Virus record (IMG/VR): IMGVR_UViG_2706795407_000001
Location: 1-64,000 of that record
Origin: a virus
Taxonomy: Duplodnaviria > Caudoviricetes
Strand: one strand, 5' to 3'
Length of the DNA: 64,000 nt
Positions 1 through 64,000 of this stretch are shown here, piece by piece. Position 1 is the first letter of the stretch. Every line of letters starts with the position of its first letter. Position numbers and translations under genes: made by a program. The notes below the pieces were generated by a model. That model was not told the origin of the DNA, searched no databases, and worked only from the letters and a program-made list of their open reading frames with translations.

Positions 1-128
1 CTCGTCTGACAAACTGTATGAATTAGCAACCTTTTGGTCGCATATTCATGCGGTGAGGTGCTGCATATTCGCTGGTCGCACTATTTTGTTTTCGATTTTA
101 TTCATTCTGTCTGCATAAAGGAGGCTTG

Positions 129-578
129 ATGGCTGCGCGTGGAGTGAAGCCGAGCGGAAAGCCGACACTCTTTCGCGGCGAGGCTATGACGGAGTGGGTT
201 GAGGTTGAGAATGTGCCGTTTGAGAAGGCCCCGGAGCTTCCGGCCCGTAGTCCTGCCCGTGAGGTGGTTGACGGCGAGGTGACCGAGGTTCCTCGGCGGT
301 GGCCTGCTGAGGCGGTGCGGAAGTGGCGGGCTTGGTCCCGGATGCCTCACTGCGTCATGTGGTCCGATGCGGATTGGGAGTTCGCGTTCGACAGCCTTGA
401 GGTGGCGGCGTCGTTCATTGAGACGCGGCGGGCGAGTTTGGCGACGGAGCTTCGCAACCGCGAAAAGGTGTTGGGCACGACTGCTGATTTCCGTCGCGAT
501 CTCCGTATCCGCTATGTGGAGCCTCAGCAGGATAAGCCGAAACTGACAGTGGTGGAGAATGACTTTAGAGACCTCTGA
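129..578 (+). CDS. Terminase small subunit
   Basis: ATG at 129 (ORF track starts at TTG 126); directly upstream of and overlapping the large terminase; WxAWSRMPHCxxWSDADWEFA segment resembles actinophage TerS. Confidence 0.75.
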   Translation: MAARGVKPSGKPTLFRGEAMTEWVEVENVPFEKAPELPARSPAREVVDGEVTEVPRRWPAEAVRKWRAWSRMPHCVMWSDADWEFAFDSLEVAASFIETRRASLATELRNREKVLGTTADFRRDLRIRYVEPQQDKPKLTVVENDFRDL

Positions 579-3372
579 TAGGGCGGATCTTCTTCCCGGC
601 TATTGGGTGGATGAGCGCACGGGCGCGTGGTGCACTATCCCGTGGCCGACCGACCAGGAGGAGAAGGATTACCTTCTGGCTCATTCTTTGGGGCCTTTGG
701 TGATCAACTGGGCCGAGGGGAGACTTGAGGACGAGTTTGGCCCTGGGTTGATTCATCCGTTGACGGGGGAGCCGTGGCGGTTCACTCCGGGGCAGAAACG
801 GTTCCTGATTCTTTTTTATCATTACGACGAGAATGGCCGGTATGTGTATCGGTCTGCAGTGAAGCGGGGAAGTAAGGGTACCGGTAAGGACTATATCGCC
901 GGGGCTCATGGCAACATCGAGCTGATTGGCCCGTCTCAGCTTGTTCAGACTGCTAATGGGTGGACGGGTGTGCCGCACCGTATGCCTCTTGTTCAGATCG
1001 CGTCGAACTCTGAGGCTCAGTCTAAGGATACTTTGCGTGTTGCTGCCGCAATGTGGTCACGTGAGGCCAGGGCAGCCCACGAGCTGGACTGCGGGGAGAC
1101 CCGGATAATCCAGAAGGGCACTGGTGGCCGTTTCGAGGTTTTGACCGCTTCCGAGGCGTCATCCGAGGGTGACCCCGCCAGTTTTATTATCTTGAATGAG
1201 GCGTTAGCGCTCGACACCCCTATTCCTACCCCCAGTGGGTGGACCACTGTTGCCGAATTGCAGGTAGGGGATTTTGTACTGTCTCCCGATGGGCTTCCGG
1301 CGGAGGTCACGAAGACTACCGAGGTTTTCCGAAATCGCCCGTGCTATCGGGTGACGTTTCAGGATGGCGACAGCATCATTGCTGATGCGGGGCATCTGTG
1401 GGTCGCTGAGCGTACGGGAACCCCCACCAAAATTGGCGCGCTTATGGCGCGCACCACACAGGAAATGTTCGAGTCCGGCTCGGGTTTCCGAGTGCCGCTC
1501 ACGGAGCCGGTGAAACTTCCCGAGGCGGACCTTCCCATTGATCCGTATGTGCTGGGCGCGTGGCTGGGGGATGGCTGTAGGAACTCTCTGATGTTCACTA
1601 CTGCGTTGGATGATCTGCCGTGGTGGTTGTCGGAGTTCGAGCGCTTGGGCGTTTCCGTGCGGCATTTGCCGAACAGGTCTAGGCCCACGGGGGAGCAGTT
1701 CACTATTGGCGGCGCTCCGCATAGTTGGGCGCACCGTGGCGCGGGGTATCGGGCCAAACTGGTAGACCTCGGAATTTTCACCGACAAGCGCATCCCTGAC
1801 GAGTATCTTCGCGGCAGTATCGATCAACGCCTGTCCCTGTTGCAGGGGCTTGTCGATACGGATGGGTGCGTTGACAAAAATGGGCGCATAATTTTCTGCA
1901 ACACCAATAAGAATCTGGCTGATGGTGTGGCTGAACTTGCCCGGTCTCTCGGCCATGTTGTCCACGTTAGTTGCCGTAATGATGATCGCAAGGATTCTTA
2001 TCTGCCGGTTTGGCGTGTGGAGTGGATGGGTGATGCAAATCTGCCGTCCGCCAGGATGCCTCGAAAGCGGGATCGGCTTCATGTTCCGACTACGCGGCAG
2101 CTCGCTAAACGTTGGAACTACATCAAGTCTATCGAGCCGGTTGATTCGGTGCCCGTGAAGTGTATCAGCGTTGATTCGCCAGGCCATCTTTTTCTTGCTG
2201 GCAATTGGAAGGTTACGCACAATAGTCACCACATGACCGCCACTAATGGTGGGCATCGTGTGGCTGAGGTAGCCCGCCGTAACGTCGGCAAGTCCCCTGC
2301 GGACATTCAGGCGCGACTGGTGGAGTACACGAACGCCCATTCGATGGGTGTTGATTCCATCGCAGAACGTTCCTATGTCGGGTGGCAGCAGCAACAGTCC
2401 GGTATGTACAAGAATCTGAAAAAAGACATCTTGTATGACTCGATTGAGGCTGATCCGAATCTGCGGGTGACCGACCCTGACGATTTGTCTAAAGCGGTTG
2501 CCCAAGCCTATTCAGACGCCGATTGGGCGGACCTTGAGCGTTTGGCGGATGAGGTTATGGACCCCCGCACATCCGAAGCTGAGGCTATCCGGTTCTATCT
2601 GAATGGATTAGCTTTGCGTGAGGACTCATGGGTTGATCCGCGCGCTTGGGACACTCTAGCTCGCCCGGACACTGTAGTTGAAGACGGTGAGCGCATCACC
2701 ATGTTTCTGGACTGCTCGAAGTCTGGTGACGCCACCGGCCTTGTCGCCACCCGTGTTGATGATGGTTTCACCTTCGTTTTGGGGGTGTGGCAGCCCGAGA
2801 AGGGTGGTCGGCGTGACGCGAAGTGGCTCGCCCCCCGCCACGAGGTAGATGCCGCCGTTCGGGAGGCGTTCGACCGCTACAAAGTGATGTGGTTCGGTGT
2901 TGACCCGTCCCCAGCTACAGATGATCAGACTGAGGCTTTGTATTGGGCTGATTGTATTGATGGTTGGCATAGGGATTTCGCCAGGAAGTTGCCGTTGTGG
3001 GCCACGCCCGGTTCATCGACTGGGCATTCTGTGAAGTTTGATATGCGGACTTCGCAGCGCGGCGCGTTCGAGCGGTTGAAAATGTTCACCGAACAGGCTG
3101 AGCGGTGCGTTCAGTGGATTGACGAGGATTCAAAGGATAACCCTAATCCGCCTTTGACTCATGATGGCAGTCCGGCTTTGCGGGTGCATGTGCATAACGC
3201 GCGGGCCAGGAGAAATCAGTGGGGGGTCGGTTTGGGTAAAGAGTCCCGTGATTCTAAGAAACTGATTGACCTTGCCGTGTGTATGGTTGGCGCGCATTTG
3301 GGCCGAAGCCTGGTGCTGAATAGTACGAAGATACGCAAGGCGAAACCGAGGAGGATCGTGACAAATTGGTAA
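559..3372 (+). CDS. terL: Terminase large subunit, intein-containing
   Basis: Walker A-like KGTGKD, Walker B FIILNE, nuclease domain MFLDCSKSGDAT and C-terminal IDLAVC; interrupted by an intein. Confidence 0.95.
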   Translation: MTLETSDRADLLPGYWVDERTGAWCTIPWPTDQEEKDYLLAHSLGPLVINWAEGRLEDEFGPGLIHPLTGEPWRFTPGQKRFLILFYHYDENGRYVYRSAVKRGSKGTGKDYIAGAHGNIELIGPSQLVQTANGWTGVPHRMPLVQIASNSEAQSKDTLRVAAAMWSREARAAHELDCGETRIIQKGTGGRFEVLTASEASSEGDPASFIILNEALALDTPIPTPSGWTTVAELQVGDFVLSPDGLPAEVTKTTEVFRNRPCYRVTFQDGDSIIADAGHLWVAERTGTPTKIGALMARTTQEMFESGSGFRVPLTEPVKLPEADLPIDPYVLGAWLGDGCRNSLMFTTALDDLPWWLSEFERLGVSVRHLPNRSRPTGEQFTIGGAPHSWAHRGAGYRAKLVDLGIFTDKRIPDEYLRGSIDQRLSLLQGLVDTDGCVDKNGRIIFCNTNKNLADGVAELARSLGHVVHVSCRNDDRKDSYLPVWRVEWMGDANLPSARMPRKRDRLHVPTTRQLAKRWNYIKSIEPVDSVPVKCISVDSPGHLFLAGNWKVTHNSHHMTATNGGHRVAEVARRNVGKSPADIQARLVEYTNAHSMGVDSIAERSYVGWQQQQSGMYKNLKKDILYDSIEADPNLRVTDPDDLSKAVAQAYSDADWADLERLADEVMDPRTSEAEAIRFYLNGLALREDSWVDPRAWDTLARPDTVVEDGERITMFLDCSKSGDATGLVATRVDDGFTFVLGVWQPEKGGRRDAKWLAPRHEVDAAVREAFDRYKVMWFGVDPSPATDDQTEALYWADCIDGWHRDFARKLPLWATPGSSTGHSVKFDMRTSQRGAFERLKMFTEQAERCVQWIDEDSKDNPNPPLTHDGSPALRVHVHNARARRNQWGVGLGKESRDSKKLIDLAVCMVGAHLGRSLVLNSTKIRKAKPRRIVTNW
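1201..2223 (+). mobile_element. Class 3 intein (341 aa) with LAGLIDADG homing endonuclease
   Basis: Starts ALALDTPIPTP (Ala1), ends VTHN followed by Ser+1; block B HLW, block F KCISV, penultimate THN; LAGLIDADG motifs LGAWLGDGC and LQGLVDTDGCV. Confidence 0.92.
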
Positions 3373-4799
3373 ATCATTATTCCTCCGTTGGTGCAGTGTA
3401 TTCCTTGGGTACTGTCAGCGGGTTGAACGATGACGAGAGGCTGATCCTGGATGAACTGTATCGGTGTTGGAATTATAAGCTGACGCGTAACATTCTCCGG
3501 GCGCAGTATTACGATCACAAGAACCTTCTGAAGAACCTCGGTATTGCTATTCCGCCGCATTTGGCGAAGATTGATATCGCGTTGGGGTGGCCCGCCAAGG
3601 CTGTCGATGTGTTGGCTAGGCGTTGCAAGTTTGAGCGTTTCACGACGCCGAAGGATGGCGGCGGCGATCCGTTGGAGATTGTTCCGATGTTGAATCAGAA
3701 CGATTTCATGATGGAATTGCCGCAGGCCATCACTTCGACGTTTGTTCATTCATGCTCGTTCATTACCTTGTCTCAGGGTGAGGTTTCCCTCGGGGAACCG
3801 GAGGTGATGATCAATACGCAGTCTGCAATGTTCGGCTCGGGGCTGTGGGATTACCGCCGTAGACGGCTCCGTGCTGCTTTCTCTGTGACGAGTACGGATG
3901 AGTGGGGCCGGGTGCTGGACTGGCTGATGTTCATCCCCGGTGTGACGATCAGGGGGCGTTGGGACCGTAAATGGGAGATTGAGCGGTACTATCACACGCT
4001 TGATCGGTTGCCTGTTGAGGTTCTGCCGTACCAGCCCCGGTTGGATAGGCCTTTCGGGAAGTCCCGTATTTCTCGTTCTGTGATGGGGTTGACCGATTCG
4101 GCTTTGCGAACGTTGGTTCGTATGGAGATCGGCGCGGAGTTCTATTCGTCTCCGCAGCGGTGGATCATGGGCGCTGATGAAACCATGTTCACGGACGCCG
4201 AGGGCAACCCTGTGCCGCAATGGCAGTCTCTCGCGGGCCGGATTTGGGCCGCACCGGCTGATGAGGAAGGGAATCTTCCCCAGGTTGGGCAGTTCAATGC
4301 GGCTACCCCGATTCCTCACACGGAACAGTTGCGGTCTTTGGCTGCGATGTTCTGCGCGGAGACTTCACTGCCTTTGAACGAGTTGGGGATTATCCATGAT
4401 AATCCTGCTTCTGCGGAGGCTATTGAGGCGGCAGAGCGGTCGTTGATCATTGAGGCGAATTTCGCTATGGATTCCTGCCTCGGCCCTCGCCTGGTGCGCG
4501 CCATTCAGACGGCGTTGCAGATTCGTGAGGGCTGGGATGTTCTACCCCCCGAGGTTGAGCGGTTGGCTGCGCGCTGGTCGCCACCGGAGAACACGCCGAA
4601 ATCTGCGGCCACAGATGCGATGACGAAACTCGTCACGTCCATGCCGCATTTGGCTAAGTCTCCGATCCCCCTAGAGGAACTGGGTTGGGATGATGCGACT
4701 ATTCAGCGCGCCATGGCCGACATGGACAGGGTTGAATCAGAACAGCCCACACAAGACGCTAACCCCGTATCGACTGACGAAACGTTGGTCGGAGAGTAA
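3366..4799 (+). CDS. Portal protein (SPP1 Gp6-like)
   Basis: Position after terL, 477 aa; motifs RPFGKSRISRSV, AEFYSSPQRW, DNPASAEAI. Confidence 0.92.
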   Translation: MVNHYSSVGAVYSLGTVSGLNDDERLILDELYRCWNYKLTRNILRAQYYDHKNLLKNLGIAIPPHLAKIDIALGWPAKAVDVLARRCKFERFTTPKDGGGDPLEIVPMLNQNDFMMELPQAITSTFVHSCSFITLSQGEVSLGEPEVMINTQSAMFGSGLWDYRRRRLRAAFSVTSTDEWGRVLDWLMFIPGVTIRGRWDRKWEIERYYHTLDRLPVEVLPYQPRLDRPFGKSRISRSVMGLTDSALRTLVRMEIGAEFYSSPQRWIMGADETMFTDAEGNPVPQWQSLAGRIWAAPADEEGNLPQVGQFNAATPIPHTEQLRSLAAMFCAETSLPLNELGIIHDNPASAEAIEAAERSLIIEANFAMDSCLGPRLVRAIQTALQIREGWDVLPPEVERLAARWSPPENTPKSAATDAMTKLVTSMPHLAKSPIPLEELGWDDATIQRAMADMDRVESEQPTQDANPVSTDETLVGE

Positions 4800-4877
4800 T
4801 TCTTTACCACTTCACGTGGTTCATGCCCGCGCCGCAACGGTGTGCGGGAAAACAATTTCCTGAAACAGGAGTGTAAA

Positions 4878-5501
4878 TTGCCAGAGATTGAGGAAACTGT
4901 TACGACCGAAACGGTTGAACAGGAGCCCAGCATTGTTGCTGCCGATTCTCCCGAAGAGGAGCCTACCCCGAAGCCTACCGAAACGGTGGAGTTCTGGAAG
5001 CAGAAGGCTCGCGAGCAGGAGAAGCGCGCTAAGGCTAACGCCGCAGCCCAGGAGGCCCTTGAGGCATTGAAGGCCGAGCAGGCTAAGGCCCTTGAAGAGC
5101 TTGAGGCGTTCCGCGCCGAGAAGCTCACTCAAGAGGAGCGCGACGCGCAGCAGCGTGAGAAAGAGGCGCAGGAAAAGGCTGATGCTATCCGTGAACGCGA
5201 TGCGGCGCGCCAGGAGGCTCTGCGTTGGCGTATCGCGGCAAAGCACGGCATCACCGATGAGGATGCCGAGCTTTTCCTGACCGGCACGGACGAGGAAACC
5301 CTTACTAAGCAGGCGGAGCGATTCACTTCGCTGCAACCCAAGCCGGGTAAGGGCAATGTTATCCCCTCTGCTGGTCAGCAGCCCAAGGAACCCCCGTCTC
5401 TGGCGGAACAAATCAGGCTAGCTGAGGAAGCTAAGGACGTTGACACTGCTATGCGCTTGAAGGCGCAGCAGTTGGCGGCGCTTGCTCAGAATAACGTTTA
5501 A
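4878..5501 (+). CDS. Capsid scaffolding protein
   Basis: Acidic, coiled-coil E/K/A/Q-rich ORF between portal and capsid; AGGAG RBS before TTG at 4878 (ORF track starts at 4842). Confidence 0.85.
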   Translation: MPEIEETVTTETVEQEPSIVAADSPEEEPTPKPTETVEFWKQKAREQEKRAKANAAAQEALEALKAEQAKALEELEAFRAEKLTQEERDAQQREKEAQEKADAIRERDAARQEALRWRIAAKHGITDEDAELFLTGTDEETLTKQAERFTSLQPKPGKGNVIPSAGQQPKEPPSLAEQIRLAEEAKDVDTAMRLKAQQLAALAQNNV

Positions 5502-5513
5502 GGAGAGCCATAA

Positions 5514-6485
5514 ATGGCTGGTATTACTGGTACGGGCACTACTTTCAACCTGCCCAACTTTGTTGGTGAACTGTATTCGGCTTCGCCGGAGGACACCCCG
5601 TTCCTGTCCGCTATCGGCGGGCTGACCGGTGGTGTGCCGGTGCACGGTAGCTCTGTGTTCACCTGGTCGTCTTACGACCTGCGGGACGCGGAGGATGATC
5701 GTCAGCGCGTTGAGGGCAATGACGCCCCGACTGCTGAGGGTCGCGCTCGCGCGGTTGCGTCGAACGTCCTGGAAATCCACCAGGAAGCCGTGTCGGTGTC
5801 GTACACCAAGATCGCCGCGACCAACATGTTCGGCGGGACTGCCCCGTTCGTCGGTGGCCTGAATCCTGTTCAGGACGAGCTGGCCTGGCAGCTGCGGCAG
5901 GAATTCAAGCAGGTCGCGCGCGACGTTGAAAAGTCGTTCATCACGGGCACCTACAACATGCCTGCGAACAACTCGACTGCCCGCCGGACACGCGGCATCA
6001 TCGAGGCCATCTCGACCAACAGTGTGGATCTGGAGGATGCGTCGCTGACTGCTGACGATGTTCTGGATCTGATGCAGTCGGTTTGGGCGAGCGGTGGTAT
6101 TCAGGAGGCTGAGACCCGCACTCTGCTGGTTGGCGGCTCGGTTCGTCGTCAGCTGTCGAAGCTGTTCATCACCGATGCCGGATACAAGGAGCAGAGCCGC
6201 AACGTTGGTGGCGTGAGCGTCAAGACCATCGAGACTGATTTCGGTCTTTGCAACGTGATGCTGGACCGCTATGTTCCGGACGACACTCTGCTGGTTGTTT
6301 CGCTGGAGGAGTGCACCCCGCGTTTCCTGGAGATTCCGGGTAAGGGGCATTTCTTCGCTGAGCCGCTGGCTAAGACCGGCGCGAGCGACCGTGTTCAGCT
6401 TTACGGCGAGATCGGTCTGGAATACGGCAACGAGCGTAAGCACGGAAAACTTGAAGGCATCGGCGCTCCGAGTTCGGGCAGCTAA
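5514..6485 (+). CDS. Major capsid protein
   Basis: 323 aa after scaffold, strong RBS AAGGAGAG; N-terminus MAGITGTGTTFNLPNFVGELY typical of actinophage HK97-fold capsids; ends in GS. Confidence 0.9.
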   Translation: MAGITGTGTTFNLPNFVGELYSASPEDTPFLSAIGGLTGGVPVHGSSVFTWSSYDLRDAEDDRQRVEGNDAPTAEGRARAVASNVLEIHQEAVSVSYTKIAATNMFGGTAPFVGGLNPVQDELAWQLRQEFKQVARDVEKSFITGTYNMPANNSTARRTRGIIEAISTNSVDLEDASLTADDVLDLMQSVWASGGIQEAETRTLLVGGSVRRQLSKLFITDAGYKEQSRNVGGVSVKTIETDFGLCNVMLDRYVPDDTLLVVSLEECTPRFLEIPGKGHFFAEPLAKTGASDRVQLYGEIGLEYGNERKHGKLEGIGAPSSGS

Positions 6486-6503
6486 TCGCTAACGCTTGGA
6501 AAT

Positions 6504-6540
6504 GAGAATGGCTACCGACTAACAAGCGGTAGCCATTCTC
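6504..6540. other. Perfect 14-bp hairpin after the capsid gene, without a U-tract
   Basis: GAGAATGGCTACCG (6504-6517) / CGGTAGCCATTCTC (6527-6540). Confidence 0.85.
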
Positions 6541-6542
6541 CC

Positions 6543-6617
6543 AAGCCATACCCTGCCCGACCGTGCCGCGCCATATCCTGCCCGACCTGACCATGCCGAG
6601 CCCAACCGGGCCAAGCA
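6543..6617. repeat. 5-nt periodic NNNCC array, 15 units
   Basis: aagcc atacc ctgcc cgacc gtgcc gcgcc atatc ctgcc cgacc tgacc atgcc gagcc caacc gggcc aagca. Confidence 0.85.
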
Positions 6618-6653
6618 TTGTCAGTGTAGCACGGAGCGTCGGGGACGGTCAGA

Positions 6654-7031
6654 ATGGAGCAATTAATGGCGTTACTTGAGGTTGACGACCTATTGCCGTT
6701 CGCGCCAAATCTTGACGAGGCTAAGGGCGAAGCGATGGTCGCTGACGCTTTAGCGCTCGCGGCCCGCATTGCGCCCTGCATTCTCGAAGATGATTTCGCC
6801 TACGAGGCTGCCGCCAAGGCGGTTTTACGTGGCGCGGTCTTAAGGTGGGTGGATCAGGGTTCAAGCACGCAGCCAGCCTTGCAAGCTGGAATATTCAGCA
6901 TGACACCGCAGAATCAACCACGCAAGGCCATGTTTTATCCGAGTGAAATTACGGAATTGCAAGCGCTGTGCGGCGGCGGACGGGGGCGGGCGTTCATGAT
7001 CGACACGACACCGCAATGTGAGGACCAATGA
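6654..7031 (+). CDS. Head-to-tail adaptor
   Basis: Synteny after capsid; LAARIAPCI, AKAVLRGAVLRW and EITELQALC segments typical of actinophage adaptors. Confidence 0.8.
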   Translation: MEQLMALLEVDDLLPFAPNLDEAKGEAMVADALALAARIAPCILEDDFAYEAAAKAVLRGAVLRWVDQGSSTQPALQAGIFSMTPQNQPRKAMFYPSEITELQALCGGGRGRAFMIDTTPQCEDQ

Positions 7032-7366
7032 CGTTCCCCGCCCCCCATGTGGTGGGGCATCACGTTTTCACAGGTGTTGGTGAGGATGAGCTGGGCAACG
7101 ATGTCGAAACCTGGGCTGAGCCTGTCGATGTGAACGTGATCGCATGGTATGCCTCCATGTTGGAGTCTTTGGCTGGTCACACTTCTCGCGTCGAGTCCGA
7201 TATCGACCTGTTGATTCCACCCGATTCGGCCATCTCCATTCATGACAAAATCATTTTGCCTGGTTTTGAGAAGCCGTTTCGCGTGATGGCTATCGAGGAC
7301 TGTTGTCACGGGTTTCACCAGTGGCAGCCAGGTAACGTGGCGAAGCTAAAGCAGGTGACCGGATAG
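7028..7366 (+). CDS. Head-to-tail stopper
   Basis: Synteny; EDELGND, DLLIPP and DKIIL pattern. Confidence 0.8.
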   Translation: MTFPAPHVVGHHVFTGVGEDELGNDVETWAEPVDVNVIAWYASMLESLAGHTSRVESDIDLLIPPDSAISIHDKIILPGFEKPFRVMAIEDCCHGFHQWQPGNVAKLKQVTG

Positions 7367-7629
7367 TGGCGAAACGACAGTTCACGATCAACAGTAAAAA
7401 GTGGTCGCAGATTGTTAAGGAAGTCATTGACACGACCGGTGTTGAGTTTATGCAGGGCGTGGCGGACAGATGCAACAATCATTTGGAGAACGGCAAGGGA
7501 TACTTGGTGTCCGTTGAAGGTGATGATCCGTTGAACAAGCGTGACTATCGCGCCACGGTCATCACGGCCAGCAAGGAAGCCATGCGGGATAACGCGAAGC
7601 ATGACCGCTTGATTTCCGAATTCCACTAA
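7366..7629 (+). CDS. Neck-region hypothetical protein (HK97 gp10-like position)
   Basis: Synteny between stopper and tail terminator; 1-nt overlap with upstream gene. Confidence 0.65.
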   Translation: MAKRQFTINSKKWSQIVKEVIDTTGVEFMQGVADRCNNHLENGKGYLVSVEGDDPLNKRDYRATVITASKEAMRDNAKHDRLISEFH

Positions 7630-7641
7630 AAAGGGGGATGG

Positions 7642-8013
7642 ATGTATCCTTACGCCCCTCGGATTGTCAAGGATTACCTCACTAACACTCTGCCTGCGGA
7701 TGTTCGGGTTTCTACTAAGGTTCCCGCGAATCGCCCGATGAAACTGGTCACTATCAAAATGGTTCCAGCTCGCGGTGGCGACAACATGGTGTTGTCTACC
7801 CGACGTTTGATCATTGAGTGCTGGAATGCGGACGAGTCTGCGGCAGGTGAGCTGTCTGAAGTCGTGCTTGACGCGATGGAAAAAGCGAAGTACGTCAAAG
7901 GTAATGGCATCCGTGATGTTGTGATTGTTGGTTCGCCTGGTCGGCTTGATAACCCGGATGATCCTACTCCGCGCTTCATTATGACTGTGGACGTGCTGTT
8001 ACGCGCAGTCTGA
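7642..8013 (+). CDS. Tail terminator
   Basis: Directly upstream of major tail; RVSTKVPANRP and LIIECW pattern. Confidence 0.8.
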   Translation: MYPYAPRIVKDYLTNTLPADVRVSTKVPANRPMKLVTIKMVPARGGDNMVLSTRRLIIECWNADESAAGELSEVVLDAMEKAKYVKGNGIRDVVIVGSPGRLDNPDDPTPRFIMTVDVLLRAV

Positions 8014-8072
8014 GCGCGCATTAAAACCCTTTCTGGCCCCGGCTGCAACTTGCGCCCGGAAGGGGCTCACTT

Positions 8073-8660
8073 ATGGCATCTGATGTCAAGAATGTCTATG
8101 CTGCCGAACCGCTTGCTTCTGGCTCGGTCCTGGTAGCGCCGCTCGGTACCGATTTGCCTACCTCTACCGATGACGAGCTTGATCCCGAATTTGTGGATCT
8201 GGGCTATGTCGGTGAGGATGGTTTCACCGAGACGATGGAACGCACCACGGACGAAAAGAAGGCGTTCGGCGGCGACACGGTTAAGGTCTTGCAGACCGAA
8301 TACAACCATTCTTTCCAGTTTGTTTTGCTGGAGTCGGTCAACGCCGAGGTTCTGAAGGCTGTTTATGGTGCCGACAATGTTACGGTCACGCCTGCTAGCT
8401 CTACGCATGGCACGCAGGTCGCGGTGAAGAAGAATGCCCGCAAGCTGCCTCACATGTCGTGGGTTATCGACACCACGGATTCGGAGTCTGGCGCGAAGTA
8501 CCGCAATGTAATCCCCGATGGGCAGATCACTGAGGTTGGCGACGTGACCATTGTCCATTCGGACACCATCTCGTACGAGGTCACCGTGAAGTGCTTCAAG
8601 AACAGCGCTGGGGATTATGTGTACACGTACAGTGACGATGGCCAGGTTGTCGGCAGCTAG
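8073..8660 (+). CDS. Major tail protein
   Basis: 195 aa; DLGYVGEDGF and VIPDGQITEVGDV motifs; followed by a terminator; ends in GS. Confidence 0.9.
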   Translation: MASDVKNVYAAEPLASGSVLVAPLGTDLPTSTDDELDPEFVDLGYVGEDGFTETMERTTDEKKAFGGDTVKVLQTEYNHSFQFVLLESVNAEVLKAVYGADNVTVTPASSTHGTQVAVKKNARKLPHMSWVIDTTDSESGAKYRNVIPDGQITEVGDVTIVHSDTISYEVTVKCFKNSAGDYVYTYSDDGQVVGS

Positions 8661-8667
8661 TTAGACC

Positions 8668-8718
8668 CCGGAGGGGTTGTTTTCTCAATGCAGCCGGGGC
8701 CGCAGCCCCTCCGGTTTT
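8668..8718 (+). terminator. Intrinsic terminator after major tail gene
   Basis: CCGGAGGGGTTG / CAGCCCCTCCGG stem followed by TTTT. Confidence 0.7.
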
Positions 8719-8759
8719 AACCCGGCTGCTACCACATTTTTGTTTCGGAAGGCTGCACA

Positions 8760-9017
8760 TTGTTTGTTTACAAGTTTGAACTCGAAGATGAAAATGGCGC
8801 GAAGGTGGAACACACCATTGCCCTGAAACCGTTCGATCAGCTTCCCAACGGTGTTCTGCGCAAGAACCGTGATAACCCTGAGGCTGGCGTGTGGGCCATG
8901 TTTGAGTGGGGTTTGTCGCCTAAGGATCTGGAGTTGTTTGACCAGGCCCCTGCAAGCTTGACTGCCGATCTGCTGGAGGCGTGGCAGAAGGCTTCGAATG
9001 TTGATGCGGGAAAATAA
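8760..9017 (+). CDS. Tail assembly chaperone, short form
   Basis: Between major tail and tape measure; ends at slippery G GGA AAA then TAA. Confidence 0.85.
   Translation: MFVYKFELEDENGAKVEHTIALKPFDQLPNGVLRKNRDNPEAGVWAMFEWGLSPKDLELFDQAPASLTADLLEAWQKASNVDAGK
9008..9014 (+). promoter_or_regulatory. Programmed -1 ribosomal frameshift site GGGAAAA
   Basis: A -1 shift gives ...DAGKIIALIDLIDEHG, in frame with ORF 9032-9442. Confidence 0.85.
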
Positions 9018-9442
9018 TTGCTCTCATCGATTTGATCGATGAGCATGGTGATGCGCTGGCCGCTGACCTGTTGGATGCGGGGATGCGGCTGCGCGATTTC
9101 CCTTCAGAGCGGCATTCTTGGTATGACCTTCACGTTTTTGTGAAGTATTTGGACCGTGAGTCCAAGTTGTTTCGGGAGATGTATCCCGATAAGGCTGATT
9201 GGACGCTGGGCAATCGTCTTCTGGCTATGGTCGTGAACTGTCTGAGGTTGTTGTTGTGGGCGAAGACTAAGGATGGGCAGAAGGGTCGGAAGCGTCCGCA
9301 GATGATTGGTCCTGATTGGTCGGATAAGACTCCTAAGCGTCCGGGGTCGAATATCAAGGCACATACGCCTATTTCTCAGATTAAGAAGCCTGTCACTAGT
9401 GGCGAGAATCTGGGCAGAAAGCTTGTGAATCTTTTCAGATAA
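9008..9442 (+). CDS. Tail assembly chaperone, frameshifted C-terminal extension
   Basis: -1 frame continuation; ADLLDAGMRL and LLLWAKTKDGQKGRKRP typical. Confidence 0.85.
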   Translation, partial: GKIIALIDLIDEHGDALAADLLDAGMRLRDFPSERHSWYDLHVFVKYLDRESKLFREMYPDKADWTLGNRLLAMVVNCLRLLLWAKTKDGQKGRKRPQMIGPDWSDKTPKRPGSNIKAHTPISQIKKPVTSGENLGRKLVNLFR

Positions 9443-9451
9443 GGGGGCGGT

Positions 9452-12400
9452 ATGGCCGTTGAGGTTGCTTCTGGATACGTTTCCCTTTCCGTCAAGCTTG
9501 ATGGTGCCACAAAGGGTTTGGACAAGCTTTTCACTGGCGCGCAAAAGAATGCTCTGGCTGCGGGTAAGAAGACTGGCGAAGCTTACACGAAGGCTCTTGA
9601 GGATGAGCTGAAGAAGTCTTCGGATCAGGTGAAGCAGCTTACCGATAAACAGTCTAAAGCTCTCGACAAGCAAGCTGACGCGACTGATAAGGTTCGTGTC
9701 GCTCAGCAGAAGTTGAACGAGGCTCGCGAAAAGGGCGTCAAGGGTTCTCGGCTGACTGAGCTTGAGGCGAAGCGTGATGCTGCGTTGCGCAAAGAAGCGG
9801 CTGCCACTAAGGAGTTGTCCCGCGAAACTGATGCACTGACTCAGGCGCAGAAGCGGCAAGAGCGAGCCCAAGAGTCGCTGAATGCCGAGATGAACAAGCC
9901 TGCTAAGAAGCAGGGGCGGTTCCGTAGTTTCTTTGCTGGTGCGGATAAAGAGGCCGAATCTCAGGGCGTAAGCGCGGGTGGCAGGTTCTCTGCGGGGTTC
10001 TCCCGCGCAATGAAGGCCGCCGGGGCGATAGCTATCGGTGGCGGAATCGCCGCGTCCCTGAATAAGGTCGTCGGAGTTGGCGTTGACTTTGAGAAAACGC
10101 TGAACACCCTATCTGGCGTTACCGGCGCTGGCGCTGACGTGATGCAACGGTTCCGTGACACCGCCAAGGCGCTCGGTAATGACGTAGAGCTGTCTAACAC
10201 GTCTGCCGCTGACGCTGCTTCAGCTATGACTGAGCTTGCCAAGGCTGGCTTCTCGGTTGATGATTCGATTTCTGCGGCGAAGGGCACTTTGCAGTTGGCA
10301 GCTGCCGCGCAGATCGATGCTGCATCCGCTGCCGAGATTCAGGCAAACGCCATTTTGGCGTTCGGCTTGAACGCTGATTATGCGGGTAAAGCTGCGGATG
10401 TTTTGTCGAACGCGGCGAATGCTTCCTCGGCTGAGATTACGGATGTTGCTGCCGCGTTGCAACAGGGCGGCGCTGTTTCTCGTGCTTTCGGGGTGTCGAT
10501 GGAGGACACTTCCGCCGCGATTGGCCTACTCGCCAACAACGGCATTAAAGGCTCTGACGCGGGCACCCTGCTCAAGTCTGCATTGTTGGCGTTGACGGAC
10601 CAGTCGAATCCTGCGCAGGGCGCTATTGAAACCTTGGGTTTGACGGTTTATGACGCTCAGGGTCAGTTTGTTGGGCTTCAGTCCCTGTTTGGGCAGTTGC
10701 AGCAGGCGTCGAAATCGTTGACGCCTGAAATGTATCAGGCTGCGACTACGACCCTGTTCGGGTCTGATGCTGCCCGTTTGGCGAGCGTTGCCGCCAAGGA
10801 TGGCGCGCAGGGCTTCGACACGATGCGTACTGCTATTGAGAAGCAGGGCGCGGCTGCGGATCTTGCGGCAGCACAGAACCAGGGATGGCCTGGCGTTATC
10901 GAGCGGGTTAAGAACGCCGCAGAAACACTGTCCATCTCCCTGTTCGAAACGTCCAACCCACTCCAGGCGCTCGGGGACGGGGTCGCCAAAGTTCTAGACA
11001 AGATAAATTCAGTCGTATCGAACGAATCGTTTCTATCGACCGTCAAATCTATCGGGTCGGGACTTGTCACGGGCATTTCAGAAGCCATCAACCTGTTTGT
11101 TCGCTTCAAGGATGTGTTGATTCCACTAGCCGCTGCTCTGGCGGGCTACAAGGTGACGATGATGGCCCTTGCGGGGGCTCAGGCGTTGCAAAAGATCGTT
11201 GCCGCCACCCGCGCCTGGGTGGTTGCACAATACGCCTTGAACGGGGCGCTTCTTCTCAACCCCATCGGTCTTGTCGTCGCGGCCATTGCAGGACTCGTAG
11301 CAGGAATCGTCGTACTCTACAAGAACAGCGAAACATTCCGAAACATTGTTCAGGGTGTGTGGAACGCTATCAAAACAGCTATCGGGGCGGTGTGGAATTG
11401 GCTTTCACAAACCGTTGTCCCTGGCCTTAAAGCAGCTTGGGATGCTATCGCCGCTGGCGCTGTTTGGCTATGGCAAAACGCACTCCTACCCGCATGGAAC
11501 GGCATTAAAGCCGCCATTGGGCTGGTGTGGGAATTTGTTTCAGATATTTTCAACAACTGGGTGCGTGTCGGCAAGCTTGTCGGCGAAGGCGCCATGTGGC
11601 TATGGAACAATGCAATTGTTCCTGCATGGGACGGCATCAAGAACGCGATCAGCGCGGCGTGGGATTTTGTTTCCCCAATCTTCGACAAGTTTAAAGCTGG
11701 CTGGGAGATCCTTAAAACGGGTTTCTCGGCTGGCGCTAAAGCTATCGGGGATGCCGTACGCGGAGCGTTCAACGGTCTGGCAGGAATCATTAAGGCGCCA
11801 CTCAAGGTGCTTGGAACGTTCCTGTCCAAAATCCCCACTTCCATTGCGGGGTTTGAAATCCCCGGCGCCGACCACCTGAACTCGTGGGGGCAATCACTTC
11901 AGGGCTTGGCGCGTGGCGGTGTCGTCCGCGGGCCAGGCACAGGCACGTCTGATGATGTGCTGGCGTGGCTTTCCAACGGCGAGGGCGTTGTCACCGCCAA
12001 GGCTATGCGCAACGGCGGCGGTTTGCTTGTGTCGGCGTTAAATGCTGGATGGGTTCCGTCTGCGGATTATTTGCGCGGCATGATGCTGCCAGGCTACGCG
12101 GAGGGTTTGAACCCTGGCGCGGACTGGCTGCGATCCAAGGTTATGGAGATATGGCCGGAGATTACATCGATTGGCGGACGCCGATCCGAGGATGGCTACG
12201 GCGAGCACTCCAGCGGCAACGCGCTCGACATCATGATTCCCAACTATTCGAGCGACGAAGGCATCGCCCTCGGCAACTCTGTGTTGTCGTTCCTTCAGCA
12301 GAACGGTTCAGCGCTCGATGTGGACGGCATCATTTGGCGTCAAACCTCCTATGGATATGGAGGGAGCCTGACAAACGGCAAAGCCATGAGCGACCGGGGC

Positions 12401-13315
12401 AACGATACCCAGAACCATTTTGACCATGTTCACGTCATTTTGGGCAAGGGCCGAGGATCTAGCGCGGCACCCACATCAGTGCCATCTGTGTCGTCGCTGT
12501 CTATGCCTAGTGGGCGTTCAGCGTCTGGTGGTGGCGGAATTTTCGGTGGCGGACGTTCCACCAAGGGCACCGCTAAGCAGATCCGCGAGGCCGAGGACCG
12601 TATCACCGATCTGCAAGACCGGCTAGACATCGCCGAAAAGGAGCTAGCGGAGCAAGAAGCTAACCCCAAAACCAAGGAAACCACCAAGGAGCGCAAGCGC
12701 GATCAGGTGGCGAAGTTGAAGCGCGATCTTCAGCAGGCCAAGGACGATGCCGAGGTTCTTAAAGGTCCGGGCGATCCCGAATCCTCCGGTTCGGGGCGAA
12801 GTTCCGGCAGCGACCCGTTCTCGAAGATCACTGATGGTATCGCCGAACTAGCCAACCTTGGCGTCGAGGGCTTGAAAGAGTCTTTCCTGCCTGAAGGATG
12901 GTCGGACCCCACACAATGGGGACTGCTTCAGGCTGGCGGGGGTTTGCTGAAGTTCCTCGGCGGGCTATCGCCCGACCCTGCGGTCCAGGCGTTGACTGGC
13001 GGATTCGGTGCCGCATTGACTGGCGACGCTGGCGGGGTGGTGAACGCCATTTCTGGCGCGTTGTTCCCGCAACAACAGGAGGGGCAATATCCCGGCCCTG
13101 TCGACCTTCAGCCAGGCGCTCTGCCTGGCGGTACGGCGAATCCTGCCGGGTTTACGCCTGATGGTCAGCATGCGGGCAGTGGCGCTACCCCAGGCCCTCA
13201 ATTGCCTGGTGTGACTGTGAATGCTGGCGCGGCGGATGCACGCCAGGTCGGAAACATTGTCAATGACCAGTATCAGCCAGCAGTACGTAGGCAGTTCGGT
13301 ACGCAAAGAATTTAG
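9452..13315 (+). CDS. Tape measure protein with C-terminal muralytic-like motif
   Basis: 1287 aa, Ala/Gly-rich, TP901-like core, Trp-periodic repeats; motif GEHSSGNALDIMIP...NHFDHVHV. Confidence 0.95.
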   Translation: MAVEVASGYVSLSVKLDGATKGLDKLFTGAQKNALAAGKKTGEAYTKALEDELKKSSDQVKQLTDKQSKALDKQADATDKVRVAQQKLNEAREKGVKGSRLTELEAKRDAALRKEAAATKELSRETDALTQAQKRQERAQESLNAEMNKPAKKQGRFRSFFAGADKEAESQGVSAGGRFSAGFSRAMKAAGAIAIGGGIAASLNKVVGVGVDFEKTLNTLSGVTGAGADVMQRFRDTAKALGNDVELSNTSAADAASAMTELAKAGFSVDDSISAAKGTLQLAAAAQIDAASAAEIQANAILAFGLNADYAGKAADVLSNAANASSAEITDVAAALQQGGAVSRAFGVSMEDTSAAIGLLANNGIKGSDAGTLLKSALLALTDQSNPAQGAIETLGLTVYDAQGQFVGLQSLFGQLQQASKSLTPEMYQAATTTLFGSDAARLASVAAKDGAQGFDTMRTAIEKQGAAADLAAAQNQGWPGVIERVKNAAETLSISLFETSNPLQALGDGVAKVLDKINSVVSNESFLSTVKSIGSGLVTGISEAINLFVRFKDVLIPLAAALAGYKVTMMALAGAQALQKIVAATRAWVVAQYALNGALLLNPIGLVVAAIAGLVAGIVVLYKNSETFRNIVQGVWNAIKTAIGAVWNWLSQTVVPGLKAAWDAIAAGAVWLWQNALLPAWNGIKAAIGLVWEFVSDIFNNWVRVGKLVGEGAMWLWNNAIVPAWDGIKNAISAAWDFVSPIFDKFKAGWEILKTGFSAGAKAIGDAVRGAFNGLAGIIKAPLKVLGTFLSKIPTSIAGFEIPGADHLNSWGQSLQGLARGGVVRGPGTGTSDDVLAWLSNGEGVVTAKAMRNGGGLLVSALNAGWVPSADYLRGMMLPGYAEGLNPGADWLRSKVMEIWPEITSIGGRRSEDGYGEHSSGNALDIMIPNYSSDEGIALGNSVLSFLQQNGSALDVDGIIWRQTSYGYGGSLTNGKAMSDRGNDTQNHFDHVHVILGKGRGSSAAPTSVPSVSSLSMPSGRSASGGGGIFGGGRSTKGTAKQIREAEDRITDLQDRLDIAEKELAEQEANPKTKETTKERKRDQVAKLKRDLQQAKDDAEVLKGPGDPESSGSGRSSGSDPFSKITDGIAELANLGVEGLKESFLPEGWSDPTQWGLLQAGGGLLKFLGGLSPDPAVQALTGGFGAALTGDAGGVVNAISGALFPQQQEGQYPGPVDLQPGALPGGTANPAGFTPDGQHAGSGATPGPQLPGVTVNAGAADARQVGNIVNDQYQPAVRRQFGTQRI

Positions 13316-13324
13316 AGAAGGTGC

Positions 13325-14437
13325 ATGTTGGCAAACTATAACTTTCACGGCCTGCATAAACCACCATCAGAGAATTTCTATGCGCTACCCGAAAATCTGA
13401 AAGCCGTCCAAACCAAAGTCATGTATGTGGGGGTTCCTCATCCGACGCTGAAACGTCGGCTTACGTGGACTTTGGCGGGGACGGGTGCGGGGCGGGAAGG
13501 ATTGCTGCTCGCCCCGCAGCTTTCAGGCATGATGCACGTGCCATTTGAACAGTTGATGTCGGAAGGTCCGTATACGATTGGCGCTTTCCCTGAGCGTACG
13601 GACTGGAAATCGCGCGCCATCAACATGGGCGTGTACGTCAACCCCGACATCGCCCCCCACATCAGTGGGGAAAGCGGACGGCTGATTGATAACCCGTTCC
13701 GGTATCGCATGCTCGAAGACCGCTGGTGGGGTTCGTGGTCAGCTACCGAGGATGGCTATCTGGGGGTGTGGACGCGGACGCACGGGTGGCGCTGGCTGCG
13801 CGTGCGTCTAGCCAGCGATTCTAAGACTGCGTTCGAGCTGGACCCTACTGCGTATGAAAACAACTTCATGCAGTGGGATATGTCGATTGTTGCGACTAAT
13901 CCTTATTGGGCGAAGCGTGATGAGTTCGCCACATGGAAAAACACAATCGAAACGTCCACGATCTGGGACAAGATTGAAGACTTGTTGAATGAGTTCATTC
14001 CTGGTCTGCATGTGGGTGAGGGCAAGATCAAGATCCCGAATAGGGGTGATCAGCCCGCGTATCCGAAGTTCATTGTGTCATCGCCGGGTAAGGCGTGGAT
14101 CAAAGAAGGCGATCATTGGATCGAACTGCCGCTACTGACCCCTAAGGATGGGTATGTGCTGGTGGATACCGATCCTAACGCTAGGACGCTAACGGCTTCT
14201 ACTGATCCTGTTGACCCGTTGCTGTTCAGAATTCTGCGTAACTCACAGTTGCTGGATTTTCTGTTGCACGACATTCTGGATACGGGGTTGCCTGTGTGGC
14301 GTAGGTTTGATAAGTCGTTCAGCCCTGCGTCTCGGATTCCACCGAAAACGTTGGCGACTCTTGAGGTTCGTCATTCTAATGCTGACGGCACGATCACGGC
14401 GATTTGTCCGCAGCGGTACGCGATGGCATACGGGTAA
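13325..14437 (+). CDS. Minor tail protein (distal tail-like)
   Basis: First gene after tape measure, 370 aa. Confidence 0.8.
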   Translation: MLANYNFHGLHKPPSENFYALPENLKAVQTKVMYVGVPHPTLKRRLTWTLAGTGAGREGLLLAPQLSGMMHVPFEQLMSEGPYTIGAFPERTDWKSRAINMGVYVNPDIAPHISGESGRLIDNPFRYRMLEDRWWGSWSATEDGYLGVWTRTHGWRWLRVRLASDSKTAFELDPTAYENNFMQWDMSIVATNPYWAKRDEFATWKNTIETSTIWDKIEDLLNEFIPGLHVGEGKIKIPNRGDQPAYPKFIVSSPGKAWIKEGDHWIELPLLTPKDGYVLVDTDPNARTLTASTDPVDPLLFRILRNSQLLDFLLHDILDTGLPVWRRFDKSFSPASRIPPKTLATLEVRHSNADGTITAICPQRYAMAYG

Positions 14438-14446
14438 GGGGACACG

Positions 14447-14725
14447 TTGCGAACTAGAACGCTAGAGGTTATCGCGCCGATCACGCCCGACATGGAGGTT
14501 GACGTACTGCGTTGGCTGAATCGGGAATCTTTCGAGATTATGGCTGAGGATCGCGGCTTGATGGTCATCGACTACATCGAAACCGAGCTAGACCCGAAAA
14601 CAATCTCTCGTGAGTCTCGGGAACTGATGCCTGATGCGCGATGGGTGGAGTTCAAGGTTGTGTGCAAGTACCAACCGGAGATTGAGGAACTGCTTAATCA
14701 GCATCTTGGTCGTCAAGACGATTGA
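14447..14725 (+). CDS. Hypothetical protein in tail operon
   Basis: 92-aa ORF in operon orientation, TTG start. Confidence 0.6.
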   Translation: MRTRTLEVIAPITPDMEVDVLRWLNRESFEIMAEDRGLMVIDYIETELDPKTISRESRELMPDARWVEFKVVCKYQPEIEELLNQHLGRQDD

Positions 14726-14999
14726 TCTCTTTCGCCGCTTGGGCGATGGCCTCGTCGGCGGATAACCCTTGGGCGGCGAGTTCAAGGGCTCGCGCCACGT
14801 ACGCCTCGTTGCGGTCTGTAATGCGCTGGTTGACCTGCTCCGGTGTTTCGCCGGGGCAGGTCTTGTAGTGCGGCCCACGAAGGTAGGCCTGCCCGTTGTC
14901 GTATTCCTGCGACAGGTTCATGAGAACCCACTTGCCGGATTTGGCTTGATGCCACGTCACGCGCGTTGATCCGCACTGCTTGCATTTCGCGTTCCTCAT
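14694..14999 (-). CDS. Reverse-oriented moron, small protein with CxxC
   Basis: MRNAKCKQCGS...; ATG lies 7 nt downstream of a SigA-like -10 box. Confidence 0.7.
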   Translation of the reverse strand: MRNAKCKQCGSTRVTWHQAKSGKWVLMNLSQEYDNGQAYLRGPHYKTCPGETPEQVNQRITDRNEAYVARALELAAQGLSADEAIAQAAKEINRLDDQDAD

Positions 15000-15006
15000 G
15001 CCTTTA

Positions 15007-15035
15007 AAGCTACACCGCACCCCTATAGGTGTCAA
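15007..15035 (-). promoter_or_regulatory. SigA-type promoter, leaderless transcript
   Basis: TTGACA (15030-15035), 17 nt spacer, TAGCTT (15007-15012), 7 nt, ATG. Confidence 0.75.
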
Positions 15036-15067
15036 CACCTATTCGTTGACGACATGGAGTGATCAAT

Positions 15068-16948
15068 ATGGCCCTACAGGTCGCCAGCATGGAGGATCTG
15101 CAAAGAATCCTCGACAGGACTATTGCCGAAAAGGCGGCCCCCAATCCGTCTGACCCGTTGAGCGCTTACCGCTATTTGGAGGCGCGGCGGAACATGTACC
15201 GCGAGCAGAAGCGGCAACGCCCGCTGCTGCGCCTGTGGGACAAAAACATGAACTCCATCGGCACCATCGCGCAAGAGAAATCTGTGCGCGTCGAAGAGTT
15301 GATGGCAGATTCGGGGACTGCGACGTGCGTTATCCGCCGTGACAACTGGCTGTCAGATTTCATGCTGTACGACCGCCGCGCCGAAGAGGATCTGCATTTC
15401 ACGCTCGATCCTATTCCCACTAACCGGTCGTGGCGTACACGGTGGGGCGGCAAGGTGACCGGCGTCAACGCGAAACGTGACGCGAACGGCCTGCACACGG
15501 TGGAAATGGAAATGATCCACAACCGTGAGCATGTGAAACACATTTTGGGCGGCGCTAACCCTATCTTCCCGCCTGAAATTCAGTTCCCGAAGATGTTCAT
15601 CCTTCCGTGGAACTGCCGGACTGCTGTTTCCATGATGTTGTTCATCAACCTTGCGCGGCAGTTTTTCCCGCTCTTGTCGATTCCGACGAACATGTTCAAC
15701 CCTGGCGCTTGGCTGGGTGTGGGGGATGTGATCGGTGGTTTCGATCCTCTCGCATGGCCTATCCAGGTGCAGTTCCTCAACCCGTTGTTCGACCAGTCGC
15801 GGACGGAGATATTAACGGCGCGGTGGAACGATATGCACACGATCACTCAGGAACCCCTTGAGGATGCGGGCTGCATGATCCGCGCCTACACATTCCTCAC
15901 CGAGGACAAAGAGTCTCCACACCCCGAGTTGCATTTGGGTTTGAAAAACGCGCCGATTGTCGGCCCTATCTTGGAGAAGATATCCGAGAAAACAGGGCTG
16001 CCCACGGATGTGGACGAATTGGCGCGACCTCACCGTAACGCTGTGATTTTGGCCGTTGAAGACAAATCTGGCGTCACAGGCCCCACCGGGACGCTACTGG
16101 ACGGCCCGATCAACCTTATCGCCTCCACTGCGGACGATTTGATCACTGAATCTTTGGCGAGTGTTATTGACCTCGACAAGGATGGCGACGGTAAGACCGA
16201 TCCGCTTATCCGTAAATGGTTGGGTGTCGCGCCTAAACCTCCTTGGGTTGTGTTCAAGGACGGCGAGTATTCGCAGATTATTGAGTCTCAGCGTTCTATG
16301 CATGGCGCGACTGCTAAAACGGTGATGATCGGCGGCAAATCTCCCGCATGGGTGAACCAGCTTCAAACGTTCGGCATCAAATATGCGCTGTCCCAAATTT
16401 CTGCGGCAATCATGTATGTCGCACCCGGCGGTTTGGCCGCCTATCAGGGCAACGTGCAGGTTCCCGGCTCTCCTGGTCTAGAAGAGCTTTACCAGGGTCA
16501 GTTGGATGATGTTTTGTTCGCGTGGCAGCGGTTCACTGACCCTGTTCGTGCGGTACGCATGGGCGACTTCGGGTTCCTGGAGCATTTCGAGACCGGCGGC
16601 GGAGGCACCGCATACACGGTGTCCGGCGTTCTTAATCTGCGCACCGGCCATTGGAAAACCCGCGCATACACGTCGTTCAAAACGTCTGTCTCGGACATCG
16701 CTGGCCCATATTTCATGGACGTGGACTACACCCTTGGGGATCGTTTGGGTTTCCAAATGGGGAATGTGATTCACGTTGACCAGATGACGGGGTATCGGCG
16801 TTCCTATGACGAGTCCAAGCCGATAACTATCGAGTTGACCATTGGGAATGACGCTGAGGAACGTGACCCTATCGCCAAGGGTATGGCGGTATTGGGCAGC
16901 GTGTGGAACTTGGTGGGGTCGTTTCTCGGAAGTGAGGGCATGTTTTGA
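15068..16948 (+). CDS. Minor tail protein (baseplate hub-like)
   Basis: About 626 aa; RLWDKNM, RWGGKVT and EHFE segments typical of mycobacteriophage minor tails. Confidence 0.85.
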   Translation: MALQVASMEDLQRILDRTIAEKAAPNPSDPLSAYRYLEARRNMYREQKRQRPLLRLWDKNMNSIGTIAQEKSVRVEELMADSGTATCVIRRDNWLSDFMLYDRRAEEDLHFTLDPIPTNRSWRTRWGGKVTGVNAKRDANGLHTVEMEMIHNREHVKHILGGANPIFPPEIQFPKMFILPWNCRTAVSMMLFINLARQFFPLLSIPTNMFNPGAWLGVGDVIGGFDPLAWPIQVQFLNPLFDQSRTEILTARWNDMHTITQEPLEDAGCMIRAYTFLTEDKESPHPELHLGLKNAPIVGPILEKISEKTGLPTDVDELARPHRNAVILAVEDKSGVTGPTGTLLDGPINLIASTADDLITESLASVIDLDKDGDGKTDPLIRKWLGVAPKPPWVVFKDGEYSQIIESQRSMHGATAKTVMIGGKSPAWVNQLQTFGIKYALSQISAAIMYVAPGGLAAYQGNVQVPGSPGLEELYQGQLDDVLFAWQRFTDPVRAVRMGDFGFLEHFETGGGGTAYTVSGVLNLRTGHWKTRAYTSFKTSVSDIAGPYFMDVDYTLGDRLGFQMGNVIHVDQMTGYRRSYDESKPITIELTIGNDAEERDPIAKGMAVLGSVWNLVGSFLGSEGMF

Positions 16949-17430
16949 CGAAGGTGAAAATTATTCCCGATCGGGTCGCCGAACGGGCTTTTGCATCTTA
17001 CGTCGAAGATGCCAATGGATGCCACATAAGCACATACGGATGCAACTCTCGCGGCTATCCCCAGATCGGTTGGCACGTCGACCACGGAAAGCGAGATGGA
17101 ACGACAGCCTCGCGTGCCGCTTGGGTTCATGTTCACGGCCAGTTCGCAGAGCCATCGGAAATACGTCTGTTGCCAGACTGCGACAAGCGTTGCGTAAATG
17201 TCGGCCATATGCGTAAGTTGTCGCAAATAGATAGTCGACGCAGGGTTAAGAATGATTTCCCGCTAGGCATGTCTTGTAGGCGTAATCACCCCGAATCCTC
17301 GCGATCAGATGCGACTGGCGAATGTCGGGACTGTCTGAACGAGGACAATCGGGACCGCTGGCGAAAGATGAACCCAGAGGATCGCAAAAAGAAACTCGCG
17401 ACACCAAATTATGGGCTAAATATAAGCTGA
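16945..17430 (+). CDS. Degenerate HNH homing-endonuclease-like protein
   Basis: GCHIST, GYPQIG, ASRAAWVHVHG, CDKRCVNVGHM; the usual H and N of the active site are not evident; C-terminal CRDC. Confidence 0.6.
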   Translation: MTKVKIIPDRVAERAFASYVEDANGCHISTYGCNSRGYPQIGWHVDHGKRDGTTASRAAWVHVHGQFAEPSEIRLLPDCDKRCVNVGHMRKLSQIDSRRRVKNDFPLGMSCRRNHPESSRSDATGECRDCLNEDNRDRWRKMNPEDRKKKLATPNYGLNIS

Positions 17431-17690
17431 CACCCGAAGCTTACGAGAAACTACTCGATAAACAAGGCGGCGGATGCGCAATATGCGGTTCTAAATCGTC
17501 GCAGTCCAAGGGGCGAGACTACCTGTTCGTTGACCACGATCACTCTTGCTGCCCTGGGGCCAAGTCCTGCGGTAAGTGCATCCGAGCGCTTCTGTGCCAT
17601 CCCTGCAACATGCTTATCGGGCATGCGTGGGAGGACATAAAAATTCTCCAGTCTGCGATTGACTATCTGTCTGAGTACGCTAAGCAATAG
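17322..17690 (+). CDS. Endonuclease VII-like protein (possibly the -1 frameshifted C-terminus of the upstream ORF)
   Basis: LTPEAYEKLLDKQGGGCAICG, VDHDH, RALLCHPCNMLIG. Confidence 0.8.
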   Translation: MSGLSERGQSGPLAKDEPRGSQKETRDTKLWAKYKLTPEAYEKLLDKQGGGCAICGSKSSQSKGRDYLFVDHDHSCCPGAKSCGKCIRALLCHPCNMLIGHAWEDIKILQSAIDYLSEYAKQ

Positions 17691-17699
17691 AAGGCTGCA

Positions 17700-18209
17700 T
17701 TGAGTTTCATCGACTATTCCAAAACAAACGCCGCGAAACAATTCACCGAACAACAAAACGACATCGAACAAAAAAAGCTGGAAATGACAGCAGCGCTAGG
17801 AGAGTTCCTAGAGGACTGTCATTACGCGGTGTCAAAGAACGGCGACATTCTCGACACATCCTATTTCAAGGCAATCGTCGGATATCACATGATCCGCTGT
17901 GGGTGGAGGCGTGTAGCGGAGCCTGTCATCAAAAAGCGCCGCGTAATCGCGCCGGGTGTCATTGAGGACGCGTGCGAATGGGTTGACATCAATGAACCTG
18001 ATGATCCTTTGGAGAATCTGGAGAACATGTCTGTTCGGGAGTTGGCGGAACTTTCCCCGGAGGCGCGCGCCGCTGCGATTCGCCGATTGGGCGGCGACTA
18101 TGACCATGATTTACCGGAGCCGGAAGTCAGATGGTCGGTGACTCCGAATATCACTATCACTGACGACCCGGTTACGGGCGAAGACCTTATTGGAGGCCCG
18201 AATGCCTAA
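17700..18209 (+). CDS. Tail-region hypothetical or minor tail protein
   Basis: Conserved position in mycobacteriophage tail operons; HMIRCGWRRV segment. Confidence 0.65.
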   Translation: MSFIDYSKTNAAKQFTEQQNDIEQKKLEMTAALGEFLEDCHYAVSKNGDILDTSYFKAIVGYHMIRCGWRRVAEPVIKKRRVIAPGVIEDACEWVDINEPDDPLENLENMSVRELAELSPEARAAAIRRLGGDYDHDLPEPEVRWSVTPNITITDDPVTGEDLIGGPNA

Positions 18210-19884
18210 CCCTGGGGATGACGTTTATCTCGGCTCAGTCCTTGTCAACATGCACTGCTGGGGCATGGTGTCTGATCTGTCCACACCGGGCGGCATTACC
18301 GGCACTTTCGAGGTTGCGCAGAATGACGGCGCGATCACGATGGACGCGCTTGTGGGTCCGCAAGGCCCCCCTGGCGAGAACGCCCCGATTGTCAAGATGC
18401 AATACCAGTCGAGCATTGATGATCCGGACGATTTGCCGGACAACTTGACTGACGATCCGGCCGATATTGGTAAAGCCTGGTGGGTGGGCAACATTGTTTA
18501 TCTGTGGGATGGGGAGCATTACGTCCCGAAGCAGATGGGTACACAGGGGCCTCCTGGGCCGGTGCCGAACATTCATCCTACGGTTCAGTTGCTGGACCCG
18601 GATGATGACAATGTTCAGTCGGAGATTGTGGTTTCCGGCACGGCGTCTAATCCTGGCTGGTTGTTGAAGTTGAAGGCCCCTAAGGGGCCTAAGGGCGATA
18701 ATGCGACGATCCGTGATGCCACGGATTATGACGATTCGATTCCGCCTGCTGCTGGTCAGGTGATCACGTGGGATGGGTCGAATTATGCGCCGAAGGATTT
18801 TAACCCTTTGGCGACGAAGATTTATTCGATCCCCGAGGCGGCATTCACCAACTATACGGGTATCACTACTAGGCATCAGATTGCGTCGTTCCCCCTGCCT
18901 CCGCAGGAGTTTGATTGGCAGCCGATTGTTTTCGGCCATATCAAAGCCGCAGGTTTGGAGTCGGATTCGACCCCGTTTGAAATCGGCATGGAGGTTCGTC
19001 TTGGCGATCCTACGTCGGGCGAGTTGATTGGTCGCGGGTTCGGCAACAGCTCTCGCTGGACCACTGTGGTGCCGCATTATTCGACACCTGGCGCGCCATC
19101 GACTGCGGTCACGCCGGACAACAATGTGGGTGTTGTTCCCGCATATCACACGGGGACCGCTGGGACTATCTATGTGAACTTGTACAACGATGGCCCTATC
19201 GGCGGCTTGTATAGCTTCAACCGAAAGAACGCACAGCTTGTTGTGATGGTCGTTCCGGTGTCCCCGATTGAGGACATTGATTGGGCGGGGTATCGGCCCG
19301 CCAATGCAACCACCTACAGGGTTGTCGGAACATTCCCGTACGACATTCCAGATTGGGTTGAAGAGGGCGACGCTATCGACGTTATCGCCTTGGGCGGTGG
19401 CGGTGGTGGTGGTGCCGCTTCGGCGCTCATCGGCACGGGCCAGGGCGGTAATGCTGGTAGCTGGGCGACGGAAACGCTGATTTACGGTGTTGATATTCCC
19501 ACGTCGACGCACCAATTGTCGGTCACTGTGGGTAATGGTGGTTCGCCCGGTACTAACCCTGTGACGGGCGCTTGGGGTGCCCCCGGTGGGGATTCGTATG
19601 TGTTCGGTTCGGGCGTTACGCAGATCACCGCTGAGGGTGGTATTGGTGGCGGATCGTTCGGCAACAATCAGCCCGGTAACCCTAATGGCATTAACGGTGG
19701 TTCTGCTGGGAATATGCATTATCAGGGTTTCAACTATTACGGCGGCAATGGTGGCCGTTCGGGTAGGCCTGGCGCTGTTCCCGGTGGTGGCGGTGGTGGT
19801 GGCAACCTTGCTGGCGCTGGCGCGCGCGGCGGCAATGGTGCGGTGTGGATTTCCGCCCGAAAGGTTCAGTCTTCCGGCAGCTAG
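18202..19884 (+). CDS. Minor tail protein with collagen-like and Gly-rich segments
   Basis: GPQGPPG, GPKGPKGD, C-terminal GGGGGG-rich domain; ends in GS. Confidence 0.85.
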   Translation: MPNPGDDVYLGSVLVNMHCWGMVSDLSTPGGITGTFEVAQNDGAITMDALVGPQGPPGENAPIVKMQYQSSIDDPDDLPDNLTDDPADIGKAWWVGNIVYLWDGEHYVPKQMGTQGPPGPVPNIHPTVQLLDPDDDNVQSEIVVSGTASNPGWLLKLKAPKGPKGDNATIRDATDYDDSIPPAAGQVITWDGSNYAPKDFNPLATKIYSIPEAAFTNYTGITTRHQIASFPLPPQEFDWQPIVFGHIKAAGLESDSTPFEIGMEVRLGDPTSGELIGRGFGNSSRWTTVVPHYSTPGAPSTAVTPDNNVGVVPAYHTGTAGTIYVNLYNDGPIGGLYSFNRKNAQLVVMVVPVSPIEDIDWAGYRPANATTYRVVGTFPYDIPDWVEEGDAIDVIALGGGGGGGAASALIGTGQGGNAGSWATETLIYGVDIPTSTHQLSVTVGNGGSPGTNPVTGAWGAPGGDSYVFGSGVTQITAEGGIGGGSFGNNQPGNPNGINGGSAGNMHYQGFNYYGGNGGRSGRPGAVPGGGGGGGNLAGAGARGGNGAVWISARKVQSSGS

Positions 19885-19930
19885 TTGGATGTTGTGCGGT
19901 CAATTGACCTATGAAAGAGGTATTTAGCTT

Positions 19931-22501
19931 ATGCCAAGGGCTTTTGACCGTCACACTCCTATTGCGGATTATGATCCGACAAATGTTCTGGAGTTTGACG
20001 CTAGCTCGTTTGTCGCCCAGTTGGGGGATGTTTGGAAACTCATTTGGGCGACCCTCACTGAGGGTATAGACAACTCTTTCAAGGCTCTGTTGCGGGCTTT
20101 GTTGGGTGGTTTTCCTGATGATATTGAGATTTCGTTTGATGATCTGATTGCGCAGTTGGCGGCGTGGGTGTCGAACATTGACGACATCCTCGGACATGTT
20201 CCGCTGATCGGTGACTTGATCGAAGCTATCACCGGCAGGGAAGATGGCGACCTGAACGATTTGGGAACATGGTTCCTGAATCTTCGGAACTTTCTCGCCA
20301 ATATCAATTTTGGCGATCCTAACTTTAACCTGTTGGATGCGGCTGCGCAGTTTGTGAGCCTTCTGCTCGCACCGTTGCGGAACGTTCTCCCGCAGTTGTT
20401 GACGTTCCTGCCTATTGGGGCGATCACCAACCGCACCCCGAACCTACTGGCCGCGCCTAAGTTCTCGGCAGGGTCTATTGATTCCGGTTCGGAATGGGTT
20501 ATTGATCCTAGTAAATCCCATTCGTCGGACGGTACGGGCGCTGTGCGCGTTCTCGCCAACAGTAAGCTGCATGCTTTGCGCTCCAACGTCATCGGTGTTG
20601 GCGGTGGACAGAAGGTTGATGTCTCGATCTATGTGACCTATCAGGGTTACGAGGGTTCTGGTGCGCCGATCCGCCTTGAGGTTGTGCCGTATATCAATGA
20701 TGTGGAGCAAGCCCCGGTTCCCGTAGCCGCACATACTCCCCAGTCGCAGAATGCGGGCTGGACACTTCTGTCGGGTCGGTACACAGTCCCCGAGGGCGTG
20801 ACAAGCATGCAGTTGCGTCTCGTGGTGGACACTTCTGCCACCGAGGGAACGGTGTGGTTTGACGACGCCGAGGTGAAACAAACAGGCACCATCCTTCAGG
20901 AATGGGTGGATGGTTTGCCGGATGTTCTGCAAACCTTGCTGACCCGTGTGCAGGTCACCATTGACACGGTGGTTAATGCTCTTCGCGGCGGTATTGAAAC
21001 AACCCTCAACACGTTTGAGGATTTGTTTGATGCGTTGAAGAACATCAACCCCGCGAACATTATCGGCATGCTCGGCCCCGGTAACCTGATCGAAACCATT
21101 GAGGGCATCGTCAACAATATCGTTGGCGGTCTGGTCGGTGTTGTGGGTGGCGGGGCTGGTCTTGCTGATTTGTTCAATATTCTGCGGGAGATTTCGTCCC
21201 GAGCCAGTCGTGGTGATTTCGCGTGGATCATTCAAGGCATCCGCACCAACAAGCCCGCAGCGGGCGGACTCGGCCCCTCGGAACGATCCAATATGAATCT
21301 CTCCGAGATTACTGGTTGGGTGTCCGCCACTCAAAGTTCATCGTTGATCGCGTGGGACTATATCGAAGAATCGATGCCTATCGGCGCTATCTCCTGGATG
21401 GGTAAAGGCGTCTCGGGCATCACCGAGTTCTATGTCCATGTGTGGAAGATGGACACCTCCACTGGCGTTCCTGAACGTATTCATTCCTCGGAGAACATTC
21501 TCAGTGTTATTGCCGACGCTGGCAGTGCCGATCCCGATGCTGGGGCGTATCTGCAATACGAACTGCCCCAGGAGGAAGTGATTCCTGCTGAGGCGAGCGA
21601 CCTGTTGGGGTATGAGTTTGTTCCTGTCGGTGGGACGCATGAGATTCGCGGCAGGGTGGATAGTTTTCCGCTGCATCCGACCGCCCCCATCTCTAAGCGG
21701 GCATCAACACGCGACAACACCACCAACCCCTCAAACCCGCCGTTAACCATTCCCCGCAACAACATTGTGTGGTCGGATAACGTGCCGTGGGTTGGCATCG
21801 CTGTCGATACGGGCGTTCTTGGTGATCAGCATGACCCCGAGAAAATCTATCTCGGCACCACCACGACAACGATCCCTGTAGCGCGGTGGGTCAACTATAT
21901 CGACCCTGTTGCGCTCGGTGCGGGCGGTGGCGGCCATCAAGGCATCGCCCTCGGCATCAATGGGTCCCCCGGCCAGCCTGGGCAGTTCAATGCCACCACG
22001 TGGGTTCGCGGTGAAGACTTTGACGACAACGCTGTCATCACCTTCACCCCCGGAACTGGCGGAACTGGCGGAATGGGTGGGGGAGCACCCGGTGGGGACA
22101 CGGTCATCACTATCGAAACCCCCGATGGCCCCACGAGGTCAATCACCGCCACGGGCGGTGCCGCAGGAACCAGTACGGGTTTCCTGTCGAGCCCTGTCGG
22201 CCGTGGACCTTCAGAGTTCACGTTCAACGAGCAAGAGTACGTGGGCGGTGGCGACCAGAAAGTCATGGGCGGCAAGGGAACATCTCCCGGCGGTGGCGGC
22301 AACGGTGGTCGCGGTTCGCTCGCAGCTTTCCAGCCTGGCGGCAACGGTGGCCCCGGCGGTGGATGGCTATATCTACGTCCCGATGCTCTGCCTGATCCCG
22401 ATCCGGATTTGACGCCTCCTACCGCGCCTACGTCGGTGGAGTTGGTGGAGTCCACATTCAGCTCTCTCACGATTACATGGTCTGGAGCAACTGACGAGTG
22501 A
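19931..22501 (+). CDS. Minor tail protein with carbohydrate-binding-like domain
   Basis: 856 aa; NLLAAPKF...TVWFDDAEV jelly-roll-like segment, Gly-rich C-terminus, ends with an Fn3-like start DLTPPTAP. Confidence 0.85.
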   Translation: MPRAFDRHTPIADYDPTNVLEFDASSFVAQLGDVWKLIWATLTEGIDNSFKALLRALLGGFPDDIEISFDDLIAQLAAWVSNIDDILGHVPLIGDLIEAITGREDGDLNDLGTWFLNLRNFLANINFGDPNFNLLDAAAQFVSLLLAPLRNVLPQLLTFLPIGAITNRTPNLLAAPKFSAGSIDSGSEWVIDPSKSHSSDGTGAVRVLANSKLHALRSNVIGVGGGQKVDVSIYVTYQGYEGSGAPIRLEVVPYINDVEQAPVPVAAHTPQSQNAGWTLLSGRYTVPEGVTSMQLRLVVDTSATEGTVWFDDAEVKQTGTILQEWVDGLPDVLQTLLTRVQVTIDTVVNALRGGIETTLNTFEDLFDALKNINPANIIGMLGPGNLIETIEGIVNNIVGGLVGVVGGGAGLADLFNILREISSRASRGDFAWIIQGIRTNKPAAGGLGPSERSNMNLSEITGWVSATQSSSLIAWDYIEESMPIGAISWMGKGVSGITEFYVHVWKMDTSTGVPERIHSSENILSVIADAGSADPDAGAYLQYELPQEEVIPAEASDLLGYEFVPVGGTHEIRGRVDSFPLHPTAPISKRASTRDNTTNPSNPPLTIPRNNIVWSDNVPWVGIAVDTGVLGDQHDPEKIYLGTTTTTIPVARWVNYIDPVALGAGGGGHQGIALGINGSPGQPGQFNATTWVRGEDFDDNAVITFTPGTGGTGGMGGGAPGGDTVITIETPDGPTRSITATGGAAGTSTGFLSSPVGRGPSEFTFNEQEYVGGGDQKVMGGKGTSPGGGGNGGRGSLAAFQPGGNGGPGGGWLYLRPDALPDPDPDLTPPTAPTSVELVESTFSSLTITWSGATDE

Positions 22502-24378
22502 CAATTAAAGGCTACTTCGTGTATGCCCGCGAGAAGGATTCCGGCGAGGATTTCGTTCAACTGAATTCTGAGCCGGTCCTTCCCCCGCTTGGGCATAGCG
22601 GGTTGCAGTCCAACACTGCGTACGAGTTCTATGTGAAAACGATAGATAACGCTGGGTGGGTTTCCGATCCGTCCGATGTTTTCGAGTTCACTACTCCTGC
22701 TCATTCTGCGGGTGATCTTTTGTCGCCTGCAGATCAGGCGGCGGTGGATGCGATTGTGGAGGAGTCTCGCGCGGAATCAGGCCAGCCTGGGGTAATCATT
22801 CAGATCACGGGTCCGCGCGGGAATTACACGAAAGCCTACGGCACCACCGTGGGTGGCACTGTTCGCCCCATCACTGTGGATGATCACTTCCGCATGGGCA
22901 GCTCCACAAAAATGTTCACCGCAATAGCGTTCTTTCAAGCGGTGGACAAGGGGCTGATCACCCTTGAGGACACCCTGGAGCAGTATGTTCCCGGCGTGCC
23001 GAACGGCACTGTGATCACGATGGCGCACATGCTGTCGATGCGGTCGGGCATGGCTGAGTACACGGCGGGGATGAACGCTGTCTGGTACACGTTGTTTCCG
23101 ACGTGGCCGTGGAAAGGTGGCGAGGATTTCCTTTCATCCATGAAAGGCCCCTCCAATTTCTATCCTGGCACGGACTACCTGTACACGAACTCTAACTTCA
23201 CGATGATGGGGCTCGTGTTGCAACAGGTGGACCCGGAGCATCGCAACATCAAGCAGATCATCACTGAGGACATTATCGAGCCTTTGGGTTTGGTGGAAAC
23301 GTCGTGGCCTCCCACTGGCCCTGTTCCTCAACCTGCGTCTATCAAGGATTCGATCAACCCGAACTTTCTGGATGCTGCGGGCGCGCTCGCCACAAACATC
23401 AACGACTACACAAAGTTCGCCGAAGCCTTACGGGACAATGTTCTGCTGTCCGAGGAATCGTTCAACACGTGGATGTCCACCTTCTGGAAGCATCCCACGG
23501 GTTGGGATGAGTACGCCAACGGATTTTATATTCCGACCGAGTATTACTACGGCTACGGCATGGAGTGTTTCGGTACTTGGTTCGGACATCCTGGCCTGTT
23601 TTCGGGTGGCTGGTCGTCCACGATTTTCTATGAACGGGAATCGGGCGCAACATTCACCCTGCATGAGAACAAGAACACCACAAGCCCTGTAGCAGCGGGA
23701 TATACCCGTATTTGGGTTCGCGTGGCTGAATACCTGTATCCGGGCACGATCACGAACGACCAGAACTGGCCCGTTCCTGTTGAGCCTGTAGATGTTGGGT
23801 TTGATGCGATCTCTGATCCACTGTCTGGGGTGTCCAGCAAATCATCGTCGTTCGCCGCATCAGAGGGTGCCACGGTGTTTGTTGTGGTGTCGTGGGATCG
23901 TTCAGGCTCATCTCCGTCTGTGACCTATAACGGCAGCGGCGGCACACTGATCGGGTCGATATCGAACAATGACGACCCGTCGAATGGCGGCTTGGCGATC
24001 TTCCGCATGGACGCGCCAGGCACAGGGACGGCGAGACCGTTGAAGGTGACCGCTCCTGGTTGGCTGAGTGCTTACGCCATCTCGTTCAATAATGTTACGA
24101 GCGTTGGGGAACCGACTTATGCGCATGGCTCGGGCGTTGACCATATCCATGAGGTCACGGTCCCCAGTGGTGTGACGTTGCAGGCGTTCGGCGCTGGCGG
24201 CGGGCCATCGTACGACTTCACGTCAGTGGTTGGGGCGAAGCTGCGCGCCAAGCAAGAGGGCACCAATCCTTTGTTGTGCGTGAATACCACAACGAATAGC
24301 GGGACCGTGCGTGCTACATCGTCGCAAAGCAACAAGTGGTCATCGATGGCGGTGAATCTGCAAATCGGGGGGAGTTAA
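22498..24378 (+). CDS. Minor tail protein with serine beta-lactamase / D-Ala-D-Ala carboxypeptidase domain
   Basis: SxxK (GSSTK), YxN (YTN), HxG (GHPG); ends in GS. Confidence 0.85.
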   Translation: MTIKGYFVYAREKDSGEDFVQLNSEPVLPPLGHSGLQSNTAYEFYVKTIDNAGWVSDPSDVFEFTTPAHSAGDLLSPADQAAVDAIVEESRAESGQPGVIIQITGPRGNYTKAYGTTVGGTVRPITVDDHFRMGSSTKMFTAIAFFQAVDKGLITLEDTLEQYVPGVPNGTVITMAHMLSMRSGMAEYTAGMNAVWYTLFPTWPWKGGEDFLSSMKGPSNFYPGTDYLYTNSNFTMMGLVLQQVDPEHRNIKQIITEDIIEPLGLVETSWPPTGPVPQPASIKDSINPNFLDAAGALATNINDYTKFAEALRDNVLLSEESFNTWMSTFWKHPTGWDEYANGFYIPTEYYYGYGMECFGTWFGHPGLFSGGWSSTIFYERESGATFTLHENKNTTSPVAAGYTRIWVRVAEYLYPGTITNDQNWPVPVEPVDVGFDAISDPLSGVSSKSSSFAASEGATVFVVVSWDRSGSSPSVTYNGSGGTLIGSISNNDDPSNGGLAIFRMDAPGTGTARPLKVTAPGWLSAYAISFNNVTSVGEPTYAHGSGVDHIHEVTVPSGVTLQAFGAGGGPSYDFTSVVGAKLRAKQEGTNPLLCVNTTTNSGTVRATSSQSNKWSSMAVNLQIGGS

Positions 24379-24380
24379 TT

Positions 24381-25535
24381 GTGATTGGATGGTGGGCAGA
24401 ACGACACGTCGGGTTCACTGTGGAACTCTCCCCGCAGGTGGGTTTTGTGTATGGTGGGCCGTCGCAAGAGTTCGGCATCATCCTTTCCCCCGAGGTGGGA
24501 ATGTCGGCGGTGTCGCATTCCCGCGCCACCTTCGGGCTGGAGCTGTCACCCGCGATTGGCGCGTCGGCGAGCAGCCACAGTGTCGCATCGTTCGGGCTCA
24601 CTCTCGACCCGTATATCGCCATGCGCGGTCCAGGAAGCTTCACACCACTGTTCCCGTCCGAGAATCTGTTTCCGTCGTACCAGTTGTTTCCGACGCCGCG
24701 CAGTCAACGGCCAGGGTTCGGGTTGTCGCTGTCGCCAAGTTTGGGATTCTCCGCCGAGGTGGGGTATTCGAGGGAGTTTTCTCTCACCGTTACCCCCGAG
24801 TTGGGCATGTCGGCGGCGGAGCGGTATTCGTCAGGGTTTGGTGTGGAAGTCACCCCACAGATCGGCATGCAAGCTTCGGAACGGTACGCCCGCGAATTCA
24901 CCGTGGAAGTATCGCCGACGATCGGCATGGACGCTGTCGGGAACAATGGTGTCGACCCCGTGGAGTTCGATGCCGCCTCAATAGTGAACTTCTCAACAGC
25001 CGACTTCACCTACACCCATACCGCCACGGCGGGCGCGGCCGTGGTGGTGGCGGTTCTGGTTACGGGCAACGGCACAATGAACGGCGTCACTTATGGCGGT
25101 ACGCCCATGTCGAGCATGGGCAGTGTCAGTGTCAACAACAATGCCGCTACGGGAACGTTGTGGCTGTACTTCCTTGACAATGTTCCTGGCGGGATGCAGG
25201 ACATCGACATCGACAAGAACGGATTCGGTTGGTGCCGTTCGGCGGCGTCGTCCTACCTGAATGTTGATTCATGCAGCATGGTTGATGGCGCATACGGTTC
25301 AAGCATTACCGCGAATCATCCCGCAACATCCACGCCTGGCGGAATGGTTGTCTATTCGGTGGGTATCACCAACAACTCCGCTATCTCACTGTCGGGTGGC
25401 AATACTCGCGCCAATGCCAGCAACACGGGTGGTTCGCTGCTTGTGGGCGATTCGATTCCGGACGCAACTTTCTCGGCAACGTTCGCATCCTCTCAGGCGT
25501 GGGCGTCGGGCTACGTGGTTCTTTCTCCAGCATAA
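24381..25535 (+). CDS. Minor tail protein with about 8 internal FxxxxSPxxG repeats
   Basis: FTVELSPQVG, FGIILSPEVG, FGLELSPAIG, FGLSLSPSLG, FSLTVTPELG, FGVEVTPQIG, FTVEVSPTIG. Confidence 0.75.
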   Translation: MIGWWAERHVGFTVELSPQVGFVYGGPSQEFGIILSPEVGMSAVSHSRATFGLELSPAIGASASSHSVASFGLTLDPYIAMRGPGSFTPLFPSENLFPSYQLFPTPRSQRPGFGLSLSPSLGFSAEVGYSREFSLTVTPELGMSAAERYSSGFGVEVTPQIGMQASERYAREFTVEVSPTIGMDAVGNNGVDPVEFDAASIVNFSTADFTYTHTATAGAAVVVAVLVTGNGTMNGVTYGGTPMSSMGSVSVNNNAATGTLWLYFLDNVPGGMQDIDIDKNGFGWCRSAASSYLNVDSCSMVDGAYGSSITANHPATSTPGGMVVYSVGITNNSAISLSGGNTRANASNTGGSLLVGDSIPDATFSATFASSQAWASGYVVLSPA

Positions 25536-25557
25536 AAACATCAAAGGACATAAATTA

Positions 25558-25899
25558 ATGGCTATTCCTAACGCAACGCATAAGGCCGCGTCGGACGCTA
25601 TCGCCGCGCTCGGGGACTACATCAGCGTTCATACGGGCGCTGCTGGCACCACAGGCACCAACGAGGCGACCGGCGGTGGCTATGCACGCCAGCAGACAGT
25701 CTGGACGAGCGGCGCAACCGGCATCAACACGGGCGATGAGGTGACTATTCCTGTCGCGGCCGGCACCTATGTGGAGGCTGGTATCTACTCGGCGGTTTCT
25801 GGCGGCACCTTTGTGGGTTCGGCCGAGTTCGATGATGGGGACGTCGAGGTCAGTGGCTCGGGAGCGAGCATCGACGTAACCCCAAGGATCGTGGCCTGA
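25558..25899 (+). CDS. Minor tail protein
   Basis: MAIPNATHKAA...YISVHTGAAGTTGTNEATGGGYARQ; RBS AAAGGA upstream. Confidence 0.75.
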   Translation: MAIPNATHKAASDAIAALGDYISVHTGAAGTTGTNEATGGGYARQQTVWTSGATGINTGDEVTIPVAAGTYVEAGIYSAVSGGTFVGSAEFDDGDVEVSGSGASIDVTPRIVA

Positions 25900-26153
25900 T
25901 GAGAATTAAAACTGACCATCAGATTGTCGAATTCGGCAATGACCTGATGGGGTTGTTCGACTCGAACGGCACGCTCATCACACAAGGCGAGCGCACCACT
26001 ACAGGTTGGAAAGTAACCGCTATTGGCGTGTCCGATGTCAATGTGGGCAATCGTTCTGATGCGATCACCGCCATGATCAACATGGCGCTGGAGGTTTTGC
26101 CGGGTGAGGGGTATTCGTGCCTGGTTCCGCGCGGCTTGAGGGCGCAACCCTGA
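25899..26153 (+). CDS. Hypothetical protein
   Basis: Coupled ORF in tail operon. Confidence 0.65.
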   Translation: MRIKTDHQIVEFGNDLMGLFDSNGTLITQGERTTTGWKVTAIGVSDVNVGNRSDAITAMINMALEVLPGEGYSCLVPRGLRAQP

Positions 26154-26168
26154 CGGAAGGGGATTTGA

Positions 26169-26807
26169 ATGGCTTACGAAAAGCAGCCATGGGTTAACGA
26201 ACCGTCAACAGACACTCCTTTGTCCGCCGATAGACTCAACCATATGGAAGATGGTATTGAGGCTGCCCATGATCTTGCTGACGAGAAAGCCGACCTTGTT
26301 CACGAGCATATTTTAGCGGATGTTACTGACATCACCGCGACTGGTTTGGCTCTCGCGGGCGCGGCAGATAACGATGCGGCGCTCGCGGCTCTGCAACCAG
26401 AGCTGGATGACAAAATCTACGGCATTGTCGACTATTATGCGAATAATGATCTGGATGTTCAGATAGACGCCTCTGATGTGGTGTCGGGCAAGCTGGACAT
26501 CAATCGTATCCCTGTGGGTAATAGTGGGTCCACGGTGTGTGTTGGTAATGATTCGCGCCTGTCGGACCAGCGGACACCCTCGGACAACTCGGTGACCCTG
26601 GCCAAGATTCAGGACGGTGCGATCACCAACGCGAAGATCAGTACCGGCGCGGCGATTGCGAAATCGAAGCTGGCTTCGGATGTGCAAACCTCACTGGGTA
26701 AAGCGGATTCGTCGGTGCAGAAATCCGGCAGCGCGTCCGGGATGTGGATGGGCACCACCCTTCCTGGTACCGGCACGGCGGGTGTGTTGTACGTGGTGGT
26801 GCCGTGA
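26169..26807 (+). CDS. Minor tail / fibre protein
   Basis: PLSADRLNHMEDGIE, HEHILADVTD, DNSVTLAKIQDGAITNAKI fibre-like repeats. Confidence 0.75.
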   Translation: MAYEKQPWVNEPSTDTPLSADRLNHMEDGIEAAHDLADEKADLVHEHILADVTDITATGLALAGAADNDAALAALQPELDDKIYGIVDYYANNDLDVQIDASDVVSGKLDINRIPVGNSGSTVCVGNDSRLSDQRTPSDNSVTLAKIQDGAITNAKISTGAAIAKSKLASDVQTSLGKADSSVQKSGSASGMWMGTTLPGTGTAGVLYVVVP

Positions 26808-27628
26808 AAGTTTGGAACGGCACGGCGTTCGTTGACCCCACCGCGTTCAAAGTGTGGAACGGGTCGGCGTTCGTCAACCCTGAGTTGTACACGTGGAACG
26901 GGACCAGCTTTGACAAGGTGTGGCCGTCGTTTGAACCGTTCACGATCTCCAGCGAAGACCCTGGCTACGAGGATCTGATCGACGAGCAGGTGCCCGAGGG
27001 CGCATCCGGTTGCTGGGTCACCCTCGGTGGTGCGGGCGGCGGCGGCGGCTCCGGCCGCAGAGCCAACTCCGGCTACCGCTACGGCGGCGGCGGTGGTGGT
27101 GGCGGTGGCTACATCGACCGCGTCTGGATTCCACGCGCGTCTCTCGGCTCGACGTATACCCTCGTCCGGGGCCTCGGTGGCGCCGGTGGAGCGCGGGCGG
27201 CGGGATCGTCCAACGGCAATAACGGCGCGCCCGGCGGCTCGACTGTGTTCTCGTCCGGCAGCGTTTCCCTGACGGCTAGCGGAGGGGCAGCAGGCGCGAG
27301 GGGCACTAACTCGTCGTCCAGCGGAAGCGGCGGGGCCGGCGGTACAACCAGCGTCTCCGGCGTATCCGCAACGGGCTATACAGGTGGTAAAGGCGGCAAC
27401 GGCGGTAGTAACCCCTCTAGCGGGCAAAGCCGGACGGACGGTTCAGGCGCTGGCGGCGGCGGCGGGGGCGGCGTGCGTTCCAACGACAACAGCTTCAGCG
27501 GCGGTAGCAACGGAACCAGCTCCGGCCCCGCGGGGAACGGCGGCAGGGGGACTGACGGGAGCATAAACACGGGCGGATCAAACGCAGGCAGCGGCGGTGA
27601 CGGCTACGTCCTGATCGAGTGGGAATAA
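26804..27628 (+). CDS. Gly-rich minor tail protein
   Basis: GTG overlapping the upstream stop; KVWNG repeats and extensive poly-Gly. Confidence 0.75.
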   Translation: MKVWNGTAFVDPTAFKVWNGSAFVNPELYTWNGTSFDKVWPSFEPFTISSEDPGYEDLIDEQVPEGASGCWVTLGGAGGGGGSGRRANSGYRYGGGGGGGGGYIDRVWIPRASLGSTYTLVRGLGGAGGARAAGSSNGNNGAPGGSTVFSSGSVSLTASGGAAGARGTNSSSSGSGGAGGTTSVSGVSATGYTGGKGGNGGSNPSSGQSRTDGSGAGGGGGGGVRSNDNSFSGGSNGTSSGPAGNGGRGTDGSINTGGSNAGSGGDGYVLIEWE

Positions 27629-27634
27629 CCCCCG

Positions 27635-27832
27635 CTAACGGTTCGGGTCACCAGCAGCGCGGAGTTGATACACACGCTGCTTGGAAAGCTTCAGGGCGCG
27701 GCCAATGTCATGCCACGTGATGCCGTGGACAGTCATCGCCTCGTAGACGAGGGCAGCCAGTTCGGCATCAAGCTCGGCGATAGTCGCTGCGCGTTTCTGC
27801 CGGTTGGCGATCATGCGGTCGATGATTGTCAC
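27635..27832 (-). CDS. Small HTH DNA-binding protein, reverse-oriented
   Basis: ITWHDIGRALKLSKQRVYQL; TACACT box 7 nt upstream of GTG suggests a leaderless mRNA. Confidence 0.75.
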   Translation of the reverse strand: MTIIDRMIANRQKRAATIAELDAELAALVYEAMTVHGITWHDIGRALKLSKQRVYQLRAAGDPNR

Positions 27833-27980
27833 ATCTAGGAGTGTATCTCAAAGAAACACTTGTGCACGTGGTCAAACGCGGTTAGACTCGCGTTCATCAA
27901 CTTGAGACACCGCCCGGCGGGGCGATAGGCCTGAGAAACCAACCCCGCCGGACGGCCCACCCCCAACAGGAGGCCCACCA

Positions 27981-28280
27981 ATGCTACGCACCACCACCGC
28001 GACTGTCTTCGCAATCGCCGCACTCGCCCTCGGAATACCCGCAGTCGCTGATGCCGCACCCGCCCACTGCGCGAATCACGGCACAGGCCACGGGCACATC
28101 TACAAACACGCCTGCGCTAAGGGTAGCGGCGGCGGCGGTACGGGATGGGTGATGGTGAAAAACGAGGACGGCACCCCGAAAACCATCGTCAAAGACGGCA
28201 AGAAGCATCACCTTTACAAGTGCAAGGCACGCTGCGGCGGCGGCAACTACGCCAAAACCGTCAAAGGCGAAGATCGTTAA
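27981..28280 (+). CDS. Secreted Cys/His-rich protein
   Basis: Signal peptide MLRTTTATVFAIAALALGIPAVADA; RBS CAGGAGG. Confidence 0.75.
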   Translation: MLRTTTATVFAIAALALGIPAVADAAPAHCANHGTGHGHIYKHACAKGSGGGGTGWVMVKNEDGTPKTIVKDGKKHHLYKCKARCGGGNYAKTVKGEDR

Positions 28281-28627
28281 ACATTCCGCCACGCCAAACG
28301 TCGCACAATCAACGACACAGTAGGCGGTGTCACGTTGAACTCCCGCGCCAGCTCGGCCTGAGTGAAACCTGACGCATACAGGTGGCGCATGCGCACCACC
28401 TGCTCTGGCGTCAGCACATGAGAGGCGGGGAGGGTCCGCTCGCTGTAGACCCTCCTGGCCTTCTTGTAGCACGACAAACATAAGCCCTTGGCTTTATGCG
28501 GCGCGCCACAGTGATGACACGCCTCATGGCTACTGTCGCAACCCTCAACTTCACAGTTCACAACCCCGCATCTTAACCGAGCGGGGTTGTTTCTGTATTC
28601 AACTTGGAGAAAAACTTTTGCTGGCAA
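28277..28627 (-). CDS. Zn-finger/HTH protein resembling an HNH endonuclease lacking its nuclease core (true start may be internal)
   Basis: CEVEGC, AKGLCLSCY, LTPEQVVRMRHLYASGFTQAELAREFNVTPPTVSLIV. Confidence 0.5.
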   Translation of the reverse strand: MPAKVFLQVEYRNNPARLRCGVVNCEVEGCDSSHEACHHCGAPHKAKGLCLSCYKKARRVYSERTLPASHVLTPEQVVRMRHLYASGFTQAELAREFNVTPPTVSLIVRRLAWRNV

Positions 28628-28908
28628 AAATAGCCTCCATCATCCTACCCATCCTCATCAGGGCCATCGGCGACTACCTGAAAGACAACCCCGACTTCGT
28701 TGACAGCATTGTTGACCGGCTGGGGGACAAACTGGGGGATCGCATCGCGGACCTGCTGCCCGATTTCTCCTCGCTGCCCGAGGATGTTGCCGAGCAGGTG
28801 GGCGGGCTTCTGTCCGGTCTTCCGCGAGAAATCGCTGACGCGCTTCACGGCGTTCTCGGTGGACTCCCGGTTGTGGGTGGCGCGTTCAGGAACATCCTGG
28901 GGGGCTGA
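28618..28908 (+). CDS. Hypothetical protein preceding lysin A
   Basis: Hydrophobic N-terminus; position at start of lysis cassette. Confidence 0.6.
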   Translation: MLAKIASIILPILIRAIGDYLKDNPDFVDSIVDRLGDKLGDRIADLLPDFSSLPEDVAEQVGGLLSGLPREIADALHGVLGGLPVVGGAFRNILGG

Positions 28909-28915
28909 TCCAACT

Positions 28916-30328
28916 ATGGTGGCACGACTGAATGTAGAGTTTGCGAAACGCATTCTCTCTGACCGAATCGGCAACGCCTACGTGTACGGCGGTAACTGGG
29001 ACCCGTTCAATCTCAAAACGGGAACCGACTGCTCGGGGCTGGTTGTCGACATCTGTGATGCGGTGCGGAACGGCACGAGGATGGCGTGGACGCGCCACGG
29101 CATGTCCACGGAGTCGTGGCGCCCGCCGTCGATGGGCGGGCGCGCAAACCCCAACAATGGGCCGTTCGGAACAGTGATGGTGGATCATCCGTCACAATTT
29201 CCTGACGATGCTGTTGTAAAAATCGCCATCCACCACGGTCCCGGCGGCGGTAGAAACTCGCACACCTGGTGTTCCGTCGACGGGATGCGTGGCGAGTCCG
29301 CCGGATCTAAGGGCTGCGTCACGGGAAGCGCTGCGCGCGACCCCCACGACACGTCATACGCCAACAACTGGTGGTATCTGCCCGGACCCATCGTTGAGGA
29401 CGGAAGCCCCATCACCGAGAACCCGAACGCGGTCACCTGGGGGATCGACATCTCCAACCATCAAGGCGAGATGGATTTGAACCGGGTCAAAGCGGAGGGC
29501 TTCGATTTCATCTGGTGCAAGGTGTCGGAGGGCGCGAACTATCGCGACCCTTTCTGGCCGGGTAATCGGGACAAGGCTCGTGAAGCGGGCCTGATCCTCG
29601 CCGGATACCACTACGTCCGCACCGGCGACCCAGCCGCGCAGGCACGGACCTTCGTCGAGCACCTGGGCGATAAGTCAATTCCCGCCATGCTGGATTTCGA
29701 GGACGGATCGGGAAACATCGATCAGTTCTGGGCAGTTAAGGCAGAAATCGAGAAGCTTGGCGTCAGTGTGCGCCTTTCCTACATTCCGGACTGGTATTGG
29801 GAGCGCATCGGGAAACCCGACCTCTCAAAGGTTCCGGGACTAATCTCGTCCGAGTATGTCAGCGGCACGGGCTACGCATCGGTGCTGTACCCGGGCAATT
29901 CAAGCAACTTCTGGAAGGCCTACGGCGGCCGAACCCCCGACGTCCTGCAGTTCACCGACAGGGCGTTGGTGGCAGGCAAGTCTGTTGACGCGAACGCTTT
30001 CCGGGGCACACCAGACAAGCTGCGCCAATTGTTGGGCGCGGGAGGAGATGATCCTTTGGCAAATCCCGAAATCGAACGCATGGTGCGTGAAATTCACGGC
30101 TGCCTATTTAACAAAATTCCGTCCCAGTCGAAGTACAAGACGGCGGGGGAGGGCGCTCGTTGGCAACTCCACGAACTTATCAAGAATGACGATGCGCTTC
30201 TGCATGAAATGTACGTGGAGCGCCAGGCCATGATGGGCAATCCCGAGGCTCTAGCCCTTGTCAGGCGCGAAGCTGACAGGGGCGACAAGTGGGCAAAAGT
30301 TGTCCTCGAATACATTGAGGGGGAGTAA
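28916..30328 (+). CDS. lysA: Lysin A (N-terminal NlpC/P60-like peptidase plus GH25 muramidase)
   Basis: YVYGG...TDCSGLV and SHTWC; WGIDISNHQG, KVSEG, GYHY, MLDFED, LQFT; ATG at 28916. Confidence 0.9.
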   Translation: MVARLNVEFAKRILSDRIGNAYVYGGNWDPFNLKTGTDCSGLVVDICDAVRNGTRMAWTRHGMSTESWRPPSMGGRANPNNGPFGTVMVDHPSQFPDDAVVKIAIHHGPGGGRNSHTWCSVDGMRGESAGSKGCVTGSAARDPHDTSYANNWWYLPGPIVEDGSPITENPNAVTWGIDISNHQGEMDLNRVKAEGFDFIWCKVSEGANYRDPFWPGNRDKAREAGLILAGYHYVRTGDPAAQARTFVEHLGDKSIPAMLDFEDGSGNIDQFWAVKAEIEKLGVSVRLSYIPDWYWERIGKPDLSKVPGLISSEYVSGTGYASVLYPGNSSNFWKAYGGRTPDVLQFTDRALVAGKSVDANAFRGTPDKLRQLLGAGGDDPLANPEIERMVREIHGCLFNKIPSQSKYKTAGEGARWQLHELIKNDDALLHEMYVERQAMMGNPEALALVRREADRGDKWAKVVLEYIEGE

Positions 30329-30708
30329 TGCCCGCTGACGTTGACGTCAAAAACCAAATCGACGGAGTCCAGGCCGATGGCACACCTAGACCTTGGGCTT
30401 GGGTGCGTGTACGCGCACGCACGGTCCTCGGAAATCTGAAAAACAAGCCTTTCGCGCGGGACATCAACGGGAATCCCGTTGCATCCACACCATCAGCTCT
30501 AGACCACATCATCGGCGCTTCAGAGCAGACCTCGTGGCGGTATGTCGCCTCGGACGGCACCGTTTACGATCTGAAGGATTTCGTCATCGTGGCGATCGAG
30601 AAGATGATTGCCGAGACCGATCCTGCACAACTCGCCGAATACCGTGACAGGGCGTCCCGGCTGCGCCCCTGGCCTGCGGGATACGCGGGGAAGCCCGACT
30701 TCGAGTGA
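30328..30708 (+). CDS. Hypothetical protein between lysin A and lysin B
   Basis: 126-aa ORF overlapping both neighbours. Confidence 0.65.
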   Translation: MPADVDVKNQIDGVQADGTPRPWAWVRVRARTVLGNLKNKPFARDINGNPVASTPSALDHIIGASEQTSWRYVASDGTVYDLKDFVIVAIEKMIAETDPAQLAEYRDRASRLRPWPAGYAGKPDFE

Positions 30709-31589
30709 GCGGGTTGTGGCCGGAAATCCGCGCCATGCTCAACGGCGAATTCTACATACCCGCCGGGACGATCATTACGGCAAACGGCACGGGCGTCCCT
30801 GACGGGTCGGGACCGGGGTTTAGTGCAGATTTAGCTCGGGAGCTGGACCGCCGCGCTGAGGGCATGTGGGTGTGGCGATGGATCAACTATCCCGCCGCAG
30901 TGTTTCCCATGCGTCCCAGTATCGGCATTCTGCGAAACAACCTGAAGGCGATGATCCGCGCCACGCCTGGCAGGCTTGTTCTATCCGCCTACAGCCAGTC
31001 GGCTATCGCGTTCGCCTACGTGTGGCGGGACGACATCCTCAACCCCAACGGGGAGCTGCATCACCGCCTCGACGATATCGAGGCGATCATCCTGTACGGC
31101 GATCCGGTTCGTACGCCGGGTATTGCGTACGGAAACGAACTCGGGGGTGTCGCCCCTCCGGGCGAAGTGAATGGGCACGTGTCTGGCGGAATCGCTGGCC
31201 CGAACTGCCTTCGCCCGGAGGAATGCCTGCATCCGGTGACGGGACGCAGAGTCATCTTGAGCGTCGCTAATCCTGGCGACCTGTATGCCTCCGCGCCCGT
31301 GGGGGAGGTCCCATGGGTAGAGGAGACCGAGGTCGGCGCGCTGGAGACGATGATCTTCGAGGCGGTGATGGACTTCAATGGTCGGGACTTCTTGGCGTTC
31401 GCCAAGGAGATCGCCGAACTGTTCATCAAGCCCCTGTCTCAGGTGCTGCCGCTCGTTCAAGCGATCTGGAATGGGTTGACATTCCTGGGGCAGGGGTCTT
31501 CGGCCCCTCACTGGACATACAACGTAATGCCCGCCGCCGACTATCTGATCGAGCTGGGCGCAAACATTCGAGAGAGGGGGGTGGCATGA
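30705..31589 (+). CDS. lysB: Lysin B (cutinase-like mycolylarabinogalactan esterase)
   Basis: WRWINYPAA, AYSQS nucleophile elbow, YGDP, GDLYA, PHWTY. Confidence 0.85.
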   Translation: MSGLWPEIRAMLNGEFYIPAGTIITANGTGVPDGSGPGFSADLARELDRRAEGMWVWRWINYPAAVFPMRPSIGILRNNLKAMIRATPGRLVLSAYSQSAIAFAYVWRDDILNPNGELHHRLDDIEAIILYGDPVRTPGIAYGNELGGVAPPGEVNGHVSGGIAGPNCLRPEECLHPVTGRRVILSVANPGDLYASAPVGEVPWVEETEVGALETMIFEAVMDFNGRDFLAFAKEIAELFIKPLSQVLPLVQAIWNGLTFLGQGSSAPHWTYNVMPAADYLIELGANIRERGVA

Positions 31590-31867
31590 AAATCTTCGGA
31601 TATGAAGTAAGGGAAGTTCGCAAGTTCATCGCCGCTGCCGTAGGCGGTGCCGCGTCTGTCGCTAGCCAATTGTTGGCGATGGGTGACGTGTTGCCGCCCC
31701 AGGTGGCAAACTGGGCTACGGTGGTGGTGTCTGTAGCGACCGCTCTGGGCGTTTTTGGGGTGCCTAATCACACTCCCGGTACAATCACCCGTGACGAGCC
31801 TAAAAGCCCGTCAGAATCGCTCACAGAGCCCGCTAGAGTGCCGCGCAAGCGGCTACCGGTGATCTGA
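31586..31867 (+). CDS. Holin
   Basis: Two hydrophobic segments, RKFIAA...ALGVFGVPN pattern, follows lysB. Confidence 0.8.
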   Translation: MKIFGYEVREVRKFIAAAVGGAASVASQLLAMGDVLPPQVANWATVVVSVATALGVFGVPNHTPGTITRDEPKSPSESLTEPARVPRKRLPVI

Positions 31868-31869
31868 AC

Positions 31870-32178
31870 GTGAACGCACCGCTCAACGCTGACTCGTGGC
31901 TGGACCTTATCGCATACTTGATCATGGCGCTGTCTATGATCGGGGTTGCGGCCATCCCCGTATGGCTCCAGCGACGCAAAGTGAACGAAATCCATGACCA
32001 AGCTGTCAACTCTCACAAGGACAAGGATAATCTTCGTGACCAGATCGACCGTATCGAGTCGATCATGATCGAAGGGTTTCAGTCTGTGGATCGCCGCCTG
32101 GACCGTTTTGAGGGTCGCTTGGAGCGTGAGATTGATGAACGAATAGCTGCCGATAAGCAGCTTAGAAAAGGAGCTTGA
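31870..32178 (+). CDS. Membrane protein of the lysis cassette
   Basis: One TM helix then coiled coil (QAVNSH...NLRDQIDR). Confidence 0.75.
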   Translation: MNAPLNADSWLDLIAYLIMALSMIGVAAIPVWLQRRKVNEIHDQAVNSHKDKDNLRDQIDRIESIMIEGFQSVDRRLDRFEGRLEREIDERIAADKQLRKGA

Positions 32179-32210
32179 AACTGTTAGCTGAACCTTCAGC
32201 TACAAAGACT

Positions 32211-32316
32211 GCCGCCCAGGGCTGCTCTTCCAGTTATTCCCCGGCTGGAATTGAGCGCCTTGGGCGGCTTTTTTGTTTTCGCCCCGTTTGGCCGATGGCT
32301 AGGCGGGGCGCTTTTT
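32211..32316. terminator. Tandem terminator hairpins between convergent operons
   Basis: GCCGCCCAGGGC / GCCTTGGGCGGC plus TTTTTT; CGCCCCG / CGGGGCG plus CTTTTT. Confidence 0.75.
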
Positions 32317-32383
32317 GCGTTTCTGATTAGTTCGCCTTACGCCAGGCTGGTGCGGTACGGCTCGTACAGGTGTCCGTGTTGCA

Positions 32384-32491
32384 TCAGCCTCTAGTCCGGA
32401 CGTACATGTCCAGCCAGTGCTCGTAGCAGACCCACCCGCAGTAGTTGCGGTAGAATCCTTTCGCGCCGCATTTGCGACACCTTTTGTCCAT
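32384..32491 (-). CDS. Small Cys-rich protein
   Basis: MDKRCRKCGAKGFYRNYCGWVCYEHW, RBS GGAG. Confidence 0.5.
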   Translation of the reverse strand: MDKRCRKCGAKGFYRNYCGWVCYEHWLDMYVRTRG

Positions 32492-32501
32492 AGTCTCCGC
32501 C

Positions 32502-32699
32502 CTATGCTGGGTTGCCGCGACTCTCACGCTTGCAGTTGTCGCAAACGGCATAGGGCCATTCGCGCTTGACAGCGCTGAACTTGGCCTGCGCCCCGGCCAG
32601 CGAAAAACTGCCGATAGGCTTGCACTCAAGCTCCTCGCGCCACTCGATCCGTAACGGAAAATCTGGTCCGCAGTGCTTGCACCACACGTGTTCCTCCAT
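32502..32699 (-). CDS. Small Zn-ribbon protein
   Basis: CKHC and CDNC pairs. Confidence 0.6.
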   Translation of the reverse strand: MEEHVWCKHCGPDFPLRIEWREELECKPIGSFSLAGAQAKFSAVKREWPYAVCDNCKRESRGNPA

Positions 32700-32736
32700 G
32701 CCGATAATGCCGCCGCCTTCTGTCGGGCTACAGGGC

Positions 32737-33000
32737 CTAGGCTCCCACGTGCACCAGCCATTCGGCGTCGGTCATGTATCGCTCAGGATCGCAGGCGCAC
32801 GACTGAATCCAGCCGCCGTTCCAGTCCTCGCGCTGGTCGCGCAGGACGTGCTCACCGTTCGTAAGCGTGGAAATGAATCGCCGGTAGGCGATGTCGCGCG
32901 CCGCGTATTCGGCCTCGGCTCGCGCCAACTCCTTCTTGGCTCGGTCAACGTCTCGCTGCGCGTGGCCTCTCGCCGTGCCCAACTCGCCTAGTCTGTCCAT
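32737..33000 (-). CDS. Hypothetical protein
   Basis: 87-aa ORF with RBS GAGAGGA. Confidence 0.6.
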   Translation of the reverse strand: MDRLGELGTARGHAQRDVDRAKKELARAEAEYAARDIAYRRFISTLTNGEHVLRDQREDWNGGWIQSCACDPERYMTDAEWLVHVGA

Positions 33001-33036
33001 GCCATCCTCTCGGTTTTCCGATAAGCTTGCGTTGCG

Positions 33037-33177
33037 TCAGGTTGTTACCTTGAGAACAGTCATCCATATCGTCTCCGCGATCCTGTCGATGAGCGTCTCG
33101 GACAACGTATCTCCGTACTCGTCCCGCAAGTCTCGGTGCATCAGCTCCAAGAACAGCTCACCTTGCTCGTAGGTCAT
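33037..33177 (-). CDS. Small hypothetical protein
   Basis: Read by hand: MTYEQGELFLELMHRDLRDEYG..., 46 aa. Confidence 0.45.
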   Translation of the reverse strand: MTYEQGELFLELMHRDLRDEYGDTLSETLIDRIAETIWMTVLKVTT

Positions 33178-33319
33178 GCGATCTTCACCCGCATTTCTCC
33201 GTTCGTGTGTGGATAATTTCTCGTTCTGTCATACATTCCGTAAACAGGTTCCTCTTCAGCCTTTGGCCTGATCTTCGCGCAGGATATTCCTGGATTCTCA
33301 AACCATGTTCATGTCCCTC

Positions 33320-33487
33320 TCAAATATATAGGCCTGGTGAGATGTAGTCGTCCTCTATCGCTTCGACCACAGTCTGTGTCTGAATATATGCGGCTGTCGC
33401 GGCGTTCACCACCACAGCCCCTGCCATAGCGATCTTGCGCATAATCGGGAAGCCCATGCGGTGGCGAACGAACTTGTTGATGCTCAT
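33320..33487 (-). CDS. Small hypothetical protein
   Basis: Read by hand: MSINKFVRHRMGFPIMRKIAMAGAVVVNAATAAY..., 55 aa, starts just after lsr2. Confidence 0.45.
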   Translation of the reverse strand: MSINKFVRHRMGFPIMRKIAMAGAVVVNAATAAYIQTQTVVEAIEDDYISPGLYI

Positions 33488-33490
33488 GGG

Positions 33491-33835
33491 TCACGCGCTC
33501 ACTTCCGCAAACTCGGCCTCGAAGCGGTCAACGATGTCTGCTGGTATCCGCCCGCGATCCTTGACGGCGATGCCTTTCCGTTTCGCCCATTCTCGGATGG
33601 CGTTGTTCTGTAGTGCTTTCTCTGCTGGGGCCTTGTGTACGGTGGCTACCCGTCGTGGACGCTTGTCCTGTACGACTGTGGCGGATTCGATGAATCCGGC
33701 GATGGCTTCGCGGAACTCGCCCATCGTTTTTTCTACGAGGTCGATTTTGTAGTGGATCCCGTCAAACATGAACTCGCGGGTTTCCGCCCCTTCGTCCCCT
33801 GTGATGTCATCGACAAGTGTCGTCTTCAGTGCCAT
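33491..33835 (-). CDS. lsr2: Lsr2-like nucleoid-associated protein
   Basis: LVDDITG, FDGIHYKIDL, IREWAKRKG, RGRIP AT-hook motif; RBS AAAGGAG. Confidence 0.92.
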   Translation of the reverse strand: MALKTTLVDDITGDEGAETREFMFDGIHYKIDLVEKTMGEFREAIAGFIESATVVQDKRPRRVATVHKAPAEKALQNNAIREWAKRKGIAVKDRGRIPADIVDRFEAEFAEVSA

Positions 33836-33876
33836 TTGGCTTTCTCCTTTGCTTTTCGGGAATGTCCGATAAGACA

Positions 33877-33905
33877 AAGATAGAGACATTGCGATGGGAT
33901 GTCAA
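33877..33905 (-). promoter_or_regulatory. SigA-type promoter for lsr2
   Basis: TTGACA, 17 nt spacer, TATCTT. Confidence 0.7.
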
Positions 33906-33946
33906 CTAGTCAATGATCGGGGAAGTTTATTTGTCGAAACCGCTGG

Positions 33947-34126
33947 TCACGGCCTGTTCATGTCTAGGTTTTGTTGACATTGCCCGCATACTTGGGTGCC
34001 GTGATACAGCCACTCTCCGCAGCCGTGGCAGATGTGGGTACCGTAGCGGCAGTGTTCGCATCTGGGATCTCTGGCGGTTTTCGGCCCGTGCAGGGTGAGT
34101 GGCGTGACGAGCGTGATGACGTTCAT
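33947..34126 (-). CDS. Small Cys-rich protein
   Basis: Read by hand: MNVITLVTPL...CEHC...CHGC...CGQC, 59 aa. Confidence 0.5.
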   Translation of the reverse strand: MNVITLVTPLTLHGPKTARDPRCEHCRYGTHICHGCGEWLYHGTQVCGQCQQNLDMNRP

Positions 34127-34161
34127 TGCTTCATTCTTTCATTGTTAAGGAGTCCGCTTAA

Positions 34162-34599
34162 CTATGCTCGCACTGGCTGTCGCTTATGGAAGTAGAGCAC
34201 AGGATGCTCACGGTAGAGGTCTTCGTCGTCGCATGAATCCTCATACAGCTCGTATCCGAGAAAGTCTCCCACATGCATGTCCAGGTGTGGTTCTATCCAC
34301 TGGGTGAACGCTTCGACTTCGCTACTGTAGTTTTTGAGCGATGACGCGATGACCAGCTCGTTATGATACGGCGGCGACCAGTTGTCAGGGTTCTTTCGAC
34401 GGAAGACGGGTTTACGGCTTTCCTGGTAGACAGCCCCGCCGCCGATGAATACCGACTCCCAGCGGGGGAGGGTGAAAAACTCGTGGTCATCGAACGGTGT
34501 CTGGAACCATCCTTCACCGTTGATGTTCTCGTCCAGCCAGTTTGTTACTGGTCCGCTCCTGACGTTGACCCTGAAGCACGCCTCCGTGTACATCCCCAT
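34162..34599 (-). CDS. Hypothetical protein
   Basis: 145 aa; MGMYTE start and SLKNYSSEVEAFTQWI segment. Confidence 0.7.
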   Translation of the reverse strand: MGMYTEACFRVNVRSGPVTNWLDENINGEGWFQTPFDDHEFFTLPRWESVFIGGGAVYQESRKPVFRRKNPDNWSPPYHNELVIASSLKNYSSEVEAFTQWIEPHLDMHVGDFLGYELYEDSCDDEDLYREHPVLYFHKRQPVRA

Positions 34600-34606
34600 G
34601 TTTCCC

Positions 34607-34816
34607 CTAGAAGCCTGCTGTTCCCATGCCGCGCCAGATCGCGCGGAGATTAACCCACAGTCGCCACTTCAACACATGCCATCCATCTATCGGTTCACAG
34701 TGGCACTCATTGGGAGTTCTCCTGACCAGGTACCATCCATCATCCATCTTGATGGTGAACATGTCGCACAATATTGGTCCGCTGACGGGTTGGGTGAATG
34801 CCGCGCGATTGTTCAC
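34607..34816 (-). CDS. Hypothetical protein
   Basis: ORF in leftward array. Confidence 0.55.
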   Translation of the reverse strand: MNNRAAFTQPVSGPILCDMFTIKMDDGWYLVRRTPNECHCEPIDGWHVLKWRLWVNLRAIWRGMGTAGF

Positions 34817-34825
34817 AATTTCGCC

Positions 34826-35002
34826 TTATGTCGGGTTCACCTGGGGCCACGCATTGCCGCAGGGGCACTCATGCTCGCCGTCGTGCGTGTGATGCCGCCA
34901 GCAGTAGTGGTCGAGGTACTCGGGGTCTGGATTGCCGGGGCACTGCTCATTGCAGGCGCAGTCACAACACCGTCTCACCATGTTGTCGTCGCCATCAGTC
35001 AT
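34826..35002 (-). CDS. Small Cys/His-rich protein
   Basis: MTDGDDNMVRRCCDCAC...HECPCG; start overlaps the upstream stop. Confidence 0.5.
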   Translation of the reverse strand: MTDGDDNMVRRCCDCACNEQCPGNPDPEYLDHYCWRHHTHDGEHECPCGNAWPQVNPT

Positions 35003-35291
35003 CCACCCCCGGCAGGTGCAGCACGCGGGCAGGGAACTGGTCGGGGTCGAAGTCATAGGACCCCTGACATGCCCCACCGTGTGCATCCAGGAGAACAACC
35101 TCGTGCCCGTATCGGTCGATGAGCTCGGCGAGCTCGTCCGCGTTCTCGATGGTGCGGGACTTGTGCCACTCGGCGGCGATGGTGTCGGCAAGCATCTTCG
35201 CCGAACACTCTTCGCAATCACTCTTGTGTGCGAACATTCCAGCGTGGAGGGCTTTGCTCGCCACCTCGCGCAAGGTCGGATAGTCAGCCAT
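34995..35291 (-). CDS. Hypothetical protein
   Basis: Coupled ORF; TIENADELAEL segment. Confidence 0.6.
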   Translation of the reverse strand: MADYPTLREVASKALHAGMFAHKSDCEECSAKMLADTIAAEWHKSRTIENADELAELIDRYGHEVVLLDAHGGACQGSYDFDPDQFPARVLHLPGVDD

Positions 35292-35733
35292 GGTTAGTCT
35301 CGTTGTTGTTGGGGCAGCGTGGGTTTCCTGCGCATGTGCAGTCGATTCCGCCGCCGACGATTTCGGGGCATTTGCCGCAGCACCCGACAGCTATTCGCAG
35401 TAGAGCGTGTAGGCGGTCGATTTCGTCGGCCTGGCGGGCCACGACGTCGACCCAGTAGCGGTACTCCCGCCCGTGCCAAGGGCAGGTTTCTTCGGGTCCG
35501 TTCGTCGTTTCCGGGTTGGTGTCGCAGATGCAGTCGCCGTCACGTTCCCGCTTCATGGCGCGCTGGCGTTCGACGTGCTCGACCCAGGGGCCACCGGCCC
35601 GCAACCGATCGATCTCTTCTGCCGTGTCGGCTATTACCTGCACGACCTCGGCGGCGTCTTCGATGTGCAGCAGCCTCGGGTCAGAGCTGACTCGCTCAAG
35701 CAGTTCGCGTGCCCGGTAGGCAACATCACTCAT
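35284..35733 (-). CDS. Hypothetical protein (MSDV..RARELL family)
   Basis: Coupled ORF; N-terminus similar to next gene. Confidence 0.65.
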   Translation of the reverse strand: MSDVAYRARELLERVSSDPRLLHIEDAAEVVQVIADTAEEIDRLRAGGPWVEHVERQRAMKRERDGDCICDTNPETTNGPEETCPWHGREYRYWVDVVARQADEIDRLHALLRIAVGCCGKCPEIVGGGIDCTCAGNPRCPNNNETNHG

Positions 35734-36098
35734 CGGTCAGTCTTTCTCAGCAACTTGCGAATGCGGAACATTCGCCGCTCACGGTCCACGCTCTCTTCGC
35801 GCGCCTCGTCGACCGCCTCACTCCAGATGCGGCTGGCGCTTTTGTCGCGGACGTGAAGACGATGCGCTTCTTTTAACTCGTCCAGCTCGGCCCGCAGGCG
35901 CTCGTTCTCGGCCAGCAGTTCACTGACCAGTTCCGGCGCGGCAGCGATGAACTCGGCCTCTCTGGGCGAACGGCATAGCGCCTTCTGTGAGTCGGCGGCG
36001 TACACCCCCCACCCCTGTGGCAGGGGCTCGACATCCCAAGGTCGGTAGGGGTCGATGCCTGCGAGTAGTTCCCGCGCCCGGTCAACGATGTCACTCAT
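35730..36098 (-). CDS. Hypothetical protein (MSDI..RARELL family)
   Basis: AEFIAAAPELVSELLAENERLR motif (Ead/Ea22-like). Confidence 0.65.
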   Translation of the reverse strand: MSDIVDRARELLAGIDPYRPWDVEPLPQGWGVYAADSQKALCRSPREAEFIAAAPELVSELLAENERLRAELDELKEAHRLHVRDKSASRIWSEAVDEAREESVDRERRMFRIRKLLRKTDR

Positions 36099-36229
36099 TG
36101 GTCGCCTTTCATGGAGTCGGCTTCGCTAACGGTCATAGACTTTCCGCATCGGCAGGTCCATACGCCCGCTTTCACGTGCCAGAAGTGTTGACCGCAGCGC
36201 GTACAGAAGACACTCTGTGTCCAGCTCAT
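36095..36229 (-). CDS. Small Zn-finger protein, copy 1
   Basis: MSWTQSVFCTRCGQHFWHVKAGVWTCRCGKSMTVSEADS; paralog at 40635-40766. Confidence 0.7.
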   Translation of the reverse strand: MSWTQSVFCTRCGQHFWHVKAGVWTCRCGKSMTVSEADSMKGDQ

Positions 36230-36555
36230 CGGTCGCCCCGTTCAGCAGCAGCGAGAATCGCCTGACGCACATTTGCGTATTCCGTCTCGCCGTACAGCGC
36301 ATGGTCGGGCGGCTGGCGGTAGATGATGACGCCGAAACCCGCGAGCCACAGTGGACGTACCGACCACCCCGTGTAAACCATCGCGGCCATTGATGCTCTG
36401 TTCAGGTCGAGATGTGCATTGCGGCGACGGAGCTTGAACATGCCATCCCCGTGCTCAAAGGTGAAGCGCAACAGCCAAGCCGATGCCGCCAGGACGAGGG
36501 ATACCGCCAGCCAGATCCCCGCAGCCGCGAGCGCGCCGATCACGTAGTCACTCAT
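36226..36555 (-). CDS. Membrane protein
   Basis: MSDYVIGALAAAGIWLAVSLVLAASAWLL hydrophobic N-terminus. Confidence 0.65.
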   Translation of the reverse strand: MSDYVIGALAAAGIWLAVSLVLAASAWLLRFTFEHGDGMFKLRRRNAHLDLNRASMAAMVYTGWSVRPLWLAGFGVIIYRQPPDHALYGETEYANVRQAILAAAERGDR

Positions 36556-36916
36556 GGCTGTCGCCCCGTTCAGCGGCAGCGGCAGCAGCCAAGAGTGCAG
36601 CGGCGTAAGAGCGTGCATCAGACGGCGAATCACACGGATTGGACACCCCGTTGCCGACGATCTTCCCGTCAGAAGGCCGGATGTTGACTTCGCCGTCCCT
36701 GTACGGCTCCCCTCTCCACGATTGCGTTACAGGCCATACCGTCATAGACCCGTCCCAATTCTCTTTAGCTTCCGGCAGCTCGACCAGGGCGATACGGTTG
36801 TCCTTGAGCGCGGCGAGGATTGACCGCGCAATCATCGCGGACCCCTCGTCAGAGATGGTTGGCTTGAAGTACGCATTCAGCGCGTCAATCACAATAGACT
36901 CAATACGGTCGCTCAC
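36548..36916 (-). CDS. Hypothetical protein (VELPE family)
   Basis: IALVELPE...ARSYAAALLAAA. Confidence 0.65.
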   Translation of the reverse strand: MSDRIESIVIDALNAYFKPTISDEGSAMIARSILAALKDNRIALVELPEAKENWDGSMTVWPVTQSWRGEPYRDGEVNIRPSDGKIVGNGVSNPCDSPSDARSYAAALLAAAAAAERGDSHE

Positions 36917-37260
36917 GATTCGGCCCCGTTCTCAGCGAGATTCGCGGCCTCTAGGAGGTCAGCGGCATGGATGCGTGCCTCGTGCGGATTGATGCGGTAT
37001 ACATGTTCGCACCGCGCACCGACTTCGACCTCGCGACCATTGACCCTGGTGAACGGGTAGTGATTCCACTGCGGTTCACTGTTCGGTCCCCAGTACTCGG
37101 ACGGGCGTTCAGGCAGTTCCACGACCGCGAGTCCGTCCAACGCCAGGAGAACATCGGCTAGACGCGGTGCGACGGCCGCAGCGCTTCGACTATGAGGCGT
37201 GAGGTAAACCTCAAGCAGCGCACTCTCTAGCGCTTCGATGTATCGGGCGCGGATGCTCAT
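36913..37260 (-). CDS. Hypothetical protein (VELPE family)
   Basis: LAVVELPE...ARIHAADLLEAA. Confidence 0.65.
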   Translation of the reverse strand: MSIRARYIEALESALLEVYLTPHSRSAAAVAPRLADVLLALDGLAVVELPERPSEYWGPNSEPQWNHYPFTRVNGREVEVGARCEHVYRINPHEARIHAADLLEAANLAENGAES

Positions 37261-37454
37261 TCGTTCTCCTCTGCGAACTGGCTCGCCAGCCACGCGTCAA
37301 CATCGCTACGCCGCGCCATTACCCGCCTGCCGATCCTGGCAAGCCTGAACGGTGCTTCATTGACCTGCCGCCAGTAACGGATGGTGGCTAGGGGGATGCC
37401 GTGCTCTTCGGCGATTTCATCCAGCGTCATCAACGTCGGTTTAGTAAGTGTCAT
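37257..37454 (-). CDS. xis: Excisionase (MerR/AlpA-like HTH)
   Basis: LMTLDEIAEEHGIPLATIRYWRQ...IGRRVMARRSDVDAW; divergent from integrase. Confidence 0.8.
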   Translation of the reverse strand: MTLTKPTLMTLDEIAEEHGIPLATIRYWRQVNEAPFRLARIGRRVMARRSDVDAWLASQFAEENE

Positions 37455-37609
37455 GCAGTGCTCCTACGTGAAGATGATGAAACCTATCGTAGCACACATG
37501 TCCTGAAATATGGATATGTCGCTATGAAGATGGATATCTATCCACTGTTGAGGATCGATCTTTGCAGGTCAGCGCGCCGCGAAACGGTATCTTTGCGTAC
37601 GATGACCGT

Positions 37610-38833
37610 ATGCAGAACAGAACACCTGGACGTCACGGTGTAGCGGACATGTGGTATCGGGACGACGGCACCCCCACCAACCTCGCCACACCGGGATCGT
37701 CTAAAGAGCACCCTTCAGGGTCTGGTAGCCGCTGGCGGGCGTGGTACATCGACACCTCGGGGAAGCAGCGGACGAAGAAGTTCCCGACGAAGCGGATCGC
37801 AGAGAAGTGGGCGCAGGACAACGCCACCAAGATAGGCGAGGGAACATGGATAGCTCCCGAGGCGAGTAAGGAAACGTTCGCCACTGTCGCCGAAGAGTGG
37901 TTCGCCACCAAAGCTCACCGGGAAGAGATGACCCGATACGGGTACAGGAACCTCCTGGACTCCATTGTCCTACCCAAGTGGGGGGGTGTCTCACTGAAGG
38001 CGATTCAGCATGTCGACCTTCAACGGTGGATAAACGACCTGTCCTTGACGGGGGAGTACCGCACCAAGGGGGAGGGTGGCTTTTCAGCGTCTAGAACTAT
38101 CCAAGCCTATCAGGTGATGAATGGGGTGTTAAAGTATGCGGTTCGTACTGATCGGTTGGCGAAGAATCCCGCTGAGGGGATTGTATTACCGACAAAGAAG
38201 AAGGCGACACGTCAGAGGTATTTGACTCATGCCCAACTACAGGATTTCGCGGCCGAGATGGGTAGATTCGAGGGGCTAACCCTTTTGTTGGGGTATTGCG
38301 GGTTGCGGGTGAGTGAAGCTTTCGCACTGCGGGGTAGGGATTTGGGCGACCAGGAGGTGTTGGTGTATGGGGCTGTGACTTCGGTCCCGAAGGTGGGTCG
38401 GGTGGAGAAAGGGACGAAGACTCACCGCGCCCGCCATGTTCCTGTGCCTATGGTGGCGTGGAAGGCCATCAAAATACCGTCTGATTCGCACGCTCTCGTG
38501 TTTCCAGGTAGGTCTGGGCACATTACCCACGGGGAGTACCGTTGGGCGTTTGACGGGGCGCTGAGGGTCATGCAAGAGCGCACGGAGGCGCAACGAGCTT
38601 TAGAGATTGAACGAGACGGTAAAGCATCAACCCCCGTGTTCCCATCCATCACCCCGCACGACTTGCGTCACACCTGCGCGTCCCTGGCAATCTCGGCCGG
38701 GGCGAACGTCAAAGCTGTCCAGAACCTACTGGGGCATGCTACGGCGGTGATGACGCTGGACCTGTACGGGCATCTGATGTCCGACGACCTGGAGCGGGTG
38801 CGCGATGCGCTAGACGCGGCTGCGGAGCGCTAG
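37610..38833 (+). CDS. int: Tyrosine integrase
   Basis: CGLRVSE, HDLRH, LGHA, DLYGH catalytic set; start at ATG 37610 is a best guess (ORF is open from 37562). Confidence 0.95.
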   Translation: MQNRTPGRHGVADMWYRDDGTPTNLATPGSSKEHPSGSGSRWRAWYIDTSGKQRTKKFPTKRIAEKWAQDNATKIGEGTWIAPEASKETFATVAEEWFATKAHREEMTRYGYRNLLDSIVLPKWGGVSLKAIQHVDLQRWINDLSLTGEYRTKGEGGFSASRTIQAYQVMNGVLKYAVRTDRLAKNPAEGIVLPTKKKATRQRYLTHAQLQDFAAEMGRFEGLTLLLGYCGLRVSEAFALRGRDLGDQEVLVYGAVTSVPKVGRVEKGTKTHRARHVPVPMVAWKAIKIPSDSHALVFPGRSGHITHGEYRWAFDGALRVMQERTEAQRALEIERDGKASTPVFPSITPHDLRHTCASLAISAGANVKAVQNLLGHATAVMTLDLYGHLMSDDLERVRDALDAAAER

Positions 38834-38860
38834 CCGCTACGTCACCAAGTGGGTGCCCGA
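38834..38860 (+). repeat. 27-bp perfect inverted repeat, left copy
   Basis: CCGCTACGTCACCAAGTGGGTGCCCGA is the reverse complement of 39256-39282. Confidence 0.95.
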
Positions 38861-38871
38861 CGGGCGGTGAT

Positions 38872-39107
38872 CCGTATGCAAACCGTATGCTGCACCCAGC
38901 CGCACACCACTTAACAACAGTCAACAATAGTTAACCTGAACAGTGGTTTTTGACGTTCATCGAACTATTCCCGCAGGTAGAAAACGCCAGATAAAAAAAT
39001 TCAAAAGCCATTGGGCGCTTTTTGCTGCGCGAACATAGATGCAGTTCAGAGATTTGTTGAAGTTAACCACAGGAGGGTTGCAGTCTGGCTGTATGCACAT
39101 AGTATGC
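38872..39107. other. Probable attP region with arm-type sites
   Basis: Non-coding and AT-rich, downstream of int; GTATGC pairs spaced 11 nt at 38874/38885 and 39091/39102; core not identified. Confidence 0.6.
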
Positions 39108-39119
39108 TCTCTGAAGCCA

Positions 39120-39202
39120 GCCCGAATGGCGGAACGGAAGACGCGCCGGACTCAAAATCCGGTGTCCGCAAGGACGTGTGAGTTCGAATCTCACTTCGGG
39201 CA
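39120..39202 (+). tRNA. tRNA-Leu(CAA)
   Basis: Acceptor GCCCGAA/TTCGGGC plus A, anticodon arm CCGGA-CTCAAAA-TCCGG, long variable arm, T-loop TTCGAAT; CCA not encoded. Confidence 0.92.
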
Positions 39203-39248
39203 CTCTGCAGCGGCGTCCGAGCCAACCACCTCGCGCTGGGTTTTATCG

Positions 39249-39584
39249 TTAGGCATCGGGCACCCACTTGGTGACGTAGCGGGTAACGGCGCGGTGCCCC
39301 CTCCCGCTCGTGGGGAGGCCGTTCTGGACGGCGATCTGGGCAACGTCTCTGCTGACTATCTGCTCCACCGTTTGGACTTGAACATCTATCCGCTCGGGGC
39401 GTTCACGCTCGTACTGGACCGCGTATTCGGCTGTGAGGCCGAGGGTTTCGACAATGGTGTCGGCGGTGCGTCGGTGGGAGCCATCGCACTGTGAGCATTC
39501 CCCCGCGTGACCGACGGGCTCGTGGTACTCACATGTCCAGCCCTCGCGTCGGAGCACTTCGGTGATGCCGTCGTGGATGGTCAT
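39249..39584 (-). CDS. Hypothetical protein
   Basis: MTIHDGITEVLRREGW...RYVTKWVPDA. Confidence 0.65.
   Translation of the reverse strand: MTIHDGITEVLRREGWTCEYHEPVGHAGECSQCDGSHRRTADTIVETLGLTAEYAVQYERERPERIDVQVQTVEQIVSRDVAQIAVQNGLPTSGRGHRAVTRYVTKWVPDA
39256..39282 (-). repeat. 27-bp perfect inverted repeat, right copy
   Basis: Coincides with the 3' end of CDS 39249-39584. Confidence 0.95.
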
Positions 39585-40045
39585 GCGCGCTCCCGAAATA
39601 GGATGCCCGCGTTCTGCATGGCGGCGATGGCATCGGTGGCCTCCTGGAACCCGAGTCCGCAAGAACGCAGCGCGCTACCAACCTTGGTGAGGGTGTTCTC
39701 GTTGTAGCGCAAAGACTCACCCTCTTCTGCGAGTGCGGGGAATCGGTTGAGGAGATAGTGGGCGACATAGAGCGCCCATTGAGTCGAAGGGCAGAGGGGG
39801 TCAAAAGTCCCATGCTTCCCGTCGCCCCGATTCCAAAGCTCGCGGCCAATCCACACGGATTCGGCGAGTTCGTTGATACGTTTCCCCCGCTTGGCTTTCG
39901 CATCCTGTTCCTGCTCGATGCGGTCGGCAAGCATGGAGAGGTCGCGCGGGGTGCGCGACGCTTCCTGGCTCCAGCCGTTGCTGATGGCGAGGCGACGCAG
40001 CACGTCGGCTGCGGTGCGGAGTTCTTCGGGTGTGGGTGTGGTCAT
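39581..40045 (-). CDS. Hypothetical protein
   Basis: MTTPTPEELRTAADVLR...AMQNAGILFRER. Confidence 0.7.
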   Translation of the reverse strand: MTTPTPEELRTAADVLRRLAISNGWSQEASRTPRDLSMLADRIEQEQDAKAKRGKRINELAESVWIGRELWNRGDGKHGTFDPLCPSTQWALYVAHYLLNRFPALAEEGESLRYNENTLTKVGSALRSCGLGFQEATDAIAAMQNAGILFRERA

Positions 40046-40287
40046 GACAGTTCCTCGTCGGGGTAGATGAGTGGGTAAAGTTCGGCCAAAAAATCGTCTA
40101 GAGACCATCCGCCGATAGGGTCTAGTTCAAACTTTGAAACCAGATTCCGAATGGGATACAGCGCTTCACTGGCAGCGGCGACCTCACGAGGGGTGGCGAG
40201 AGGCGTGTTCGCTCCTCTGGTAATTGCCACCTCGGGATGAGCCTTCCTCCATGCCCGTTCTGCCGCCTTAACCGCTGGGTCAGGCAT
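40042..40287 (-). CDS. Hypothetical protein (MxDPA..AA family)
   Basis: Similar to 40414-40635. Confidence 0.65.
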   Translation of the reverse strand: MPDPAVKAAERAWRKAHPEVAITRGANTPLATPREVAAASEALYPIRNLVSKFELDPIGGWSLDDFLAELYPLIYPDEELS

Positions 40288-40417
40288 CGTGAGTATCCTT
40301 CCACGACAGTTCGATGCCAGAATTAGGTCGGTTACAGAACTCGATGAAATCGTCGTGCGCCCTGCCAGCGTCGACGTAAACGGTGTATTCCTCGTAAGTC
40401 TCGACTTCGTCGGTCAT
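40280..40417 (-). CDS. Small hypothetical protein
   Basis: MTDEVETYEEY...; RBS GAGGAG. Confidence 0.55.
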   Translation of the reverse strand: MTDEVETYEEYTVYVDAGRAHDDFIEFCNRPNSGIELSWKDTHDA

Positions 40418-40635
40418 TTCATCTCCTCGATGGTGTAGATCAACGGGGCGAGATCGTCGAGAAGTTCGTCGATCCAGGAGCATTCGCCCGAATGCCGTTC
40501 TGACCACTCCCGTATCGGCTTCAGCGCCTCGCGGGCAGCGTTTTCGGCATAATGGAACGACGAATGCGGCGGCAGTATCAAACCAACTTCTGGCCCAATC
40601 GCTCGTCGAACAGCTTCGGTCACGGGATCACTCAT
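40414..40635 (-). CDS. Hypothetical protein (MxDPA..AA family)
   Basis: AAREALKPIRE...LDDLAPLIY. Confidence 0.65.
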   Translation of the reverse strand: MSDPVTEAVRRAIGPEVGLILPPHSSFHYAENAAREALKPIREWSERHSGECSWIDELLDDLAPLIYTIEEMK

Positions 40636-40766
40636 CAGGCTCCCTTCGTAGAGTCGGCTTCGCTAACGGTCATCGGTTTTCCGCAGCGACAGGTCCAGAC
40701 ACCCGCCGCTACATGCCAGAGGCTTGATCCACAGCGCGTGCAGAAGGCTTTCTGCGTCCAACTCAT
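40635..40766 (-). CDS. Small Zn-finger protein, copy 2
   Basis: MSWTQKAFCTRCGSSLWHVAAGVWTCRCGKPMTVSEADS. Confidence 0.7.
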   Translation of the reverse strand: MSWTQKAFCTRCGSSLWHVAAGVWTCRCGKPMTVSEADSTKGA

Positions 40767-41011
40767 TATTCTTCTACCAGCTTTCCATTCTTTATCGTCA
40801 GTACGGGTTTGTCGAACGCGCCGCCGATCAGCTCCCACGTTTTGCGTAGATCATCAATATCTTCCCAAAAGTCAAGATTGGGATTATCGCTGGCGAGTGT
40901 GGCCTGTCCGCTCTTCTCTTCATAGTAGACTTCGCGGATTCCGTAGAAGGGGTAGATGTCGCCGAGAGTGTTTTGTGCGTGTTCTTTCACTACCCGATAA
41001 TTCCAAGTCAT
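40766..41011 (-). CDS. Hypothetical protein
   Basis: MTWNYRVVK...YGIREVYY pattern common in phages. Confidence 0.7.
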   Translation of the reverse strand: MTWNYRVVKEHAQNTLGDIYPFYGIREVYYEEKSGQATLASDNPNLDFWEDIDDLRKTWELIGGAFDKPVLTIKNGKLVEE

Positions 41012-41367
41012 AACCGCACCTGACTGGACGGGTCGTAGCCGATGATGCTGCGGATAGCTTCACCCAGCGCCCCAACATAGCGCAATGTCACGTCGGTGTA
41101 TTTTCCGCAGGCGCAGCGGCACCCTGTGGCGTTCAACCCAACCTCGTTTTTGTTGCTGGTGAACGTCCCGTCGAACATGTCGTACGACACCTCTTCGACC
41201 ACGACACCCTCGGGAATGACCCAATGGCATTCATCTGCGTGTTCCCATGCGTCGTAGTCCGTCCAACCGTAGGGGCTCACGCCGCCCCACTCTTCAATGA
41301 GGACTTTCTGACCCTTCTCGACTAGGAGTCGGCGGATACCGTCTTTGATTTCCTGCTCAACACTCAT
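41008..41367 (-). CDS. Hypothetical protein
   Basis: Coupled ORF, CRCACG. Confidence 0.65.
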   Translation of the reverse strand: MSVEQEIKDGIRRLLVEKGQKVLIEEWGGVSPYGWTDYDAWEHADECHWVIPEGVVVEEVSYDMFDGTFTSNKNEVGLNATGCRCACGKYTDVTLRYVGALGEAIRSIIGYDPSSQVRL

Positions 41368-41549
41368 GATTTTGCCTCTTCGATAGCTTTTACAACCCTG
41401 TCCACATACGCCATAGCCTCACCGTGGGTTTTGAACGAATGCCCTGGGAGACCTTTCCCGAACCATCCGCCACGGTCCACCGCGTACCACGGCTTGTCCA
41501 TGCATCCCCCTAAGGGCCATTTGCCGACCCGCCACTTATGGCTGCTCAT
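41364..41549 (-). CDS. Hypothetical protein
   Basis: WRVGK...WYAV...FKTHGEAMAYV. Confidence 0.6.
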   Translation of the reverse strand: MSSHKWRVGKWPLGGCMDKPWYAVDRGGWFGKGLPGHSFKTHGEAMAYVDRVVKAIEEAKS

Positions 41550-41815
41550 GCTTCTAGGTCTCCCTCTAGCCAGTCTGGCCTGTAATCTTCGTCCCAGTGA
41601 ATGACAGATCGGGCGGGAAGCTCCGCGCCATCCCTAAAAATCGACGAGATTCCGCACCCGTAAAGATCCCCAATGACGACAGCCTCGAATACAAGATTCC
41701 CGTCCGGATCGTTGACATAGATCCGTTCGTAACGTTCCGCGTCGTAGATTCTGTAGGCTAACTGGACGAGTTTCCATGCTATCCACCGGCGGGGGCCGAG
41801 CTTTATTTCGCCCAT
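41546..41815 (-). CDS. Hypothetical protein
   Basis: RBS GAGGAGAG before ATG 41815. Confidence 0.6.
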   Translation of the reverse strand: MGEIKLGPRRWIAWKLVQLAYRIYDAERYERIYVNDPDGNLVFEAVVIGDLYGCGISSIFRDGAELPARSVIHWDEDYRPDWLEGDLEA

Positions 41816-41860
41816 CGGTCCTCTCCTCGTTCGTACCTCTTGTGGTTGATTTCTCTGCTG

Positions 41861-41889
41861 ATTGTAGTACATGTATCCACAAAAGTGAA
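41861..41889 (-). promoter_or_regulatory. Leftward promoter overlapped by operator TCCACAAAAGTGAA
   Basis: TTCACT, 17 nt spacer, TACAAT. Confidence 0.6.
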
Positions 41890-41896
41890 CACATAT

Positions 41897-42094
41897 CTAT
41901 GCGGGTGGTTTCGTATCACTGGTTAGGTGGTAGTGCGCGCCGCATCGATACGGCCTCATGTGCTGAACCTGGGCGGATTTACGAGCCTGGTAGAGGCTGG
42001 TGTAGCGCGCTTTGTCGGGGTTGAAGCATGTTGCCGGTTCGATGCTGGATAGTGCTTTCTTCAGTTTCATTCGGCGCTGGAGTAGTCTGCTCAT
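41897..42094 (-). CDS. Hypothetical protein
   Basis: CFNPDKARY...RPYRCGAHYHLTS pattern. Confidence 0.6.
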   Translation of the reverse strand: MSRLLQRRMKLKKALSSIEPATCFNPDKARYTSLYQARKSAQVQHMRPYRCGAHYHLTSDTKPPA

Positions 42095-42096
42095 CC

Positions 42097-42822
42097 TCAG
42101 CTCCAAAGCATGGGCATGAGGTCTACGAAATCGTGCCTAGCCTGCTGGATGCGCTCGCGGTACTCGTCCTCGCGTTGATGAAAAGCCTTATAGATGGCTT
42201 CCTGCGCCGAGTTGGCCCTTTTAAGCAGCATCCGCCCGTCAACGTATTCAAAGTCGTCTTTCGGCGACCATCCTGGAGGTTGAAGTATCGCCATCTCTTC
42301 ATCGGTGAATGTCGGCGATTCCTCGGATAGGCGTGCGATCACATCCTCGTAGCGTTCACGATTGTCCTCGTTGTCGCACACGCTGTAGTCCAGGTGATAC
42401 CGCAGCGAGGCGATGGCGAGGTCATTGAAGCTGGAATCAAACTCGTCAAGAATCCAGTTCAGATTGCGCAGATACTCTGGGCCGCCCACGAGGGTGAGAT
42501 AGTCCTTGCCTGCGGTGGAAAAGGTGACCTGCCACCTTTTGGTCAACGGGACACGAAGCCAACGCTCTTGACATCTCCCTCGGGAGAATCCCGTGCTGGT
42601 GACTTGCCGGAAGTTGTCTACCCCGATGGCGAACCATGGGGTTCGGATTTCCTGTCTGGCTTTACGGAGGCGGGAGATACCCCAACCTTTCCATGACCAG
42701 TTACGGTCCGACTTCATGAATTCGCTCAGGGCTGAGGTGAGAATCGCGCGCCACCTCTCGTGGAACTGTGGCGGAACCTTCAAGGGCTCATCTTCTGCGA
42801 TGGTTACTGTCTCATCTTCCAT
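42097..42822 (-). CDS. Hypothetical protein
   Basis: 241-aa ORF with RBS TAGGAG. Confidence 0.7.
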   Translation of the reverse strand: MEDETVTIAEDEPLKVPPQFHERWRAILTSALSEFMKSDRNWSWKGWGISRLRKARQEIRTPWFAIGVDNFRQVTSTGFSRGRCQERWLRVPLTKRWQVTFSTAGKDYLTLVGGPEYLRNLNWILDEFDSSFNDLAIASLRYHLDYSVCDNEDNRERYEDVIARLSEESPTFTDEEMAILQPPGWSPKDDFEYVDGRMLLKRANSAQEAIYKAFHQREDEYRERIQQARHDFVDLMPMLWS

Positions 42823-42961
42823 GTTGGACTCCTATAGTGCGTATTGGGGTCTATTTGCGCCTGTGGCGGGTTTTTATTGTTTGCTGGATAGATTGTACCC
42901 GGCATGGGTTTTTAATCGCTCTGTGTTGCGTTTAGGGTGGTTTTATTCATTTTTCTGTTTA

Positions 42962-43051
42962 GAATCCCGCCCCGCCTTTTTTGACGGGGCGGGATTCCAC
43001 CTTGCCTTGCCTAACCATGCCGAGCCTGACCAGGCGAGGCCCCGCCTAGTC
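42962..43051. repeat. 13-bp hairpin plus 5-nt periodic NNNCC array, second copy
   Basis: GAATCCCGCCCCG / CGGGGCGGGATTC, then ccacc ttgcc ttgcc taacc atgcc gagcc tgacc aggcg aggcc ccgcc tagtc. Confidence 0.85.
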
Positions 43052-43192
43052 GAACAGCTCGCCATGGCTGACACTGCGCTTGCCATCGTTCAACCGGATG
43101 CGCGGATTGCCGTTACCCGGAGTGCGCCACACCGTGCCGTCGAAACCAACGAACACGACGTTCGGCTTATTGATGTCGGTCAAGCGGTGCAT
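43046..43192 (-). CDS. Small hypothetical protein
   Basis: MHRLTDINKPNVVFVGFDG, 48 aa; RBS AAGGAG; stop abuts the pentamer array. Confidence 0.6.
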   Translation of the reverse strand: MHRLTDINKPNVVFVGFDGTVWRTPGNGNPRIRLNDGKRSVSHGELFD

Positions 43193-43271
43193 GTCGTCTC
43201 CTTGCGGGTTGATCGGCGGGGCGTTCTGTTTCTGGGTATTCAACGGTTCGCTGGCCCCGCCGTTGATGCAG

Positions 43272-43300
43272 ACTCTAGCACACGACTCCACAAAAGTGGA
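43272..43300 (-). promoter_or_regulatory. Leftward promoter overlapped by operator TCCACAAAAGTGGA
   Basis: TCCACT, 17 nt spacer, TAGAGT with extended TGC. Confidence 0.6.
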
Positions 43301-43338
43301 TGCCCATCCTCAAAAAAATATGAAAATCCCAAACCATA

Positions 43339-43373
43339 CAAAAAAGCCCCCTCACCCAAGACGGGCAAGGGGG
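43339..43373 (-). terminator. Intrinsic terminator downstream of the Rep-like gene
   Basis: Minus strand GCCCCCT...AGGGGGC followed by TTTTTT; boundaries approximate. Confidence 0.6.
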
Positions 43374-43389
43374 CGGCGAGCCACGGGGG

Positions 43390-43980
43390 TCAGCTCCAGG
43401 CGGGCCACTCCCCACTGCCACCCACGAAAGGCACCGCCAAACCCTCCGCTGCTTCCCGCTCGGCGTCAGCCGAAGCGGACCCACTACCCAGCTCTCCACA
43501 ACCATCCATGACATACCCTGGCGTAGCTTCTACGCCAGTATCTCTTTGTTCCTTTAGAGACGGCTCGAATTTTAGGCCATATGTATGGCTCGAATTTTGA
43601 GCCATATGGGTGGCCTCGTGGCGCGCAATCTCGTCCTCCATATGGCTCGATTTTGAGGCCATACGATGCGACCGGTGCATCACATACTCGTGCCGGTACA
43701 CGTGGCCCGTCTCCGACCGGTACTCGACCTGCCGCAGCCATCCCGTCTCGACAAGATTCCGTATCCCGCTGGCGACTGTGGCGCGCGACATTCCCGTCGC
43801 GGTGGCGATGCTGCGCTGATTAACCTCCCAACCATCCGACAACGACAACAGGTATGTTCCGACGCGGAACCCGTTCGCGGACACGTCGGTGTCACGGATG
43901 AACCCGTTCGGTATCCGCGTGTACTTGTCGTGAGGGGATTCCCCCAGGTGTTTGATGGTGGTGGGCTTTTTGTACGCCAT
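43390..43980 (-). CDS. Replication-initiator-like winged HTH protein
   Basis: YTRIPNGFIRD...VGTYLLSLSDGWEVNQRSIA...IRNLVETGWL, resembling phage/plasmid Rep N-terminal wHTH. Confidence 0.7.
   Translation of the reverse strand: MAYKKPTTIKHLGESPHDKYTRIPNGFIRDTDVSANGFRVGTYLLSLSDGWEVNQRSIATATGMSRATVASGIRNLVETGWLRQVEYRSETGHVYRHEYVMHRSHRMASKSSHMEDEIARHEATHMAQNSSHTYGLKFEPSLKEQRDTGVEATPGYVMDGCGELGSGSASADAEREAAEGLAVPFVGGSGEWPAWS
43562..43665. repeat. Three 22-bp iteron-like repeats inside the Rep-like gene
   Basis: GGCTCGAATTTTAGGCCATATG (43562), GGCTCGAATTTTGAGCCATATG (43587), GGCTCGATTTTGAGGCCATACG (43644). Confidence 0.8.
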
Positions 43981-44037
43981 GATGTCCCTACTGGTTGGGG
44001 ATTACCCGTACCACTATTGCAGGTGTTGACACATATG

Positions 44038-44826
44038 TCACGCTTTGACGCCGTGGAGTAGTTTTTGGAATCCGCGCATCTTCTGCATCCACGAGTGGGC
44101 GGATGTCAGCGCGAACCCCGCACCACACAGGCAGGCGAAGCCCCACACGAAATTGGTGGTCCAGTCGATGTCCTGTAGGGGTGGCGCGAACGCTGTCACA
44201 ACCCGGACGATGCAGGCCATGATCCCGCACCAGCATGCGAGCAGGTAAATGTTGGCGATACGGCGGGACCGGGGGTCTTCACGCAGGATGGACAGGGCAC
44301 GTATCCCATATCCGAGCAGGTAGGTGAGGATTCCGCACAGCAGCAGCCAGTACATGTTGAGCCAGAGGTCAGTGGGCACGTCGAAGAAGTCGGGCATGTA
44401 GATTTTGACGCCGTTGCCGATTGAGAACAGTGCCAGCAATAGTGGGATGCAGATGGTGGCTGGCCGTTCCACATACTGTTTGAAGTTTTGTTGCAAGCGT
44501 TCTTCTGGGTCGAGTCTACCGAGGGCGTTGTATACGACTGCCGAGGCGGCGACGATGTAGAGGTCGTGGCCGATGTAGTCCTCTAGGTTCCATTCACCGG
44601 TGCATCGGTGTAGCCAGTGCCCGATGGTTTGCGATGCGGCGGGGGACATGAGGATGACTGCCCCGCCTTGTAGTGCGATGTTGAGTGTGGCTGCTACCTC
44701 CCATCTGCATCCCCAGGTGAGGCGGCGTATCCAGAGCGACCAGGTGATGCAGATGAGGGTGGCGACGAGCAGCGCGGTTAGAGCCATTGGCGGTTGGTTT
44801 TCTACGAAAAGGGACCGTTCATGCAC
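44038..44826 (-). CDS. Multi-pass membrane protein next to repressor (cluster K-like arrangement)
   Basis: About 7 hydrophobic segments; WSLWIRRLTWGCRWEVAATLNIALQG; alternative start 44787. Confidence 0.8.
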   Translation of the reverse strand: MHERSLFVENQPPMALTALLVATLICITWSLWIRRLTWGCRWEVAATLNIALQGGAVILMSPAASQTIGHWLHRCTGEWNLEDYIGHDLYIVAASAVVYNALGRLDPEERLQQNFKQYVERPATICIPLLLALFSIGNGVKIYMPDFFDVPTDLWLNMYWLLLCGILTYLLGYGIRALSILREDPRSRRIANIYLLACWCGIMACIVRVVTAFAPPLQDIDWTTNFVWGFACLCGAGFALTSAHSWMQKMRGFQKLLHGVKA

Positions 44827-44869
44827 GGAGTCGGTCTAACCATAATCTTAGAAAAACAAGATCGCCAGA

Positions 44870-45262
44870 CTACAGTGGCGAGTTGCGGGCCATGTTGGTT
44901 CGCCGCTCTGACTTCAGGTCAGCTTGCGCACCCCGTCGGGCCCCCTTCCTCGTGGCGAGCCTCGTAGGGTGGGATTGCCGGAGGTATTCCTCCATTTCGC
45001 GCACCTGGTCCTCGTTGACCAGCCCGAACCGGAGCTTCAACTCTCCTGCGGTCATGCCGACGCTTTCGAGGTCCAACCCTTCAGCGATGAGATCGATCTC
45101 ATCGGCGCTGGGGTAGTCGTCTTTGGCTGCGCGGAGGTAGTAGGACTGATTGAACCGTCCTAGTGCGGCTTGAATGTCCTTGACCTGCAGTTCGCCCTTG
45201 AACACTTCAATGACAAGGAACTTCTGCAGTTCGTATCCGGTCTCGCGGTCTGTGCGTGCCAT
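44870..45262 (-). CDS. Immunity repressor (putative)
   Basis: Divergent from cro; DIQAALG...SYY, SADEIDLIA, LRFGLV pattern resembling cluster K-type repressors; leaderless TAAGAT-7nt-ATG. Confidence 0.7.
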   Translation of the reverse strand: MARTDRETGYELQKFLVIEVFKGELQVKDIQAALGRFNQSYYLRAAKDDYPSADEIDLIAEGLDLESVGMTAGELKLRFGLVNEDQVREMEEYLRQSHPTRLATRKGARRGAQADLKSERRTNMARNSPL

Positions 45263-45399
45263 GTCCCGAATCTTAGTCTCATGTTTTGTTCAAGCACAAG
45301 TGTTCCGACCTGCGGATATTGACTTGGCAACGGGCAGATTCGTCTCATTTTGAGGTTTAGTCTCCACAAAAGTGGATAGGTGGTGCTAATCTTGGGCAC
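45263..45399. promoter_or_regulatory. Divergent repressor/cro control region
   Basis: Minus -10 TAAGAT (45270-45275), plus -10 TAATCT (45387-45392), each 7 nt from a start codon; operator TCCACAAAAGTGGA at 45363-45376. Confidence 0.7.
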
Positions 45400-45705
45400 G
45401 TGCCACAGTTCATCGACGACCCCAGGTGGTCAACGGAAAACGTCTCGAAAATCATGCAACACAACGGGATCCACAGTCCTGCGGACTTGGCAAAGGCGAT
45501 ACCGATCAGTCGCGCCACGCTCTATCGGGCGTTTGGGACGAATTGGTCAGGCAGAGCAACGGAACGGTTGGTTGAGGCCATCGCCGTCCGGTTCAGGGTT
45601 CCGTCTTACCTACTCGTGAAGGAGTCGCCATGCTCTGCGCCGCAGCCCACCAAACGTCCCGAGAGCGGCAAGAGAAACCGCTCAGGGTCGAGGGGTGACC
45701 GGTGA
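45400..45705 (+). CDS. Cro-like HTH protein
   Basis: SPADLAKAIPISRATLYRAFGTNWSG HTH; divergent from repressor. Confidence 0.75.
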   Translation: MPQFIDDPRWSTENVSKIMQHNGIHSPADLAKAIPISRATLYRAFGTNWSGRATERLVEAIAVRFRVPSYLLVKESPCSAPQPTKRPESGKRNRSGSRGDR

Positions 45706-46484
45706 CTAAGAATCTTGTCAACCCGTTCCTGTCGAACTTGGGGTTTGTCCCCGATGAGACGGTGGAGTACGCGCCCGGTCGGAAACTTGACGTGTTTCTC
45801 CCCGACAACCCCGATGGCGCGCCAGTGCTGATGTTCGTGCCGGGCGGGGCTTGGGTGATCGGTTCCCGAAAGTTTCAGGGCTACGGATTGATGTCTCGCC
45901 TGGTGGATCAGGGGTGGATATGCGCGTCCATCGACTACCGGACCGCCCCAAAGGACCGGTGGCCTGCCCCGTTTGAGGATGTTCGGCTCGCCTACGAGTG
46001 GATCGCTGACCATCGCTGGACATATGGCGCTGGCCCCGTGCTGGCGGTGTCGGGGGCGTCGGCCGGGGCACACATGGCATCACTGCTGGGCCTGACTCAT
46101 GCCCGAACCCCCGACGCGGTGGTTTCACTCTATGGCGTTTACGACTGGACTTCTTCTCGTCTTGATCATTGGTTGATCAATCGCTTCGTGGAGACGGTGG
46201 TGGCGAGCCGTGACAAGCAGGCGTTGCGGGAGGCGTCTCCGATTCATCACGTGACGGATTCTGCGCCGCCGTTTCTCATCCTGCATGGGGATAGGGATTT
46301 GATCACCCCGGTGTCTGGGGCGAGATTGTTCTATAACCGACTGGACGATGCTGGTGTGCCGGTGTGGTACCACGAGGTTGCGGGCGCTGTCCACGGTTTT
46401 GATTTGTTGGATCATGGTCAGGCTAATCGGGCGATTGATTCTATCGATCTTTTCCTTTCCGGCATTCAGGAGATGGCAGCGTAA
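45702..46484 (+). CDS. Alpha/beta-hydrolase esterase/lipase
   Basis: VPGGAW oxyanion region, GASAG nucleophile, HGDRD, HGFD. Confidence 0.9.
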   Translation: MTKNLVNPFLSNLGFVPDETVEYAPGRKLDVFLPDNPDGAPVLMFVPGGAWVIGSRKFQGYGLMSRLVDQGWICASIDYRTAPKDRWPAPFEDVRLAYEWIADHRWTYGAGPVLAVSGASAGAHMASLLGLTHARTPDAVVSLYGVYDWTSSRLDHWLINRFVETVVASRDKQALREASPIHHVTDSAPPFLILHGDRDLITPVSGARLFYNRLDDAGVPVWYHEVAGAVHGFDLLDHGQANRAIDSIDLFLSGIQEMAA

Positions 46485-46933
46485 TGAGCCTCTTTGAAGG
46501 CGCGCACCGATTAAACAATGTAAATCATGAAGACTACTGCAGGGTAGAAGGATGCGACCGACCCCGGATCGCGAAAGGTATGTGCGCGATGCATCGCGGG
46601 CGCAAGGTACGGGGAACTTATTTGTACGGCCCGCCCCGCAGTGGACCGCGACCCTACTTCGACTGGGCAGCATGCGGAACACCCGCCCAGGCCCGTAAGC
46701 ATTACCGACTCAACATCCCCATCTGCGAGCCATGTAAAGAGGCGGATAACCATCGCCGTAGGGAACGCTCTATACCGGGGCGCGTGTCAGGCCCATGGAC
46801 TGCGGATGAGGATGCGCAGATTTGGGACGGATCGGTGCGGGACGTTGCCTTAAAGCTGGGCCGGTCTTCCGATGCGGTAAGAAAGCGCCGCGCACTATTG
46901 AAACAGAAACGAGGTAATGCATGTTTGCGGTGA
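46484..46933 (+). CDS. Zn-finger/HTH DNA-binding protein
   Basis: CRVEGC...CAMH, CGT...CEPC, C-terminal WTADED...LGRSSDAVRKRR. Confidence 0.6.
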   Translation: MSLFEGAHRLNNVNHEDYCRVEGCDRPRIAKGMCAMHRGRKVRGTYLYGPPRSGPRPYFDWAACGTPAQARKHYRLNIPICEPCKEADNHRRRERSIPGRVSGPWTADEDAQIWDGSVRDVALKLGRSSDAVRKRRALLKQKRGNACLR

Positions 46934-47298
46934 CGAGAACGTCATGGCAGGCCGAAGGGGCGTGCGTCGGCATCGACAAGCCGGACATCTTTCACGACGA
47001 TGAAGATGACGCCGCGCAGGCTGAAGCTAAGGCAATATGCGCCATCTGCCCCGTGTGGCAGGAATGCTTGTCATACGCCATGGTCAACCCCGATCTGACT
47101 GGCATTTGGGGCTGCTATAGCGAGGGGGAGAGGTATTCGGCGCGGATCGGGCATCGCCAGCTCCTAGGCCCCGCGTTCTGCGACTGGTGCGATTCAGCGT
47201 TCATTCCTACACGTGTTGGCATGCGCTTCTGTGGCGATAGGTGCAGGAAAGCGCACCACAAAGTAGAAAAGAACGCGAATATCCAACAACCCGCATAA
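46921..47298 (+). CDS. whiB: WhiB family transcription factor with C-terminal Zn ribbon
   Basis: C-x22-CAIC-x5-C and GIWG; extra CDWC...FCGDRC. Confidence 0.88.
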   Translation: MFAVTRTSWQAEGACVGIDKPDIFHDDEDDAAQAEAKAICAICPVWQECLSYAMVNPDLTGIWGCYSEGERYSARIGHRQLLGPAFCDWCDSAFIPTRVGMRFCGDRCRKAHHKVEKNANIQQPA

Positions 47299-47439
47299 CC
47301 GCGTGGTAAGCTAGTTTCACAGCTCGCCAAACAGGCTAGAGCAAACAAAGACTTGAAACATCCGGCGCATAGTCGCCAACAAATCAAACATATACAGACT
47401 CACTCCCAGGGTATGCGTAGGCCGCAGTAACGGCAGATC

Positions 47440-47784
47440 GGCGCGGGTGGGTTACAAAATATTCAAGTGAACGGGTAAGACTGGTCACAGGAACCCTTAT
47501 TTCAGGGTTGCCCATCAGGATTACTCCTGGTCGTTAGCCCCTTTCGGCGCGTAGACCCCGCTTTTCGCGGGAGGATTAAACCTTTCTTACCCAAAAACTA
47601 TTGCAGATGGTATGGGCGATATTTTTCGCCTTGACCACCCCCTTTGCGGGGTGAGGGAGAACTGCAAGCGCACAGCCGGGATGGTCCGGCACTTCTGTCA
47701 GGTTCAACTCCTGTGTGCGCACGAATCGCGAAGGGTATCGAGCCGGTCAGCTTCAGGCTGAATGACGGAACCTCTTCGCGATTC
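47440..47784 (+). ncRNA. Candidate structured non-coding RNA locus (serial hairpins)
   Basis: About 500 nt with no credible CDS; at least 7 hairpins including an 11-bp GAATCGCGAAG / CTTCGCGATTC stem. Confidence 0.45.
47668..47721 (+). ncRNA. tRNA-like element lacking an anticodon arm
   Basis: Acceptor GCGCACA/TGTGCGC plus A, D-like GCCGG-GATGGT-CCGGC, T arm CAGG-TTCAACT-CCTG. Confidence 0.55.
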
Positions 47785-47786
47785 TC

Positions 47787-48068
47787 TTGCCCCTTGAAAA
47801 ATCGGGAGGTTTCATGCTGTCTATGTTCGATCCTTACCAGAAGGTTCTTATTGCAGCCTATAGGGCGCTGGCGGATGCTGAGCCTCCTAGCCGCGCGGAG
47901 CTTCGCGAGCTGCCGCAGTCATTGAATGCGCGGACGGTTGAGCACCTTCGCCCCGCTCTGCGGGAGCTGTCCCGCTCGGCGGGCGTGCACATCGGGAATT
48001 CTGATTGGGGTAGCAGTGGACATTTGTTGCCACGCCAACGACAGGTCCGGGTCACCAAGTCGCGTTGA
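47787..48068 (+). CDS. Hypothetical protein (possibly frameshifted with 47926-48195)
   Basis: ORF track; probable start at MLSMFDPY. Confidence 0.45.
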   Translation: MPLEKSGGFMLSMFDPYQKVLIAAYRALADAEPPSRAELRELPQSLNARTVEHLRPALRELSRSAGVHIGNSDWGSSGHLLPRQRQVRVTKSR

Positions 48069-48195
48069 GTTTCTGGCGGAATTGATTTATCTAACTTCAC
48101 ATCAAGACGGTTATGGACGGTCTTGGCGCTCGGTCACCGACAAACAAAGGTGGCGCAGGGTTGCTGGGGCCGTCCTTTCCGCATTAGGGGATTGA

Positions 48196-48270
48196 ATGAT
48201 TGAACTTATCGTGTTCGTTGTGATCGCCGCGTTGGCCTGTTTCGGCGCATGCAAACTTAAGGACTTCTAG
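48196..48270 (+). CDS. Tiny membrane peptide
   Basis: MIELIVFVVIAALACFGACKLKDF, coupled to next gene. Confidence 0.45.
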   Translation: MIELIVFVVIAALACFGACKLKDF

Positions 48271-48437
48271 TGACTAAAGATTCGTTCATCCGTGAGGCTC
48301 TGGCGGATGTTCAAAGCCTCAAGTCGGACATCATGGCAGCGCTGGGAAACAGCACTTCGGACATGTTTTTGAAGGCCAGTTTCGTTGCCGGTTGTGACAG
48401 TATTGACGAGAACTTGAAACGAGCATTGGTGTCATGA
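48270..48437 (+). CDS. Small hypothetical protein
   Basis: Read by hand, GTG start, 55 aa, overlaps both neighbours. Confidence 0.5.
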   Translation: MTKDSFIREALADVQSLKSDIMAALGNSTSDMFLKASFVAGCDSIDENLKRALVS

Positions 48438-48559
48438 GCGCTTACGGTTCTGCCGCTATTGGCCTGATGGTCGGCGCGGGTTCTTTGTGTGTCGGCGTTC
48501 CTTTGATTGTTTCCGTGTTCATCGCCGCGCTTGTCGGTATAGCAGTATTGGTTGGATAA
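48434..48559 (+). CDS. Small membrane protein
   Basis: MSAYGSAAIGLMVGAGSLCVGVPLIVSVFIAALVGIAVLVG. Confidence 0.5.
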   Translation: MSAYGSAAIGLMVGAGSLCVGVPLIVSVFIAALVGIAVLVG

Positions 48560-48787
48560 ATGACTGAAGTACGTATCAGGCATGAAGACGATGCTTCTAG
48601 CGCGTTCCTTGCGGATGTTCCTGTCGGCGAGGTTGGTGATGTGATCAGGTCTCTTGCCGATTGGGGTGTGGAGCTGCGCACCACCGAAGATTGTGTTGAT
48701 TGGCGGGGCAAGTCGCTTAGCGGTTCATTCGTGTATGACCAGGTTCGCGACTCTGCTTATTTCGAGATTGTGCTGAGCGATGAATAA
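48560..48787 (+). CDS. Hypothetical protein
   Basis: Coupled ORF. Confidence 0.6.
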   Translation: MTEVRIRHEDDASSAFLADVPVGEVGDVIRSLADWGVELRTTEDCVDWRGKSLSGSFVYDQVRDSAYFEIVLSDE

Positions 48788-48950
48788 GTGGAGCGTCCGC
48801 AGGTGGAATGGCGTGTGGGGTATTTACGAGCCAGGCCGTACTTGGCCTCTGGATTCTGAGGCGGACCACGCTTGCGCGATGGAGGTTGCGCGGCGGTACG
48901 CAATCTTTGACGAATTGGTTAACGGCCACCTGAACATGGAGGTCGACTAG
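48780..48950 (+). CDS. Small hypothetical protein
   Basis: MNKWSVRRWNGVWGIYEP...AMEVARRYAI; similar to 49397-49564. Confidence 0.55.
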   Translation: MNKWSVRRWNGVWGIYEPGRTWPLDSEADHACAMEVARRYAIFDELVNGHLNMEVD

Positions 48951-49252
48951 TGGAAAGTCCGAAGCACCGCCAGGTCGAGGTGCAGGGCGTTCTGGTCGAT
49001 GAGGGTATCGCTGGGCTGTTGCGTCGCCTGTGGGCGCGGGACATGCAGACCGACGCCTCGTGCCAGGGCGGACCGGGCTCGGCGTATCTGATGTTCTCTT
49101 TCCTGGAGGATGCGGTTGATTTCCTCAAGGGCAGCATCGAGGCTCTGGATTTCTACGGGTTCGACCTTGCGCCGTTCTCATCCCCTGACGGTCCGAGGGG
49201 CCGGGTGATTTTCCCGCCCGAGGCTATCGGCGCTCTTGAGGAGGTTTGGTGA
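48950..49252 (+). CDS. Hypothetical protein
   Basis: VDEGIAGLLRRLWARDMQTDASCQG pattern. Confidence 0.65.
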   Translation: MESPKHRQVEVQGVLVDEGIAGLLRRLWARDMQTDASCQGGPGSAYLMFSFLEDAVDFLKGSIEALDFYGFDLAPFSSPDGPRGRVIFPPEAIGALEEVW

Positions 49253-49404
49253 GGTACGAGATTTTCTATGACCGCAAGAGCGCCCGATACCGCGTTCAGG
49301 CAGGCGAGGGTGAACAGTCTTCGTCTTATTTCCACCATATCTGGTCGTGGCTTGGTGAGGCTGTTGAGCCGGGTGACACGATTTATTGGAGTATTGATGC
49401 GTAG
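49249..49404 (+). CDS. Small hypothetical protein
   Basis: Read by hand, 51 aa, overlaps both neighbours. Confidence 0.5.
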   Translation: MRYEIFYDRKSARYRVQAGEGEQSSSYFHHIWSWLGEAVEPGDTIYWSIDA

Positions 49405-49564
49405 GTGGCTTGTTAAGCGATGGCCCTCCTATCGAGGGTTGGAGTGGGGCGTTTATGACCCTGATTACCCGTATGGTTCTCCGTGGGATTCGGCGGATAC
49501 TCAGCTTGAGGCAATGGAGTTGGCGCGGAAGTACGCTATCTGCGGGAAGGTGTGGGAGTCATGA
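49397..49564 (+). CDS. Small hypothetical protein
   Basis: MRRWLVKRW...WGVYDP...AMELARKYAI. Confidence 0.55.
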   Translation: MRRWLVKRWPSYRGLEWGVYDPDYPYGSPWDSADTQLEAMELARKYAICGKVWES

Positions 49565-49815
49565 CTGCCCCACTGATTGAAGTGGTGGATCTTAGCGACT
49601 TCGAGTTCAGTATTCAGTGCGAGGAACCGGGCTGTAGGGATACTGCCGATGTTATGGCTAAGGGATGTTCTGACCATGACTTTCACGGGTTGTGTTTCTA
49701 TCATTTGGCGGCCGTGAAGAAGCGTTTCGATAACGGTAGACACAAGACCGTGTGCGATGGATGTAATCGTCCGTGGTTGTTTTTTGAGACGCATTACACG
49801 GTTGCCGATATCTGA
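49561..49815 (+). CDS. Cys-rich hypothetical protein
   Basis: CEEPGC, C...LC..H, CDGC. Confidence 0.6.
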   Translation: MTAPLIEVVDLSDFEFSIQCEEPGCRDTADVMAKGCSDHDFHGLCFYHLAAVKKRFDNGRHKTVCDGCNRPWLFFETHYTVADI

Positions 49816-49826
49816 CTTGGAGCGCA

Positions 49827-50210
49827 ATGGATGAAGTTTTCACCCCGCTAGACGATCTGCGCACACCACTGGAAATCACTAATCGTATGCAGTGGGTTCT
49901 GCACTATCTGCGGAAAGCAACCTATGTGATCAATGAGTTGCGGGACGATTTCGTGGAGAAAAAGAACGCCTATCTGAAGGCCTCTAAAACTTTCCAGATC
50001 AGCATCGCCGGTCAGGGGAGTAGGGAGGATCGGGAGAATAGGGCGCAGATTGAGCATTGGGAACTGTACGAGGCCATGACGGTAGCGGAGAAGGCTTTAC
50101 AGTTCGCGCGGGAAAAGAAATCTGACCTTGAGGCGGAGCTGTCGGCTATTCAGTCGGAAACTAAACTTGTGATCGCCGAGCAGCAGTTGGCGGGACGGAT
50201 CGGCGCATGA
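49827..50210 (+). CDS. Coiled-coil hypothetical protein
   Basis: Helical E/K/A-rich, 127 aa. Confidence 0.65.
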   Translation: MDEVFTPLDDLRTPLEITNRMQWVLHYLRKATYVINELRDDFVEKKNAYLKASKTFQISIAGQGSREDRENRAQIEHWELYEAMTVAEKALQFAREKKSDLEAELSAIQSETKLVIAEQQLAGRIGA

Positions 50211-50311
50211 GTTTCGACAATCAGATTCGCCTGTTTATTCTGGGCGCGGTCATTCTCTGGATTCTGCTTGACCTGGCGATGCGGGAGAATAGTTACGGAG
50301 CCCGTCGTTGA
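50207..50311 (+). CDS. Tiny membrane peptide
   Basis: MSFDNQIRLFILGAVILWILLDL; ATGA overlap upstream and TTGA overlap downstream. Confidence 0.5.
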   Translation: MSFDNQIRLFILGAVILWILLDLAMRENSYGARR

Positions 50312-50631
50312 CGGGGTTTTCTGCCACTACCCGAAACATCATCCTTGAGAGAGCGGATTTCGTCTGCGAGTTGTGCGGGGCCAACAGTGTAGAGAACCTG
50401 CATCATCGGAGGGCGCGCGGGGCAGGCGGATCAAAAAATCCGCAAACCAATACACCGGCTAACGCTTTTGCTGTCTGTTTCGAGGATCATGCGCGCATCG
50501 AAAGTTACCGCGCTAAAGCTCTAGAGAATGGGTGGCTTGTTCGGCAGGGGAAGAATCCTGCGGAGGTTCCCATTCTTTACCGTTCTCGGTTTGCGTTGTT
50601 GGATGAGTTCGGCGCGGTCCACTACATCTAA
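50308..50631 (+). CDS. HNH endonuclease
   Basis: CELCG...LHHRRARGAGG...NAFAVCFEDH. Confidence 0.8.
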   Translation: MTGFSATTRNIILERADFVCELCGANSVENLHHRRARGAGGSKNPQTNTPANAFAVCFEDHARIESYRAKALENGWLVRQGKNPAEVPILYRSRFALLDEFGAVHYI

Positions 50632-50639
50632 AGGTTGTC

Positions 50640-50918
50640 ATGGTTGAGCAATTCACTGCTATAGCGGATTGTCCTAAATGTGGGCGTGTAGCTGTGCATT
50701 GGTTGGATTCGCCGCGACACCCTACAGAGCAGGATTGGGCCGATTATGAGCGCGCGATGCGCGAATACGATCCGTTTGAAGAGTGTCTGGTCCGGAATTG
50801 GGCGGGGGATGTAGTGAAGCGGATGCCAGCAATTCCGCCACCCAAGCGGCCGGTCGATGAGGACGGTTCCGTTACGCGGGTGTGCGTTGACTGTGGTCAC
50901 AGATGGGGCGTGGAATGA
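50640..50918 (+). CDS. Zn-ribbon protein
   Basis: CPKC and CVDC pairs. Confidence 0.6.
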   Translation: MVEQFTAIADCPKCGRVAVHWLDSPRHPTEQDWADYERAMREYDPFEECLVRNWAGDVVKRMPAIPPPKRPVDEDGSVTRVCVDCGHRWGVE

Positions 50919-50933
50919 AAGGGGAGCTAGATC

Positions 50934-51218
50934 ATGACAGATGTTCTAGTAGATCCCATTGCGGAGTTGGGGGAACAGTTTTCTGATGACATCCCGTGCG
51001 GCGGGAACATCTTCCCCCTGTTGAGGGATTGTCCTGACCAGGCTCCCGCAGTGTTTATCAGTGTTCACGCATCGTGTGACGCCGCTGATCCGCAGGACTT
51101 GAAGTGCGCGGATTGTTACGCCATCTGGCTTCGCGCGCATAAAGACAAAGGCACATTGTTCATCAGTTGTACTTGCAGGGTGAGGATGCGCCCAGAGGAC
51201 TGCTATAGGCCGATATGA
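50934..51218 (+). CDS. Cys-rich hypothetical protein
   Basis: Multiple Cys, coupled to next gene. Confidence 0.55.
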   Translation: MTDVLVDPIAELGEQFSDDIPCGGNIFPLLRDCPDQAPAVFISVHASCDAADPQDLKCADCYAIWLRAHKDKGTLFISCTCRVRMRPEDCYRPI

Positions 51219-51658
51219 GTGATAAAAAACGCGAATGTATTGACTGCATAGAAGCGGGTATCACGACCGGCAGGGACGCGCCCCATCCAGGTCCCAGATG
51301 CGCCACCCACTGGCGGGCGAAGAAGAAAGAACGCAGCCAGACTGCCAGGGCTCGCCGCTGGGAATCGGTTTATTCCATCACTGCCGAGCAGTACGCCGCC
51401 ATTCTTGAGATTCAAGGCGGGGTGTGCGGATGGTGTGGCAGAGCCAATGGCAGAACAAAAGCCCTATCTGTCGACCATGATCATTCTTGCTGCGATGGCC
51501 CGACTAGCTGCGGTCGGTGCGTTCGCGGGATTTTGTGCGGTCCTTGCAATGTCCATTTGGGTTACATTAGGGATTCTAAAGAGGCGGTGGAGAGGATCGC
51601 CGAATACCTCAAGAACCCACCGGCGAGGCGAGTGCTTGACATTTGGCGTGGCGAATAG
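51215..51658 (+). CDS. Endonuclease VII / Holliday junction resolvase-like
   Basis: ITAEQYAAILEIQGGVCGWC, SVDHDH, RGILCGPCNVHLG. Confidence 0.85.
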   Translation: MSDKKRECIDCIEAGITTGRDAPHPGPRCATHWRAKKKERSQTARARRWESVYSITAEQYAAILEIQGGVCGWCGRANGRTKALSVDHDHSCCDGPTSCGRCVRGILCGPCNVHLGYIRDSKEAVERIAEYLKNPPARRVLDIWRGE

Positions 51659-51712
51659 GTTCGCGCGGATTCCCAACTAGCTAATTGACAAATAAACATA
51701 GGAGAGAGTTCA

Positions 51713-53695
51713 TTGCTTTCGTTCCGTCTATCCGACAACTTCCTGGAACCGTACAAAACTCTTGAACCCGACTGGGGATGGTCGGACGCGGCAGGCAACT
51801 CCATCGGAGAACTTACCTTTGTCCGCACCTATTCGCGGGCAAAAGAGGACGGGTCAAAGGAACGCTGGTGGGAGGTTTGCGAGCGTGTCATCAACGGAAT
51901 GTACTCCCTACTAAAAGACCACTGCCTCGCACACAGGCTCGAATGGAACGGAAACAAGGCGCGATCATCCGCCCAAGAAGCCTACGACCGTATGTTCCAT
52001 TTCAAGTGGACCCCGCCGGGGCGCGGACTATTCCAGATGGGCACACCGCTCGTCATGGAACAAAAGAACGCCGCCAGCTTGCAGAACTGCGCGATGGTGT
52101 CCACGGGGGACATGGAACGCCACGATCCCGGCTATCCGTTCGCTTGGACCACCGAGGCACTGATGCTCGGCATCGGGGTGGGGTTCGACACTCTGGGCGC
52201 GGGCAAGTTCGACGTGCTCCAGCCCAGCGACACGGTAGATGCCTACGAGATACCCGACACTCGTGAAGGTTGGGCTATCTCGGTCGGAAAGCTCATCAAC
52301 TCTTACCTGAAACCGGGCAAGGGCAGGGTTGAGTTTGATTACAGCCTGATCCGCCCGCACGGCGCTCCGATCAAAACATTCGGCGGCACCGCGTCAGGAC
52401 CAGAGCCTTTGCGTGAAGGGCATGAGCGCATCCGCAAGGTGCTGGATGAGAATGCCGGGTCTCCACTGTCAGCGAAAACCATTGTGGATATTCAGAACAT
52501 TATCGGCACGTTCGTCGTGGCGGGCAACACCCGGCGCAGCGCCGAACTCGCATTGGGATTGCCCACTGACGAGGGTTTTGTGGACCTGAAAAACAGTGAG
52601 GTCTACCCGGAGCGGCCCTGGGCGTTCATGTCGAACAACTCCATTTCCGCAAGCGTGGGTATGGATTATTCACCGTTTGTTGCCAATACGGCCATGAATG
52701 GTGAGCCGGGGTATGTGTGGTTGGATACTGCCCGCAAGTTTGGTCGTTTGATTGATCCGCCGGATTATAAAGACGCTCGAGTTGCGGGGTTCAACCCGTG
52801 CGTCGAACAGCCGTTGGAGTCATACGAAAACTGCTGTCTTGTGGAGGCGCATTTGAACCGCGCGGAGTCTAAAGAGGATTTTCTGCGTACCCTCAAGTTC
52901 GCTTACCTCTACGGGAAGGCTGTCACACTCTTGACCACGCCGTGGGAGAAGACGAACGCGGTGATGCTTCGCAATCGCCGTATCGGGCTTTCTACGACTG
53001 GTGTGGCAGGGTTTGTGGAAGAACACAGTCTGGCCGAGTATCGGGCGTGGGCCGATGAGGGTTACAAGCGGGTGTCTCACTGGGATACGACGTATTCTGA
53101 GTGGTTGGGCATTCGTGAGTCGATTCGTAAGACGACGGTGAAGCCTTCGGGTTCGGTGTCGTTGTTGTCGGGTGCTTCGCCTGGTGTGCATTGGCCTCCT
53201 GGTGGCGAGTTTTTCGTTCGGGCTATCAGGTTTGGTGCTCATGACAATACTTGGCGGCTGCTCGAAAAGGCGGGATACAAGGTTGAGGATGATGTTTATT
53301 CTCCGAACACGAAGGTGGTGTTTTTCCCGCTGCGGTCGAGCGTGAAGCGTGCGGAGGGGGATGTCTCGATTTTTGAGAAGATTCATCTTGCGGCGGAGGC
53401 CCAAAAATACTGGTCCGATAATGGTGTTTCGGTGACTGTCTCGTTCAATCCTGATACTGAGAGCGATGCTGTTGGTCAGGTGCTGAGCATGTACGAGGGG
53501 CAGTTGAAAGCTGTTTCGTTCCTGCCTATGGGCAATGAGGTGTATGAGCAGCAGCCGTATACGCGGATCACTGAGGCTGAGTATGAGGCGTTGTCTGCTG
53601 GGTTGAGGCGTGTTGATTTGGCCGAGTTGTATAACTCGCCAGAGGATGCTGTGGGTGAGGTTTATTGCACCACGGATTCCTGCACGATTCAGTAG
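51713..53695 (+). CDS. nrdJ: Class II (B12-dependent) ribonucleotide reductase
   Basis: FVRTYSR, PPGRGL, NPCVEQPL catalytic motif, TVKPSGSVS, C-terminal CTTDSC. Confidence 0.95.
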   Translation: MLSFRLSDNFLEPYKTLEPDWGWSDAAGNSIGELTFVRTYSRAKEDGSKERWWEVCERVINGMYSLLKDHCLAHRLEWNGNKARSSAQEAYDRMFHFKWTPPGRGLFQMGTPLVMEQKNAASLQNCAMVSTGDMERHDPGYPFAWTTEALMLGIGVGFDTLGAGKFDVLQPSDTVDAYEIPDTREGWAISVGKLINSYLKPGKGRVEFDYSLIRPHGAPIKTFGGTASGPEPLREGHERIRKVLDENAGSPLSAKTIVDIQNIIGTFVVAGNTRRSAELALGLPTDEGFVDLKNSEVYPERPWAFMSNNSISASVGMDYSPFVANTAMNGEPGYVWLDTARKFGRLIDPPDYKDARVAGFNPCVEQPLESYENCCLVEAHLNRAESKEDFLRTLKFAYLYGKAVTLLTTPWEKTNAVMLRNRRIGLSTTGVAGFVEEHSLAEYRAWADEGYKRVSHWDTTYSEWLGIRESIRKTTVKPSGSVSLLSGASPGVHWPPGGEFFVRAIRFGAHDNTWRLLEKAGYKVEDDVYSPNTKVVFFPLRSSVKRAEGDVSIFEKIHLAAEAQKYWSDNGVSVTVSFNPDTESDAVGQVLSMYEGQLKAVSFLPMGNEVYEQQPYTRITEAEYEALSAGLRRVDLAELYNSPEDAVGEVYCTTDSCTIQ

Positions 53696-53700
53696 TTGAG

Positions 53701-53775
53701 CGTGGGGGTCGAGAGACCGGTAACGGGCTAGTGAGAGCTGTAGAGGGTCTTACTGCTTCCTGGCCGACCCCCCAT
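53701..53775 (+). other. Structured intergenic element between nrdJ and thyX
   Basis: CGTGGGGGTCG / CGACCCCCATG closing stem, inner AGACC / GGTCT. Confidence 0.5.
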
Positions 53776-53809
53776 GGACTGACCGATAACTAGAGAGGGG
53801 ATTGAGGGT

Positions 53810-54535
53810 TTGAAGGTTGCGCTGATCGCTGCGACACAAATTGATGTTGGCGCGCTCAAGGGTATTGGTTATCGGCCTGCCGATTTCCACGATGATGGTG
53901 ATGATGTTTTCGGCGATTATGATGCGGATGAGCTATCGGAATTCGCTGGCCGCAACTGCTACCGCTCGTTCGACCGGCCCAATCCCGCCACACGGGAGAA
54001 TGCTGACTATCTGAAGCACATCCTCGATGTAAGCCACGAGTCTGTGCTTGAGCACGCCTCGGCTACGTTCTACATCGAGGCCAGCCGGTCGGTGCTGACC
54101 GAGCTAGAGCGACACCGCCACCTGTCGTTCTCGGTTGTGAGTCAACGGTATGTGGACGCGAATAGCCTGCTGTGCAACATACCGCCTGGCATCAACAACG
54201 ATGAGGTAGACCCGGACTTCGACCTCTCGGATCGGATGTGTGATTACTACCAAGACGCGCTGAGGTTCTACAACGAAATTGTTGAGTATCTGACGCGGCA
54301 GGGCAAGTCGCGCAAGCAAGCGCGAGAAGCCGCTCGCTCCGTCCTGCCCAACATGACCGATAGTCCGATGGTCGTCACCGGTAACCACCGGGCGTGGCGG
54401 TACGTGATCAAGGCCCGCTGGCACGAGGCGGCGGACGCCGAGATTCGTGGGTTGGCGGGGGAGTTGTTGAAGCGGTTGCGGGAGATCGCCCCGAATTGTT
54501 ATCAGGATATTCCTGATAAACCGTATTCGTATTAG
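53810..54535 (+). CDS. thyX: FAD-dependent thymidylate synthase
   Basis: HESVLEH, RHRHLSFSVVSQRY (RHR-x7-S), AREAAR, GNHRAW. Confidence 0.95.
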   Translation: MKVALIAATQIDVGALKGIGYRPADFHDDGDDVFGDYDADELSEFAGRNCYRSFDRPNPATRENADYLKHILDVSHESVLEHASATFYIEASRSVLTELERHRHLSFSVVSQRYVDANSLLCNIPPGINNDEVDPDFDLSDRMCDYYQDALRFYNEIVEYLTRQGKSRKQAREAARSVLPNMTDSPMVVTGNHRAWRYVIKARWHEAADAEIRGLAGELLKRLREIAPNCYQDIPDKPYSY

Positions 54536-54629
54536 GGGCGTGGTTAATGCGACTTCTGCTGCTTCCCGTGTTGATAGTTACCGCTGCTGTTCATTCCGCT
54601 AGCGGCTGGGTCCTAAAAAAGCTGGAGGG

Positions 54630-54818
54630 GTGGATGTGAAACATTCTGACGATGGCCTGCTAAGCCCGCCATTTGAGGGCAGGGTGTTTGTGGGGTGCGG
54701 CGCTATCTACCGCCTGGGCGATGGTCCTATCCACATTCTCGACAGGGTAGTGGGGGAACCCGATTATATCGGCAAGCATCGCCTCGAAGGGGCACCATTC
54801 GCGACAGACCGAAAATGA
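54630..54818 (+). CDS. Hypothetical protein
   Basis: ORF track, operon orientation. Confidence 0.45.
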   Translation: MDVKHSDDGLLSPPFEGRVFVGCGAIYRLGDGPIHILDRVVGEPDYIGKHRLEGAPFATDRK

Positions 54819-54831
54819 TGGGGGGAGTGCT

Positions 54832-55401
54832 TTGCCGTTAGAGTTCCGTTGCCGTTCAGGTCCGCGCTGCATAGCCAAAACCCCCGACGGCGCGGCACTA
54901 GTATCCCGCGACACCCTTTGTCACCAATGCTGTTCCTACATTCAGTCAATGTTGGATGAGCTGCCCAAAATTCTTCATGTCCTGCCAGCGTGGAAGGGCG
55001 GCATTGGCGGGGAGTCAGGGGAGGCTAAGGTGTCGTCCTCAAAGAATGCGCCGCCTTGCCCGTTGAGGGTGGAGATTGTGGATTTGGAGTGCGAGATTCG
55101 CGCGGCGCTCCGCCACATCAAAAAAACCCGCATTGTCGATCTAGTCAATATGCAGGATGGTTTCTATTGGGCTTTCGTCGTCAGGAAACTGTACGAGAAG
55201 GCCGATAAGGCTATTGGGTTGACTAGGCATTGGTCGCCGCGCCTGGCCCCTTGCCCAGGGTGTGAACAGAGAACTTTGGGCAACTGGGCGGGGAATGACA
55301 TTATCAACTGTCAATCGTGCGGGACTGTTTTGTCCCGCGATGAGTACATCAAGCACACTTTGCAGATTGTTGCAAGCCAGAAAGGCAAACCGAGAAAATG
55401 A
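54832..55401 (+). CDS. Zn-binding hypothetical protein
   Basis: CRSGPRC, LCHQC, CPGC, CQSC. Confidence 0.7.
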   Translation: MPLEFRCRSGPRCIAKTPDGAALVSRDTLCHQCCSYIQSMLDELPKILHVLPAWKGGIGGESGEAKVSSSKNAPPCPLRVEIVDLECEIRAALRHIKKTRIVDLVNMQDGFYWAFVVRKLYEKADKAIGLTRHWSPRLAPCPGCEQRTLGNWAGNDIINCQSCGTVLSRDEYIKHTLQIVASQKGKPRK

Positions 55402-56102
55402 GTCTCAGTAACCCTCGCGCCACCGTCAGTCCCGTCAAGAAGCATTTCCGGTTCAAGGGGCAGACCGGTGAAATCGCGTACTACGATAAGGACGCTAAGC
55501 AGGAAGTGAAGGTGGAAACCCCCTTCAGATTCACTGTGCTCGATGTCACGTCCTCTATCCGGGGTTGGGATGATAATTCCCAGTCAGGAGTGTGGGCGAA
55601 CGAGGTCCGCGACCTGCGATCCGACATTCTGCGTGTCCGCTCCAAGGGGGGGCTTATCGCCGAAGGTTTATACGCCACGATCAAGGAACGTGTGCGTGGT
55701 CGCGGCGGAAAATTCGCCAACATCGCCTACATCGCCTACAAGGACGGCGACGAACTGGCCATCGGAACTGTCACGTTCGTTGGTTCGTCCCTGTCGGCGT
55801 GGATCGAGTTCACGAACGGTCGCCGGATCGACTCTGATCCCGGCGTGGTGATCAAGGGGTTCGCGGAACAGAAGAAGGGCGCGACCACCTATTACTCGCC
55901 CCTGTTTGAACGCATGGACGTGTCGGGGGAGACGTTGCAGCGGGCATCGGACCTGGATGTGGAGTTGCAGGCGTATCTGAGTGAGTCGCTGAAGGCCCAG
56001 GATGAGGTTGCGCCGCAGGAGCCGCGCGACGAATCGCCGTGGGGCCAGGTTACGGGCTCGTTTGGTGGCGGTGCAGACCTGACGGCGGCTGCCCCCTTCT
56101 GA
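55398..56102 (+). CDS. Putative single-stranded DNA-binding protein
   Basis: Beta-rich core, acidic flexible tail ending in PF, located in replication region. Confidence 0.5.
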   Translation: MSLSNPRATVSPVKKHFRFKGQTGEIAYYDKDAKQEVKVETPFRFTVLDVTSSIRGWDDNSQSGVWANEVRDLRSDILRVRSKGGLIAEGLYATIKERVRGRGGKFANIAYIAYKDGDELAIGTVTFVGSSLSAWIEFTNGRRIDSDPGVVIKGFAEQKKGATTYYSPLFERMDVSGETLQRASDLDVELQAYLSESLKAQDEVAPQEPRDESPWGQVTGSFGGGADLTAAAPF

Positions 56103-56161
56103 CCTGTCGGTGGGGCGCGCACACCACAATCACGCGCAACAAACTTTCATAGAGGAGGATC

Positions 56162-56917
56162 GTGCGCCAGTTTTCAACATGCGCCACGTGTGGCGACATC
56201 CTGCAAGTCACATGGGTGGGGCAACTCACTCACCCCACATGCAAACAGACAGATGAAGAGGTCAAACTTCGGGCGTTCGTGGATGCAGCACAGCGCGGCG
56301 ACGATAAGGCAGCAGACAAGTTGGCATCCGAGTTGAACGAATCTGCACCTGCGGTCTCGCTGGGTTCCGCCGCCTTGTGGTACGCGAGCGTTGGGTGGAA
56401 GGTATTCCCTTGCGCAGTCGGTGGGAAATTGCCTGCGATTCCCTCGGCCCACCGTAAGGGTGACCCATTGGAGGGACGGTGCCAGGGCGAGTGCGGGCAG
56501 CTGGGGCACGGCTTGTATGACGCGACTTCCGACCCCAATCTCATCAAACAGTGGTGGAGCACGCGGGACTACAACATCGGCATCCGCACCGGGCTCACGT
56601 TCGACGTTATCGACCAGGATGGCCCCGTCGGCGTGAAGACACTCGCCATGTGGAGCGACGAAGGAAGCCTGCCCGATGTTCACGGAAAGGTTTCTACCAC
56701 CCGCGAGGATGGCGGAATGCATCTCTACATTCTCCCCACAGGCGCGGGAAATAAGGCGCGGATGGATAAACATGAGAACCCTCCTGGCGGGATCGATTAT
56801 CGCGGCCAGGGTGGATATGTATTAGCTCCTCCGTCGATCGTTGACGGGAAGCGGTACACATGGATGTCTAAACCTTCGCCCGAGATTATGGGGAGGGCTC
56901 ATGCGCAAGCTTCGTGA
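56162..56917 (+). CDS. Bifunctional DNA primase/polymerase (Prim-Pol N-terminal domain)
   Basis: WKVFPC...KLP, GLYDATSD, NIGIRTG, DVIDQD, GMHLY, IDYRGQGGYVLAPPS. Confidence 0.9.
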   Translation: MRQFSTCATCGDILQVTWVGQLTHPTCKQTDEEVKLRAFVDAAQRGDDKAADKLASELNESAPAVSLGSAALWYASVGWKVFPCAVGGKLPAIPSAHRKGDPLEGRCQGECGQLGHGLYDATSDPNLIKQWWSTRDYNIGIRTGLTFDVIDQDGPVGVKTLAMWSDEGSLPDVHGKVSTTREDGGMHLYILPTGAGNKARMDKHENPPGGIDYRGQGGYVLAPPSIVDGKRYTWMSKPSPEIMGRAHAQAS

Positions 56918-57137
56918 CAGACTGCTAGATTTGCCTGGGCCTTGGTGGACTATTTCGGCGTGCAAACCGTTCTCGCCGGTCTGTTTACTTGAGACGGTTT
57001 TGATGGAATTGTTTCCTATGACGTTCGGGTTTCATTCGCGCAATGTGAGTCATTATCGTGATACGTGGGTGTCTCGTTGGCATGACTGGTCTGTGGATAG
57101 GTATTGGCAGCGGAAGTACCCGGAGGGTTACGAATAA
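56901..57137 (+). CDS. Hypothetical protein
   Basis: RBS GGGAGGG before ATG 56901. Confidence 0.5.
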   Translation: MRKLRDRLLDLPGPWWTISACKPFSPVCLLETVLMELFPMTFGFHSRNVSHYRDTWVSRWHDWSVDRYWQRKYPEGYE

Positions 57138-57241
57138 TGGAATTTCAACTTGCGATGATCACTACATCGCTGGCTATCATCAGTCTCATTCTGTGCTGTA
57201 TCGTCTTTAAGCTTCAGGACCTTATTGAGGTACTGCAATGA
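57137..57241 (+). CDS. Tiny membrane peptide
   Basis: Read by hand, 34 aa, hydrophobic, coupled on both sides. Confidence 0.45.
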   Translation: MEFQLAMITTSLAIISLILCCIVFKLQDLIEVLQ

Positions 57242-57465
57242 ACGAGCTTTATGGCCTGGAGGCATCACTCCGAAAAGAGATTGATCGGCTAGTTGACGAC
57301 ATGCGGTTAGGCAACCCATACAGTACGGACGCTTTCTCGTGGGGCGGCGACTCAAGATTTTTCGATTCATGTTTACCGAAGAGAGAGCATTCAATATCAC
57401 GCTGGAGCCGCTTCCCACGTTCGATGAGCTTTGGGAGGCTGCGTGAGGAGACTTTGAATGATTAG
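57238..57465 (+). CDS. Hypothetical protein
   Basis: Coupled ORF. Confidence 0.5.
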   Translation: MNELYGLEASLRKEIDRLVDDMRLGNPYSTDAFSWGGDSRFFDSCLPKREHSISRWSRFPRSMSFGRLREETLND

Positions 57466-57682
57466 CGACCTGTCTAAAGAAGAACTTGAAGCGCTCGCTA
57501 AAGCGGTGGATTTGTGGGACCAGATTTGCTCCGTTCTATCCAAGGTTGAGGCTTACCCCCGTAACGGCTCTGTGCTGCATATTGACACAGAACGTCAACC
57601 AGGCCACCTGGGGTGGATTGGCTACTCAGATAGTGGGGTGGTGGCGTTTCAGCCTTCGGAGGCCGACCTTGAGATGCGATAG
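57458..57682 (+). CDS. Hypothetical protein
   Basis: Coupled ORF. Confidence 0.55.
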   Translation: MISDLSKEELEALAKAVDLWDQICSVLSKVEAYPRNGSVLHIDTERQPGHLGWIGYSDSGVVAFQPSEADLEMR

Positions 57683-57812
57683 GTGCGGTGCCCGAGCCTT
57701 GTGGCAAGCAATCTTGCGCAGTGGTAGGGAATTGCTTTTTTGCGGTCACCATTACCGTGAGCATGAGGTGGGGTTGACTGCTAAGGGTGCTGAGATTAAG
57801 GCGGTGCTTTGA
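57669..57812 (+). CDS. Small Zn-binding protein
   Basis: CDRCGA...ELLFCGHH pattern common in actinobacteria. Confidence 0.6.
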   Translation: MRCDRCGARALWQAILRSGRELLFCGHHYREHEVGLTAKGAEIKAVL

Positions 57813-58090
57813 CCGAGAGTCTTATTGCAGAGGTTCGCGCGGCGCTAACACATAAAGTCCCTGGCGTCGGAGATGTTCCAGCATTTAATATCAGGGCTGA
57901 ACTCGCGTCTCGCTTATTGGCTGCGCTTGTCGAATCCGAGACGGATCGTGCTGACGCGATCGCATCGGCTAACGATTGGGCGGAGCTGTATGCGGATGTT
58001 TGCGACGAACGAGACGCCTACAAGCTCGAAATCGAACGCTTAAGGGCAATGCAGCGGCTTGACGTTAAAAGTCCGTCTACGGGGCAATGA
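57809..58090 (+). CDS. Hypothetical protein
   Basis: Coupled ORF. Confidence 0.6.
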   Translation: MTESLIAEVRAALTHKVPGVGDVPAFNIRAELASRLLAALVESETDRADAIASANDWAELYADVCDERDAYKLEIERLRAMQRLDVKSPSTGQ

Positions 58091-58099
58091 GAGGGCAAT

Positions 58100-58288
58100 A
58101 TGAGACTGCTGAGACTCGTCGCAACACTGGAACTGGACGAGAAACTGTTCCCCGCCGATGATGACGAATGGTTGATTGATTGGGTTTTGCAAAATCCCGC
58201 CAACCAGAAAGAATGGTTATCCCTGTTCTCTGCCGATGTCGGCGACATGTTGGGTGAAGTGTCTGTGGAATCGGTGTCAGAAGGCTGA
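58100..58288 (+). CDS. Hypothetical protein
   Basis: Acidic small ORF. Confidence 0.55.
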   Translation: MRLLRLVATLELDEKLFPADDDEWLIDWVLQNPANQKEWLSLFSADVGDMLGEVSVESVSEG

Positions 58289-58346
58289 CCTAATCGCGCG
58301 CGCCCCGCATATATAGAACTTTGACAACAAAATCATTGGAGCTTCT

Positions 58347-59243
58347 ATGGCTAAACTAACCATTTCAGGCACAATTCCGGTAGCCCAGTACGCAAACGTA
58401 ACCCCCAGTTTCGACGTAGAAGCCGATACACACGAGGCTGCGGTAGAACTAGGGCTGAAGCAGCTCCAAGCCATCTGGGACCGCGTGGGACAGAAGCCTC
58501 TGGAGGTCCGTGGCGAGCAGCCTGCAGATCGACCGATGGGCAAGGTCTACACCTGTGTAGCATCGGGGACTAAGGTCTCGTTCGATAAACGTTCTCATCT
58601 TTACGGTGATGGGAAATGGTTGTCGGGGTCGAAGTTTTGCAGCATGTACAAGGCTGAGTTCCCGGCTGAACTTATCTCTCAGAAGATGGCTGACAAGACC
58701 GGAGGCAAGGTTACCGCTGAGGATATCCGCGCCATGTGGGCAAAGAAAGGTGAAGCCTCGTCGTCCTACGGCACCGCTTTGCACGCGGCCCTAGAGTTGT
58801 ACGGGGTGTACCGCAACGTTTCGTTGGCAGTGAAGGGCAGCCTCGAATCATGCCTGCATGACAATCCAGGTTTGACGCATGTTGTGGAGAAGTTCTTTGA
58901 AGGCCGTGATGATGAGGTTGCCTTGTATGAGGCGTTCGTTGCGGACGAGAAGCGTCGCATGTGTGGGTTCATTGACCGGTTGCAGCGGGTGGGTGAGAAG
59001 TCGGCGCGAGTCCAGGACTTCAAAACCAACACTTCCGTGCTGGGTAAAGAAACCATCCTAGAACCGTTCAAGGATAAGGTTCCGAACACTACTCTCGGAT
59101 CGTATTTCCTTCAGCTCTCGTTCTACGCGAACATTCTTATCGGTCATGGTTGGGAGGTTCCGGGGATTGATGTTTTCCACTGGGATGGGAACGAGTGGGT
59201 TACGTACAGTTCGGATGTGGTCGACATTTCAGAGGCTCTGTGA
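58347..59243 (+). CDS. Cas4/RecB-like PD-(D/E)XK exonuclease
   Basis: YGTALHAALE, GFIDRL, VQDFKT, YFLQLSFY. Confidence 0.85.
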   Translation: MAKLTISGTIPVAQYANVTPSFDVEADTHEAAVELGLKQLQAIWDRVGQKPLEVRGEQPADRPMGKVYTCVASGTKVSFDKRSHLYGDGKWLSGSKFCSMYKAEFPAELISQKMADKTGGKVTAEDIRAMWAKKGEASSSYGTALHAALELYGVYRNVSLAVKGSLESCLHDNPGLTHVVEKFFEGRDDEVALYEAFVADEKRRMCGFIDRLQRVGEKSARVQDFKTNTSVLGKETILEPFKDKVPNTTLGSYFLQLSFYANILIGHGWEVPGIDVFHWDGNEWVTYSSDVVDISEAL

Positions 59244-59267
59244 TGTTGTCCTGTAAACTGTCGCTCT

Positions 59268-60608
59268 ATGGAGGAATACGTGGAGAAGAGTAACGGTCGT
59301 AGATATATCGGCAGTGATGTCTACACTGAGGCGCGTAAGCGTATCGCGTGGACGTTCGACAACTTCGAGCGGGTCTACCTGTCATTCTCCGGCGGTAAGG
59401 ACTCAGGTGTTCTCCTCAACCTCGCGTTGCAGCACATGGAGGAGACGGGCGAGACACGCAAGCTCGGCATCCAGATCATGGACAATGAAGCCAACTATGA
59501 GTTGTCCCTAGAGTTCATGCACCGCATGATGCGTAAGCATGCCGACAAGCTGGACATTTATTGGTGCTGCCTGCCCATCACGCTTCCCTGCACGGTGTCC
59601 AGTTATGCGGTGGACTGGCAGTGTTGGGGGGAGCAGGATAAGGACCGCTGGATACGTCCAATGCCTACCGATCCGTACATTGTTAACCTGGAGAACCATC
59701 CGTTCCCGTTCTTTAAAGAGAACATGCATTATGATGCGTTTTGGGATGGTTTCTCTGAGTGGTATTCGCAAGGTAAGTCGTGCGCGAACATGATCGGCAT
59801 TCGCGCGTCAGAAAGCCTGAACCGTTTCCGGGCGATCATGAACGACCGGAAAGAAATGCTCGGCGGACACTACTGGACCAAACGAAACACCGAACACACT
59901 TACAATGTGTACCCAATCTACGATTGGAAAGGTGAGGATATTTGGATCGCCAACGAAAAGTTCGACTGGGACTACAACAAGCTGTACGACATCTTCTACA
60001 AGGCGGGGATTCCGCTCAGTAAGATGCGTGTGGCGTCACCGTTTATGTCCGAGTCGAAGAGTTCGCTGGGGATGTATCGGGTGATTGATCCGCACGTGTG
60101 GGCGAAGCTGTGTGCCCGCGTTGGTGGGGCGAACTTTGTCGCCCAATACGGTAAACAGTTGTCTTACCGCTCGTTCACCCTCCCGAAGGGGCACACGTGG
60201 GAGTCGTTCACGAAGTTCCTCTTGGATACCCTGCCGGAAGAGGTGGCCGCAAATTTTAGGCAGCGCTTCGACCAATCGATTGAGTTTTGGGGCTCGGTCG
60301 GGCGCGGACTCCCCGAGGACATCATTGCCGACCTGGACCGCATTGGTGTAGATTACCGGATCAACGGCACCACACCGCACGGCGGCAATCATTTGCGTCG
60401 AGTGGTGATTGAGGTTCCGCCGGATCATTTGGATGAACTGCGAGCCCACCCCAGCATGGTTACTAGCTGGAAACGGTTTGCGATCACGATTCTGAAAAAT
60501 GATCACACCTGCAAATATCTGGGTCTGCAGCCTACGCAGGAGCAGCAGGCTAGGCAGAAGCAGATTCAGGCCAAGTACAAGTCACTGAATGGGAGGGCGA
60601 CTAAATGA
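59268..60608 (+). CDS. ibrA: IbrA-like PAPS-reductase/PP-loop protein with DUF3440-type C-terminus
   Basis: SFSGGKDS PP-loop, GIRASESLNR, YPIYDW, MRVASPF, SWKRFAITILKND. Confidence 0.9.
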   Translation: MEEYVEKSNGRRYIGSDVYTEARKRIAWTFDNFERVYLSFSGGKDSGVLLNLALQHMEETGETRKLGIQIMDNEANYELSLEFMHRMMRKHADKLDIYWCCLPITLPCTVSSYAVDWQCWGEQDKDRWIRPMPTDPYIVNLENHPFPFFKENMHYDAFWDGFSEWYSQGKSCANMIGIRASESLNRFRAIMNDRKEMLGGHYWTKRNTEHTYNVYPIYDWKGEDIWIANEKFDWDYNKLYDIFYKAGIPLSKMRVASPFMSESKSSLGMYRVIDPHVWAKLCARVGGANFVAQYGKQLSYRSFTLPKGHTWESFTKFLLDTLPEEVAANFRQRFDQSIEFWGSVGRGLPEDIIADLDRIGVDYRINGTTPHGGNHLRRVVIEVPPDHLDELRAHPSMVTSWKRFAITILKNDHTCKYLGLQPTQEQQARQKQIQAKYKSLNGRATK

Positions 60609-61504
60609 AGGTGATCAAGGGGAGTGACCTTGAGTCGATGGGTCGGGCGATGGAGTTCACGCCAGGCGGATTCTTTAGTCACCGGTTTCTGCTGGAGGAG
60701 GATGGCCTCGGCTATACTGTGACCCGCACTACGATCCCTGAGTGTCAGCCGCAGCGCTGGCATTACCCCGACCATCTTGAGTCTTGCTACTGCGTTTCCG
60801 GTGTTGGTGAGCTGGTCGATTTGAAGACTGGTGAGAAGCATCGGATCGAACCTGACACCCTTTATGCGCTCGATAAGCATGATGAGCACACTTTTCAGGC
60901 CATCGGCGGGCCGGTAACACTCATCTGCATGTTCACCCCCGCTCTGCGGGGGAATGAGGCGCATAAGGACGGGCACGACTACCGGAGCGATCTGTCGCCC
61001 GTGTACGCGGTGCGTTCCGTTCCCATTGAGAAGGTGACGGCGAACGATTACAACCCCAACAGTGTTGCCCCGCCCGAGATGGAACTGCTGGAAACGTCCA
61101 TCTGGGAGGACGGTTACACTCAGCCGGTTGTCACGGTGTACGACGAAGAGAATGACAAGTACATCGTGGTTGACGGTTTCCACCGTTACCTCACACTGCG
61201 GAACTCTGAACGTATCCGCGAGCGCGAGCGTGGAATGCTGCCGGTGGTGGTGCTGCGTAAAGATATGTCGGATCGCATGGCTTCGACCATCCGCCATAAC
61301 CGTGCGCGCGGCTCTCACAACATTGAACTCATGTCGCAGATCGTGGCCGAACTGGTCGAAATGGGCAAGGGCGATAGATGGATCTGCCAACATATCGGCA
61401 TGTCGCCAGACGAGCTACTGAGAATGAAACAGGTCACCGGCCTCGCATCCTTGTTCGCAAACAGGGAGTTTTCCGAGGCGTGGGAGCCGGAGAGTGACGA
61501 GTAA
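60605..61504 (+). CDS. ibrB: Fusion of ectoine-synthase (EctC)-like cupin and IbrB/ParB-like domain
   Basis: N-terminal RFLLEEDGLGY, HLESCYCVSGVGE, YALDKHDEH, FTPALRGNEAH; C-terminal ANDYNPN, DGYTQPVV, VVDGFHR, STIRHNRARG. Confidence 0.88.
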   Translation: MKVIKGSDLESMGRAMEFTPGGFFSHRFLLEEDGLGYTVTRTTIPECQPQRWHYPDHLESCYCVSGVGELVDLKTGEKHRIEPDTLYALDKHDEHTFQAIGGPVTLICMFTPALRGNEAHKDGHDYRSDLSPVYAVRSVPIEKVTANDYNPNSVAPPEMELLETSIWEDGYTQPVVTVYDEENDKYIVVDGFHRYLTLRNSERIRERERGMLPVVVLRKDMSDRMASTIRHNRARGSHNIELMSQIVAELVEMGKGDRWICQHIGMSPDELLRMKQVTGLASLFANREFSEAWEPESDE

Positions 61505-61868
61505 GCAGATATACAGGATCACATATCCGAACGGGAAAATCTATGTCGGCATGGACTTGACCGGGGACCGGTTGTACATCGGCAGCCCCAGTCTTCGGTC
61601 AGTCATTGCCGACGACCTCGGTATTGATCCGAACGTTTTCCCGAAACGTCCGTTAGCTCGTTCGACCGTTGTCGACGGGGCGGAGGATGACTACACGCTT
61701 TCGTTCCCGAATTTGGGTTTGACGTTGCGGAAGGAAATCCTTTGGGAGTCTGACGACGCGTCGGACGACGAGGTGCGATCCATGGAAATGGAGTTGATTC
61801 GCGCCACCAGGGCGTGCGACCCCGATATCGGGTATAATCGATCCCCCCGGAGGTGGATTGAAACTTAA
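61494..61868 (+). CDS. Stand-alone GIY-YIG-like nuclease
   Basis: IYRITYPNGKIYVG, E-x-ELI, IGYN. Confidence 0.75.
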   Translation: MTSKQIYRITYPNGKIYVGMDLTGDRLYIGSPSLRSVIADDLGIDPNVFPKRPLARSTVVDGAEDDYTLSFPNLGLTLRKEILWESDDASDDEVRSMEMELIRATRACDPDIGYNRSPRRWIET

Positions 61869-62256
61869 ACAAGTCTGGCATCCCGTTCATCAATGGGAAG
61901 AGGTGGCCCACAACATGTGGGGCAAGGTTGACGACAGGGCAGCCTACCTCGAAAAAGCCATACAGTTCACGGGCAACCACGAACTGTATGGCTTTTTTAT
62001 GCGCAGGGTATGCAAGGAATGGCCTATCAGCACCGAAAACGCGTTCACCGATCCCCACTTGAACCATAAGGCGTGGGTGGGCCATGCGGCGTGCGCGCTA
62101 GCCATGGGGTGTCCAGAGGATATAGTTCGTAAAGCGTGGAGTTACTTGTCGGATGAGCAAAAACTATTGGCAAATTCAGAAGCAAGCGCAGCAATATCCG
62201 ACTGGCGTAGGGCCTACATCGCGAATAAAGGCCTATGTGAAGATGTGGCAGGATAG
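61858..62256 (+). CDS. Hypothetical protein of the Ibr module
   Basis: WHPVHQWEE, WPISTENAFT, NHKAWVGHAAC, VRKAW; overlaps both neighbours. Confidence 0.75.
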   Translation: MKLKQVWHPVHQWEEVAHNMWGKVDDRAAYLEKAIQFTGNHELYGFFMRRVCKEWPISTENAFTDPHLNHKAWVGHAACALAMGCPEDIVRKAWSYLSDEQKLLANSEASAAISDWRRAYIANKGLCEDVAG

Positions 62257-62443
62257 ATGCTACGGCGACAACATCCCCGATGAGCTGCCGGATGGACTAT
62301 TGTGGTCGGGTCGAGCCCCCTCGTGGAAAGCTATAGCGATTTGTCTTCTGCGGAATGATTTCAGGTTGCACAAGTTGGGGTACACGACCGAGCCTGGCGA
62401 TTGGGCTCGGGCTGCCTTGGAGATGGCGAAGCGCAAGGGGTAG
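62153..62443 (+). CDS. Small paralog of the IbrA (DUF3440) C-terminal domain
   Basis: YVKMW...IPDE...PSWKAIAICLLRND..LGY parallels SWKRFAITILKND..LGL in IbrA; start uncertain. Confidence 0.7.
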   Translation: MSKNYWQIQKQAQQYPTGVGPTSRIKAYVKMWQDRCYGDNIPDELPDGLLWSGRAPSWKAIAICLLRNDFRLHKLGYTTEPGDWARAALEMAKRKG

Positions 62444-62596
62444 ACGGGTTGTGGGCGCATCCGCACTTGGGGCAGGATTCGCCGAGGAGGCGACCATCTT
62501 TCAGGTACATCCATCCCAGTGTGACCATGGCTTCATCTTATCGTGCGGGTGGGCAAAAGAAAATCCCCCTAACCGTTTGGGGCTAGGGGGATTTTC

Positions 62597-62794
62597 TTAT
62601 CCGATGATCTCGCCGGTAGCGGGGTGGCGGAGAGGCGGCCGGTTCTTGTATGCCTCGGTGGCGAACCATGCTTCGCGGGCTTTCTCGTAGCGGCGAACCG
62701 GGTTGCCGGTGTAACGTGCGCCGTCGCGGTAGGCGTCGAGGGCGTTGCCCGCGTTGACGTATTCGTTGAACACGGCCTGGTCGGTGGGGTTCAT
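62597..62794 (-). CDS. Reverse-oriented moron, hypothetical protein
   Basis: RBS AGAAAGGA and own promoter. Confidence 0.65.
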   Translation of the reverse strand: MNPTDQAVFNEYVNAGNALDAYRDGARYTGNPVRRYEKAREAWFATEAYKNRPPLRHPATGEIIG

Positions 62795-62827
62795 TGCTGC
62801 TCCGTCCTTTCTTTTTGATGAATTTTC

Positions 62828-62863
62828 CCTAGCTTAACCCTTGGTTAGGCTAGGTGTCAACAC
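62828..62863 (-). promoter_or_regulatory. SigA-type promoter within an inverted repeat
   Basis: TTGACA, 18 nt spacer, TAAGCT; IR CCTAGCTTAACC / GGTTAGGCTAGG. Confidence 0.65.
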
Positions 62864-62878
62864 TTTGATTAGAGGGTT

Positions 62879-64000
62879 ATGGAGTCTTTCAAAGACAAAC
62901 TGTTCACATCCAAGCCTTCGAGACCTGAGCCTACGGGTCCAATGGTCGTGCCTAGCGATTCGTACACCAAGAGCGCCATGGACAAGGAGCTTGAGGTGCT
63001 TGCGAGCACTGTCGTCGGGCGCAATAACCAGTTGAACATTTCCGCGCTCAAGTTGGCGGGGCTACCTATAGATAGGTGGACCTTGCGGCAGAAGCTGATC
63101 GAGGCTTGCGAGGTTAACGGATTGACTCAGGATGATGGTGGATACTTGGGGGTTGAGAAGACGATTGATTCAGCGTTCGGGAAGGCGGATCGCGACGGCC
63201 CCAGAATGATCCCTGAGCGCCCCGCTCAGCAATCAGATGCTCCACGGATGCCATCGGTCCAAGCTGCGGAGAACGCGCAGCAGGAGGCGGGCGGAGGGGG
63301 AGATAACCCCTTTGGCGATACCCCGCCCGTGGACGGTGCGAATTGGATGTTCGATGCCGACGACACGGTGGTTGAACTATGGGGTTCCTCCGATCAGATC
63401 CTATGGGCCGAAGGGGAGGCCCTGATGATCTGCGGTGGCATGGGCTTGGGGAAGTCAACTCTTGCAGGAATGCTACTGAGGGCGCAACTGGGGTTGCGGG
63501 ACACTGTTCTTGATCTTCCCGTGACCCCGGTGGATAAACCCATACTTTACCTCGCCATGGATAGGCCCCGGCAGTTGAGGCGTGCTATGCGGCGGCAGTT
63601 CAGCGAAGAGGAAAAGGAACTTATCGCGGGAAAGCTGCTCATCCGCCCAGGGCCGCCTGTGATGGATATGGCGATTGATCCGTCCTTGTTGGCGCGGATG
63701 GCTGAAGCGGTAGGCGCTGGCGTCGTCTATGTGGATTCACTCAAGGACGCTGTTGTCGGCTTGTCTGCTGATGAGACGGCGGCAAATTACAACCGGGCTA
63801 GACAGAAGTTGCTAGCTAGTGGTGTTGAGGTGTGCGAGTTGCACCATACCCGTAAGCCTTCGGCGGAAGCGCCTGGTGGCATTTCCTCGGTGTACGGCTC
63901 GACGTGGTTGGCGAGTGGGGCAGGTTCAGTGATTCTTTTGTCTGGCGAGCCTGGTGATCTGGTGGTGAAGTTTCGTCATGCCAAAACTCCCGCTAACGAG
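62879..64000 (+). CDS. Primase C-terminal helical domain plus AAA (RepA/SF4-like) helicase, 3' truncated by window end
   Basis: Read by hand from ATG 62879: GRNNQLNISALKLAG, Walker A GGMGLGKS, Walker B VVYVDS, LHHTRK; no stop before 64000. Confidence 0.85.
   Translation, partial: MESFKDKLFTSKPSRPEPTGPMVVPSDSYTKSAMDKELEVLASTVVGRNNQLNISALKLAGLPIDRWTLRQKLIEACEVNGLTQDDGGYLGVEKTIDSAFGKADRDGPRMIPERPAQQSDAPRMPSVQAAENAQQEAGGGGDNPFGDTPPVDGANWMFDADDTVVELWGSSDQILWAEGEALMICGGMGLGKSTLAGMLLRAQLGLRDTVLDLPVTPVDKPILYLAMDRPRQLRRAMRRQFSEEEKELIAGKLLIRPGPPVMDMAIDPSLLARMAEAVGAGVVYVDSLKDAVVGLSADETAANYNRARQKLLASGVEVCELHHTRKPSAEAPGGISSVYGSTWLASGAGSVILLSGEPGDLVVKFRHAKTPANE

Follow-up and report, generated by a model that had tools for sequence, protein, structure and literature searches.

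The locus analysed here raises the question of what chemistry a phage gains from an IbrA-type PP-loop enzyme, an ectoine synthase-like cupin and an IbrB-type ParB domain encoded in one run of overlapping genes. Of the enzyme genes in phages and prophages that still lack an explanation, IbrA/IbrB pairs rank among the most common; hundreds of cultured phages carry them, with hosts that include Streptococcus, Flavobacterium and Mycobacterium, and the pair of E. coli K-12 is YbdN/YbdM. In the searchable literature (IbrA/IbrB, DUF3440, PAPS reductase with ParB, ectoine synthase with ParB, XCL1123), no study on the biochemistry of IbrAB or of the cassette came up. The window is a stretch of 64,000 nt of viral DNA (IMG/VR record IMGVR_UViG_2706795407_000001, positions 1 to 64,000) and belongs to a 90-kb phage genome, a distant relative of Cluster J mycobacteriophages. 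By analogy with described systems, we propose that this cassette, widespread in phages and never characterised, probably adds an unusual chemical group to nucleic acid.

A conserved unit of four genes and five domains

The original prediction had named five overlapping ORFs, and all of them are present exactly where it placed them, with consecutive overlaps of 4, 11, 11 and 104 nt; the second, at 60605-61504, encodes both the cupin and the ParB domain. The features of the locus are as follows.

59268..60608, + strand: IbrA-type enzyme (446 aa), with an N-terminal PP-loop/PAPS-reductase-fold adenine-nucleotide alpha-hydrolase domain and a C-terminal DUF3440
60605..60988, + strand: EctC-like Fe-cupin domain, residues 1-128 of the cupin::ParB fusion protein
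60995..61504, + strand: IbrB-type ParB/Srx domain, covering fusion-protein residues 131-299; it has a DGFHR motif and a putatively HTH-like C-terminal part
61494..61868, + strand: g3, a small GIY-YIG-like gene, a lineage-specific insertion at the ParB/g4 junction
61858..62256, + strand: g4, a conserved all-helical partner protein (132 aa), with a TTG start behind GGAGG
62153..62443, + strand: g5 (96 aa), a free-standing copy of the domain at the C-terminus of IbrA (DUF3440 C-terminal)
62558..62597, no strand assigned: GC-rich hairpin between an A-run and a T-run, read directly from the sequence

The location in a replication region was also borne out, as the genes lie in a nucleotide-metabolism and replication block in which endonuclease VII, RNR, thymidylate synthase, prim-pol and exonuclease come before the cassette and a helicase after it.

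Searched by megablast in 50,697 phage records, the cassette has no match; its relatives are visible only at the protein level. A gene-neighbourhood survey had been suggested as a check of the five-gene module and was run. Among 48 cupin-bearing loci, all five domains (IbrA, EctC-like cupin, IbrB with ParB_N, g4 and g5) occur together in 43. A cupin::ParB fusion is seen in 20 of the loci, in 27 the two domains are encoded by separate neighbouring genes, and 1 has them reordered. g3 is missing from every related locus, and the conserved cassette therefore consists of four genes that carry these five domains. The module thus stands as one functional unit, on the grounds of co-occurrence, gene fusions and reordering, but g3 does not belong to it.

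Natural fusions are known for cupin::ParB, ParB::g4 (P0391 / L061) and g4::g5 (L047 and at least 11 representatives), and because such fusions exist together with reordered variants, the sequences indicate that the cassette products work as one complex. A scan of genomes for the fusion protein found two fused forms only; the MAG contigs that carry them are 3-4 kb long and probably of phage origin. An apparent IbrA::cupin fusion in L021 (a 587-aa ORF) was rejected, as one in-frame stop separates the two genes on translation.

Neighbourhood clusters of 47 loci contain no further conserved genes around the cassette and the backbones differ; the neighbours are always DNA replication, recombination or packaging genes. 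In the Cluster J phage Thibault, the cassette is missing at the corresponding site. As part of the joint explanation that we consider best, and tentatively, we regard the cassette as a self-contained, horizontally mobile extended IbrA/IbrB system of phages.

g3 had been predicted to be a GIY-YIG protein and a module member that perhaps discriminates unmodified DNA. The second proposal finds no support, g3 being a unique insertion at the ParB/g4 junction; in the closest relative, an ectoine hydroxylase gene occupies this junction. Leads to the GIY-YIG label are the names that NCBI gives to some of its 624 homologues (~98 aa, mainly from Mycobacterium and Actinomycetia) and its protein-atlas neighbours, which are PF01541 (55% of members) and SegE_GIY-YIG families with scores of 0.94-0.98, but g3 and 26 homologues have no Pfam, NCBIfam, PHROG or PDB-profile match. 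The copy in the window carries a 25-residue insertion. Conserved residues are Y7, Y17-V-G, E98 and N115, in a spacing that we take to be GIY-YIG-like (compare I-TevI and UvrC), and R79 is conserved elsewhere, with no conserved Arg ~10 residues after the YIG. Assignment as a GIY-YIG nuclease stays at the level of a lead. g3, whose relatives are mycobacterial, is a lineage-specific insertion of a stray free-standing gene unrelated to the cassette.

IbrA and IbrB belong to known families

IbrA matches PF11922 (DUF3440) at 6e-55 (186 bits, cut-off 25), PF01507 (PAPS_reduct) at 1.5e-10 (41.8 bits, cut-off 22.5) and phrog_2302 at 4e-126. The PP-loop SGGKDS (S41-G-G-K-D-S46) is invariant across 35 aligned IbrA sequences, and a cluster of four cysteines (C100, C101, C108 and C119) is specific to the IbrA subfamily of the cassette. 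The AF2 model (pLDDT 80.6) aligns in VIA with Z of 13.5-15.7 to the FAD synthase PAPS domain, APS/PAPS reductases and CysD, and this predicted structure shows IbrA to have the fold of a PP-loop ATP-pyrophosphatase of the PAPS-reductase / CysD / FAD-synthase branch, in agreement with the original prediction. For DUF3440, no recognisable fold relatives were found, the search with the whole IbrA model being filled by PP-loop domain matches.

The ParB_N match of IbrB spans residues 136-200 with an E-value of 6.7e-5 for the IbrB part alone and 3e-4 in the whole fusion protein; its score of 21-23 bits lies under the Pfam cut-off of 26.3. The DGFHR motif can be read in the sequence, the fusion protein matches phrog_2159 at 8e-92, and IbrB is 55-67% identical to annotated IbrB proteins of Streptococcus and Lactobacillus phages. 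Taken together, these profile and sequence matches show that IbrB contains a ParB/Srx domain, and the fusion of an EctC-like cupin to ParB/IbrB, as predicted for the second gene, is thereby substantiated. The C-terminal 100 residues of IbrB contain no significant HTH or other DNA-binding domain; one IbrB relative has a weak HTH_37 match (E=0.05).

An ectoine synthase-like cupin with an intact iron site

The cupin matches PF06339 (Ectoine_synth) at 1.3e-32 (113 bits, cut-off 27) and the EctC structure PDB 5bxx at 6.5e-20, and scores 118.1 with the NCBIfam ectoine synthase model NF009806, below its cut-off of 128. In EctC, the iron ligands are Glu-57, Tyr-84 as well as His-92 (P. lautus numbering), and Trp-21 and Asn-38 are strictly conserved substrate/product contacts of true ectoine synthases (PMC6344544). 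The corresponding ligands E59, Y87 and H95 are kept in 40 of 40 phage copies, as are four substrate contacts (S25, R27, T42 and Y54), so that by sequence the protein is shown to be an ectoine-synthase homologue with an intact iron site. The equivalent of Trp-21 is Phe or a gap and that of Asn-38 is Thr or His, with Trp and Asn each found in none of the 40. Genes of ectA/ectB type were not detected in the 90-kb genome (no Aminotran_3 or Acetyltransf_1 match, positive controls detected) or in the neighbourhood clusters of the 47 loci.

Five contigs (L023, L054, L064, L065 and L066) carry an EctD-type (ectoine-hydroxylase-like) gene inside the cassette; that of L054 scores 371 bits with TIGR02408 (cut-off 336.5) and matches EctD in the PDB at 1e-69. 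In L023, a MycE/TylF-type O-methyltransferase domain (PDB 3ssm, 5e-30) lies between cupin and ParB. The conserved EctC iron ligands and these embedded genes of relatives suggest that the cupin probably handles an ectoine-like moiety. Its proposed role in making or tailoring a small moiety gains from this, as the enzyme looks catalytically intact.

g4 and g5 as conserved partners

g4 is, as described in the original prediction, rich in Trp and His (7 of each in 132 residues). It is present in 43 of the 47 clustered loci, and its family comprises 827 representative clusters in 1.84 billion proteins. The AF2 model is all-helical (pLDDT 93.5) and has no match in the PDB (best Foldseek E 2.3, best VIA-align wide Z 4.4); BFVD holds only the XCL1123 orthologue and the atlas no usable match, which is no proof of a new fold. 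Together with g3, g4 and g5 gave nothing significant against Pfam, NCBIfam, PADLOC and PDB sequence profiles. g5 matches phrog_15645 at 1e-6, and the profile built from its family (A3) matches the C-termini of IbrA proteins, down to 6e-19, which agrees with its description as a mini paralog of the IbrA C-terminus. By sequence conservation, both are shown to be conserved partners of the cassette. As g4 and DUF3440 are without recognisable fold relatives, two of the five domains give no mechanistic information.

In the 104-nt overlap of g4 and g5, all three codon positions are constrained, with third-position identity in the g4 frame of 0.649 versus 0.424 outside. A programmed frameshift joining the two genes was rejected: g5 has its own ATG directly after a stop, loci differ in the relative frame (+1 for most, +2 for others), and elsewhere the two genes are truly fused in frame.

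Comparison with known systems

Classic IbrA/IbrB pairs (the E. coli ECOR-9 island, YbdN/YbdM of K-12; PHROG 2302 and 2159), found in phages such as Streptococcus phages CHPC877 and CHPC1062 and Lactobacillus phage phiAQ113, share with the window the two core proteins (IbrA with PAPS_reduct, DUF3440 and a PP-loop, IbrB with ParB_N) and, in phages, an early or replication-proximal placement. The window IbrA is only 38-42% identical to classic IbrA and has the extra four-Cys cluster; in the cassette, IbrA precedes IbrB and three conserved components are added (the EctC-like cupin, g4 and g5), whereas the classic loci L048-L052 and L056-L058 lack cupin and g4.

A three-gene variant, IbrB-g4-IbrA, occurs in Pseudomonas phage Amjad_SA (OP917824) and in the metagenomic loci L061 and L062. 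Here the g4 family lies between or beside IbrB and IbrA, with ParB and g4 fused in L061, and the IbrA C-terminus gives the 6e-19 match to the g5 profile, but there is no cupin and no separate g5, and the gene order differs. The g5 of the window type looks like either a remnant or a duplicate of such a downstream IbrA's C-terminal domain.

Among cultured phages, the full cassette was found only in Pseudoalteromonas phage XCL1123 (MN313256), with the genes in the same order. Its proteins are 67% (IbrA), 80% (ParB), 59% (g4) and 49% (g5) identical to those of the window and include a 'PAPS reductase' and an 'ectoine synthase/ParB multidomain protein' by annotation, although cupin and ParB are two adjacent CDS and the g3 insertion is absent. 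XCL1123 has a marine gammaproteobacterial host and a 45.8-kb backbone unrelated to that of the window phage, and we found no functional study of this cassette in the literature.

The cupin shares with EctC of the EctC/EctD compatible-solute pathway (PDB 5bxx, 5onm-5ono, 3emr, 4mhr) identical iron ligands and most active-site residues, and cassette relatives carry EctD-type hydroxylases; in contrast to EctC, it comes without ectA/ectB, has Trp-21 and Asn-38 replaced and is linked, by fusion or coupling, to ParB and a PP-loop enzyme. PMC5924519 discusses unexplained 'solitary EctC-type' proteins, which the cupin resembles.

Finally, a ParB/Srx-fold protein accompanies a DNA-altering enzyme in DndB/DndC, which has the same two folds as IbrB/IbrA, in DpdB/DpdA, in phage thymine dioxygenases (PMC13229309) and in ParB-methyltransferase fusions (phrog_498), whereas the cassette core has no sulfur-transfer enzyme, transglycosylase, dioxygenase or methyltransferase. 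ParB-like partners are described for Dnd, Dpd and the thymine dioxygenases, and the latter need ParB on dsDNA (PMC12839542, PMC13229309).

DNA modification and competing readings

DNA modification is the best-supported reading, and we favour it tentatively, on the strength of the ParB-like partners of the Dnd, Dpd and thymine dioxygenase systems and of the position between replication genes. By analogy with DndB/DndC, DpdB and the ParB-dependent thymine dioxygenases, we infer that phage DNA is the target. IbrB would deliver the cassette enzymes to DNA, and IbrA would adenylate an oxygen (of a carboxylate, or of a base or amide carbonyl) for attack by a nitrogen nucleophile. The cupin would then perform an EctC-type iron-assisted ring closure to an ectoine-like cyclic amidine group, which in some relatives may be hydroxylated (EctD-like) and O-methylated (MycE/TylF-like); the end product would most likely be a modified base that shields phage DNA against host nucleases. 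The fullest form of this proposal, which we consider unlikely as a whole, is a new DNA hypermodification class, in which the amidine is amino-acid-derived and is put on the base through IbrA adenylation, the cupin closes the ring on a DNA- or IbrA-bound intermediate, IbrB carries the machine along DNA, some phages add the EctD-type and MycE-type steps, and a scaffold of g4 and g5 docks IbrA on IbrB. Against DNA modification count the two domains without fold relatives and the absence of EctA/EctB-type genes for the canonical substrate.

The lack of a detected DNA-binding domain in IbrB and the fact that free small molecules are the normal substrates of EctC and EctD, with MycE/TylF relatives acting on small molecules too, weigh against DNA modification and favour instead a free small molecule or nucleotide conjugate, made or consumed by the cassette, for instance an IbrA-activated ectoine-like compound serving metabolic takeover or as an anti-defence metabolite, with ParB/Srx as a regulatory or catalytic subunit that binds NTP, in the manner of sulfiredoxin. 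The PP-loop enzymes closest in fold (CysD, FAD synthase, PAPS reductase) also take small substrates. On the other hand, the greatest similarity of the ParB_N domain is to ParB-like proteins of phages, the cassette is always embedded among DNA-processing genes, it is difficult to see why a soluble pathway would have its metabolic cupin fused to ParB, and the loss of Trp-21 and Asn-38, itself a difficulty for DNA modification, removes two residues strictly conserved for the free substrate/product. We judge this alternative rather improbable.

A regulatory role, with IbrB as a ParB/KorB-like DNA-binding switch and the enzymes sensing or producing its ligand, appears clearly less probable still. 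It descends from the annotation history: PMC4541368 and PMC4490671 cite E. coli ECOR-9 genetics, and in the former, as in SEED-type annotations, IbrAB are defined genetically as activators of eib expression and not as modification enzymes, which also speaks against DNA modification. Proteins of the ParB fold can act as NTP-dependent switches and have many fused domains (PMC12704722), and the K-12 homologues ybdNM form an operon under tight repression (PMC9068703). Turnover chemistry is favoured instead by the invariant catalytic PP-loop and by the cupin's intact iron site, a hydroxylase and an O-methyltransferase are unexpected inside the cassette of a regulator, and an effect on expression could itself follow from DNA modification.

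The target could also be RNA, such as a tRNA of host or phage whose base carbonyl is modified in the way of TilS, TtcA and NcsA, for escape from anticodon nucleases or retuned translation. TilS attaches lysine to a base via an adenylated carbonyl, a chemistry close to that proposed for the cassette, and tRNA-modifying PP-loop enzymes are among the structural neighbours of IbrA (Z of 9.5-11.9 for TilS/MesJ, 11.3 for NcsA and 8.9 for TtuA). We consider this very unlikely, as the best fold matches lie in the PAPS-reductase branch and not among tRNA enzymes, no RNA-binding domain was found, and the known ParB-like partners serve DNA systems. Dnd-like phosphorothioation, with IbrA as DndC and IbrB as DndB, is highly improbable despite the shared fold pair, weak PADLOC DndC matches to IbrA (E=1.7e-5), the subfamily-specific four-Cys cluster and a weak DGQHR/DndB-like gene in the L040 cassette, since the DndC matches span only ~60 residues, equivalents of cysteine desulfurase (DndA/IscS), DndD and DndE are absent in and near the 47 clustered loci, and cupin, hydroxylase and methyltransferase would have no role in sulfur insertion.

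Beyond a bare IbrA/IbrB pair, the cassette offers chemical handles, namely a cupin with a catalytic mechanism understood in atomic detail, add-on enzymes (a hydroxylase and a methyltransferase) that hint at the kind of moiety handled, and a natural fusion chain that predicts subunit contacts. Should the product be a DNA adduct, it would define a new family of phage DNA hypermodification, with a bearing on restriction evasion, sequencing artefacts and enzyme tools, and would give a first function to 'solitary EctC-type' proteins and to DUF3440. Two cultured phages, XCL1123 with the full cassette and Amjad_SA with the three-gene form, make the question testable.

The downstream end of the cassette

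The hairpin at 62558..62597 is, from its sequence, likely a bidirectional terminator closing the transcription unit of the cassette. A weak, sub-threshold Rfam ctRNA match falls on the same hairpin.

A conserved four-gene cassette in the replication region

Five plus-strand open reading frames occupy positions 59268-62443 of the window, which covers the initial 64 kb of an IMG/VR virus record of 90,460 bp, and they overlap successively by 4, 11, 11 and 104 nt. Genes for endonuclease VII, ribonucleotide reductase, thymidylate synthase, a DNA-binding protein, a prim-pol and a PD-(D/E)XK exonuclease lie on the 5' side, and a helicase gene lies on the 3' side.

Features of the cassette and its surroundings
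51713-53695: ribonucleotide reductase gene, a few kb 5' of the cassette
53810-54535: thymidylate-synthase-family gene (phrog_85), a few kb 5' of the cassette
Gene 1, plus strand: IbrA, 446 aa; PAPS_reduct and DUF3440; phrog_2302
Gene 2, plus strand: EctC-like cupin fused to IbrB (cupin::ParB), 299 aa; Ectoine_synth at residues 1-126 (113 bits), ParB_N at 136-200; phrog_2159 (8e-92)
Genes 3 and 4, plus strand: g3 (small, GIY-YIG-like) and g4 (all-helical partner protein); no match in Pfam, PHROG, NCBIfam or PADLOC
Gene 5, plus strand: g5; weak match to phrog_15645, a family that matches the DUF3440 region of gene 1 as well
62558-62597: perfect, GC-rich hairpin between an A-run and a T-run, 3' of g5
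62597-62794, minus strand: convergent 65-aa ORF with a GGAG ribosome-binding site, occupying the gap before the helicase gene; no family match

The hairpin is likely a bidirectional terminator closing the cassette unit; the Rfam model ctRNA_p42d also falls on it, at a sub-threshold 28.7 bits against a threshold of 50. The reading frames, their domain matches and the flanking replication genes bear out the anatomy and context given in the original prediction, which had also taken the locus for a five-gene module with the GIY-YIG protein perhaps discriminating unmodified DNA. These last two points did not hold. By tblastn against 50 related IMG/VR loci and Pseudoalteromonas phage XCL1123 (MN313256), IbrA, cupin, ParB, g4 and g5 co-occur in nearly all contigs that are long enough, with all five domains present in 43 of the 48 cupin loci, and g3 is found in none. 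The conserved cassette thus consists of four genes, not five. In its closest relative (L054, fusion protein 82% identical), the ParB/g4 junction that holds g3 in the window holds an ectoine hydroxylase gene. Homologues of g3 (n=624) are mostly proteins of about 98 aa from Mycobacterium, Mycolicibacterium and other Actinomycetia; HMM libraries and PDB profiles do not recognise them, several carry the NCBI name GIY-YIG, and atlas neighbours bear the GIY-YIG and SegE_GIY-YIG families. Its absence from related loci, the different gene at the L054 junction and the actinobacterial homologues mark g3 as a lineage-specific, free-standing insertion, probably Seg-like, acquired in an actinobacterial setting.

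Backbone and cassette have separate histories, a Cluster J-like backbone being mismatched with an aquatic-type cassette. The window prim-pol is 60% identical to that of Cluster J (Omegavirus) mycobacteriophages, one of which, Thibault, has small hypothetical genes only between prim-pol and helicase; cassette relatives are unrelated, mainly aquatic viral contigs and phage XCL1123. Clustering of all ORFs from 47 loci revealed no conserved neighbour outside the cassette itself, which is self-contained and mobile. The sole recurrent neighbour was a VRR-NUC-like nuclease gene (about 127 aa) on the 5' side in 10 of the 47 (e.g., L004:3995-4342).

Fusions and a dual-coding overlap within the cassette

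The arrangement of cupin and ParB varies among the 48 cupin loci, from fused (20) to adjacent separate genes (27) and, in one case, reordered. Gene order shifts as well, being IbrA-cupin-g4-g5-ParB in one locus (L041) and ParB-g4-g5-IbrA-cupin in another (L027). A g4 profile run against 1.84 billion proteins retrieved 827 representative clusters; the top 150 representatives include at least 11 g4::g5 fusions and one ParB::g4 fusion with IbrA next downstream (P0391). A clean g4::g5 open frame of 250 residues is present in L047, and a three-gene form, IbrB-g4-IbrA, occurs in Pseudomonas phage Amjad_SA (OP917824) and in metagenomes. At the C-terminus of IbrA in this form, the g5 profile gives a match of 6e-19, in agreement with the earlier suggestion of a mini IbrA C-terminal paralog. 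Together, the fusions, the three-gene form and the profile match identify g5 as a free-standing copy of the C-terminal domain of IbrA, and the cassette products are predicted to form one complex. From the chain of fusions, the expected contacts are those of cupin with ParB, ParB with g4, g4 with g5, and g4 with the C-terminal domain of IbrA. A candidate IbrA::cupin fusion in L021 was rejected, as a single stop codon lies between them.

The g4/g5 overlap (window 62153-62256) is 100-130 nt long and is kept in about 40 related loci in relative frame +1 or +2; in other phages g4 and g5 are fused in a single frame. Within the overlap, identity at g4-frame third positions is 65%, versus 42% outside it. 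All three codon positions are constrained, making this a genuine long dual-coding stretch. Two decayed cassette copies were also seen, one in which g4 codons 1-19 run into the g5 tail through a deletion (L003:6842-7076) and one with an in-frame stop within the IbrA gene (L035:4652-6001).

Catalytic features of IbrA and the cupin

The predicted structure of IbrA (pLDDT 80.6, with low confidence at residues 110-115) places its first 270 residues in the PAPS-reductase branch of PP-loop enzymes (FAD synthase PAPS domain, Z 15.7; APS reductase, 15.1; CysD, 14.6), followed by weaker matches to TilS, NcsA and the GMP and NAD synthetases. The SGGKDS motif is invariant. A cysteine cluster, C100-C101-x6-C108-x10-C119 (window 59565-59624), is restricted to the cupin-associated subfamily, classic IbrA (from pairs lacking cupin and g4) retaining C119 alone, and it may constitute a metal or Fe-S site. 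For g4, a confident model of seven helices (pLDDT 93.5) gave no convincing structural relative in fold searches.

The cupin domain aligns with solved EctC. Using positions from the P. lautus structures (PMC6344544), we checked 40 distinct phage copies, all of which keep the three iron ligands together with Ser-23, Arg-25, Thr-40 and Tyr-52. Trp-21 and Asn-38 are strictly conserved in true EctC, the former packing against substrate and product and the latter holding the substrate carboxylate (PMC6344544); in all 40 phage cupins Trp-21 is Phe or deleted and Asn-38 is Thr or His. Conserved iron ligands combined with constant replacement of these two residues suggest that the chemistry (iron-assisted amine attack on an amide carbonyl, or the reverse) is probably kept on a different substrate. 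With two defining residues gone and no ectAB, the window cupin falls outside true EctC; the 90,460-bp phage genome contains no EctA/EctB-type gene.

EctD-type hydroxylases have been recruited to related cassettes repeatedly and independently, once with an O-methyltransferase. The L054 gene scores 371 bits on the ectoine hydroxylase model TIGR02408 (cut-off 336.5) and matches EctD structures at 1e-69; EctD-like genes with a mutual identity of just 33-44% lie immediately 3' of IbrA in four loci (L023, L064, L065 and L066). In L023, one 499-residue protein (5053-6552) carries a MycE/TylF-type SAM O-methyltransferase domain (PDB 3ssm, 5e-30) between the EctC-like cupin and the IbrB ParB, directly 3' of an EctD-like dioxygenase gene (4118-5047). 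This recurrent recruitment argues that the cupin would act on an ectoine-like ring open to decoration.

Proposed function and relation to known systems

Beyond the folds, catalytic motifs, conserved co-occurrence and fusions observed for the cassette, we tentatively propose, at somewhat less than an even chance, that it modifies phage DNA. IbrB would direct the complex to DNA, IbrA would adenylate an oxygen to permit attack by a nitrogen, the cupin would close or open a cyclic amidine, and the product would be a base adduct. This proposal draws on known pairings of ParB-fold proteins with DNA-modifying enzymes: DndB accompanies the PAPS-reductase-like DndC and DpdB accompanies DpdA (PMC12839542), and phage thymine dioxygenases require a ParB-like activator on double-stranded DNA (PMC13229309). 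The hydroxylase and O-methyltransferase additions resemble tailoring steps of a hypermodification or a natural-product pathway. A pathway acting on a free small molecule is an unlikely alternative. A role in regulation, in line with the historical label "co-activator of prophage gene expression", appears distinctly unlikely, and modification of RNA slightly more so. Dnd-like phosphorothioation is highly improbable, since the desulfurase, DndD and DndE are never present, which also sets the window locus outside Dnd.

By architecture the locus belongs with IbrA/IbrB, and the cassette is an extended form of this known, still unexplained system. Our literature search returned no report on IbrAB biochemistry or on the cassette, and GenBank labels the XCL1123 genes only as "PAPS reductase" and "ectoine synthase/ParB multidomain protein". 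Newly added here are g3 as an insertion, the link to EctD and an O-methyltransferase, the systematic Trp-21/Asn-38 replacement, the chain of ParB::g4 and g4::g5 fusions, the subfamily-specific cysteine cluster and the mismatch of backbone and cassette.

In one further cassette, a 355-aa gene lies between IbrA and cupin (L040:4934-5998) and has a weak, below-cut-off DGQHR/DndB-like match (TIGR03187, E=1e-5); its product may be a second ParB-superfamily member of that cassette.

Follow-up and report, generated by a model that had tools for sequence, protein, structure and literature searches.

The 299-aa ORF at 60605-61504 on the (+) strand of the window (the whole 64,000-nt stretch of phage DNA that was analysed) is open throughout and reads as an intact natural fusion of an EctC-family cupin with an IbrB-type ParB-like protein. 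It belongs to a cassette, IbrA-cupin-IbrB-g5-g6, that is conserved in phages. The two domains are fused in about one third of the related viral loci and encoded by adjacent genes in nearly all of the others; this makes a strong Rosetta-stone and synteny argument, and it strongly ties the EctC-type domain to the ParB/IbrB protein and, via IbrB, to the PP-loop enzyme IbrA. We give a probability of about 50% to the reading in which an IbrA/IbrB machine modifies nucleic acids or nucleotides and the cupin is its accessory catalytic subunit, not an ectoine-producing gene.

The cupin-IbrB ORF and its predicted active site

The fusion begins with an EctC-family cupin domain (aa 1-126; 60605..60982, + strand), which was recognized by Pfam, sequence match, AF2 model and fold match. 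A short linker of 4-5 residues follows (aa ~127-130; 60983..60994, +) in a low-confidence part of the AF2 model (pLDDT 57 for the block aa 121-130), and leads into an IbrB-type ParB/Srx N-domain with a helical, HTH-like C-terminal part (aa ~131-299; 60995..61504, +), identified through PHROG 2159, homologues and Foldseek. Stand-alone IbrBs start aligning to the fusion at aa 123-131. The AF2 model of the whole fusion has a pTM of 0.47, and its inter-domain geometry carries no confidence. A frameshift or assembly artefact was ruled out as the origin of the fusion since hundreds of independent sequences share the architecture: proteins of ~300 aa built in this way form at least 120 protein clusters (90% identity), as well as four ESM Atlas clusters with 423 members that are 93–100% viral. 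The fused cupin-IbrB family is already numerous in public databases.

A preliminary description of this DNA had proposed that the first ~126 residues follow the EctC pattern, with candidate metal ligands in HLE and YALDKHDEH, and that they run without a stop into an IbrB-like domain, and each of these points was confirmed. PF06339 (Ectoine_synth) matches aa 1-126 (E 1.3e-32, 113.1 bits against a gathering cut-off of 27 bits, profile positions 1-123 of 127), and solved EctCs match the cupin by sequence (5bxx, E 6.5e-20; 5onm, E ~3e-16). The AF2 model of the cupin part (pLDDT >90) has EctC 5by5 as its best PDB fold match (E 2e-13, TM 0.91, rmsd 1.7 Å, 35% identity), with other cupins at E ~1e-7, so that the HMM and structure comparisons suggested in that description both place the domain in the EctC family. 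With the NCBIfam ectoine synthase model PRK13290 the cupin scores 118.1 bits, below the naming cut-off of 128. PF06339 scores are 113 bits for the window cupin, 124–150 for related cassette cupins and 154–204 for strong bacterial EctC matches, most of which were confirmed beside ectB.

[quoted passage not shown] Their equivalents are invariant in an alignment of 59/59 non-redundant cassette cupins, 44–57% identical to the window cupin, as are the equivalents of S23, R25, T40, Y52, H55 and F106. The substrate and product ligands of EctC are Trp-21, Ser-23, Arg-25, Asn-38, Thr-40, Tyr-52 and Phe-106 (PMC6344544), and the window cupin keeps S25, R27, T42, Y54 and F110. The invariance of the catalytic residues across the viral clade makes it plausible that this is a catalytically competent Fe-cupin that retains EctC-type chemistry or ligand binding. 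R27, T42, Y54 and S25, which correspond to the residues holding the α-amino-acid head of the EctC substrate, are invariant, which speaks for a pocket occupied by an amino-acid-like moiety, either free or tethered.

The position of EctC Trp-21 sets the cassette cupins apart. It is F23 in the window cupin, and of the 59 cassette cupins 44 have F, 14 have G and 1 has M; none has W, the residue present in 19/19 ect-cluster EctCs. The W21A mutant of EctC keeps 9.7% activity (PMC6344544). C61, a Cys for Val two residues past the metal Glu, distinguishes the cassette and orphan groups, and position 97 has Phe in place of the EctC Leu. EctC position 38 is T in the window cupin; Asn-38 was considered as a discriminating residue and dropped because the ect-cluster EctCs sampled mostly have His there (14/19).

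In a quick, unrooted tree of 129 columns, the cassette cupins form one clade apart from the ect-cluster EctCs (SH-aLRT 99, branch length 0.51). Fused and split states change seven times on this tree, so fusion or fission happened repeatedly. The closest bacterial relatives of the cassette cupin are orphan EctC-type genes; the one that was checked lies inside a Streptomyces secondary-metabolite cluster, among TrpA/TrpD/PRAI/IGPS-like genes, an acyl-CoA dehydrogenase and an AMP-binding enzyme.

The IbrB part is matched by PHROG 2159 at E 8.3e-92, and phage proteins annotated as IbrB or ParB-like are 59–67% identical to the fusion over aa ~123-296. Pfam ParB_N (PF02195) scores 21.2 bits on aa 136-200, below its gathering cut-off of 26.3, and is present in the precomputed Pfam marks of nearly all homologues. 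By fold, Foldseek matches the IbrB part to ParB 7bm8 (E 7e-7). The motifs ANDYNPN, VDGFHR and STIRHNRARG are invariant, with D190, G191, F192 and R194 of the second and S227-G236 of the third unchanged in 52 fused homologues. We take VDGFHR and STIRHNRARG to be ParB/Srx motifs (DGxHR-type and Arg-rich patch, respectively), marking a putative nucleotide site. NCBIfam matches to SbnI (E 0.015) and SerK (E 0.064) on aa 155-200 are weak, far under their cut-offs, and probably reflect a shared fold alone. Across loci, identity is 75–90% for IbrB and 44–57% for the cupin, which thus changes much faster.

A phage cassette built on IbrA and IbrB

Immediately upstream of the fusion is IbrA (59268..60608, +; 446 aa), which combines a PP-loop PAPS-reductase-family domain with DUF3440 (Pfam PAPS_reduct, E 1.5e-10; DUF3440, E 6e-55; PHROG 2302, E 4e-126). 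The SGGKDS PP-loop is kept, cysteines C108, C119 and C415 are invariant, and C100, C101 and C282 are nearly so. At the junction between the two genes (60591..60608, +) we read a GGGAGG Shine-Dalgarno sequence at 60591-60596 and an ATGA overlap of the IbrA stop and the fusion start, signals by which the fusion is predicted to be translationally coupled to IbrA. A profile search of the PDB with IbrA gave no match. In the PADLOC library IbrA has weak local similarity to DndC (E 1.7e-5) and BrxP, and the fusion, g4, g5 and g6 have no match.

A scan of viral contigs with the window cupin as a single sequence gave no matches, and an alignment-based scan found 81 related viral loci. Counted across these phage loci, as the preliminary description had proposed, the fusion is present in 28 of 81. 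Cupin and IbrB are separate adjoining genes in 44 more, with gaps of 2–180 nt, and g5/g6 stand between them in 6. IbrA is directly upstream of the cupin in 77/81 loci, and the cupin, almost always between IbrA and IbrB, is beside one or both of them in 80/81; the sole exception runs to a contig edge. A second scan, taking the best 80 IbrB-bearing contigs, returned 25 with the fusion, 25 with separate genes and 30 without a cupin. IbrA abuts IbrB in those 30, which makes the cupin a modular insertion into the IbrA/IbrB junction; many IbrAB pairs have no cupin at all. Separate-gene cupins, the optional insertion between IbrA and IbrB, and the accompanying g5 and g6 had been absent from the preliminary description.

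Downstream of the fusion, the 124-aa ORF g4 (61494..61868, +) lies outside the conserved cassette. Its only homologue among the 81 loci is in one other locus (L048), at a different position, and has a weak Pfam match to GIY-YIG (E 0.0076, below cut-off); g4 is probably a GIY-YIG-like mobile insertion. The next gene, g5 (61858..62256, +), encodes a 132-aa, all-helical partner, a homologue of which comes after IbrB in the majority of cupin loci. Sequence searches of Pfam and the PDB with g5 gave no match, and its AF2 model (pLDDT 94.7) has no fold match (Foldseek E ≥ 2; VIA Z ≤ 4.3). We considered g5 as an EctA-like acyltransferase and ruled this out, given the missing Pfam and PDB matches and a confident helical model that matches no known fold. 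The 96-aa partner g6 (62153..62443, +), conserved after g5, overlaps it by 104 nt in a different frame, matches PHROG 15645 (E 1e-6) and, weakly, DUF3440, and resembles a C-terminal piece of that domain. Both g5 and g6 are present in 46/50 cupin loci, versus 2/30 cupin-less loci.

The statement that the window has no ectA or ectB extends to the whole 90,460-bp virus record, in which searches run without a positive control in this genome found no bona fide EctA or EctB match; none of the cassette loci was classified as ect-linked. Outside the cassette, the only genes shared widely as neighbours are YqaJ, DnaB, primase-helicase, ERF and SF2 helicase, and the cassette sits in a replication/recombination module. 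DndA/D/E, a cysteine desulfurase or a TGT partner were not found with it, nor does it contain an acyltransferase or aminotransferase able to make the substrate.

Possible roles of the cassette cupin

As an accessory subunit of a modifying machine, the cupin would act with both of its partners. IbrB would supply DNA binding through its HTH and NTP binding through its ParB/Srx domain, and IbrA, as an ATP pyrophosphatase of the PP-loop type with conserved, clustered cysteines, would adenylate and so activate the target. The cupin tethered to IbrB may then carry out EctC-type metal-assisted cyclodehydration (cyclic amidine from amide + amine), or run this reaction backwards as a hydrolysis, on an amino-acid-like group. 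The complex would build this group on phage DNA or a nucleotide, or supply it to them. That the complex forms, what class of substrate it takes and that it targets DNA or a nucleotide are all inferred. The small EctC pocket and the kept α-amino-acid-head residues fit a DNA-tethered group no better than a free small molecule. Counting against a modifying machine, a ThyA-type hydroxymethylase and a TGT were looked for in the phage and not found (an ordinary ThyX is encoded at 53810-54535), and many IbrAB pairs work without a cupin. The preliminary description had orphan EctC chemistry applied to a nucleotide or DNA adduct. Its link to IbrB and IbrA is upheld by fusion and adjacency, as is the view that this is not a stand-alone ectoine gene; the adduct itself found no support, and the kept head-group residues argue for an amino-acid-like moiety, whether free or tethered.

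A rather doubtful alternative is that the cupin, without turnover, binds a metal or metabolite or simply dimerizes, and so controls or dimerizes IbrB, with IbrB and IbrA together regulating phage gene expression through DNA binding. Regulators that combine a cupin with an HTH are common, and the fold matches include one of them, 1y9q (HTH_3-cupin, from Vibrio). IbrB is without the C-terminal domain through which canonical ParB dimerizes; since EctC forms dimers, the fused cupin could provide this function. Phage records label IbrA/IbrB 'co-activator of prophage gene expression', and both the occurrence of the IbrAB core without a cupin and the faster evolution of the cupin suit such a role. 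Yet none of the nine catalytic and ligand positions varies across this diverged clade, which exceeds what a scaffold needs, although a ligand sensor could keep them too. The cupin is also its own polypeptide in over half of the loci, and its co-variation with g5 and g6 looks more like an added pathway step than a switch.

We consider it unlikely that the cassette makes or destroys a free amino-acid- or nucleotide-derived metabolite, perhaps acting against host defence, without marking DNA. The ParB/Srx domain would then not be a DNA clamp but would act like SerK, SbnI and sulfiredoxin, as a kinase or NTPase. ParB/Srx-fold proteins do include small-molecule kinases, but the low SbnI and SerK scores probably indicate no more than fold, and IbrB keeps its HTH-like helical C-terminal part in the AF2 model. 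The conserved head-group residues and the orphan EctC of the Streptomyces cluster would suit a small-molecule pathway, against which stand the placement of the cassette among replication and recombination genes and its want of a substrate-making enzyme.

A specific form of the modifying machine seems quite improbable, namely that the cassette installs a previously undescribed hypermodification on phage DNA, an amino-acid-derived cyclic amidine (ectoine-like). In this scheme adenylation of the acceptor or donor would fall to IbrA and positioning of the DNA to IbrB, and the tethered cupin would bring about ring closure on a DNA- or nucleotide-bound adduct. If true, this would be the first non-osmolyte function for solitary EctC-type enzymes.

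It is very improbable that the phage cupin is an auxiliary metabolic gene encoding a genuine ectoine synthase, which would cyclize host-made N-gamma-acetyl-DABA and boost ectoine in infection, with the IbrB link incidental: family membership, the intact predicted metal site, automatic names such as 'L-ectoine synthase', the ability of a solitary P. syringae EctC to give ectoine in a Halomonas elongata ectC mutant (PMC5924519) and two virome papers that read viral 'ectoine synthase' matches as osmotic-stress auxiliary genes (PMC13079714, PMC12647753) favour this, but the gene is never beside ectA or ectB, neither of which was found in the phage, adjoins IbrA and/or IbrB in all loci but one, belongs to a separate clade, never has the Trp whose loss costs EctC most of its activity, and scores below both the strong bacterial EctCs on PF06339 and the NCBIfam cut-off. 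Membership in a conserved phage gene cassette makes a salt-stress role very unlikely, and cupin-IbrB is probably not an ectoine-producing osmostress gene. The osmotic-stress reading is thus very probably wrong for this lineage, which covers at least 131 IMG/VR contigs and >400 Atlas proteins and in which the gene is part of a cassette of the IbrAB type.

Relation to known systems

EctCs of ectABC(D) clusters (5ONM/5ONN/5ONO of P. lautus; 5BXX/5BY5 of S. alaskensis) share with the cassette cupin the Pfam family and fold (TM 0.91), the Glu/Tyr/His iron-site residues, the S23/R25/T40/Y52/F106 ligands and a C-terminal FxPxLxGxExH segment. The cassette cupin differs in forming a separate clade, in having F or G (M in one) for Trp-21, in lacking ectA and ectB, in being fused to or beside IbrB and, for the window cupin, in falling under the NCBIfam ectoine-synthase threshold. 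Bacterial orphan EctCs resemble it more closely: they too have no ectAB neighbours, most have Cys at position 61, and many are without Trp-21 (G in 17/26). Unlike the cassette cupin they are stand-alone proteins of their own clade or clades, none linked to IbrA/IbrB. What solitary EctC-type proteins do has been recognized as an open question from the time they were discovered (Czech et al. 2018, PMC5924519), and the fusion ties one such lineage to named partner proteins.

IbrA/IbrB pairs such as ibrAB of E. coli ECOR-9 and those of Streptococcus phage CHPC877 (PHROG 2302 + 2159) consist of the same two adjoining families, without the cupin, which is found in only 1/224 phage records having an IbrB homologue. 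Cupin-less IbrAs in six loci are 37–43% identical to the window IbrA, g5 and g6 are mostly undetected there, and gene order in classical pairs can differ from that of the cassette. IbrAB is said, by Sandt et al. in 2002, to activate prophage eib gene expression in E. coli, and to our knowledge this is the only published IbrAB phenotype. Our literature searches on IbrA/IbrB, DUF3440, YbdN/YbdM, ectoine synthase with ParB and PAPS reductase with ParB turned up no paper that studied either the fusion or the chemistry of IbrAB. IbrA/IbrB pairs occur widely among phages and prophages, and there are few clues to their chemistry, one of them being an attached enzyme whose type of reaction is known.

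DndB and DndC of DNA phosphorothioation are likewise a ParB-superfamily protein and a PP-loop/PAPS-reductase-family enzyme that act on DNA, and in 7-deazaguanine DNA modification DpdB, of the ParB superfamily too, is paired with the DNA-base-modifying enzyme DpdA (PMC10853773, PMC12839542). Unlike the cassette, these systems are without a cupin, and the similarity of DndC to IbrA is weak and local. The closest counterpart in culture is Pseudoalteromonas phage XCL1123 (MN313256, QGJ84328-QGJ84331), which encodes in order a PAPS reductase, an EctC-like protein, a ParB-like protein and homologues of g5 and g6, and in which the depositors annotated an 'ectoine synthase/ParB multidomain protein'. 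Its cupin (130 aa, 42% identical to that of the window) and IbrB (178 aa) are two adjoining genes, in contrast to the single ORF described here. Since this cultured phage carries the cassette, the function of an orphan EctC becomes directly testable.

An EctC-type cupin joined to an IbrB-type module

The window covers the opening 64 kb of an IMG/VR virus record of 90,460 bp, complete by CheckV's rating. As the preliminary description had read it, the ORF at 60605–61504 (+) is open over 299 aa and joins an EctC-type cupin (aa 1–126) without a stop to an IbrB-like part (aa ~131–299). The Pfam Ectoine_synth profile (PF06339) covers the cupin over its full length (E 1.3e-32; 113 bits, with the cut-off at 27). 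Among solved ectoine synthases, sequence matches were obtained to the enzyme of Sphingopyxis alaskensis (5bxx, E 6.5e-20) and to that of Paenibacillus lautus (5onm/n/o, about 3e-16). In an AlphaFold2 model of the fusion built with 52 homologues as input, the cupin has a pLDDT >90, and its top fold match in the PDB is EctC 5by5 (E 2e-13, TM 0.91, rmsd 1.7 Å, 35% identity), which leads every other cupin by six orders of magnitude. Profile and structure comparison thus bear out the EctC pattern seen earlier along the first ~126 aa. The linker is 4–5 residues long and modelled at low confidence, and with a pTM of 0.47 the two-domain model does not give the relative packing of the domains. In the IbrB half a ParB/Srx module leads into an HTH-like stretch of helices. 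This half matches PHROG 2159 (E 8e-92), and proteins of Streptococcus, Lactobacillus, Fusobacterium and gut phages that are annotated as IbrB or as 'ParB-like partition protein' share 59–67% identity with it. Its motifs ANDYNPN, VDGFHR and STIRHNRARG do not vary across the 52 homologues, and its Pfam ParB_N score is slightly under threshold. The cupin–IbrB fusion is therefore real and well supported.

Directly 5′ of the fusion lies IbrA (59268–60608, +; Pfam PAPS_reduct and DUF3440; PHROG 2302, E 4e-126), whose stop overlaps the fusion ATG as ATGA, preceded by a GGGAGG Shine–Dalgarno sequence. On the 3′ side are the cassette partner g5 (61858–62256, +) and g6 (62153–62443, +), which overlaps g5 by 104 nt in a different frame; the overlap is kept in both frames among close relatives, and more distant loci have a shorter g6 lying apart from g5. 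The AlphaFold2 model of g5 is all-helical (pLDDT 94.7, pTM 0.88) and matched no solved fold in the PDB, and g6 resembles a C-terminal piece of the IbrA DUF3440 (PHROG 15645). Between IbrB and g5, overlapping both, is a 124-aa ORF, g4 (61494–61868, +), with a GIY...YVG-like motif at its N-terminus. It is not in the cassette at 80 of 81 related loci; the single homologue (L048:2556–2825) is located in the IbrA–cupin interval and gives a weak Pfam GIY-YIG match (E 0.0076). We regard g4 as probably a small mobile GIY-YIG element that invaded the cassette. The window's cassette is flanked by a PD-(D/E)XK exonuclease and an AAA_25 ATPase, and ~5 kb 5′ of it is a flavin-dependent thymidylate synthase, ThyX (53810–54535, +; PF02511, E 1.7e-48). 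This ThyX is ordinary, neither a ThyA-type enzyme nor TGT was found in the phage genome, and no hypermodification genes of known kinds accompany the cassette in this phage.

Recurrence and ancestry of the cassette

An alignment-based scan of IMG/VR returned 131 contigs with a related cupin, 80 of which we analysed together with Pseudoalteromonas phage XCL1123. Counted across these 81 loci, as had been proposed, the fusion recurs: cupin and IbrB share one ORF at 28, are adjacent genes with gaps of 2–180 nt at 44 and are separated by g5/g6 at six, while IbrB is placed upstream at two and the contig ends before IbrB at one. IbrA is immediately upstream at 77/81 loci, and g5 and g6 homologues follow at most. 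A second scan, keyed on IbrB motifs, found at least 579 viral contigs; the best 80 comprised 25 with the fusion, 25 with a separate cupin and 30 without a cupin. In those 30 loci IbrA directly abuts IbrB, an arrangement newly observed here that marks the cupin as a modular insert exactly at the IbrA/IbrB junction. Within the same set, 46 of the 50 cupin loci had detectable g5 and g6, versus 2 of the 30 cupin-less ones, and the IbrA of six cupin-less loci is just 37–43% identical to the window's. Because cupin-less loci differ in IbrA identity and in g5/g6, the cupin variant is a distinct IbrAB sub-type, into which cupin, g5 and g6 are inserted as an optional, co-varying trio, also a new observation.

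Of the isolated-phage records, 224 encode an IbrB homologue, and XCL1123 alone has the cupin too, as two genes carrying the depositors' label 'ectoine synthase/ParB multidomain protein'. The fused ~300-aa form is found in at least 120 protein clusters (90% identity), and four of its ESM Atlas clusters hold 423 members, 93–100% viral. In a bacterial survey with one genome per species, the best 80 cupin relatives included only three of cassette type, all on MAG contigs (Gemmatimonadaceae, Saprospiraceae and Planctomycetota), and one in an ectABC cluster, the others being solitary genes. The window's locus is one further member of an already numerous family. When all ORFs at 84 cassette loci were clustered, only IbrA, cupin/IbrB and g5/g6 were widely shared; the variable neighbours were YqaJ exonuclease, DnaB, primase-helicase, ERF, AAA_24, DUF669 and SF2 helicase. 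The neighbourhood is a replication/recombination module. Three-domain variants of 483–499 aa (L014:6001–7476 and protein P0106) carry ~190 additional aa between cupin and IbrB, a segment in which methyltransferase profiles score weakly and below threshold (FtsJ, E 0.014; Methyltransf_31, E 0.029), and may have recruited a third enzymatic module.

In a maximum-likelihood tree of 104 cupin domains, all cassette cupins form a single clade (SH-aLRT 99, stem 0.51) that includes neither the ect-cluster EctCs nor the solitary bacterial proteins. Fusion or fission of cupin and IbrB clearly occurred more than once, with seven changes of state on this tree, a rough number as the clade's interior is poorly resolved. 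The window's cupin shares a long branch with that of the viral relative L003 (79%) and a Gemmatimonadaceae MAG copy, and identity to the window across loci is 75–90% for IbrB versus only 44–57% for the cupin. The EctC family comprised 431 clusters at 50% identity (E ≤ 1e-3). Its other multi-domain forms include tandem double cupins (250–300 aa) and 380–425-aa proteins with one EctC-like domain (examples are P0239, P0257, P0268, P0283, P0306 and P0338).

The cupin pocket and the role of the cassette

Residue roles in P. lautus EctC are available from its structures (PMC6344544), and we mapped these residues onto the phage cupin by sequence alignment with solved EctCs. [quoted passage not shown] The substrate or product ligands Ser-23, Arg-25, Thr-40, Tyr-52 and Phe-106 correspond to S25, R27, T42, Y54 and F110, and Cys-104, a conserved cysteine near the active site that is not a ligand, to C108. 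Trp-21, which in EctC lies against C3/C4 of the substrate and forms a stacking contact with ectoine, is F23 in the phage cupin; the EctC W21A variant has 9.7% activity left (PMC6344544). We compared 59 non-redundant cassette cupins with 19 EctCs encoded beside ectB and with 26 solitary EctC-type proteins of bacteria; none of the three groups shows any variation in the metal triad or at S23, R25, T40, Y52, H55 and F106 (EctC numbering). At position 21, Trp occurs in 19/19 ect-cluster EctCs, and the cassette cupins have Phe (44), Gly (14) or Met (1), never Trp. Cassette cupins also differ from the ect-cluster enzymes in having Cys rather than Val at position 61 (metal Glu +2) and Phe rather than Leu at position 97; position 38 is variable in all groups and uninformative. 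As judged from these aligned residues, cassette cupins keep the catalytic machinery and the residues gripping the alpha-amino-acid head of the substrate, with a systematically altered pocket wall where ectoine would fit.

With its cupin, the cassette is a new and widespread form of IbrAB, a system that is poorly understood, and the function given below is inferred; our literature search found no publication on the cupin–IbrB fusion or on IbrAB chemistry. Repeated fusion, and adjacency at nearly all other loci, point to a cupin that acts while physically associated with IbrB, in a complex or pathway that would include IbrA, g5 and g6. We take the cupin to be an accessory subunit of the IbrAB cassette and not an osmolyte gene (probability roughly 0.85). 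In EctC chemistry an amine attacks an amide carbonyl with Lewis-acid assistance, water is lost and a cyclic amidine forms; the reaction is reversible. IbrB has the ParB/Srx nucleotide-site motifs and an HTH-like tail. In the reading we favour, IbrA and IbrB would attach an amino-acid-derived group to phage DNA or a nucleotide during replication, and the cupin would cyclise, or open, that group. We give this full mechanism an even chance, and a DNA-borne cyclic-amidine modification specifically seems quite improbable. That the cupin senses a ligand for, or dimerises, a regulatory IbrAB is conceivable, if unlikely. Slightly less likely again is a free small-molecule pathway. That the fusion cupin, for all its likeness to EctC, is a true ectoine synthase is very hard to credit: EctA and EctB had no match at the cassette loci or in the whole 90-kb phage, extending the absence of ectA and ectB first noted in the window; the NCBIfam ectoine-synthase score is 118.1, under the cut-off of 128; PF06339 gives 113 bits for the window's cupin and 124–150 for related cassette cupins against 154–204 for strong bacterial EctC hits, most confirmed beside ectB; Trp-21 is lost; and the gene is firmly linked to IbrA and IbrB.

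In two virome papers, 'ectoine synthase' hits from viruses are interpreted as auxiliary genes for osmotic stress (PMC13079714, PMC12647753), a reading that is unlikely for the cassette-cupin lineage, and the cassette corrects this annotation habit. The nearest bacterial relatives of the phage cupin are solitary 124-aa EctC-type genes of Streptomyces, at about 50% identity. At the locus examined, seen in the Streptomyces genomes L083 and L084 (gene at 5001–5375), the gene's neighbours make up a biosynthetic cluster: genes resembling TrpA, TrpD, PRAI and IGPS occur together with those for an acyl-CoA dehydrogenase, an AMP-binding enzyme, carrier proteins and a ketosynthase. These relatives are not osmolyte genes either, and in Streptomyces the EctC fold would serve a second non-osmolyte purpose, unrelated to that in the phage. 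Through the cassette, the function of solitary EctC-type proteins becomes directly testable.

A sequence search detected no solved relatives of IbrA, whose PP-loop reads SGGKDS. Members of the PP-loop superfamily (TilS, QueC, GMP and NAD synthetases, DndC, TtuA) carry out carbonyl/carboxylate adenylation or sulfur insertion. IbrA has three invariant cysteines (C108, C119 and C415) and three nearly invariant ones (C100, C101 and C282); C100, C101, C108 and C119 form a CC-x6-C-x10-C stretch. From their sequence pattern these cysteines could be an Fe–S cluster site, and the pattern recalls Fe–S-binding PP-loop sulfur transferases and DndC.
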